Below are positions 1-32,000 of a stretch of DNA of 32,000 nucleotides, in pieces; positions within the stretch are counted from its first letter, which is position 1, and every line of letters begins with the position of its first letter. A program made the translations under genes and the position numbers. The DNA comes from Methanothermobacter thermautotrophicus str. Delta H (lineage in GTDB: Archaea; Methanobacteriota; Methanobacteria; Methanobacteriales; Methanothermobacteraceae): assembly GCF_000008645.1 (NCBI RefSeq), contig NC_000916.1:900001-932000 (forward strand). The letters run 5' to 3'. The notes beneath the pieces were generated by a model that made no database searches, had not been told where the DNA came from, and saw only the letters and a program-made list of their open reading frames with translations.

Positions 1-983
1 CCGGTAAGGGCGCCACCAGAACCCAGGCAAGGGCCTCGGCCATGATGGAGGCCTTTGAGAGGTATTCAGCAGAAAGAAAGCCCGAAGATGAAACATTCAC
101 AGCTCACCCAGAGGACTGTGACGGCCTTGACCCTGAGTCACTGATACTTCCAGGGTCCACTGATCTGAAATCTGAACTGGAGTGGATTAATGCAGAGAAC
201 CTCACCGGTGATGAGGAGGTCCCGGTACCTGCAAATGCTGTTTTTCATCCATACAACCCTCCGGAAGGCTGCATGAGTCTGTTCCGATCAAACACCAATG
301 GACTTGCATCAGGGAATGCAAGGGAGGAGGCCATATTCCATGGGCTGATGGAGGTGATTGAAAGGGATGCCTGGAGCCTCTTCGAGGCTAGGAGGGGTCC
401 CAAAGTGGAGGTTGACTGCTCAGGGACGGATAATGATATAATATCAGGACTCCTTGAGAAGTTCCATGCCGCTGGTGTGGAGGTGACCCTGGTTGACCTT
501 ACAGCAGACACCGGGGTTGCGACGGTGGCTGCGGTTGCAGATGACACCGTCCTGAGGGATCCGGCCCTCCTCACCATGGGCGTCGGGACCCACCTTGACC
601 CTGAAATTGCGGTTATAAGGGCCCTCACAGAGGTCGCCCAGAGCAGGGCCACCCAGATACATGGAACCCGTGAGGACACCGTCAGGGCCGAGTTCATGAG
701 ACGTGCCGGGTATGAGCGTATGAAGAGACTCAACAGGCACTGGTTCAGTGAACCGGAGGACACGATTACCCTGGATGAGATGGAGGACCTCTCAACAAGG
801 TCATTCAGGGGAGACCTTGAGATAACCCTCAGGAAACTGCGTGAATCCGGTCTAGAGGATGTTTTCTATGTTGACCTCACCCGTGATGTGGGGGTCCCTG
901 TCGTCAGGGTCATAGTTCCGGGCCTTGAGGTCTTCTCTGTTGACCCGGAACGTGTGGGGCGTCGCATCAGGTCCTCCATCTGA
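1..983 (+). CDS. ycaO: YcaO-family ATP-dependent amide-activating enzyme (McrA thioglycine-forming type). It is 5' partial: the reading frame is open to the window edge.
   Basis: The frame is open from position 3 ([21 protein letters not shown]). It carries the YcaO core signature [30 protein letters not shown] and is immediately followed by tfuA. Confidence 0.85.
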
Positions 984-1101
984 GGATTCTGTAAAGATCC
1001 GATTCTGTCAAGTGTTTCCAGATGCAGGAGCTCCTCCTTCTGATATCCGGACCAATTTATCATCTAAAAGATTAATTATCAGCGCCAAGATACCAACCAG
1101 T

Positions 1102-1353
1102 ATGCATGGTAAGAAAATAATCATCTTCACGGGACCATCCCTATCACACACTGAAGCCTCCAGTATCCTTGAAGCTGAGTACAGGCCACCGGTGAGAAGG
1201 GGTGACATTCAGGAGGCCATGAAGGAGAACCCGGACATAATAGGCATAATAGACGGTGTTTTCCACCAGAGCCCTGCTGTTGGTCACAGGGAGATCATTG
1301 ATGCCATCAGGAGGGGTGTGAAGGTGGTTGGAGGGGCCAGCATGGGGCCCTGA
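1102..1353 (+). CDS. tfuA: TfuA-like protein, N-terminal fragment. The frame ends at a TGA directly after a GGGG run.
   Basis: [19 protein letters not shown]...PPVRRGDI...[37 protein letters not shown] matches the TfuA pattern (GPSL, PP..GD, IDG.F, [10 protein letters not shown]). The ORF stops exactly where the conserved SMGALRA motif should continue. Confidence 0.75.
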   Translation: [83 protein letters not shown]

Positions 1354-1379
1354 GGGCCTCAGAGCTCAGTGAACTTGGA

Positions 1380-1751
1380 ATGGTGGGTGTTGGCCGCATC
1401 TTCAGATCATACCTTGATGGTGAAATCGAATCGGATGATGACGTTGCAGTGGCCTTCAACCCTGACACCCTTGAGCCCCTCTCTGACTCCCTTGTCAGCA
1501 TAGAATTCAACCTTAAAAGAGCCCTCATGAGGGGTGTGATAAGAGAGGATGATTTCAGGGAGCTTATGAATACCGCGAAGAACCTCTTCTACCCCCTCCG
1601 AAATTACAGGAGGATCCTCCATGAAAGCGGGATCCCTGATGATACCAAAGAATCCCTGCGTTCCTTCCTTGAATCAGAGGGGAGGGACCTTAAAAGGGAG
1701 GATGCGCTGGAGGTCATCCGTCATATAAAGAAACTTGCATCTACAGGATAG
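1380..1751 (+). CDS. tfuA: TfuA-like protein, C-terminal fragment. In this frame the homology already begins near 1344.
   Basis: Reading this frame from 1344 gives [36 protein letters not shown]. That is the conserved TfuA continuation, and it joins the upstream fragment after a 1-nt frame change. Confidence 0.75.
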   Translation: [123 protein letters not shown]

Positions 1752-1904
1752 GTTCCAGAAAGTAAGGGATAGAACTACACATAACAGAACCCAAATACGC
1801 AGAGATGAGACTGAACCAAACTAATAACAGAACCATGGACTGCTGCATTCAGACTACAGCGAAATGATGAACCTCACAGGACCTAGAATTATGGATGTGT
1901 TATC

Positions 1905-2921
1905 ATGGATCTTGAATCAAAGGTTGAAAGGGTTAAGACGGCCCTCAGGGGTGAGAGGATCGCCGTTGGATTCTCGGGTGGTGCTGACAGCACAGCCCTT
2001 CTTGATATGGCCGCTGATGTTGCTGATACTGTGGTCGCCTTCACCGTGGATACCGGTGTGATGCCCCGTGGCTTCATTGAGGGGGCTTCAGGCATAGCCC
2101 GGGAGATTGGCGTGGAACATGTTGTCCTGGAGATGAACCTCCTCGAGAATGTGGAATTTGCGAAAAATGCTGCTGACCGGTGCTTTGTGTGTAAGAACAT
2201 CATATACAGTTCCATAATCAGAGAAGCTCATAACCGGGGCCTTGATGTGGTTGCAGACGGCACCACAGCCAGTGACATGTTCGAGGACCGCCCGGGGGTC
2301 CTTGTGAACCACCTTCTTGGAATAAGAACACCCCTCCTGGACGCAGGGATGAAGAGAAGTGATGTGATTGAATACCTCAGGTCCAGGGGGCTTAACTATC
2401 TGGAGGAAACCACCTGCCTTGCAACCAGGATCAGGACAGGTGAAGAAATCACACCCGAGAGGATAAACAGGATCTCCTATGCTGAAAGCCTCATCAGGAG
2501 CGTGTACGGTGATGGGAAGATCCGTGTCCGCCACGAAGGAGAATCCGCCATAATAGAGGTTGATGAACCAGAACGGCTCCTTGAGACACCCATCATAAGG
2601 CACCTGGATGATGAACTGAGGGCCGTTGGATTCAGAAGGGTCCTTCTTGACCTTACAGGGAGAAAGACCCCTGACGAGGCCATGATCTACAGGCCCTGCC
2701 GCGATGCTGAATCAAGGATAATGTTCGAGGTTAAACTGCCCTACAGCATAGACATTGCCAGGACCTGCAGGGAACTCATGGATAGGGGGCCCAGGTGTTC
2801 AGAGAAGATGGGGGTCATCATGCTGGAGGCCGGTGATGGGAATGTCACCATCTTCAGGAACGGGAAGATCGTTGCAAGGAGGGTCAGAGACCAGGAGGAA
2901 GGCAGAGGATGTCATCCTTGA
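1905..2921 (+). CDS. LarE-family PP-loop ATP-dependent sulfurtransferase (COG1606-like) with three Cys placed as in Fe-S-type LarE proteins, plus an extra C-terminal domain of about 85 aa.
   Basis: PP-loop motif VGFSGGADST. CxxC (DRCFVCKNIIYS) plus a third Cys (EETTCLATRIRTGEEIT) sit at the position of the LarE active-site Cys. The tail IRVRHEGESAIIEVDEPERL...LRAVGFRRVLLDLTG is colinear with Lactobacillus LarE as I recall it. Confidence 0.8.
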   Translation: MDLESKVERVKTALRGERIAVGFSGGADSTALLDMAADVADTVVAFTVDTGVMPRGFIEGASGIAREIGVEHVVLEMNLLENVEFAKNAADRCFVCKNIIYSSIIREAHNRGLDVVADGTTASDMFEDRPGVLVNHLLGIRTPLLDAGMKRSDVIEYLRSRGLNYLEETTCLATRIRTGEEITPERINRISYAESLIRSVYGDGKIRVRHEGESAIIEVDEPERLLETPIIRHLDDELRAVGFRRVLLDLTGRKTPDEAMIYRPCRDAESRIMFEVKLPYSIDIARTCRELMDRGPRCSEKMGVIMLEAGDGNVTIFRNGKIVARRVRDQEEGRGCHP

Positions 2922-3003
2922 GGTGATCCCCCACATAATGAGGGAGCCTGTCAGTTAATGGGCCATTGAAAGGATTGCGGAAGAGCTGGAGGCTCCGGTT
3001 GAA

Positions 3004-3429
3004 CTAGAGGACCCTCCTAACATTCTCATCCAACCTTCTCCTGAAGGATGTCATCCTCCTCAGGAGGCCCCTTGAGTCAGGTCCCCTCAGAACTAGGTCC
3101 TCCTCAATACTGAACCGGATGCCGTCGGCGCTTATCTCATTGAAGACTAACTCAACCTCATTTGAGTCGTCCGGGATGTCATTGGTCCTCACATTGTAGT
3201 CAACAAGTAGTTCATCATGTTCAAGGACATCTGAAATAGCGGACTTGAGCGTCATCTCCAGCACATCCAGAAAGGTTTCTATGACCGGGAGGTCGTTCCA
3301 CCAGCAGTACCCGAGGAGCATCTTGAGCTGTATATCCTTTATTGAGACCTCTCCATGGTTCTTAACTGCAACTGTGAGAACCCCCCTGGAGGTTCTCAGC
3401 GTTATCCTCTGGTCAGTCATTTCCATCAA
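3004..3429 (-). CDS. Hypothetical protein, 141 aa, no family recognised.
   Basis: The ORF overlaps the stop of the upstream CBS gene by 17 nt (TTG/ATG start cluster at 3429-3420), which suggests translational coupling. Its codon usage resembles its neighbours. I see no recognisable motif. Confidence 0.55.
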
Positions 3430-4267
3430 TAAGAGCGTTTATAAGGTCATTGGCCCTTGCAAGCCCGACGAGGTCTCCTTCATAGTCTATGATGGGTATC
3501 TGCTCAATTTTCCTCCTCTTCATCTTCTGTGCGCAGGAGGTTACGGTTGTTGAGGTGGTTGCCGTCACGATATCTGTGGTGGCGACGTCCCTGGCCTCCT
3601 TGTCAGGGAATTTCAGCTGATTCTTTATGACGTAGAGGACGTTCTTGCTGTCCCATGACCACCTGTCACCCTCTGTACCGACTGAGGTGTTGTGGACTGT
3701 GCTCTCTGAGACCACCTCACTCTCATTTATGAAGTCTGTCTCTGTGAGGACACCTGATAGTTTTCCTCTGTTGTTGAGGGTGAGGAGCACCTTTAACCTG
3801 AAGTACCGCATTATCTCAAAGGCCACGTTGAGTGGTGTCCTGTCCCAGGTGGTGGGGATGTTGCGTGTCATGTAATTTTCAACAGGTTCCTGGATGTCCA
3901 TCTCAGCGATGGCCCCTGCAACAAGGTCATAGCTTGTCACTATGCCCACAAGCCTGTCCCCATCCACAACAGGGACCCTGCGGATGTTGTTCTCAAGCAT
4001 CCGCTCTGCAGCCACCCTGACGTCATCATCAGGGGATACCGTGACAGGGTTTCTTGTCATAATGAGGACTATCTGCTCCTCATCAGGGTTTTCAACAAGA
4101 TCAGATCTTGTTATTATGCCTACGAGTTCCTCCGTTCCCTTCTTAACCACAGGAAGCCCTGAAACATTCTTCTTTCTCATGAGTTCAAGGGCTGTTGCCC
4201 TGTTCCCTGGTACAGTAACGTAGTGTATGTTCTCTGACATTATCTCCTTTACAAGCATGACCAACAC
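3413..4267 (-). CDS. CBS-domain protein with four CBS repeats (two Bateman modules).
   Basis: There are repeated CBS patterns: [33 protein letters not shown]...[24 protein letters not shown]...[21 protein letters not shown], and two more copies. Confidence 0.85.
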
Positions 4268-4294
4268 CAGAAGTAATTCGTAAAAAAAGGTTTT

Positions 4295-4726
4295 TCAGTG
4301 AACCACGAGGACCGGGCAGCCTGCGGATCTTACAACCTTCTCGGCCACGCTTCCCAGAAGGAATCTGTCAAGACCGTGTTTGCCTGAGGTACCCATTACC
4401 ACGAGGTCCACGCCCTCCTTCTCCACTGTCCTGAGTATGGCCTCTGCAGGTGAACCCTCATCGGTCCTCACTGTTAACTTTATATCCGCCCCTGACTCCT
4501 CAACGAGCTTTTTAACAGCCTCCAGGGACCTTGAGGCCTCCTCCTCGAGCATCTCCCGCAATCTTATTATAAGGTCGTCGGCTGGTAGACCCACCAGTGA
4601 AGACGTCTCCATAACTGTTAAAGCAATTATTTCAGCTCCGCTTTCCCTGGCAATCCATATTGCATGTTCAGCAGCCTTATTGGCCTGTTTTGAGCCGTCG
4701 GTCGGGAGCAGGATTTTACTGTACAT
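4295..4726 (-). CDS. Universal stress protein (UspA family).
   Basis: KILLPTDGS...AEIIALTV...[35 protein letters not shown] is the classical Usp ATP-binding tail (G-x2-G-x9-GS...PVLVV). Confidence 0.9.
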
Positions 4727-4730
4727 AGCC

Positions 4731-5885
4731 TCACCTCTTAACTAGTTTACCTTTTATTATTAAATATATTATATTTTTCGATTCGGTCCGGTTTATGATT
4801 GAGAGGTATGGATCACCTGAAAGCTTCTCCACGAGGATAAGGTCCGCAGGGAAGCCCTCCTCGATGACACCTGTGCCTGTGAAGGCTGATGTGTTGGATG
4901 TGGCCATCCTCAGCACCTCCACCGGTGGGAAGTATCTGCGTGCGCATCCCCTTGTGACCTTGAGTGTGTACTCCATCTCACGCAGCATATCAGGGGAGTT
5001 GAACATCAGGTTGTCTGTGCCAAGGAGAAGGTTGATGCCCAGCTCATGCATCCTCCTGATGGGGGGTATGCCGGATGAGAGCGCCCCGTTGGACCTGGGA
5101 CAGAGGACCACCGACGCACCACTCTCCCTCACAAGTTTAAGGTCCTCCCTGACAGGGTTTGTGAGGTGTACAAGGAGTTTGAATCCTGCGTTGAGGGCCC
5201 TTTCAACCTCACTCATGCCTGTATCCTCAAGGGACCTTCTCTGTGACTCCCTGTGCTCTGCAACGTGTATGGATGCTATCTTTCCTGCCCTTTCACATTC
5301 CTCAACGATTATGGATGCTGTTTCATCCGTTATCTCACCCATACCGCTGGGGGCGAATCCGTCTGAAACCCTCAGGACCCCCCTGACCCGCCGGCGGATC
5401 TCAGCCCGGGATGCCTCCTGATCAAAGACCACGGGATCCCTTCCAAGTATAATCCCTGAGATGGGGAGGTCACCGATGGCCTCCCTCAGGAGTTCAACCC
5501 CCTCAGGGCCGCCCTCCCTGTAGTCAATAAATGATCCGATCCCATGGGTGATCATGTCCCTGGCCGAGTTTCTCATGGCCTCCATGAGCATCCCTGGTGG
5601 TGACGATTCCAGTATCCTGTGTTTGAGGCCATTAGGGGGTCTCACTATATCCTCAAGTGGTCTTCCATCGCCCACATCAAGTGCAACTGAGTCGCCGATG
5701 TGAACATGTGAATTTACAAGTGCAGGGCATACCATTAGCTTTGAAGCGTCGATTCTCTCTCCTGATGGGGCCCGTTCATCTGTTATCTCCTTTATGATTC
5801 CATCCTCAATCACCAGGTTCTTCCTCTGGGGTGTGAGCTCGGGGCCCCTCAGGATGGTTCCATTTTCAACCACAAGCATATTCAT
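4731..5885 (-). CDS. Metal-dependent amidohydrolase, chlorohydrolase/aminohydrolase (TRZ/ATZ-like) superfamily. Substrate unknown.
   Basis: N-terminal beta-sandwich followed by the HxH metal motif ([13 protein letters not shown]). Later His/Asp motifs (SIHVAEH, LVHLT, GTDNLM) are typical of the amidohydrolase TIM barrel. Confidence 0.8.
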
Positions 5886-6007
5886 TATATAGGTGCGGGA
5901 TCTTCTTTAATGCTTTCTGGATACTGTGGTGATTTTCCAGAAAAGAAGAGAAAAAATCGCACATAACTCCTCAGATTTTCCAGTTCAAAAAGGAAAGTGG
6001 GGTACTG

Positions 6008-7345
6008 CTAAAACTTCCTGAGATTGTTCAGCTCAGACTTCTCAGCGACCCTGTTGTAGTAGTCCACCTTAACCGTGCCCCTGTAGTACCTGTAGTATAC
6101 CTTGAGTCTGGTGCTTGCACCCGGGTTGAGGGTCCCGGTGTAAACCTGCTTGTAGTTCCTTGTTGAGTATCTGCCGTACCAGACCCTTGTGTAGAAGTTC
6201 CTGGCGGCGGCTGTACCCTGATTCCTGATGTATATGTACAGTGTGCTACCTGATTTTCTGGTCCCCGTAACCACCAGGTCCGGTTTCGGGTTTCCAGCTG
6301 TTACTGTCTTCTTCTTAACTGATATGAGGCCATTGGAGTCTTTCGCTGTCAGTGAAACCGTGTAGTATCCCTCACGGGCATAGGTGTGTGTAACATTAGA
6401 ACCGGTGGCGGTTGAACCATCGCCAAAGTTCCAGGTAAGGGTGAGGTTGTCACCATCAGGGTCATATGAGGTTGAAGTGAATGCAAATGTTCTGATTGAT
6501 GTTGAGCCACAGTAGGCGTAGGTGAAGTCAGCAACAGGTTTGCTTCCTGTGAAGGTGGGCCTGCTCTTTGTCCTGTACCATTCCTCTGCAGCCGCATCAT
6601 CGTAGGGTGTTGTCTGATTAACCCTGGGAAATGTTCCGTTCCAGTCCCCGACGAAGGCCGCGTATCCATGATCGTTGCGCCACACCTCTGTTCCATTGTA
6701 CAGGGTGCTCTGATTTATAACCTCATAGTTCTGCTGGTTGGCCTCATAGAAGTTCCTGGCGCCGCTGAGGAAGTCATAGATTATCTCGGCACCATCCCAT
6801 GCAGTTGCATAGTAGTTGGCCCCTGCCCCCGTGAACATCCTTGCAAAGCTGTAAACCGTTTCAACGGGGTTTTTAACCTCATACTCCTCAACCCAGCCGG
6901 TTGAGAAGCATGCGTGAAGTAGAATTGCGGGTATGCCATCCTTGAAGGGAGCATAGAATGTGGTGCCGTTCACCATCATCATGTCACCGGCACTCCATAT
7001 GTACCCATCCCTTGCAACAAGGCCGAATGGTGGTGTGGCGTTACCTCCACGACCATCATAGTGACCCGCCATGTAGCCACCGTGTCCGGCGTAGATCACT
7101 GCATCTGCCCCATACATACCCTTCAGTATGTTCTTGACGGTTGCATTGTTCCTGTAGAGCTCAAGAACATGGTAACCCCTGTTTTTGAGGGTCGTTGCAA
7201 CCTTCTTTGCCTCATCATACATGTCAGGGCTATCGGAGAGGCTATCTGCTACTATGAGTATGTGGGCCTCTGCCACTGGAAATGTGATGACTGATGCGAT
7301 GATGAGTGCTGTGAGCATAAATCCTGATACCCTCATCGTATTCAC
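6008..7345 (-). CDS. Secreted or cell-surface protein: N-terminal signal/anchor, clan-CD (caspase/gingipain-like) His-Cys domain, PKD domain and C-terminal CARDB domain.
   Basis: Hydrophobic N-terminus MRVSGFMLTALIIASVITFPVAEA. A strand-then-His (ADAVIYAGHGG) and a strand-then-Cys (IPAILLHACFS) are arranged as in clan CD peptidases. PKD signature DPDGDNLTLTWNFGDGSTATGSNVTHTYAREGYYTVSLTAKDSNG. CARDB-like PDLVVTG...IRNQGTAAA...VDYYNRVAEKSELNN. Nine N-x-S/T sequons. Confidence 0.8.
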   Translation of the reverse strand: MNTMRVSGFMLTALIIASVITFPVAEAHILIVADSLSDSPDMYDEAKKVATTLKNRGYHVLELYRNNATVKNILKGMYGADAVIYAGHGGYMAGHYDGRGGNATPPFGLVARDGYIWSAGDMMMVNGTTFYAPFKDGIPAILLHACFSTGWVEEYEVKNPVETVYSFARMFTGAGANYYATAWDGAEIIYDFLSGARNFYEANQQNYEVINQSTLYNGTEVWRNDHGYAAFVGDWNGTFPRVNQTTPYDDAAAEEWYRTKSRPTFTGSKPVADFTYAYCGSTSIRTFAFTSTSYDPDGDNLTLTWNFGDGSTATGSNVTHTYAREGYYTVSLTAKDSNGLISVKKKTVTAGNPKPDLVVTGTRKSGSTLYIYIRNQGTAAARNFYTRVWYGRYSTRNYKQVYTGTLNPGASTRLKVYYRYYRGTVKVDYYNRVAEKSELNNLRKF

Positions 7346-7404
7346 CGATCAGCTCTATGGCTTCACATAAACTTAAACATATGATGGTATCTTGGTGCTC
7401 AGAC

Positions 7405-9891
7405 TCACATACCATGGTATTCATCAAGGGACTTCACTGTTATTTTTCCCATGCGAACTGCTTCAATGGCATTAAGGGCCGCCCTGGCCCCTGCAAGTGT
7501 CGTGACGTAGGGTATTCCAAGTTCAACGGCCATCCTCCTTATGAGGTAGCCGTCATCGGCTGACTGCTTCCCGGATGGTGTGTTTATTATGAGACCAACT
7601 TCACCATCCAGAATTGCGTCCCTGATGTTTGGTGACCCCTGGCTCACCTTCCTCACGACCTCTATATCTGCAATGTCACTGACTGCCCTGGCTGTTCCCC
7701 GGGTTGCCATGATCCTGAAGCCGAGTTCATCGGCCTTTTTAACGATATCGGCTATCTTATCCTTGTCCTGGTCCCTGACACTTATGAAGACCTTCCCCTC
7801 ATTGAGGAGGTCCATGCTGGCTGAGAGCTGGGACTTGTAGTAGGCTATGCCAAAGTTTTCATCTATTCCCATGGCCTCGCCTGTTGATTTCATCTCAGGG
7901 CCCAGGACCGAATCTGCTCCAGGGAGCTTTATGAATGGGAATACAGACTCCTTCACAGCGACGTGTTCTATATCCTTCTCCTCTGTGAGACCAAGGTCCC
8001 TGAGCTTCGCGCCCATCATGAGCCTTGCAGCCATCTTGGCAAGGGGGACCCCTGTCGCCTTGCTGACAAAGGGTACTGTACGGCTTGCCCTCGGGTTTGC
8101 CTCGAGTATGTAGACTGATGGATCTGAGTCTGGCTTTACAGCGTACTGTATGTTTATGAGGCCCACCACCTCAAGTTCAAGGGCCAGTTTCCTTGTGTAC
8201 TCCTTTATGGTATCAATTATATCCTCCGGGATGCTCTGTGGTGGTATCACGCACGCTGAATCCCCTGAGTGGACTCCTGCCTCCTCGATGTGCTCCATTA
8301 TACCTCCTATGTAGACGTCGGTGCCGTCGCAGAGTGCATCCACGTCGACCTCTATGGCATCCTCAAGGAACTTGTCCACCAGTATGGGGTGTTCGGGGGA
8401 TACACGGACAGCCTCCCTCATGTACTCCTCAAGCTCCACATCATCATAGACTATCTCCATCGCCCTTCCACCCAGGACATAGGAGGGCCTTACGAGTACA
8501 GGGTAGCCTATGCGTTCAGCCACGGCCCTTGCATCCTCAAAGGACTTTGCGATTCCGTAGGGTGCCTGGGGTATTCCCAGTTTATTCAGCACCTCAGTGA
8601 ATCTTTCACGGTCCTCTACCCTGTCTATGCTCTCATGTGGTGTTCCGAGTATCCTCACACCAGCCTCTGCCAGGGGGACCGCCAGGTTTATGGATGTCTG
8701 GCCACCGAACTGGACAACAACACCCTCTGGTTTCTCCTTCTCGATGATGGCGAGGACGTCCTCAAGGGTGAGGGGCTCGAAGTAGAGCTTATCTGAGATG
8801 TCATAATCTGTACTCACTGTCTCCGGGTTGTTGTTGACCATTATGGTCTCATATCCATCCTCAGTGAGGGCCATGGCTGCGTGGACGCAGCAGTAGTCGA
8901 ACTCTATCCCCTGACCTATCCTTATTGGACCTGAACCTATGATGAGGACCTTTCTACGGTCTGATACCTCCACCTCATCTTCAAGGTCATAGCAACCATA
9001 GTAGTAGGGTGTCCTGGCCTCAAACTCGGCTGCGCATGTATCAACCATCTTGTAGACAGGTTTTATGTTGTTCTCAAGCCTCAGGGCCCTGATACTGGAT
9101 TCATCCATACCTGTGAGGGATGCTAATCTCGAATCTGAAAAGCCCATCCGCTTGGCCTTGAGCAGTATGCGGGGGTCCTCCAGTGATTCCCTGGTGATGG
9201 ATGATTCAAATTCAGCTATGTTGCTTATCTTCTGGAGGAAGAAGGGGTCTATCTGTGTCAGGCCATGTATCTCCTCTATGCTCATACCATCCCTGAGGGC
9301 GGTGTAGACCTGAAAGAGCCTCTGGTCCGTTGGATTCTCAAGGTCCGCCCTGGTGTATGGTGTCTCAGTGAATCCGTCTGCACCGATGTCCAGGGACCTT
9401 ATGGCCTTGTTGAGGGACTCCTCAAGGGTTCTCCCTATGGCCATGACCTCCCCCGTGGACTTCATCTGAACCCCTATCTCCCTGCTTATCCCCTTGAACT
9501 TGTCAAAGGGCCAGCGGGGGATCTTTGTGACCACGTAATCTATTGTGGGCTCGAAGGACGCTGGTGTCTCCTTGGTGATGTCGTTCTGTATCTCATCGAG
9601 GGTCATGCCGACGGCTATCTTGGCCGCTATCTTGGCTATGGGGTAACCCGTGGCCTTGGATGCCAGCGCACTGCTCCTGCTGACCCTCGGGTTCACCTCT
9701 ATGACCTTGTATTCGCCGGTCTCCGGGTGGACAGCGAACTGTATGTTACAGCCACCCTCTATCTTGAGGGCCCTTATGATCTTTATGGCCGCATCCCTCA
9801 GCCTCTGGTTGTCCTCGTCGCTGAGGGTCTGGGCAGGTGCAACCACCACGCTTTCACCTGTGTGTATGCCCATGGGGTCGATGTTCTCCAT
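7405..9891 (-). CDS. carB: Carbamoyl-phosphate synthase large subunit, residues downstream of the frame break (rest of the first ATP-grasp domain, oligomerisation domain, second ATP-grasp domain, MGS-like domain).
   Basis: MENIDPMGIHTGESVVVAPAQTLSD...NPRVSRSSALASKATGYPIAKIAAK is colinear with E. coli CarB from about residue 235 onward. A second ATP-grasp half follows ([23 protein letters not shown]...). Confidence 0.95.
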   Translation of the reverse strand: MENIDPMGIHTGESVVVAPAQTLSDEDNQRLRDAAIKIIRALKIEGGCNIQFAVHPETGEYKVIEVNPRVSRSSALASKATGYPIAKIAAKIAVGMTLDEIQNDITKETPASFEPTIDYVVTKIPRWPFDKFKGISREIGVQMKSTGEVMAIGRTLEESLNKAIRSLDIGADGFTETPYTRADLENPTDQRLFQVYTALRDGMSIEEIHGLTQIDPFFLQKISNIAEFESSITRESLEDPRILLKAKRMGFSDSRLASLTGMDESSIRALRLENNIKPVYKMVDTCAAEFEARTPYYYGCYDLEDEVEVSDRRKVLIIGSGPIRIGQGIEFDYCCVHAAMALTEDGYETIMVNNNPETVSTDYDISDKLYFEPLTLEDVLAIIEKEKPEGVVVQFGGQTSINLAVPLAEAGVRILGTPHESIDRVEDRERFTEVLNKLGIPQAPYGIAKSFEDARAVAERIGYPVLVRPSYVLGGRAMEIVYDDVELEEYMREAVRVSPEHPILVDKFLEDAIEVDVDALCDGTDVYIGGIMEHIEEAGVHSGDSACVIPPQSIPEDIIDTIKEYTRKLALELEVVGLINIQYAVKPDSDPSVYILEANPRASRTVPFVSKATGVPLAKMAARLMMGAKLRDLGLTEEKDIEHVAVKESVFPFIKLPGADSVLGPEMKSTGEAMGIDENFGIAYYKSQLSASMDLLNEGKVFISVRDQDKDKIADIVKKADELGFRIMATRGTARAVSDIADIEVVRKVSQGSPNIRDAILDGEVGLIINTPSGKQSADDGYLIRRMAVELGIPYVTTLAGARAALNAIEAVRMGKITVKSLDEYHGM

Positions 9892-9892
9892 G

Positions 9893-10585
9893 TTACAGAA
9901 CGATTATACAGGTGTCATTCCGGTCCCTCATAACCTCGTACTCGAATTCCTTCCAGCCCAGGACTGACTGGTCAATTAGGACCTGGTTGATGAAGCTCAT
10001 CTCGAGGCCCCTTGTTGCTATCTCAATGAGTTCGTCCCGGCTGTGGGCCACCCCGCCCCCTGTTCCCCCCAGGGTGAAGGCGGGCCTCACGATCACAGGG
10101 TAGCCTATCTCCTCAACCGCCTCAAGGGCCTCCTCAACTGAACTGACGGCCCTGGCTGCTGGTACTGGTTCGTTGAGCTTCTTCATGAAGCTGTCAAAGA
10201 GGTCGCGGTCCTCCACGTTCCTTATGGTTTCAATTGATGAACCTATAACACGGACTCCCTCCAGGGCGCCCATCTCTGCAAGGCCCGTTGCAACGTTGAG
10301 GCCTGTCTGGCCGCCCATCGTTGGGAGTACTGCGTCAGGTTTCTCCTTCTGGATTATCTTGGCAACGATTTCGGGTGTGAGGGGTTCGACGTAGACCCTG
10401 TCAGCCATTTCCATGTCGGTCTGTATGGTTGCAGGGTTCGAGTTCACAAGTACTGTCTCTATTCCCTCCTCCCTGAGTGATTTACATGCCTGAGAGCCAG
10501 AGTAGTCGAATTCAGCTGCCTGCCCTATCTGTATAGGGCCAGAACCTATGATAAGTACCTTATTGATGCTTTCATCCCGCGGCAT
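9893..10585 (-). CDS. carB: Carbamoyl-phosphate synthase large subunit, N-terminal ~230 aa fragment ending at a frame break.
   Basis: [41 protein letters not shown]...[17 protein letters not shown], then L-stop. The canonical CarB motif CIIVC(N/S)(M/I)EN is split exactly here. I chose the start at 10585 (MPRDESINK) over the longer ORF start at 10639. Confidence 0.9.
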
Positions 10586-10616
10586 TTTATCCCCATTCCT
10601 CTCATCTAATATTCCC

Positions 10617-11687
10617 TTAAAACATCCACAAGCGGTCAAAGATGTTCACCGTGTCATGTGGCCCTGGACCCGCTTCAGGGTGATACTGGACACTGAACAC
10701 CGGGAGTTCCCTGTGCTCTATACCCTCCGGTGTTCCGTCGTTGAGGTTCAGCTGTGTTATCTCTATGTCGGTGCCCTTCACTGAATCAGGGTCAACCGTG
10801 AATCCATGGTTCTGGGAGGTTATTGAAACCGTCCCACTCCTCAGGTCCTTCACAGGCTGATTTACGCCCCTGTGACCAAACTTCATCTTGTATATGCGGG
10901 CCCCGAAGGCCAGTGCGATTATCTGCTGTCCGAGGCATATCCCGAATATGGGCAGACGTTCGGATAGTGCTTTAACTGTGTCTATGGCATCCCTCACACG
11001 TGTGGGGTCCCCTGGTCCGCTTGATATGAGGAGACCGTCGGGCTCGTAATCCATGATCTCGGCGGGTGATGTGGTGTAGGGTACGATCACGACCCCCAGA
11101 TCCTTCTCAAGGAGGGCATCTATGCTGTTCCTCTTGATCCCGCAGTCAACTATAACAACCCTCCCTGATGCATCCTCATTCAGGATTACAGGTTCCCTTA
11201 CACAAACCATATCCACAAGGTCGATTTCTGTTATGTCTGGCTGTTTCACTGCCATTTCAAGCAGTTCATCATCATCAATCTCCTCGGTTGCAAGGGCACC
11301 CTTCATGGTACCCTTATCCCTTATCTTTATTGTCAGGGCGCGTGTATCCACTCCAGCTATCCCAGGAATCCCATATTCCTCCAGGAACTCCGGGAGAGTC
11401 TTTTCTGACAGGCTGTGTGAGGGTGCAGGGCACATTTCCCTGACGATGAGACCCTCGGCCTTTATCCCATCTGACTGGTACCACTCCTCGGTGACGCCGT
11501 AATTGCCCTGTAAGGGGTAGGTTGGCATCAGTATCTGGCCCCTGTATGATGGATCTGTGAGGGACTCAACATATCCTGTCATACCCGTTGCAAAGACAAC
11601 TTCCCCTGTTTTCACAGTTTCAGATCCGAATGCTTCTCCTCTGATTATGGTACCGTCTTCCAAGGCGAGTTTTGCTTCCTTAAACAT
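10617..11687 (-). CDS. carA: Carbamoyl-phosphate synthase small (glutamine amidotransferase) subunit.
   Basis: [21 protein letters not shown]..., the GATase triad context [10 protein letters not shown], and [15 protein letters not shown] chose the start at 11687, which follows a GGTGGTGA ribosome-binding site, rather than ORF position 11747. Confidence 0.95.
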
Positions 11688-11721
11688 TTCACCACCATGA
11701 TCCTGATTTCCTTTGATTGGA

Positions 11722-12192
11722 TTAGACTGGTCGATATTCATGGCCATGGAGTGAATCAGGCTGGAGATCCATCCTCATGACCACAGCATCCTCTCCATCC
11801 TCATAATAGTTCTCTAATATCTTCTCCTCACTGAAGCCAAGGGCCCGGTAGAATTTTATGGCCCCTTTATTCCTTGCCCTTACCTCCAGTTTAATATTTT
11901 TAATGTGAAATTTTTCAAATATACTTATGGCTGTCATGACAAGTGCCGCCCCAACACCCCTCCTGCGGTAATCTTTATCAACTGCAAGTGAGATAATATG
12001 ACCCTCATCCTCAAAACGGATCCAGAATATTATGAATCCAACGACCTTCCCATCCTCCTGGGCCACAAGGAAGCCTGCTCCAAGGTTGTAGATGTCCCTG
12101 AGGAGGTGGGCGGGGTATGGGTCCATGAAGGAGTCCCTTTCAATCTTAAGGACCACCTTAAGGTCCTGTGGTCTGAACTCTCTTATTATCAT
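11722..12192 (-). CDS. rimI: GNAT N-acetyltransferase, RimI/Ard1-like (ribosomal-protein-alanine / N-terminal acetyltransferase).
   Basis: GNAT motif A: [19 protein letters not shown]...[11 protein letters not shown]. Size and layout are typical of archaeal RimI/Ard1. Confidence 0.85.
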
Positions 12193-12211
12193 CTCTATCT
12201 CCGTGGTATCA

Positions 12212-12613
12212 ATGTGGAATGATCTTGCAGTTTACATAATCAGGTGCTCGGGGCCGGGAACCCGTGTTGTTGAGGTGGGTGCCGGCAGGTTCCTCTATGT
12301 TTCAGATTACATCAGGAAACATTCAAAGGTTGATTTGGTTCTTACAGATATTAAACCTTCCCATGGGGGCATTGTACGTGATGACATCACATCCCCCAGG
12401 ATGGAGATCTACCGTGGTGCCGCACTCATATACTCCATAAGACCGCCGGCAGAGATCCACAGCTCCCTCATGAGGGTCGCCGATGCTGTGGGGGCGCGGC
12501 TAATAATTAAGCCCCTGACAGGGGAGGATATTGTAACGGAAAGGAAGATGAAACTTGTCAATTATGGCAGGACATACTTCTATGAATACATAGCTGAAGT
12601 CCGCAGTAGGTGA
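12212..12613 (+). CDS. UPF0146-family protein (small Rossmann / SAM-methyltransferase-like fold, function unknown).
   Basis: MWNDLAVYII...RVVEVGAGRFLYVSDYI...DLVLTDIKP...IYSIRPPAEI. It resembles the archaeal UPF0146 family of about 130 aa. I chose the internal ATG at 12212 because the longer ORF (12092) would run antisense through rimI. Confidence 0.7.
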   Translation: MWNDLAVYIIRCSGPGTRVVEVGAGRFLYVSDYIRKHSKVDLVLTDIKPSHGGIVRDDITSPRMEIYRGAALIYSIRPPAEIHSSLMRVADAVGARLIIKPLTGEDIVTERKMKLVNYGRTYFYEYIAEVRSR

Positions 12614-12708
12614 AAGAATAGCTAACCATGTAAATGGGTGCCTTGCCACCTTGATCCCGTAACTAGGTACCGAGCACTGGATGTGCACATCAGTTTATAT
12701 TATATTTA

Positions 12709-12871
12709 TTATGAGATGGATATGGAAATAACGTTGAAGAACAGCTGGACTTATGATGGATATGAGAACAACATTGAATAACTGGACTGAGAGAAAATCC
12801 GCAGACGGAACTTATATGAAAGAATAACGTTGAAGAACAGCTGGTTGACAGAATCCACAGAATGAACTTAT
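12709..12871. repeat. Composite direct-repeat array upstream of the P-type ATPase gene, made of two interleaved repeat families.
   Basis: R1 is aataacgttgaagaacagctgg, exact at 12727-12748 and 12823-12844, with a degenerate copy at 12767-12785. R2 is aaaatccgcagacggaacttat (12794-12815) vs agaatccacagaatgaacttat (12850-12871). cttat/ttatga punctuation recurs. Confidence 0.85.
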
Positions 12872-12907
12872 TAAATGTGCTAATTAAAGATTTAAGACGT
12901 GTTTAAA

Positions 12908-15433
12908 ATGAAATGGGCTGATATGAGTTTAGATGAAGTTTTAAAGGAACTTAAAACGTCCAGGAAGGGTTTAAGCCAGGACGAGGCATCGAGGAGACTT
13001 GAGAAATACGGGAAGAACGAACTCGTTGAGGAGAAGAAGGCTGGCCCGGTGAAGCTATTCCTCAGCCAGTTCATGGACATACTCATAATACTCCTCATAC
13101 TGGCTGCCGTTGCATCCTACTTCGTGGGTGACGTCCTTGACTCTGCAGTCATCCTCTTTGTTGTGGTTGTAAACGCCACCGTTGGATTCATCCAGGAGTA
13201 CCGGGCCGAGCGTGCCATGGAGAAACTCAAGGGTCTGGTATCGACAGAAGCTGTCGTCATAAGGGACGGTGAGACCCTGAGGATCCCTGCATCCGAGCTA
13301 ACCCTGGGAGACATGGTGATCATAGAGGAGGGAGATAATGTACCCGCCGACCTCCGGTTGATAGAAACCTATGATCTCCGGATAGACGAATCAGCCCTCA
13401 CCGGGGAATCAATACCCGTCAGGAAGACACATGAAAATCCTGAAGATGAAAGGGATGTTATTGCATTCATGGACTCTAACGTTGTCTCAGGGCGCGGCAA
13501 GGGGGCTGTGATAGCCACCGGCATGGAGACCTCCATGGGTAAAATCGCCAGGATGATACAGGAGGATGAGGGTAAAACACCCCTCCAGGAGAAGATAATC
13601 TCCCTAGGGAAGAACCTCGGCCTCATAGCAGTGGTGGTATGTGCCCTTGTATTTGCAATACAGTTCCTCCGCGGCCTGCCACTGGTGGACACATTCATGA
13701 CAGCAGTTTCCCTTGCCGTCGCATCTGTACCTGAGGGACTGCCAGCAATACTCACACTGACCCTTGCCCTTGGAATGCAGAGGATGGCCAGGAGCAACGC
13801 CATAGTGAGGAGACTCCTTGCAGTGGAGACACTCGGTTCCTGCTCTGTGATCTGCACAGACAAGACAGGTACACTGACCCACAACCGGATGACCGTGAGG
13901 GAATCAGAGCTCACATCACCTGAAATGGCCCTCCTGGTATGCGCACTCTGCAACAACGCCACATCATCTGAGGGGGGTGTGATAGGTGACCCCACAGATG
14001 CTGCCATACTGAGCTTCGCAGCTGAGAAGGGCTACCTGCGGGATGAACTCGAAAGGAAGTACCCCCGTCTGGCAGAGATACCCCTTGACAGTACAAGAAA
14101 GAGGATGAGCACCATAAACCAGCTGGAGGACGGAAGGTACCTCCTCGTGAAGGGAGCCCCCGAGATAATACTCAGAAGATGCCGTTACATCGACAGCGGT
14201 GATGGTGTTAAGGAACTGACTGATGAAGAAGTGGAAAGGTGGCTCTCCAGACTCAATGATATGACCTCAAGGGCCCTCCGGGTGCTTGCACTGGCCTACA
14301 GAAAACTCCCTGACGGTGACGATGAGGAGAAGGACCTGGTGTTTGTCGGACTTGTTGGTATGATGGATCCGCCAAGAAGGGAGGCTGCTGATGCCATAGA
14401 AACCTGTAAGAGGGCCGGTATAAAGGTTGTTATGATTACAGGGGATCACAGGGACACCGCTGTTGCCATAGCACATGAACTGGGACTCATGGACAACGGG
14501 ATGGCCCTCACAGGCAGGGAGCTTGATGAGCTCAGTGACGAGGAGTTCCATGAAATCGTTGAGGATGTGAGGGTCTATGCACGTGTTTTTCCCGAGCAGA
14601 AGGTCAGGATAGTTGAGGCCCTCCAGGGCAGGGGCCATGTGGTCGCCATGACCGGCGACGGGGTGAACGATGCCCCGGCCCTCAAGAAGGCCGCCATCGG
14701 TGTGGCTATGGGCAGCGGTACAGATGTGGCCAGGGAATCCTCCGACATGGTCCTCCAGGATGATAACTTCGCAACCATCGTCAGGGCGGTTAAGGAGGGC
14801 AGAACTATATTCGATAATATAAGGCGTTTTGTTAAGTTCCAGCTCTCAACAAACGTGGGGGCCATCCTGACAATTGTGTCAGCATCCCTCATCAACCTCC
14901 CGGTCCCCTTCAACCCGATACAGATACTCTGGATCAACATAATAATGGATGGACCACCTGCACAGTCCCTGGGTGTTGAGCCCCCTGAGTCAGATATAAT
15001 GCTCCGCGGACCTGAAAGGGAGAATATACTCCCAGGGAGGAACCTCCTGAGGATAATCCTTGCAGGTGCTGTGATGGCCGCCGGTACCCTGGGGCTCTAC
15101 ATGTACATGCTATCATCAGGAGCGGGGATTGAGAGGGCCATGACAGTGGCCTTCACGGTGTTCGTCGTCTTCCAGATATTCAACGTCTTCAACTGCAAGT
15201 CACGGACTGGCCTGTCAAACAGGGCGCTGATCCTTGCCGTTGTGGCCTCACTGGCCCTGCAGATCCTCGTGATCTACCTTTCACCCCTTGAGGGCATATT
15301 CAGGACTGTGCCACTATCAGTGGTGGACTGGGTGCTGATAGTCCTGGTGGCATCACTGATACTCATCCTCGAGGCTGTCCTGAGATTCTCTGATGGGAGA
15401 AATAAAGTAAAGGAGAACCGTGCAAACCCCTGA
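12908..15433 (+). CDS. P-type cation-transporting ATPase, P2 (PacL/SERCA-like, probably Ca2+) type.
   Basis: Phosphorylation motif ICTDKTGTLTHN, TM4 motif VPEGLP, and the motifs MITGDHRDTA and TGDGVNDAPALKKA. About 10 predicted TM segments. The ATG at 12908 is preferred over the GTG at 12899. Confidence 0.95.
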   Translation: MKWADMSLDEVLKELKTSRKGLSQDEASRRLEKYGKNELVEEKKAGPVKLFLSQFMDILIILLILAAVASYFVGDVLDSAVILFVVVVNATVGFIQEYRAERAMEKLKGLVSTEAVVIRDGETLRIPASELTLGDMVIIEEGDNVPADLRLIETYDLRIDESALTGESIPVRKTHENPEDERDVIAFMDSNVVSGRGKGAVIATGMETSMGKIARMIQEDEGKTPLQEKIISLGKNLGLIAVVVCALVFAIQFLRGLPLVDTFMTAVSLAVASVPEGLPAILTLTLALGMQRMARSNAIVRRLLAVETLGSCSVICTDKTGTLTHNRMTVRESELTSPEMALLVCALCNNATSSEGGVIGDPTDAAILSFAAEKGYLRDELERKYPRLAEIPLDSTRKRMSTINQLEDGRYLLVKGAPEIILRRCRYIDSGDGVKELTDEEVERWLSRLNDMTSRALRVLALAYRKLPDGDDEEKDLVFVGLVGMMDPPRREAADAIETCKRAGIKVVMITGDHRDTAVAIAHELGLMDNGMALTGRELDELSDEEFHEIVEDVRVYARVFPEQKVRIVEALQGRGHVVAMTGDGVNDAPALKKAAIGVAMGSGTDVARESSDMVLQDDNFATIVRAVKEGRTIFDNIRRFVKFQLSTNVGAILTIVSASLINLPVPFNPIQILWINIIMDGPPAQSLGVEPPESDIMLRGPERENILPGRNLLRIILAGAVMAAGTLGLYMYMLSSGAGIERAMTVAFTVFVVFQIFNVFNCKSRTGLSNRALILAVVASLALQILVIYLSPLEGIFRTVPLSVVDWVLIVLVASLILILEAVLRFSDGRNKVKENRANP

Positions 15434-15533
15434 GATAAAGGAGGGAACAGAACAGTACCTCTGGAGAAGAAAAACAATGAACCCTGGAGATAAAGGAGTG
15501 AAGAGAAAGGGAAGTGACCGGCAGAGAGAAAAA

Positions 15534-16328
15534 ATGTCTGTCATCGTTATGGCCGGGACAGAGGATGCCAGGAGGATAATCTCGAGGCTCTCAGGGATGC
15601 CATGGGTCGAGGTGACAGCCACTGCGACAACAGAGCATGGATCTGACCTTGCAGAGAAGTCTGGAGCCTCAAGGACAGTTACAGGAGCTCTGGACAGTGA
15701 TGGGCTCCGTGAACTCATGGCAGACCTTGATGCCTGCATCCTGATTGACGCCACCCACCCCTTCGCAGCCCAGGCAACAGAAAATGCTCTCAGGGCCTGC
15801 AGGGAAACCGGAACCATTTATGTGAGGTTTGAAAGGCCGGAAGTTATCCCTGATGGAGTTATAAGGGTCGGTTCATTCAGGGAGGCCGGTGAAGTCGCCT
15901 CATCCCTCATAGGGGATGGGGAGGTTGTGATGCACCTTGCTGGTGTATCCACCCTGGGTGATGTCCTCAGATCCCTTGAACCTGAGAGGGTTGCTGTCCG
16001 CGTACTCCCCTCCACCTCATCCATCGAGAAATGCCTCCAGCTGGGGGTCCCGCCCAGCCATATCATCGCCATGCAGGGCAGATTCTCGGCTGAAATGAAC
16101 CTCGCCCTCCTCCGGGAATACCGTGCAGGTGCTGTTATAACCAAGGAGAGCGGTGAAACAGGTGGGCTCCCTGAGAAGGTTGAGGCGGCATCAGAACTCG
16201 GCATACCGGTTATACTCGTGGAGAGACCGGAGGTTAACCTTGAGGGTGAGGCTGTCTTCGGTAACATCAACGACCTCATGGACCATGTGCTGAAGATCCT
16301 CAGGGATATGGGACAGCCAGGTGACTGA
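15534..16328 (+). CDS. cbiJ: Cobalt-precorrin-6A / precorrin-6x reductase.
   Basis: MSVIVMAGTEDARRII... and the family-typical LIDATHPFAAQATENA, at about 264 aa. An alternative in-frame ATG lies at 15477. Confidence 0.85.
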   Translation: MSVIVMAGTEDARRIISRLSGMPWVEVTATATTEHGSDLAEKSGASRTVTGALDSDGLRELMADLDACILIDATHPFAAQATENALRACRETGTIYVRFERPEVIPDGVIRVGSFREAGEVASSLIGDGEVVMHLAGVSTLGDVLRSLEPERVAVRVLPSTSSIEKCLQLGVPPSHIIAMQGRFSAEMNLALLREYRAGAVITKESGETGGLPEKVEAASELGIPVILVERPEVNLEGEAVFGNINDLMDHVLKILRDMGQPGD

Positions 16329-16382
16329 AGTGATACCCTGGACCTCGCACCGACCCTCTAACTGCTGATTTTCTACCCCATA

Positions 16383-17612
16383 CTACCGATTTTCGAAGAG
16401 GACAACTTCAACTTCCTCTCCCTCATTGATGATCTCAACGTTCTTGGGGACCTCGATGTAACCATCGGCCCCTGCCAGGGCTGCTACTGCACCTGAATCC
16501 TTGAATATTGGGCGTGCATAATCCCCGTCCACCATCACAAGTGCATAGTGCACCCTGCCCCTTGATGAGTGGAGCCGCTCTGCAAGTTTAAGGGTTTTAA
16601 CATGCCCTGAGGATGCCTTTCTACCTGACAGTTTCCTTATGAAGGGTTCTATGAGTGACATGAACACTATGAGGGCTGATACAGGGAACCCCGGGAGTCC
16701 GACAACAATTTTATCATCAACCACCCCGACTATAGTGGGTTTACCAGGCTTTATTGAGATACCATGAATAACCACCCTGCCCAGTTCATCCAGGACCTCC
16801 GAGAGTATGTCACCGGCCCCTGCAGATGTCCCCCCGGATGTTATTACCATATCAGCCTCCTCAAGGCCCCTGAGGATGGCATCCCTGAGCTCTCCATAGT
16901 CATCCCGCACTATCCCTCCATGTTTAACAGAGCAGCCAGCCTCCTTCAGGGCGGATGAAAGGCCCGCGGAATTTGAATCAAATATTTTACCTGGCTCTAG
17001 CTGTCCTGATGGCTCAATGAGTTCATTACCCGTGGATATAACACATACAGATGGTTTTGAAATCACATTGACGCGGGTTATCCCTGCAGCTGAGAGGGCT
17101 GCTATTTTATCGGGTGAAAGTACTGTTCCAGTCCTGAGGAGGACGTTTCCCGCCCTGATATCGGATCCCCTTGCAGCTATGTGCTGGGACGGGTAGGCAG
17201 GTCTCTGAATGTAAACCCGGTCCACCTCCTCCCAGGTGTACTCCACCATGACCACTGCGTCTGCACCCTCAGGCACAGGGGCCCCGGTGCTTATCCTGGT
17301 ACACAAACCCTCAGCAACCTCAAGGGACGGTACAGACCCCGCCTCAACGGTCTCGATGCACCTCAGGGTGGCAGGGTTCTCCTCATCTGCCCCGAAGGTG
17401 TCCGCGGCCCTCACAGCATAGCCATCCCTGGAAGCCCTGTCAAATGGTGGGAGGTCCACCGGACTTTCGATGTCATCAGCAAGCACCCTTCCATCAGCAT
17501 CCAGTATATCAACACTTTCAGTGCCCTGGCTGTAGAGTTCACTGAACAGTTCCCCTGTTATTCTCCTGGCATCATCCAGATCGATTATCTCAAGAAATTC
17601 AACACCCATCAA
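16383..17612 (-). CDS. moeA: Molybdopterin molybdenumtransferase MoeA.
   Basis: DLPPFDRASRDGYAVRAADT, ISTGNELIEPG-like, and TSGGTSAGAGD are typical MoeA motifs. The start is TTG at 17612 or ATG at 17609. Confidence 0.9.
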   Translation of the reverse strand: MMGVEFLEIIDLDDARRITGELFSELYSQGTESVDILDADGRVLADDIESPVDLPPFDRASRDGYAVRAADTFGADEENPATLRCIETVEAGSVPSLEVAEGLCTRISTGAPVPEGADAVVMVEYTWEEVDRVYIQRPAYPSQHIAARGSDIRAGNVLLRTGTVLSPDKIAALSAAGITRVNVISKPSVCVISTGNELIEPSGQLEPGKIFDSNSAGLSSALKEAGCSVKHGGIVRDDYGELRDAILRGLEEADMVITSGGTSAGAGDILSEVLDELGRVVIHGISIKPGKPTIVGVVDDKIVVGLPGFPVSALIVFMSLIEPFIRKLSGRKASSGHVKTLKLAERLHSSRGRVHYALVMVDGDYARPIFKDSGAVAALAGADGYIEVPKNVEIINEGEEVEVVLFENR

Positions 17613-17738
17613 ATCACCGCGAATCTAGTCTCCTGAGCAATTTATTTATATCTGCACGGGTAATAAATTATAATGTCTATTTCTTTGATTGCTGGATATT
17701 AAATTCCATTAAAATCAAAGTTAACCAACGAAAAAATC

Positions 17739-17746
17739 AGGAGGAG
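17739..17746 (+). promoter_or_regulatory. Shine-Dalgarno-like site (AGGAGGAG) 5 nt upstream of the TTG start of aIF1A.
   Basis: AGGAGGAG at 17739-17746 and TTG at 17752. Confidence 0.5.
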
Positions 17747-17751
17747 AGTAT

Positions 17752-18051
17752 TTGAGTAGAGGACATCAGACACAGGAAGTCAGGCGTGTTAGGACCCCCA
17801 GGAGGGGTGAGATACCGGGAGTTGTTGAACAGATAATGGGCCACGGAAAACTGAAGGTGAGGTGTGCCGATGGCCATATAAGGCTCGGCCGTATCCCCGG
17901 GAAGATGAAAAAGAGGATATGGATACGTGAAGGGGACGTGGTCCTCGTTAAGCCCTGGGAGTTCCAGAGCGAAGAGAAGGCTGATATCGTCTGGAGATAC
18001 ACACGTACAGAGTCAAACTGGCTCGAAAGGAAGGGTTACCTTAAACTGTAA
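17752..18051 (+). CDS. eif1a: Translation initiation factor aIF-1A.
   Basis: RVRTPRRGEIPGVVEQIMGHGKLKVRCADGHIRLGRIPGKMKKRIWIREGDVVLVKPWEFQ is the S1-like OB fold of eIF1A. TTG start preceded by a strong RBS. Confidence 0.9.
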   Translation: MSRGHQTQEVRRVRTPRRGEIPGVVEQIMGHGKLKVRCADGHIRLGRIPGKMKKRIWIREGDVVLVKPWEFQSEEKADIVWRYTRTESNWLERKGYLKL

Positions 18052-18053
18052 AG

Positions 18054-18875
18054 TTGATTTTAATGGACCCCGAAGAAACCGGGAAGGCCCCCGAGATCAG
18101 GGCCCTTAAATCCAGGGCAGTGAACAGGGTTGATTCCGACCTCGGCCGGATGGAGGCTGTTAAAAGATTGAAGGGTGTTGAGGACCGGCGGGTCGGTAGC
18201 GAGGTCTTTGATGAGCTGACCCTCAAAACCCTCTACAAGCTGGCGAATTCAGGTTACCTTGCTGTTCTCAATGGTGCTGTGAGTACCGGGAAGGAGGCCA
18301 ATGTCTTCAAGGGCATCACAGACACCGACGACTTCGTTGCAGTCAAGATCTACCGGGTGGCCACATCCGACTTCAAGAAGATGCAGTACTACATCCAGGG
18401 GGACCCCAGATTCAAGGTCAGGACAACAAACAGGCGCCAGCTGGTCCAGGCCTGGGTTAACAAGGAATTCCGGAACCTTAAGAGGGCACTTGAGGCAGGG
18501 GTCCGTGTACCGGAACCGGTCACTGCAAGGGACAATGTGCTCATAATGGAATTCATTGGGAAGGATGGTGTTCCGGCGCCCACCATGCGGGACGCCCCAC
18601 CAGAGGACCCTGAGGAAGCCCTTGAGACAATAATTGAATACATGCACCGCCTCTATAAGGGAGCCCGGCTTGTCCATGGGGATCTATCATTCTTCAACAT
18701 ACTCAACCATTGCGGTGAACCCGTGATAATAGATGTATCCCAGGCAATGGTGCTTGACCATCCCCTTGCCGGCGAACTCCTTGAAAGGGACATAGAGAAC
18801 ATAATACGTGACTTCAGAAGGATAGGAGTTTCTGTAAGTGCAGATTATATCCGGGAGAGGATAACCGGAAAGTGA
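18054..18875 (+). CDS. rio1: RIO-type serine/threonine protein kinase Rio1.
   Basis: STGKEANVF, VAVKIYR and LVHGDLSFFNIL are RIO kinase motifs. The eIF1A-Rio1-KH order is conserved in archaea. The start is TTG at 18054 or ATG at 18063. Confidence 0.9.
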   Translation: MILMDPEETGKAPEIRALKSRAVNRVDSDLGRMEAVKRLKGVEDRRVGSEVFDELTLKTLYKLANSGYLAVLNGAVSTGKEANVFKGITDTDDFVAVKIYRVATSDFKKMQYYIQGDPRFKVRTTNRRQLVQAWVNKEFRNLKRALEAGVRVPEPVTARDNVLIMEFIGKDGVPAPTMRDAPPEDPEEALETIIEYMHRLYKGARLVHGDLSFFNILNHCGEPVIIDVSQAMVLDHPLAGELLERDIENIIRDFRRIGVSVSADYIRERITGK

Positions 18876-19064
18876 ACATGAAGAACCGGGAAAACATATA
18901 TACTGTAGAAAAAAACCAGTATGATGTTAGGGGTCTCTACAGGGAATAAACAGCAGATCCATAGGCCAGGAAGTCCCTGATAATCGGCAAACCCATGAAA
19001 ATCAAAAAATATGGCCAAAAAACAGCATAATCCATAAACCATTTATTTCATCGAGGTGAATGAA

Positions 19065-19631
19065 ATGCCAGCCGAGGAATACATTAAAATACCCCGTGAG
19101 AGGGTCGGAGTTTTAATAGGCAAAAACGGTGCGGTTAAGGCAAAGATAGAGCGCCTGACCCAGACTGAACTGGAAATTGACAGCGAAACCGGTGCAGTTA
19201 CTCTCATACCACAGGATGAACTGGAGGACCCCCTCTCACCATGGAAGGCCAGGCACATTGTCAGGGCCATAGGGAGGGGTTTCAACCCTGAGGTTGCCCT
19301 GAGGCTCCTTGATGACGATGTCGCCCTTGAGGTCATCAAGATAACCGACTATGTTGGTAAATCCAAGAAGGCCATTGCAAGGCAGAAGGGCCGTGTCATC
19401 GGCCGTGAAGGTATAACAAGGCGTATAATCCATGATATGACCGGCGTGGACATATCTGTTTACGGCAAGACGGTTTCACTCATAGGAGAATTTGAGAAAC
19501 TCGCTGTTGCCAGGGAAGCCATTGAAATGATACTTAATGGTGCAAGACACAAATCTGTGTACGCATTTCTCGAAAAGAAGAAGCAGGAACTGAAAATGAA
19601 GGAGTTTCAGGAAGGCGCTAAATTAATGTAA
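19065..19631 (+). CDS. KH-domain RNA-binding protein, Dim2/Pno1-like.
   Basis: Two KH modules ([21 protein letters not shown]; [18 protein letters not shown]). The ATG at 19065 follows GAGGTGA and is preferred over the GTG at 19056. Confidence 0.85.
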
Positions 19632-19821
19632 ACTCCATCACAAACCTACTTTTCATGGGTGCTAACTTCAATTATTCTAAAGGTACCCCCTCAAAATGCA
19701 TCTTCTGTAATAGTTACATATAGGGTATAAGTTTATATGGCATGAATTACACATATATCCATATGAACATGGCAGTCCCCATGTATTAATCCCATGAAAA
19801 ATTTTTAAAGGAGGCGAATTT

Positions 19822-21393
19822 TTGGCGAGGCAAGCTTTGGATCTCTTTGATGAAGGATTCCAGGAACTCACTCCATCAGAATTCTTCAGAAAAAACAAGC
19901 AGATGCTTGGTTTTACCGGGAAAATAAGGTCACTTACAATAGTGTTCCATGAACTCATAACCAACAGCTTTGACGCTGCCGAAGAGGCAGGTATACTCCC
20001 TGAGATCAAAATAGATCTCAAGAGAATCGGGAAGGACCATTACATCCTGAGACACCAGGACAACGGCCCGGGTATACCTGAAAAGTACATCCCAAAGGTC
20101 TTCTGTACCATGTTCGCAGGGTCAAAGTTCAGGAACATCCAGTCCAGGGGACAGCAGGGACTCGGATGCAGTGGCTGTGTGCTGCTATCACAGATGACCA
20201 CAGGTAAACCCGTGAAGGTCATCTCAGGTACAATGGAAAACGGGGAACTCAAGGGGGTCAAAATGACCCTCAAGATGGATGTTAAAAAGAACCAGGGCCT
20301 CATACTCGAAAAGGAGGAAGTCGAAGTCGATGGTACCGGTGTCTGCATAGAACTCCACTTCAAGGACGTCTCCTACTCACTCTCAGAACAGGGAGCCTAC
20401 GAGTACATAAGGAGGACAATGATAGCCAACCCCCATGCCAGGATAGTATTCAATGACCCAACCGGAAACCGTTACGTCTTCAACAGGGCATCCGACGTCA
20501 TACCCCCAATGCCAAAGGAGGTCCTCCCCCACCCATGGGGTGTCACCGCCGATGACCTTATATTCATGGCAAAGCACACCGATAAAAGGCGGTTCGGGAG
20601 CATGCTGAAAAGCAACCTCTCAAGGATGTCCTCCATGAAGATCAAGGAACTGGAGGAACTGACAGGGATAGACCTCAACAAAAGACCGAAGGACATGAAG
20701 TGGGAGGAGGCCGAGCAGATAGTTGAGGCCTTCAAGAAGATGAAATTCATGTCACCCCCGACCTCCGGCCTCATACCCATCGGAGAGGAGCAGATTGATA
20801 AGGGTATGAAGGAGATACTCCAGCCAGAGTTCACAGCAACGGTAACAAGGAAGCCAAAAACCTACCGTGGGGGTATAGCCTTCATAGTTGAGGCAGGTAT
20901 CGCCTACGGTGGAAACTCCGGCAGACTGGTCGGTGACCAGAGAAAGGCTGAGATAATGAGGTTCGCCAACAGGGTACCCCTCACCTTCGACGCCGGAAGC
21001 TGTGCCATAACAGAGGGTGTTAAGAGCCTCGACTGGAAGCGTTACGGCATAAGGGACCTTGAAAATGCACCCATAAGCATATTCGTCAATGTGGTGTCAA
21101 CCAACGTCCCCTACCTGTCAACGGGTAAGCAGAGTGTGTCACCTGAACCCGAGATACTCGGGGAGATCAGGCAGGCCACCATGATAGTTGCAAGGAAGCT
21201 CCACAAGTACCTCAGGAAGAAGAAGGCAGCCAAGGAGGAGGCGCAGAGGGCGAAGATCTTTGAGAGCTACGTGCCTGTGATCATAAAACAGGCCGCTCTC
21301 CTGGCTGAGCGGGAAGAACCCGATTACAGAGAACTGCTCGACACAGTTACAAGAAGGGCAAAACTTGAAATTCTGGGGGGAATCACTGAATGA
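19822..21393 (+). CDS. top6B: DNA topoisomerase VI subunit B.
   Basis: Bergerat-fold motifs [10 protein letters not shown] and QDNGPGI, followed by a transducer domain. TTG start 7 nt after AAGGAGG (19808-19814). Confidence 0.95.
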
Positions 21394-22451
21394 ATAGAAG
21401 GGAAATAGCCATTAACAAACTCAAAAGTCTTGGAGACGTTATACTCGATGATGTGACCCAGGGGAGAATCCCCAGGATAAAGGTTCCATCAAGGGGCACA
21501 TCCAACATAATCTATGATGAAGATAAGAGGCACTACGTCCTCGGAGACCGATACGGTACACGTTCAATGGGTAACGTTAAGCAGATCAAGAAGATAGGGC
21601 AGATGCTCTACACAGCCAACTTCTGCAAGGACCTCGTGGCGAGGGAGAAAACAGCCACCCTCAGGGAACTCTACTACATCTCAGAGGGTTGGGAGGTGGA
21701 CTTTGCAGACCAGCAGGAGTCCAACATCGTTGGTGAGGACCTTGAGGTCACCCTGGGCATGACCAGGGAGGAACTGGGCCTCATGCCAGAGGAGGACGGA
21801 GCGTCCGTCTACGGGGCCCTGACTGTCCGTGAGGGTGATATTGAAATAGACGCCCTCCGATCAGGTAAATCAGGCTACAACATATCCCCAACCATCGATG
21901 AGGTTGAATTTGTGGACCATGACGTTGAACGTGTCATTGCAGTTGAGACAATGGGTATGTTCCACCGTCTCGTTCAGGAGAAGGCCTACAAGAAGTTTGA
22001 TGCCCTCATAGTCGGACTGAAGGGTCAGGCTGCAAGGGCAACAAGGAGGTTCATCAAGAGGGTCAACGAGGAACTCAACCTCCCGGTTTACATCTGCAAC
22101 GACGGAGACCCATGGGGATTCCATATCGCCATGGTCATAATCTCAGGCAGTGCAAAACTCGCCCATGTGAACCATCAGCTTGCAACCCCGGATGCAAAGT
22201 TCCTGGGTGTGACTGCAAGTGACATAATAAACTATGACCTTCCAACTGATCCTCTCAAGGATGTCGATGTTGTAAGGCTCAAGGAGCTCCTCCAAGACCC
22301 CAGATACAGGGGTGATTTCTGGAAGACAGAAATCAAGAAGATGCTCACCATCGGTAAGAAGGCAGAACAGCAGTCCTTCTCAAAGTATGGTCTTGAGTAT
22401 GTTGTAGATACCTATCTGCCAGAGAAACTCGAGGCTGTGGAGAACCAGTAG
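21390..22451 (+). CDS. top6A: DNA topoisomerase VI subunit A (Spo11 homologue).
   Basis: Winged-helix region with the LRELYY tyrosine context and Toprim [17 protein letters not shown] overlap with top6B. Confidence 0.95.
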
Positions 22452-22466
22452 CTGAAGCATCTTAAA

Positions 22467-22590
22467 TTTTTATTTTTTAGACACAATCTTTTTTTCAAGA
22501 AAAAACTGATCGCTGCTAACCAGCTTTTATTTTAGACACATAATCTTTTTTTTCAAGAAAACTGATTGCTACTGATCGCTGCTAACCAGC
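22467..22590. repeat. Imperfect tandem duplication (58 nt + 66 nt) of a T-rich terminator-like unit downstream of top6A.
   Basis: Unit 1 (22467-22524): ttttattttttagacacaatctttttttcaagaaaaaactgatcgctgctaaccagc. Unit 2 (22525-22590): ttttattttagacacataatcttttttttcaagaaaactgattgctactgatcgctgctaaccagc. Confidence 0.85.
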
Positions 22591-22755
22591 TGAACAATAA
22601 CTGCGGTTTCTCTGTGGATGAAGCTGCACCCCCTATTTCCTTTAAATCCCGGGTCCTTAGAGGTATCCTTTTCCCTCAGAAGCCCATGAGAAGCATTAAA
22701 GATTATCACGGGAACCCCTGATCCCGGATCCGCCATTCACCGCACTTTTAGATAA

Positions 22756-22767
22756 GTATATAAAATA
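22756..22767 (+). promoter_or_regulatory. Candidate archaeal TATA box for gap. The RBS AGGAGG lies at 22843-22848.
   Basis: gtatataaaata lies about 100 nt upstream of the gap ATG. AGGAGG lies 9 nt upstream of the ATG at 22858. No experimental support. Confidence 0.35.
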
Positions 22768-22857
22768 ATCCATTAAAAATAGTATCAGGTTAGGAATTTA
22801 AACTCAAAGAGGTTTCCCTGGGAACAGCGTTTTTCAGGGGATAGGAGGTTTTTTTAA

Positions 22858-23871
22858 ATGATATCTGTAGCCATTAACGGGTATGGGACAATAGGAAAGA
22901 GAGTTGCTGATGCTGTAGCTGCCCAGGACGACATGAAGGTCGCTGGTGTCAGCAAAACAAAACCTGATTTTGAGGCGAGGGTTGCAATCGAGAAGGGATA
23001 CGACCTCTACGTCAGCATCCCTGAACGTGAGAAGCTCTTCGGCGAAGCCGGCATACCTGTGAGCGGTACCGTGGAGGATATGCTGGAGGAAGCAGATATA
23101 GTGGTTGATGCAACACCTGAGGGTATAGGTGCAAAGAACCTTGAAATGTACAGGGAGAAGGGCATAAAGGCCATATTCCAGGGCGGTGAAAAACACGACG
23201 CCATAGGATTATCCTTCAACTCATTTGCAAACTACGATGAATCCCTTGGAGCCGACTATACCCGTGTGGTTTCATGCAACACAACAGGACTCTGCAGAAC
23301 CCTCAAACCCATCGATGACCTCTGCGGCATAAAGAAGGTGAGGGCTGTTATGGTGAGGAGGGGTGCCGACCCCGTACAGGTCAAAAAGGGACCGATAAAC
23401 GCCATAGTACCTAACCCTCCAACCGTGCCATCACACCACGGCCCCGACCTCAAGACCGTCATGAAGGGCGTTAACATCCACACGGTGGCCCTCCTGGTCC
23501 CAACAACACTGATGCACCAGCACAACATAATGGTTGAACTTGAGGATCCCGTTGAGGCCGATGAGATAAAGGCCCGGCTCGATGAGACCACGAGGGTCAT
23601 GCTTGTCAGGGCCTCTGAGGGTCTCGCATCAACGGCTGAGATAATGGAGTACGCCAAGGAACTTGGAAGGTCAAGGAACGACCTCTTCGAGATACCTGTA
23701 TGGGAGGAGTCAATAAACGTTGTTGACGGGGAACTCTTCTATATGCAGGCCGTCCACCAGGAGTCAGATGCTGTGCCCGAGAGTGTGGATGCCATAAGGG
23801 CACTCCTGGAGCTCGAGGAGGACAACATGAAGTCCATCATGAAGACCAACAGGGCCATGGGCATCCTCTAA
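22858..23871 (+). CDS. gap: Glyceraldehyde-3-phosphate dehydrogenase, archaeal type II.
   Basis: [20 protein letters not shown] (Rossmann fold), catalytic VVSCNTTGL, about 337 aa as in archaeal GAPDH. Confidence 0.95.
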
Positions 23872-23891
23872 ATCTCCCCCTCTTTTTTATA

Positions 23892-24731
23892 GTGGTGTTA
23901 TTTTTGATAAGGGTTGGTCCGGCTGGTAACCCTGTTGGTTACCGTGGAAGCACCGTCAATGTCTTCAGCAAGATCAGAGCCATGGGACTGGACGCCTACG
24001 AGTACCAGGCAACCTATGGCCTCAGGTTAAAGAAAGAGAACGCCATCAGGATCGGAGAGAACTCCAGGAAGAATGACATCCTTGTCTCGATGCACGGACC
24101 ATACTACATAAACCTCTCATCGGCCAGGAAGGAAACCGTTGAAAAATCCATTGAACGCCTATTTGACTGTGCCGTTGCAGCGGAACTGATGGGAGCCTAC
24201 AGGATCGTATTCCACCCCGGATTCTATGGCGAGCATGGGAGATCAGGGGCCCTTGGACTCTGCATCAAAGCCCTGGATGAACTCATCGAGCGCCTGCATG
24301 GTGCAGGTATCAGGGAATTCACCCTTGCACCTGAGACAACCGGTAAGAGGTCACAGGTTGGAAGCCTTGATGAGATAATAAAGCTTTCAGAGGAATTCGA
24401 TGAGGTCATGCCCACCATAGACTTTGCACACATACATGCAAGGGGCGGTGGATGCATAAGGGATGCCTCCAGTTACAGGGGGATACTTGAGAGAATCGAG
24501 TCCAGGCTCGGATCCCATCACCTACACTGCCACTTCACAGGGATAGAGTACACCGACGCCGGGGAGAGGAAGCATCACAGCCTCTCTGAGGGCTACGGGC
24601 CTCCCATAGAGCCCCTCATAGAGGTTCTTGTGGATGGTGGGTGGGATGCCACCATAATCTCTGAGACACCGATGAAGGACACTGATGCCAGGAAAATAAA
24701 GGGCATCATCAAGGAATACCTCGAGAGATAA
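23892..24731 (+). CDS. Xylose-isomerase-like TIM-barrel protein, endonuclease IV-related.
   Basis: IRVGPAGNP..., SMHGPYYINL, VFHPGFY, APETTGK and DFAHIHARGG follow the metal-ligand pattern of the endonuclease IV/AP-endonuclease 2 fold. The start is uncertain (GTG 23892 or TTG 23904). Confidence 0.75.
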   Translation: MVLFLIRVGPAGNPVGYRGSTVNVFSKIRAMGLDAYEYQATYGLRLKKENAIRIGENSRKNDILVSMHGPYYINLSSARKETVEKSIERLFDCAVAAELMGAYRIVFHPGFYGEHGRSGALGLCIKALDELIERLHGAGIREFTLAPETTGKRSQVGSLDEIIKLSEEFDEVMPTIDFAHIHARGGGCIRDASSYRGILERIESRLGSHHLHCHFTGIEYTDAGERKHHSLSEGYGPPIEPLIEVLVDGGWDATIISETPMKDTDARKIKGIIKEYLER

Positions 24732-24820
24732 GGAATACCTCCAGGAAATGATGGTAACTAACTTGAATCATCTGACCTAAAGGTTTATACAGACAACTGC
24801 ACAATTTATCTATGATGACC

Positions 24821-24861
24821 TTGTTTCTGAGATATATCACAGTATCAGAATTTGTTTCTGA
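24821..24861 (+). promoter_or_regulatory. Two exact 10-nt direct repeats (ttgtttctga) bracketing a TATA-like element upstream of the AAA ATPase gene.
   Basis: ttgtttctga occurs at 24821-24830 and 24852-24861, with starts 31 nt apart. gatatatc lies between them at 24831-24838, and the CDS start is at 24874/24877. Confidence 0.4.
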
Positions 24862-24873
24862 AGAACAGGTGAT

Positions 24874-25992
24874 GTGGTGAAATTCAACAATATAATCTAT
24901 GACCCCCAGGTATCCGATAAAAAGTTTCCAGTGCAGGCATCAGACCCTGAAAGGGAGGCTAAACTTGTTGTGCTGCAGCCAGTTGGATACCCCTTTGTAT
25001 GCAACCTCATGGAGGCTCCGAGGATAGACGCTGTTAACAAGGAGCTCTTTGAGATATACGCCAGGGACCAGTGGGAGGGTTTCAGGGCAGCTGAGGGTTC
25101 ATACCTCTTTGACCAGAAGCTGCTCCCTGACTATGCCTTCAAGATAATAAGGGCCCATCCTGACGGTTCAAAGATAACCAGGAACACCTCAATAATACTC
25201 CTGGAGAATGATCGGGAGGAATTCCATGAGGTCAGGAGCAGCATCACCATGGATGACGTTATTGGGCAGGAGGACGCCAAGATAAAGTGCAGGATAATCA
25301 TGAAGTACCTTGAAGATCCGGACCGCTTCAGGGACTGGGCCCCCAGGAACGTTCTCTTCCATGGAAGCCCGGGGACAGGTAAGACGATGCTTGCAAAGTC
25401 CCTTGCAAATGAACTGAAGGTCCCCCTCTACCTCATAAAGGCCACGAGCCTCATAGGGGAACATGTTGGTGATGGCGCAAGGCAGATACATGAACTCTAT
25501 GAACTCGCATCAAAGACAGCCCCCTCAGTCATATTCATAGATGAAATGGATGCCATTGGCCTTGACAGGAGATACCAGTCCCTCCGTGGAGACGTCTCAG
25601 AGGTCGTCAACGCCCTCCTCACAGAGATGGATGGTATAAACCAGAACTGGGGTGTTGTAACAATAGGAGCCACCAACAACCCTGAACTGCTTGATAAGGC
25701 CATAAGGAGCCGTTTTGAGGAGGAAATTGAGTTCAAGCTGCCTGATGATGAGGAGAGAAAACTGATGCTTGAGAAGTACATTGAAACCATGCCCCTCAAG
25801 GTGGATTTCCCTGTTGACAAACTTGTCAAGCTCACCAGGGAAATGTCAGGAAGGGATATAAAGGACAGGGTTCTTAAGACAGCCCTCCACCGGGCCATAG
25901 CAGAGGACAGCGAATCTGTTAGAGCCGAACACATAGAGTACGCCCTTAAGGAGCGTAAGGTCTCAGGCGAACCCAAACACATGTTTGCCTGA
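24874..25992 (+). CDS. Single-domain AAA+ ATPase with an N-terminal domain of about 140 aa. It resembles the AMA group (AAA proteins of methanogens and Archaeoglobus).
   Basis: Walker [16 protein letters not shown], Walker [12 protein letters not shown], second region of homology [19 protein letters not shown] start at 24874 or 24877. Confidence 0.9.
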
Positions 25993-26003
25993 AACTTTTT
26001 TAT

Positions 26004-26116
26004 TTACAGAGATAGCCTTTTACAGAGAAATAGCCGTTAAGCAATTATCTACTAGCTTTTTCACTTACAGAAAAAGAATAGCTTTAACGGGCTTACACCG
26101 CACAGAAAGAATAATC
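26004..26116. repeat. Four degenerate direct copies of a TACAGA-purine-ATAGC motif in the convergent spacer between the AAA ATPase gene and hemA.
   Basis: ttacagagatagcc (26004-26017), ttacagagaaatagcc (26020-26035), ttacagaaaaagaatagc (26065-26082), cacagaaagaataatc (26101-26116). Confidence 0.7.
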
Positions 26117-26130
26117 TTCTTAAGAGTTCC

Positions 26131-27339
26131 TCATTTTAGATCTTTGCAGTTAAAGAGCTTTGCGCACATGCTCAGAAATTCCTCATCGCCCCTCTCAGCC
26201 GCCTGCCGGATGCTGATGGCTATATCATGGAATATCTTATCCACGATGGACCTGCTGAGGGCCTCAATAACCCCCTCAGGGTCAGAGGAGTTCATGATCT
26301 TATTGAGGGCCCTTTCTGCCTCGCGCCTGCGGAGTGACTCCATATTGCCCCTCACCTCTGCAAGGAGGGGTTCAACCTCCATGTGTTTGAGGGACCTCAG
26401 GAGGAGCTTAAGTTCACCTTCAACAATTCTTTCAGCCTCCCTCGCCTCTGCCTCCCTCCTTCTCCGGTTCTCTTCCGCCACTCCCCTCAGATCATCGATT
26501 GTGAAGAGTCTGATGCCAAGTTCTCTTACCGACTCCTCTATGTCACGTGGGTTGGCTATGTCCACCATGACCACAGCGGATCTCCTCTCCGGAGGTATTG
26601 CGTCCCTGACACGTTCACGGGTCAGAATGTAGTGGGGTGAGCCTGTGGCACTGATAACAACGTCTGCGTCCCTGAGGGCCCTGTTGAGCCTGTCAAAGTG
26701 TATAGCATCTCCACCGAGTTCACATGCCAGCTGGTAGGCCCTCTCATAGGTCCTGTTGGCCACCATTATGGCGCTGAGGTGCTTCTCTGCAAGTGCCCTT
26801 GCAACGAGGGTCCCCATCTTACCTGCCCCTATGGCAAGGACCTTCCTGCACTTCAGATCTCCGTGTATGGATTCTGCAAGGTCAACCGCTGCTGACCCTA
26901 TGGAAACAGAGCCCCTGTTTATCTGGGTCTTCCTCCTGACGGTCTGCCCCACATGGACTGCCTTGGTGAACACCATGTCCAGGACCGGGCCGCAGGTCCC
27001 TTCACGCAGGGCCTGAACCCTTGCAGCCTTTATCTGGCCGAGTATCTGGTCCTCCCCTATTATCATGGATTCAAGACCGGATGCGAGTCTCAGGATATGT
27101 CTGAGGGCATCCTCATCCCCTTCAACCGTGAATCCATCGAACTCAAAGCCCGGGGGTATCTCCTGGACTGAAAGGTAGTATTCGATGCGGTTGCAGGTCC
27201 TTATTGGGACCTTCTCCATCACAGTTCCACTGGACTCAAGTTCAGCCACAATGGCCTCCATCCTCTCATGTGAGGACTCCATGGTCTTCACATCGGATGT
27301 CTTGTGGTCCAGCCTTATGTTGAGAATCACCTGCAACAC
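26131..27339 (-). CDS. hemA: Glutamyl-tRNA reductase.
   Basis: LDHKTSDV, catalytic-Cys context RTCNRIEYY, NADPH site AIGAGKMG. GTG start overlaps the end of sirC by 13 nt. Confidence 0.95.
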   Translation of the reverse strand: MLQVILNIRLDHKTSDVKTMESSHERMEAIVAELESSGTVMEKVPIRTCNRIEYYLSVQEIPPGFEFDGFTVEGDEDALRHILRLASGLESMIIGEDQILGQIKAARVQALREGTCGPVLDMVFTKAVHVGQTVRRKTQINRGSVSIGSAAVDLAESIHGDLKCRKVLAIGAGKMGTLVARALAEKHLSAIMVANRTYERAYQLACELGGDAIHFDRLNRALRDADVVISATGSPHYILTRERVRDAIPPERRSAVVMVDIANPRDIEESVRELGIRLFTIDDLRGVAEENRRRREAEAREAERIVEGELKLLLRSLKHMEVEPLLAEVRGNMESLRRREAERALNKIMNSSDPEGVIEALSRSIVDKIFHDIAISIRQAAERGDEEFLSMCAKLFNCKDLK

Positions 27340-27947
27340 CCCAGCCGTTCCCTGATTATGATTTCAGCCCTTTCAACTGCCCCATCAAGGTCTCCCCCTT
27401 CAATCATCTCCCTCACCCCGGGGTCCTCTGAAATTTCATAGAGTATCCTGCGCCTCTTCCTGTGATCACCGGCCTCACCCATTAGAATCCTCCTTGCCCT
27501 GTCCTGGACCTCGATCATGAGGAGGTCCTGGGGGCTGATGGCCTCCTGGATCCTCTCCCTCAGATACCTTGCCATGAGGGGGCTCTTTGTCCCCGTGAAG
27601 ATCGATACTGAAACCTCTCCAATGTTGAAGGTGGCCGGGACCACGACGTTACCCCTTGAGGGATCATCTGCCCTGTTTATCAGTTTACCGCCTGCAAGTT
27701 CAGTCACCCTTTCATTCAGGTCTCCGTCAGGACTTGCTGCCACTATGAGGTCGGCCCACTCCACCCAGTACTCAAGGTCGTCCTCCCTGGCAGGAATGGT
27801 TCCCTCAATTTCTGATGTGCCGATAACCGCGACCTCTGCTCCTGCTTTAAGGAATCTTTCAGCCCTCCTCCTCCCCACCGTACCGGAGCCAACGATGAGG
27901 ACCCTTCTACCATCCATGTCTATGTAGATGGGTGTGAGGGACATCAT
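27327..27947 (-). CDS. sirC: Precorrin-2 dehydrogenase / sirohydrochlorin-forming enzyme (CysG N-terminal-domain-like, SirC).
   Basis: RRVLIVGSGTVGRRRAERFLKAGAEVAVIG is a Rossmann motif. The size of about 206 aa is typical of SirC/Met8-like proteins. Confidence 0.85.
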   Translation of the reverse strand: MMSLTPIYIDMDGRRVLIVGSGTVGRRRAERFLKAGAEVAVIGTSEIEGTIPAREDDLEYWVEWADLIVAASPDGDLNERVTELAGGKLINRADDPSRGNVVVPATFNIGEVSVSIFTGTKSPLMARYLRERIQEAISPQDLLMIEVQDRARRILMGEAGDHRKRRRILYEISEDPGVREMIEGGDLDGAVERAEIIIRERLGCCR

Positions 27948-27955
27948 ATCATCCG

Positions 27956-28423
27956 TCAGAGGGACTTCATTCTCAGTATCTTCATTGCCGTCCTGAGGTC
28001 GTTGCCCGCATCCTCAAGGGCCTCCCTGGCCTCCTCGGGAGTTACGTCGAAGGCATCTGCCAGGGCCTTCACGCTCTCTGTGTCAGGTTCTGATGTGCCG
28101 ACAAGTTCCTCGGAGAGTTTCTTCTTGAGTTCCATGTACTCCTCGGTGCTCATGTTTATCCTCTTCATTGCCATGTCCCTCAGGGGGCATGGTTTTGATG
28201 GCTTGCAGCACCATACCAGGGATCCGAAGCATGTCCCCTGGCCCTCCCCGAGCCTTGTTCTCTTTGCAAATGACTCCTTGATTTCAATGTAATCCTGGGG
28301 TGTGAGCCCTGCCTCCTCGAGGGCTATCATTATGGGGCAGGGTTTAACCGGTGGGCAGCAGAAGGTGAGTGCCCTCTTATCACCACCCCTGCAAACATGG
28401 GATGGTGCATCGCTCCATACCAA
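27956..28423 (-). CDS. Methanogenesis-marker-9 domain protein (Cys-rich, duplicated [F/W]CCxxxKPCP motif) with a C-terminal UBA/NAC-like helical tail.
   Basis: [23 protein letters not shown] and [19 protein letters not shown] give eight Cys in total. C-terminus [25 protein letters not shown]. The family assignment is from memory of the TIGRFAMs/COG4008 description. Confidence 0.8.
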
Positions 28424-28504
28424 ACAAAGTCCTCCTTTATTAACTATATTTACTATTAATAAAACATCATGGTTAACAGATACTTTAATGGCTTTAATTA
28501 CAGT

Positions 28505-28545
28505 TTAATAAATAAATAAATTGTGGTTCCCCTGATTAAGAGGGG
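28505..28545 (-). terminator. Candidate terminator or attenuator after atwA: a short hairpin followed by a T-rich tract on the minus strand.
   Basis: The stem cccct/agggg (28529-28533 / 28541-28545, 7-nt loop) begins 5 nt after the atwA stop. It is followed on the transcript by TTTATTTATTTATT. Confidence 0.35.
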
Positions 28546-28550
28546 TCTAT

Positions 28551-30143
28551 TTACTCCCTGAACATCTTACTCTTCTCATCGGGTGTGAGGTCACCGACGA
28601 TTGACTCGGGGTCACCTGTCTTTAGAATCCTGCCGCCCCTCATGAGGGATGCCCTGTCACATACATCCAGTACAAAGTCCATGTCATGGGATATTATGAG
28701 GAATGTCTGATTCAGTTCCTCCCTTGCCTTGAGGATTGAATCTGTGACCTGCACCCTGGTTATGGGGTCCATTGTACCTGTCGGCTCGTCAAGTATTATT
28801 ATGCGTGGCTCCTTGATGAGGACCTGGGCAAGGGCGACCCTGTGCCTCTCACCACCTGAAAGTTCATCCGGATATTTGTTCAGGATGCTCTCGGCGTATT
28901 TATCGTCGAAGCCAACCGTCTTCAGGACGTATACAGCCCTCATCTTTGCGAATTCATCGGGCAGCTCCAGGCTTATGGCCTCTGTGAGGTTGCCCAGAAC
29001 ATCCCTGTGGGGGTAGAGGCTGTACTCCTGGTGCAGTATTCCAAGGTAGGGTGTTACACGGCCACGGCCGAGGGGTCCCTTCTCGGTCATGTCAATCCAT
29101 TCATCACCGAGCCTCACACAGACCTTCCCGCTGCTGGGCTCTGTGATACCTATTATTATCCTGGATAGGGTTGTCTTCCCGGCACCGCTTAGGCCAACAA
29201 CACCAAAGATCTCGCCCTCATAGACCGTGAGGTCAACCCCATCAACTGCCTTAACAACACCCCTGTCAATGGAGTAGTAGTGTTTCTTGACATCAACCAT
29301 CTTTATTATGGGGTTTTCCTGCTCGAATTCCTTGGCCTTTTCAGGGGCGGGTACCTGTTCCATGAACCTGGCCACCACTGTGTCCGGGTCTCCCTCCTCA
29401 ACAATTTCGCCCTTCTCGATCCATATGGCGTAGTCTGAGAGGTCGCTCATGACCTCTGGCCAGTGGGAGGTTATGATCATTGTGATGCCCTTGTCCTTGA
29501 CACCCTCAAGGAGTGCGTCGTGTATGAGTTCCGCTGTCTGGGGGTCCAGTGTACCTGTTGGTTCATCTGCCAGGAAGAGCATGGGTTCCTTTGCAAGCTG
29601 TCTTGCGAGTACGACCCTCTGTTTTTCACCACCACTCAGGTCCCTTGCAATGTGGGTTATCCTGTGGCCCATCTGAGTCATCTCAAGGAGCTCCAGGGCC
29701 CGGTAGAGGGCTGCCTCATATTCAAGCTCGGGCATTGACTTTATGACGTTATCGATTACGGTGTCATCCTCATAAAGGGCGAAGGTCCTCTGCAGCATGA
29801 TGGCTATCCTTCTCCTCACAGCGGCGAATATCTTCTTGTCACAGTTCCAGAAATCGACCTCCTCCAGTGCAAAGCTTGATCCGCAGGAGCAGTTCCTGCC
29901 ATCAAAGGATGGTGGCTCCACACGAAGGCATTCAGGACATATGGCGACGTTGTAGATCACCCGACCGCTGTCTGGTCGGTACTCCTTCATACCACGGAGC
30001 ATGTTGATGAGAACTGATTTTCCGGCTCCACTCCTTCCGAGTATACCCAGAACCTTGCCCTCATCGATTTCAACACTGATATCCCTTAGAACCTCAACAC
30101 CCTTAAACTTCTTTGTGACATTTTCCAGTTTTATGAAAGACAT
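28551..30143 (-). CDS. atwA: Methyl-coenzyme M reductase system component A2 (double ABC-type ATPase).
   Basis: Two Walker A sites ([18 protein letters not shown]), two ABC signatures ([16 protein letters not shown]), and a Cys-rich insert [22 protein letters not shown]. The start at 30143 (MSFIKLENV) follows GAGGGTGAGGA. Confidence 0.9.
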
Positions 30144-30236
30144 GTCCTCACCCTCAGTTACCAGAATCAACATTGTCAGTAAACATGAATCTGTATATTC
30201 TTTTGATGAAGCGACTATTAAAATTTTCCTAAATTT

Positions 30237-30965
30237 TTAGTCTGAATTAAATTTCAGTTCCCTGAGGTTGAAACCGAGTCTGCCGGATATTGCCGCCCTT
30301 GCAACCGACACAGCATCAGCCCCTGCTGCAAGCATTGCCCTCGCGGATTCAATGTCCCTCACAGAATTGTTACCTATGAGGATGGAGTCCCCCTTCACCT
30401 CTGAAACAAGGGATACGAGTTCCAGGTCAGCCCTGTCCTCCCCGGGTTTCATTGCATCGAGGTGGATGTAGTCGACCCCCAGGTCAGCCAGGACCCCTGC
30501 CACCCCGACGGTGTCAGCTCCAGGTACGTTTCCACGTATCTTGACTGAAACCTCAGATCTCGCCTTCCCTGTAACCTCCGCTGTGAAGTCCTCCAGGAAT
30601 TCAGGATCCATGAGCATTGACTGGCCTGCCCCTATTTCTGTTATCTCCGGCTGTCTGCAGTGTGCATTGATCTCAACAACGTCAACAGACTCAATGGAGG
30701 AGATTTCCACTATTCTTTCAGGTTCAAGGGCTCTGATGTTCACTGAGACCATTACATCGAACCTCTCCTTTATCCTTGAGGCCTCATGATTGATGATTGA
30801 TCTCAGTTCAGAACAGTCAAAATCAAATTCAGGTCTGCCCCTCTGAGCTATGAGCCTGCCGGCCCTGGAGGTCTCTCTATCCGCATTGTAGCCTCCAAGG
30901 GTGACCATGTCGAATCCATAGGGGATAAGTTTCAGGCAGAATTCCGCGTCACTTATTCCTGCCAT
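30237..30965 (-). CDS. Dus/NifR3-family FMN-type TIM-barrel protein (tRNA-dihydrouridine-synthase-like, function unassigned here).
   Basis: It is colinear with Dus motifs: (LAP)MAGISD vs APMAGITD, VEINAHCRQPE...GAGQSMLMDPEF vs DINMGCPAKK...AGSALLQYP, VSVKIRG vs VTLKIRTG, and ILIGNNSVRDIESARAMLAAGADAVSVARAA vs VIANGDI...GADALMIGRAA. Confidence 0.75.
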   Translation of the reverse strand: MAGISDAEFCLKLIPYGFDMVTLGGYNADRETSRAGRLIAQRGRPEFDFDCSELRSIINHEASRIKERFDVMVSVNIRALEPERIVEISSIESVDVVEINAHCRQPEITEIGAGQSMLMDPEFLEDFTAEVTGKARSEVSVKIRGNVPGADTVGVAGVLADLGVDYIHLDAMKPGEDRADLELVSLVSEVKGDSILIGNNSVRDIESARAMLAAGADAVSVARAAISGRLGFNLRELKFNSD

Positions 30966-31030
30966 GGGGGCCAGGACCCTTATGCTATCAGCAACCCTGA
31001 TTTTTTATGGAGAATCAATCTGATTAGATA

Positions 31031-31780
31031 CTATTCCTTCATCACATGGACAAGGTCATAGGTGAAGCCGCCCCTTATTTCCTCAAGGGCAAGGTCAGCC
31101 AGGTTGGCCGCCTTCTCGGCTGTCGGGGCCTTTCCTATACCCGCCTTAAGGGCCACGTTTATCTCATCATCTATCTCATTGATTATCCTCAGGAGCCCCT
31201 GAGGTTCAAGACCATTGCAGGGGGACATGAAGTTATCTCCGCCTATGAAGAAGAGGAGGGCGCCCTCCTTTATCAGCTTCTTCATCAGAAAATGCTGAAC
31301 CCTGTTCACGATGAAGGATGTGTCATAGGCAGGTACAATGTCGGTCATCGTCTCTGTGATGCCATTGATATCGATGTGAGCTATCTGCACGTAGCCCTCA
31401 TCCACAAGGCCGTCTATGGCAAGTACCTCCTTCCTCTCCTCTGACTGGGCGCCTCCATGGCTCTGAAGAGCCCTTGAAGCGTTCCTCTGAGCATCGTAGG
31501 GTGTCTCAGCAGCGCCCACACCCATGCTCACGGTTATTGGGTACCTGTTGCCTATGGATTTCTGTATCCTGCGGTGGTCCTCAAGGTCCATTCCATTGGT
31601 GACTGCAAGCATGTTATCGAATCTTGTGAAGAACACCAGTCCCTGGCGGGCAGCAAACTGGCGCTGAAGATCAGCGTAGAGCTCTGCCTGCATTATCTGG
31701 AGATCCGCCTCATTACGGGGGGTTGGTGTGACTGTCCATGGCCCATAATTGTCTATTTGAATTAAGGTCATCTGTATCAT
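31031..31780 (-). CDS. gch3: GTP cyclohydrolase III (forms FAPy for riboflavin/F420 biosynthesis).
   Basis: [28 protein letters not shown]...[15 protein letters not shown] closely resembles the MJ0145-type GCH III N-terminus as I recall it. Confidence 0.9.
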
Positions 31781-32000
31781 AATATTTCACCCAAAAGTAT
31801 TCTGGCCAACATTATTTTATCCCCTATGTTTTCCATGTTGGTCTTTGTTATTGTCACCTCTTTTATTAGTTTTTCTATTTCCCCCTTGAGATCAGAATCG
31901 GTTTCATCGATTACCAGTCTGTCAAGAAAATCTGCGTAGATCTCTGCAACCCCAAGACTTGAGGCATCATAGCCCTTCGCCTCCATGAATTTCCCGGCTG
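31777..32000 (-). CDS. cofD: 2-phospho-L-lactate transferase (F420 biosynthesis), C-terminal part. The gene continues beyond the window.
   Basis: The frame is open to position 32000 (..[34 protein letters not shown]), which matches the CofD C-terminal region. ATGA overlap with gch3. Confidence 0.75.

Follow-up and report, generated by a model that had tools for sequence, protein, structure and literature searches.

What do a short flavin-type barrel (MTH1016) and a cysteine-rich protein, methanogenesis marker 9 (MTH1014), do on either side of atwA, the gene for component A2 of MCR activation? A preliminary description of this locus had proposed that the three proteins act together. We examined the claim in a window of 32,000 nucleotides from Methanothermobacter thermautotrophicus str. 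Delta H and in the corresponding loci of other archaea.

The gene array around atwA

The window carries MTH1012 to MTH1018, all seven genes on the minus strand, and profile searches placed every gene identity above its curated cut-off. Recomputing the coordinates bore out the co-directional array of the preliminary description, and its junctions were exact: a 4-nt overlap of cofD and gch3, gaps of 65 nt (gch3 to barrel), 93 nt (barrel to atwA), 127 nt (atwA to marker 9) and 8 nt (marker 9 to sirC), and a 13-nt overlap of sirC and hemA.

31777..>32000, minus strand: cofD 3′ end (TIGR01819, C-terminal part, profile positions 241-299 of 301)
31031..31780, minus strand: gch3, GTP cyclohydrolase III/IIa, riboflavin/F420 precursor (PF05165, 431 bits; NF002587, 378 bits)
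30237..30965, minus strand: barrel, MTH1016, MJ0144 family, 242 aa (TIGR00736, 389 bits versus cut-off 218.7)
28551..30143, minus strand: atwA, MTH1015, MCR component A2, double ABC ATPase (TIGR03269, 967 bits versus 517)
28424..28550, minus strand: atwA-marker 9 intergenic region, read from the sequence
27956..28423, minus strand: marker 9 gene, MTH1014 (TIGR03277, 195 bits versus 96.2)
28097..28420, minus strand: Cys-rich domain of marker 9, aa 2-109 of MTH1014 (TIGR03277)
27971..28081, minus strand: UBA-like three-helix C-terminal domain of marker 9, aa ~115-151
27327..27947, minus strand: sirC, precorrin-2 dehydrogenase type (TIGR01470, cysG_Nterm, 78 bits versus 62; PF13241)
26131..27339, minus strand: hemA, glutamyl-tRNA reductase, MTH1012 (TIGR01035, 367 bits)

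The 93-nt gap assumes that atwA starts at the ATG at 30143, which coincides with the beginning of the A2 model; with the longest open reading frame, which extends to 30173, the gap would be 63 nt. The identity of atwA as A2 was confirmed by its profile score and by a full-length match (673 bits) to 8s7v_K, the A2 chain in the solved structure of the activation complex. Methanothermobacter has two to three atwA paralogues including MTH1015, and hemA is listed as MTH1012 (PMC3087415). A hairpin scan of the gap between atwA and marker 9 found a hairpin at 28529-28545, followed by a T-rich tract, an AT-rich promoter-like stretch, AGGAGG and the TTG start of marker 9. Another Methanothermobacter species keeps the hairpin, the T-tract, the TAAATATA box and the Shine-Dalgarno site.

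The array was retained in all of the roughly 66 species-level Methanobacteriaceae loci that had sufficient flank, and the gene arrangement in the window is therefore not due to chance. Across the family, the median gap is 5 nt from atwA to marker 9 (mostly about 5 nt, the 127 nt of the window being wider) and 0 nt from marker 9 to sirC, while the barrel lies a median of 140 nt from atwA and 116 nt from gch3 (30 nt or less from gch3 in only 7/66 loci). The block is part of a long, family-wide syntenic array of mixed function that runs through MreB, RNase HII, ExbBD, PurO, cofE and cofD to hemA, with AAA/endonuclease/GAPDH genes on the other strand. In all Methanobacteriaceae, the barrel is immediately preceded by cofE-cofD-gch3, and cofE-cofD was seen upstream in a related locus (L001).

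The barrel and its cysteine-rich partner

MTH1016 matched the Pfam Dus profile partially (36 bits, profile positions 55-218 of 311), with the Dus catalytic core present and the C-terminal helical domain absent. Its NAHC, KIR and H(L)D motifs align to NAGC/NMGC, KTR and H of TM0096 and DusB; NxHC[KR], KxR and HxD are conserved in the barrel family, and the motifs of MTH1016 match the archaeal-Dus signature (PMC3674756). Judged from its sequence, MTH1016 appears to be a short FMN-type TIM barrel of the "archaeal Dus" or MJ0144 family. Foldseek returned Dus, DHODH-1B, the DPD FMN domain and DHODH as fold neighbours of a fused homologue, and the PyrD profile scored the window barrel at 27 bits, far below its cut-off of 270. 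The barrel is thus best described as a probable Dus/DHODH/DPD-type FMN domain that retains the catalytic Cys and Lys, and it would be expected to bind FMN.

The eight cysteines of marker 9 proved invariant across 14 diverse members, and both copies of the motif named in the preliminary description are present, at 10 residues each. The cysteines lie in two duplicated C-x10-CC-x5-C repeats. The repeat unit, C-x10-[FWY]CC-x3-K-x-C(P) plus a helix pair, reflects an internal duplication, and the two halves align with each other with 98.7% probability (hhalign, E 3e-16). The AF2 model of this Cys-rich domain is all-helical (pLDDT 90), and searches of the PDB gave neither a fold nor a sequence match for it. 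PF24767 matches a close homologue (P0006) and, weakly, the window protein. The C-terminal domain resembles UBA, NAC and EF-Ts N-terminal domains (Foldseek, rmsd 0.8-2.8 Å); this tail was found only in standalone Methanobacteriaceae marker 9, the fused forms being without it. Marker 9 probably holds a metal or Fe-S centre. Its supposed restriction to methanogens stood for the members above the cut-off, which are catalogued as methanogen-specific, but not for the wider family, as Asgard archaea, which are mostly without MCR, also have full-length homologues. At one Asgard locus the gene for Ftr, which acts in the H4MPT-dependent pathway, lies 5 kb away.

The fusion of a NifR3/Dus-type barrel to marker 9, mentioned in the preliminary description, is real and occurs in several orders. 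We found it in Methanosarcinales, Methanomicrobiales and a Halobacteriota lineage, as proteins of 322-391 aa in which a TIGR00736-like domain is followed C-terminally by the TIGR03277 domain. A profile of the fusion drew 1335 relatives, and the best 120 of these were nearly all of fused length (365-394 aa), with Methanolobus, Methanomethylovorans, Methanoregula and Halobacteriota as their named sources. In the AF2 model of one fused protein (P0238; pLDDT 94.4, pTM 0.92), the two domains are packed rigidly against each other. Given the fusion in other orders and this rigid model, the barrel and marker 9 almost certainly work as one enzyme, which is encoded by two genes here and by a single fused gene in class-II methanogens. 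This part of the three-way proposal therefore stood, and the part that joined them to A2 did not. No atwA was present within ±8-10 kb of marker 9 or the fusion at 92 loci of other lineages, and the linkage of barrel, marker 9 and atwA did not extend beyond Methanobacteriaceae. Their position around atwA is inherited gene order of that family and does not point to a mechanism shared with A2.

Neighbours of the fusion and the candidate pathways

A CitG-like gene and a DUF447 gene follow the fusion at 0-15 nt or by overlap in a Methanolobus-type lineage, Methanoregula, Halobacteriota and one unassigned lineage, and in Methanoregula-like metagenomic loci they lie directly after it in 63/63 and 55/55 cases. 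An NCBIfam search assigned no family to DUF447. Presumably, these two genes correspond to bacterial orf20/orf19. In methanotrophs, an orf19-orf20-afpA island lies among the H4MPT genes (PMC3615186). DmrX, the archaeal FMN dihydromethanopterin reductase (PMC6193120), follows in three fusion loci (TIGR02700, 329 bits versus cut-off 251); a DHPS-like gene (TIGR00284, 300 bits versus 257) is nearby in two and a PHP phosphoesterase in four. In Methanobacteriaceae, we found no CitG, DUF447 or DmrX within ±10 kb of marker 9 and no H4MPT genes near the barrel or marker 9.

Outside the family, the fusion adjoins methanopterin-cofactor genes and not atwA, which makes cofactor synthesis a more likely task of the barrel and marker 9 than activation of the methane-forming enzyme. 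Our preferred but tentative reading, which we hold at somewhat less than an even chance, is that the FMN barrel and its Cys-rich partner form a reductase in tetrahydromethanopterin side-chain synthesis. MTH1016 and MTH1014 would be the halves of one oxidoreductase, with marker 9 as a duplicated Cys4+Cys4 helical domain docking on the barrel. Most probably, marker 9 would carry metal or Fe-S centres and pass electrons to the flavin, by analogy with PyrK of DHODH-1B and the Fe-S domains of DPD; alternatively, it may shape the substrate site. The enzyme would most likely act in the middle part of the side-chain pathway of this cofactor, reducing the ribofuranosylaminobenzene moiety to the ribityl form with DUF447 as a second flavin or electron-input protein. 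The product would then be dephosphorylated by the PHP phosphoesterase, the CitG-like enzyme would attach the alpha-ribosyl-phosphate, and DmrX would catalyse the last reduction. In this scheme we infer the pathway, the step and the way in which the electrons flow. Several points speak against a place in H4MPT synthesis: the window's family has no H4MPT gene near the pair and instead packs marker 9 with atwA and sirC-hemA, the roles of the CitG-like and DUF447 proteins are themselves putative, above-cut-off marker 9 is catalogued as methanogen-specific yet H4MPT also occurs in non-methanogens, and cfb genes are divergent from the fusion in 66/80 Methanoregula-like loci.

These cfb genes (F430; cfbA-E, with cfbB-D-E-A lying divergently upstream of the fusion) also bear on a role centred on MCR or F430, in which the barrel and marker 9 would give electrons or thiol/metal chemistry to the A2-dependent Ni(II) to Ni(I) activation of MCR, or serve F430 synthesis or insertion. 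Two distant lineages thus have tetrapyrrole/F430 genes beside marker 9, namely Methanobacteriaceae (sirC-hemA) and the Methanoregula-like group. The Methanimicrococcus fusion lies 1.8 kb from mcrBDCGA, the atwA-marker 9-sirC-hemA block is present with its tight gaps in all Methanobacteriaceae loci, the marker 9 COG is catalogued as methanogen-specific, and physiological activation requires further, unidentified proteins (Nature 2025 paper). However, the MCR activation complex and the RT-PCR-validated Methanosarcina operon comprise A2, McrC, Mmp3/5/6/7/15/17 and DUF2098, and neither marker 9 nor the barrel is ever named in the papers on the purified and solved complex or the operon. Together with the absence of atwA at the 92 loci, the Asgard homologues mostly without MCR, the mixed function of the long array that contains the block and the distance of the barrel itself from atwA, this weakens an MCR/F430 role, which we regard as unlikely. 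Slightly more doubtful is that there is no function in common with any window neighbour, the arrangement being inherited gene order alone and marker 9 a generic metal/redox-sensing or adaptor domain with varied partners. Marker-9-like domains do stand alone in Asgard archaea, and others are fused to RHH domains, interrupted by an intein or embedded in proteins of 1448-1749 aa; standalone marker 9 of other lineages has unrelated neighbours (a VTT-domain protein, GluRS), and the entire region is syntenic across the family, unrelated genes included. Yet the barrel fusion with its conserved downstream operon is a specific, recurrent partnership, and the atwA-marker 9-sirC spacing of 0-5 nt is held across genera.

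Two further readings we consider improbable, and equally so. The enzyme could be a true RNA dihydrouridine synthase, the barrel being an "archaeal Dus" and marker 9 a Zn-binding module for RNA recognition in place of the Dus helical domain, comparable to the CCCH fingers and dsRBD of eukaryotic Dus3/Dus2. The family classification, the conserved catalytic Cys and Lys and the position of helical marker 9, C-terminal to the barrel like the Dus helical domain, would fit, as would the COG name "metal-binding transcription factor", the relatives fused to RHH DNA-binding domains and the similarity of the UBA-like tail to NAC and EF-Ts domains; dihydrouridine (D) is present in Methanococcoides burtonii tRNA, although the bacterial-type DusB of M. 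acetivorans could explain D in Methanosarcinales. The gene is, however, retained in thermophiles (Methanothermobacter, and M. jannaschii, whose MJ0144 names the family), whereas thermophilic archaea are reported to have D rarely or not at all, and a tRNA enzyme would not be expected to be translationally coupled to CitG-like, DUF447 and DmrX genes. The M. maripaludis tRNA-modification paper uses "dihydrouridine" three times, always in general terms, and reports no D at D-loop position 17, which is 2-thiocytidine. Alternatively, the enzyme could be a reductase of the F420/flavin pathway, either the missing archaeal maker of the 2-phospholactyl moiety (by reduction of PEP or dehydro-F420-0) or acting at a Gch3-pyrimidine step. 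Barrels of the DHODH, Dus and DPD kinds catalyse the reduction of C=C bonds that are conjugated to a carbonyl or carboxylate, and they bind 2,4-dioxopyrimidines; MJ0144 adjoins by locus number MJ0145, which we take to be Gch3. Besides cofE-cofD-gch3 upstream of the barrel, two related Halobacteriota loci (72-79% identical) have a bona fide cofD (TIGR01819, 319 bits) immediately before the fusion, and CofB is given as unknown (PMC3087415). Against this, the gch3-barrel gaps are seldom short, the cofD-fusion gaps measure about 110-140 nt, the fusions of Methanolobus, Methanoregula and Methanimicrococcus have no cofD nearby, and many F420-making organisms are without marker 9.

Relation to known systems

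With the MCR activation machinery, the locus shares an atwA orthologous to the solved A2, and marker 9 stands on the same historical list of methanogenesis markers; unlike its components, marker 9 and the barrel lie outside the purified complex and the activation operon and are unlinked to atwA outside Methanobacteriaceae. Dus proteins (PF01207; "archaeal Dus" subfamily of Kasprzak et al. 2012) share the TIM-barrel FMN fold, the catalytic Cys (in NxGCP, versus NAHC in the window), the Lys in KIR and the His, and the closest neighbours by fold and sequence are T. thermophilus Dus, DusC, DusB and TM0096. In contrast to Dus, the window protein is a 242-aa barrel alone, covering positions 55-218 of the 311 of the Pfam profile without the C-terminal helical tRNA-binding domain; its motifs carry the changes G to H, P to R and R to D, and its family is fused to or paired with a Cys-rich domain and sits in operons with cofactor-synthesis genes. 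No RNA activity is known for this protein.

The H4MPT islands (DmrX/AfpA, orf19/orf20, TIGR00284) are similar in that the class-II methanogen fusion heads a CitG-like/DUF447 cluster parallel to methanotroph orf19-orf20-afpA, but the window's family is without such linkage, the CitG-like and DUF447 steps are only putative, and we know of no marker-9 or Dus-like gene in the bacterial islands. Marker 9 is not homologous to PyrK or the DPD ferredoxin domains, and the similarity of the barrel to PyrD is far under family cut-offs (27 versus 270 bits); nevertheless, DHODH-1B (PyrD+PyrK) and DPD combine an FMN barrel of this fold class (TM 0.52-0.55) with a Cys-ligated module for electron transfer, either separate or fused, and by analogy these enzymes may offer a model for how the barrel and marker 9, possibly with DUF447, work.

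Gene set of the window and anatomy of the two proteins flanking A2

The preliminary description had called seven co-directional genes around atwA, the gene of the methyl-coenzyme M reductase (MCR) component A2, and an ORF listing combined with family searches bore out these gene calls and all of the junctions:

31777..>32000, minus strand, 3′ end of cofD (TIGR01819, C-terminal part)
31031..31780, minus strand, gch3 (PF05165)
30237..30965, minus strand, short TIM barrel (TIGR00736, "MJ0144 family RNA dihydrouridine synthase-like", 389 bits)
28551..30143, minus strand, atwA (TIGR03269, 967 bits)
27956..28423, minus strand, marker 9 (TIGR03277, 195 bits)
27327..27947, minus strand, sirC (cysG_Nterm)
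26131..27339, minus strand, hemA (TIGR01035)

The A2 score was obtained with an equivalog HMM whose cut-off is 517 bits, and the protein also aligned over its full length (residues 3–528, 673 bits) with A2 as solved in the M. maripaludis activation complex (8s7v_K). In the numbering of Kaster et al. 2011 (PMC3087415), hemA is MTH1012, cofD is MTH1018, and this atwA, which belongs to a set of three paralogues, is MTH1015; the marker 9 protein, MTH1014, is listed there as specific to methanogens and bears the name "predicted metal-binding transcription factor". MTH1014 corresponds to COG4008, and a Methanothermobacter protein matches the marker 9 of the window with 100% identity. In M. marburgensis, marker 9 is MTBMA_c13960, and the barrel gene lies between atwA (c13970) and cofD (c14000). 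No functional study came up in the literature for marker 9, TIGR03277, TIGR00736, MJ0144, or PF24767. To our knowledge, the database names "metal-binding transcription factor" and "RNA dihydrouridine synthase-like" have never been put to the test.

Marker 9 matched TIGR03277 with 195.3 bits (cut-off 96.2) over amino acids 2–109. The eight conserved cysteines and two [WFY]CCxxxKPCP motifs described for the family proved correct: both motifs are present in the window protein, and C11, C22, C23, C29, C65, C72, C73, and C79 are invariant in an alignment of 14 diverse members. The protein is internally duplicated, its two halves aligning with each other in hhalign (98.7%, E 3e-16). An AlphaFold model built with 66 sequences was confident (pLDDT 90) and all-helical; the Cys-rich core found no match in PDB sequence or Foldseek searches and, at E ≤ 5 against Pfam, no CCG, ferredoxin, or zinc-finger match. 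Residues ~115–151 (window 27971–28081) form a UBA-like three-helix domain resembling those of NAC, EF-Ts, and UBA proteins, which was seen only in the standalone marker 9 of Methanobacteriaceae and is lacking from the forms of other methanogens in which marker 9 is fused to the barrel. This tail may serve as a docking module in place of a covalent link to the barrel.

The barrel protein scored 389 bits against TIGR00736 (cut-off 218.7). Kasprzak et al. 2012 (PMC3674756) defined an "archaeal Dus" signature in which NxHC[KR] replaces NxGCP, KxR is kept, and HxD replaces HxR; when aligned with TM0096 and DusB, the window protein carries EINAHCRQ, VKIRG, and IHLDA at these sites. The features of a canonical Dus, namely a barrel followed by a C-terminal helical tRNA-binding domain and a family-level score, were not found in this protein: it reached 36 bits against the DusB family TIGR00737 (cut-off 293), its Pfam Dus match covered only profile positions 55–218 of 311, and the chain stops after the barrel, without the helical domain. 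Its score was far under the PyrD family cut-off too. In M. jannaschii, the barrel gene (MJ0144) probably adjoins hemA (MJ0143) and gch3 (MJ0145).

Elsewhere in the window, the first gene (42–983, plus strand) is of the YcaO family, whose members have been implicated in forming the thioglycine of McrA; ~0.9 kb after it comes a gene (1905–2921, plus strand) for a protein of 338 aa that matches QueC/PP-loop weakly. The large subunit of carbamoyl-phosphate synthase is split on the minus strand into two adjacent ORFs of 828 and 248 aa (carB, 7405–9891 and 9893–10639), downstream of carA (10617–11747).

Linkage to atwA in Methanobacteriaceae and to a CitG-like gene in the fused lineages

Genome contigs were scanned with a diverse marker-9 profile, and the best 80 loci, all from Methanobacteriaceae, were compared; other orders were sampled by 12 exact-protein look-ups and one metagenome scan. 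The order cofD–gch3–barrel–atwA–marker 9–sirC–hemA was kept at every locus with enough flank among these 80 species-level loci of Methanothermobacter, Methanobacterium, and Methanobrevibacter. Within it, atwA, marker 9, sirC, and hemA form a tight core, with median gaps of 5 nt between atwA and marker 9 (no more than 30 nt in 41 of 71), 0 between marker 9 and sirC, and 40 between sirC and hemA. The barrel gene stands apart: its median distance is 116 nt from gch3 and 140 nt from atwA, the latter gap being 30 nt or less at a single locus of 67. The 127-nt spacer between atwA and marker 9 in Methanothermobacter contains a conserved hairpin with a T-rich tract, followed by an AT-rich promoter-like stretch; the scan behind this was used for hairpins only, its sigma-70 promoter calls being irrelevant for archaea.

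The block lies in a longer co-directional array that includes MreB, RNase HII, ExbBD, PurO, and cofE among unrelated genes, and its opposite-strand neighbors (AAA ATPase, endonuclease-IV-like, and GAPDH genes) are syntenic as well. Because the array is long and made of unrelated genes, family-wide synteny alone is weak evidence of shared function.

Three further observations concern these loci. In Methanothermobacter (L001, 650–6632) the array reaches at least 6 kb further upstream, with genes for an MreB-like actin, RNase HII, an ExbB/ExbD-like pair, the IMP cyclohydrolase PurO, cofE, and cofD, of which MreB and ExbBD are notable for an archaeon. The atwA–marker 9 spacer measures 0.6–1.3 kb in several Methanobrevibacter species (L065, L070, L073, L077, and L079), which suggests that a gene has been inserted there. 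A contig labeled "Bacteroidaceae bacterium" (L076) carries a Methanobrevibacter-type marker 9–sirC–hemA and looks like a binning or labeling error in a public MAG.

In 12 loci from outside this family (Methanolobus-type, Methanoregula, two Halobacteriota, Methanimicrococcus, one fused lineage of unassigned taxon, four contigs with standalone forms, and two with an Asgard homologue), the ±8–10 kb around marker 9 or the fusion contained no atwA; the contigs of P0127 and P0140 are short and give no useful gene context. The same result was obtained near the fusion in 80 Methanoregula-like metagenomic loci. Conserved linkage to atwA beyond the family was thus found in 0 of the 12 other-lineage and 80 Methanoregula-like loci.

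The fusion of marker 9 to a NifR3/Dus-type barrel is real. Among 1.84 billion cluster representatives searched, we found 101 marker-9 clusters, some of which are 322–391-aa proteins with the marker-9 domain at the C terminus and, by NCBIfam, a TIGR00736-like barrel at the N terminus; P0131, P0134, P0135, and P0138 contain both domains. A profile of the fusion retrieved 1335 relatives, of which the best 120 were nearly all of fused length (365–394 aa), and the named ones came from Methanolobus, Methanomethylovorans, Methanosarcinaceae, Methanoregula, and Halobacteriota MAGs. For a Methanolobus fusion, AlphaFold gave a model with a pLDDT of 94.4 and a pTM of 0.92, and rigid packing of the two domains is therefore predicted; its fold neighbors were Dus, DHODH-1B, the DPD FMN domain, and human DHODH. 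Because the barrel and marker 9 are fused in other methanogens and modeled as a rigid two-domain body, we regard them as one functional unit. Of the earlier proposal that three genes act together, the barrel and marker 9 part is upheld by the fusion and the rigid model, and the atwA part is weakened by the lack of linkage in the 92 loci from outside the family. One fused protein labeled "Bathyarchaeia" (P0313) groups with the Halobacteriota forms and also appears to be mislabeled or misbinned in a public MAG.

In the Methanolobus-type, Methanoregula, and Halobacteriota loci and in one further lineage, the fusion gene is followed by a CitG-like gene and then DUF447, at 0–15 nt or overlapping. 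This order was kept in 63 of 63 metagenomic loci that have 1.5 kb or more of downstream sequence and in 55 of 55 that have 2.2 kb or more. Dihydromethanopterin reductase DmrX is encoded downstream in three loci (TIGR02700, 329 bits, above cut-off), a DHPS-like protein downstream in two (TIGR00284, above cut-off), and a PHP phosphoesterase on the opposite strand in four. Operonic linkage with known or suspected tetrahydromethanopterin (H4MPT) genes was seen for the fusion, in four or more lineages, and not for the split genes of the window's family, where no CitG-like, DUF447, DmrX, PHP, or DHPS-like gene was found within ±10 kb of marker 9. DmrX is the archaeal FMN dihydromethanopterin reductase (PMC6193120). 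Nothing usable linking DUF447 or CitG with methanopterin was found in the literature searched. DUF447 and the CitG-like gene are putative counterparts of the methylotroph genes orf19 and orf20. In methanotrophs, an orf19–orf20–afpA island is kept among H4MPT genes (PMC3615186). Methanimicrococcus was considered as a natural H4MPT-loss experiment and dropped as uninformative, since according to the literature it keeps H4MPT synthesis.

Two further kinds of gene recur nearby. One is cofD, which directly precedes the barrel or fusion in both Methanobacteriaceae and the Halobacteriota lineage. The other is tetrapyrrole genes, which accompany marker 9 or the fusion as sirC–hemA in the window and as a cfb cluster in the Methanoregula-like loci. 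In 66 of the 80 latter loci (66 of L094–L173), the F430 cluster cfbB-D-E-A is divergently upstream of the fusion–CitG–DUF447 operon, often with a common intergenic region; in L083 (4217–8280) the divergent genes are a CbiX-type cfbA, cfbE, cfbD, and cfbB. In two Halobacteriota loci (L084/L085, 5378–7597), a UbiD–UbiX–LpdD (prenyl-FMN decarboxylase) trio on the opposite strand upstream of cofD adjoins a flavoprotein-rich cluster.

Marker-9 relatives beyond methanogens

All above-cut-off members of TIGR03277 with an assignable taxon were from methanogens; P0140 and P0142 (107 bits, above cut-off) were not assignable to a lineage. A profile of the divergent standalone forms retrieved 1063 proteins, and the named ones among the best 120 were all from Asgard archaea (P0392–P0509), spanning Promethearchaeota/Lokiarchaeota and Hod-, Thor-, Sigyn-, Hermod-, and Helarchaeota. 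These homologues of ~150 aa keep all eight cysteines and match TIGR03277 end to end with 70–83 bits, under the cut-off of 96.2. They are widespread in these archaea, and "methanogenesis marker" is therefore partly a misnomer. One such homologue lies at 10001–10453 of locus L092. At one Promethearchaeota locus, no barrel or CitG gene was seen near the homologue, and Ftr lies 5 kb off.

Other relatives have different architectures. Proteins of 210–240 aa (P0153, P0155, P0161–P0170, P0183, P0185, P0192, and P0218) join an N-terminal marker-9-like domain to a C-terminal ribbon-helix-helix (RHH; CopG/aCcr1-like) DNA-binding domain and look like metal- or redox-sensing regulators. P0182 (663 aa) is a marker-9 homologue split by an intein with a LAGLIDADG endonuclease, and P0171, P0189, and P0195 are giant proteins of 1448–1749 aa with an internal marker-9-like domain alongside Methyltransf_28, ARMT1-like, GlnD-UTase, or M54 peptidase domains.

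The Asgard, RHH-fused, intein-containing, and giant relatives argue that the marker-9 domain superfamily is not tied to MCR. As far as the literature searched shows, the Asgard and RHH relatives are new, as are the duplicated marker 9 fold without structural match, the finding that linkage to atwA is confined to one family, and the near-invariant fusion–CitG–DUF447(–DmrX) operon. The fusion was already noted in the family description, and the genes and families were already catalogued.

Possible functions of the barrel and marker 9

We tentatively favor, at somewhat less than an even chance, a two-part flavin oxidoreductase that would work like DHODH-1B or DPD and fill an unassigned reductive step of the methanopterin side-chain pathway. 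An FMN barrel and a Cys-ligated partner, marker 9, would work together as in those enzymes, and their step would stand beside those of the CitG-like protein (ribosyl-phosphate transfer), PHP (dephosphorylation), and DmrX. The FMN binding, metal content, electron flow, and substrate of the pair are what we infer for such an enzyme.

A role centered on MCR or F430 draws on the atwA–marker 9–sirC–hemA operon and on the adjacency of the fusion to cfb genes, and we consider it unlikely. The components listed for the published activation complex are A2, McrC, Mmp3, Mmp7, Mmp17, and DUF2098, and the published Methanosarcina activation operon combines A2 with Mmp5, 6, 17, 7, 3, and 15; in this test of the literature, neither marker 9 nor a Dus-like protein appeared in the publications on the two. 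The more specific proposal, that marker 9, as a previously unseen duplicated Cys4 metal or Fe-S fold, and the barrel act as the missing physiological source of low-potential electrons, or as a thiol/metal chaperone, in the A2-dependent activation of MCR to Ni(I) or in the maturation of F430, seems to us quite improbable; if true, it would explain both the operon of Methanobacteriaceae and the cfb-adjacent fusion of Methanoregulaceae. We judge the link to MCR activation attractive but weakly founded. The varied partners and contexts of marker 9 would suit a generic adaptor domain without any link to its neighbors, itself rather unlikely. An F420- or flavin-pathway reductase, to which the adjacency of cofD and gch3 points, has little probability, and equally little attaches to a genuine RNA Dus with a Zn- or RNA-binding partner: the literature describes dihydrouridine (D) as rare in, or absent from, thermophilic archaea, and this reading is weakened by the retention of the barrel in thermophiles and by its operon context.

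Few proteins that nearly all methanogens share still lack an assigned function, and marker 9 (COG4008) and the "archaeal Dus" barrel are two of them. The one-enzyme reading, together with the CitG-like/DUF447/DmrX operon, offers testable candidates for the unassigned middle steps of methanopterin biosynthesis, a possible methane-mitigation target. Two long-standing "methanogenesis markers" thereby become a directly testable hypothesis; nothing is overturned, and no new kind of system is described.

In DHODH-1B and DPD, the partner domain is an Fe-S electron relay; for marker 9, a counterpart role is predicted from its cysteine pattern and the packed model. The barrel shares the FMN-barrel fold with these enzymes, with Foldseek E values of 5e-10 to 1e-9 and TM scores of 0.52–0.55 to 5ksw, 1ep2, and 1gth.
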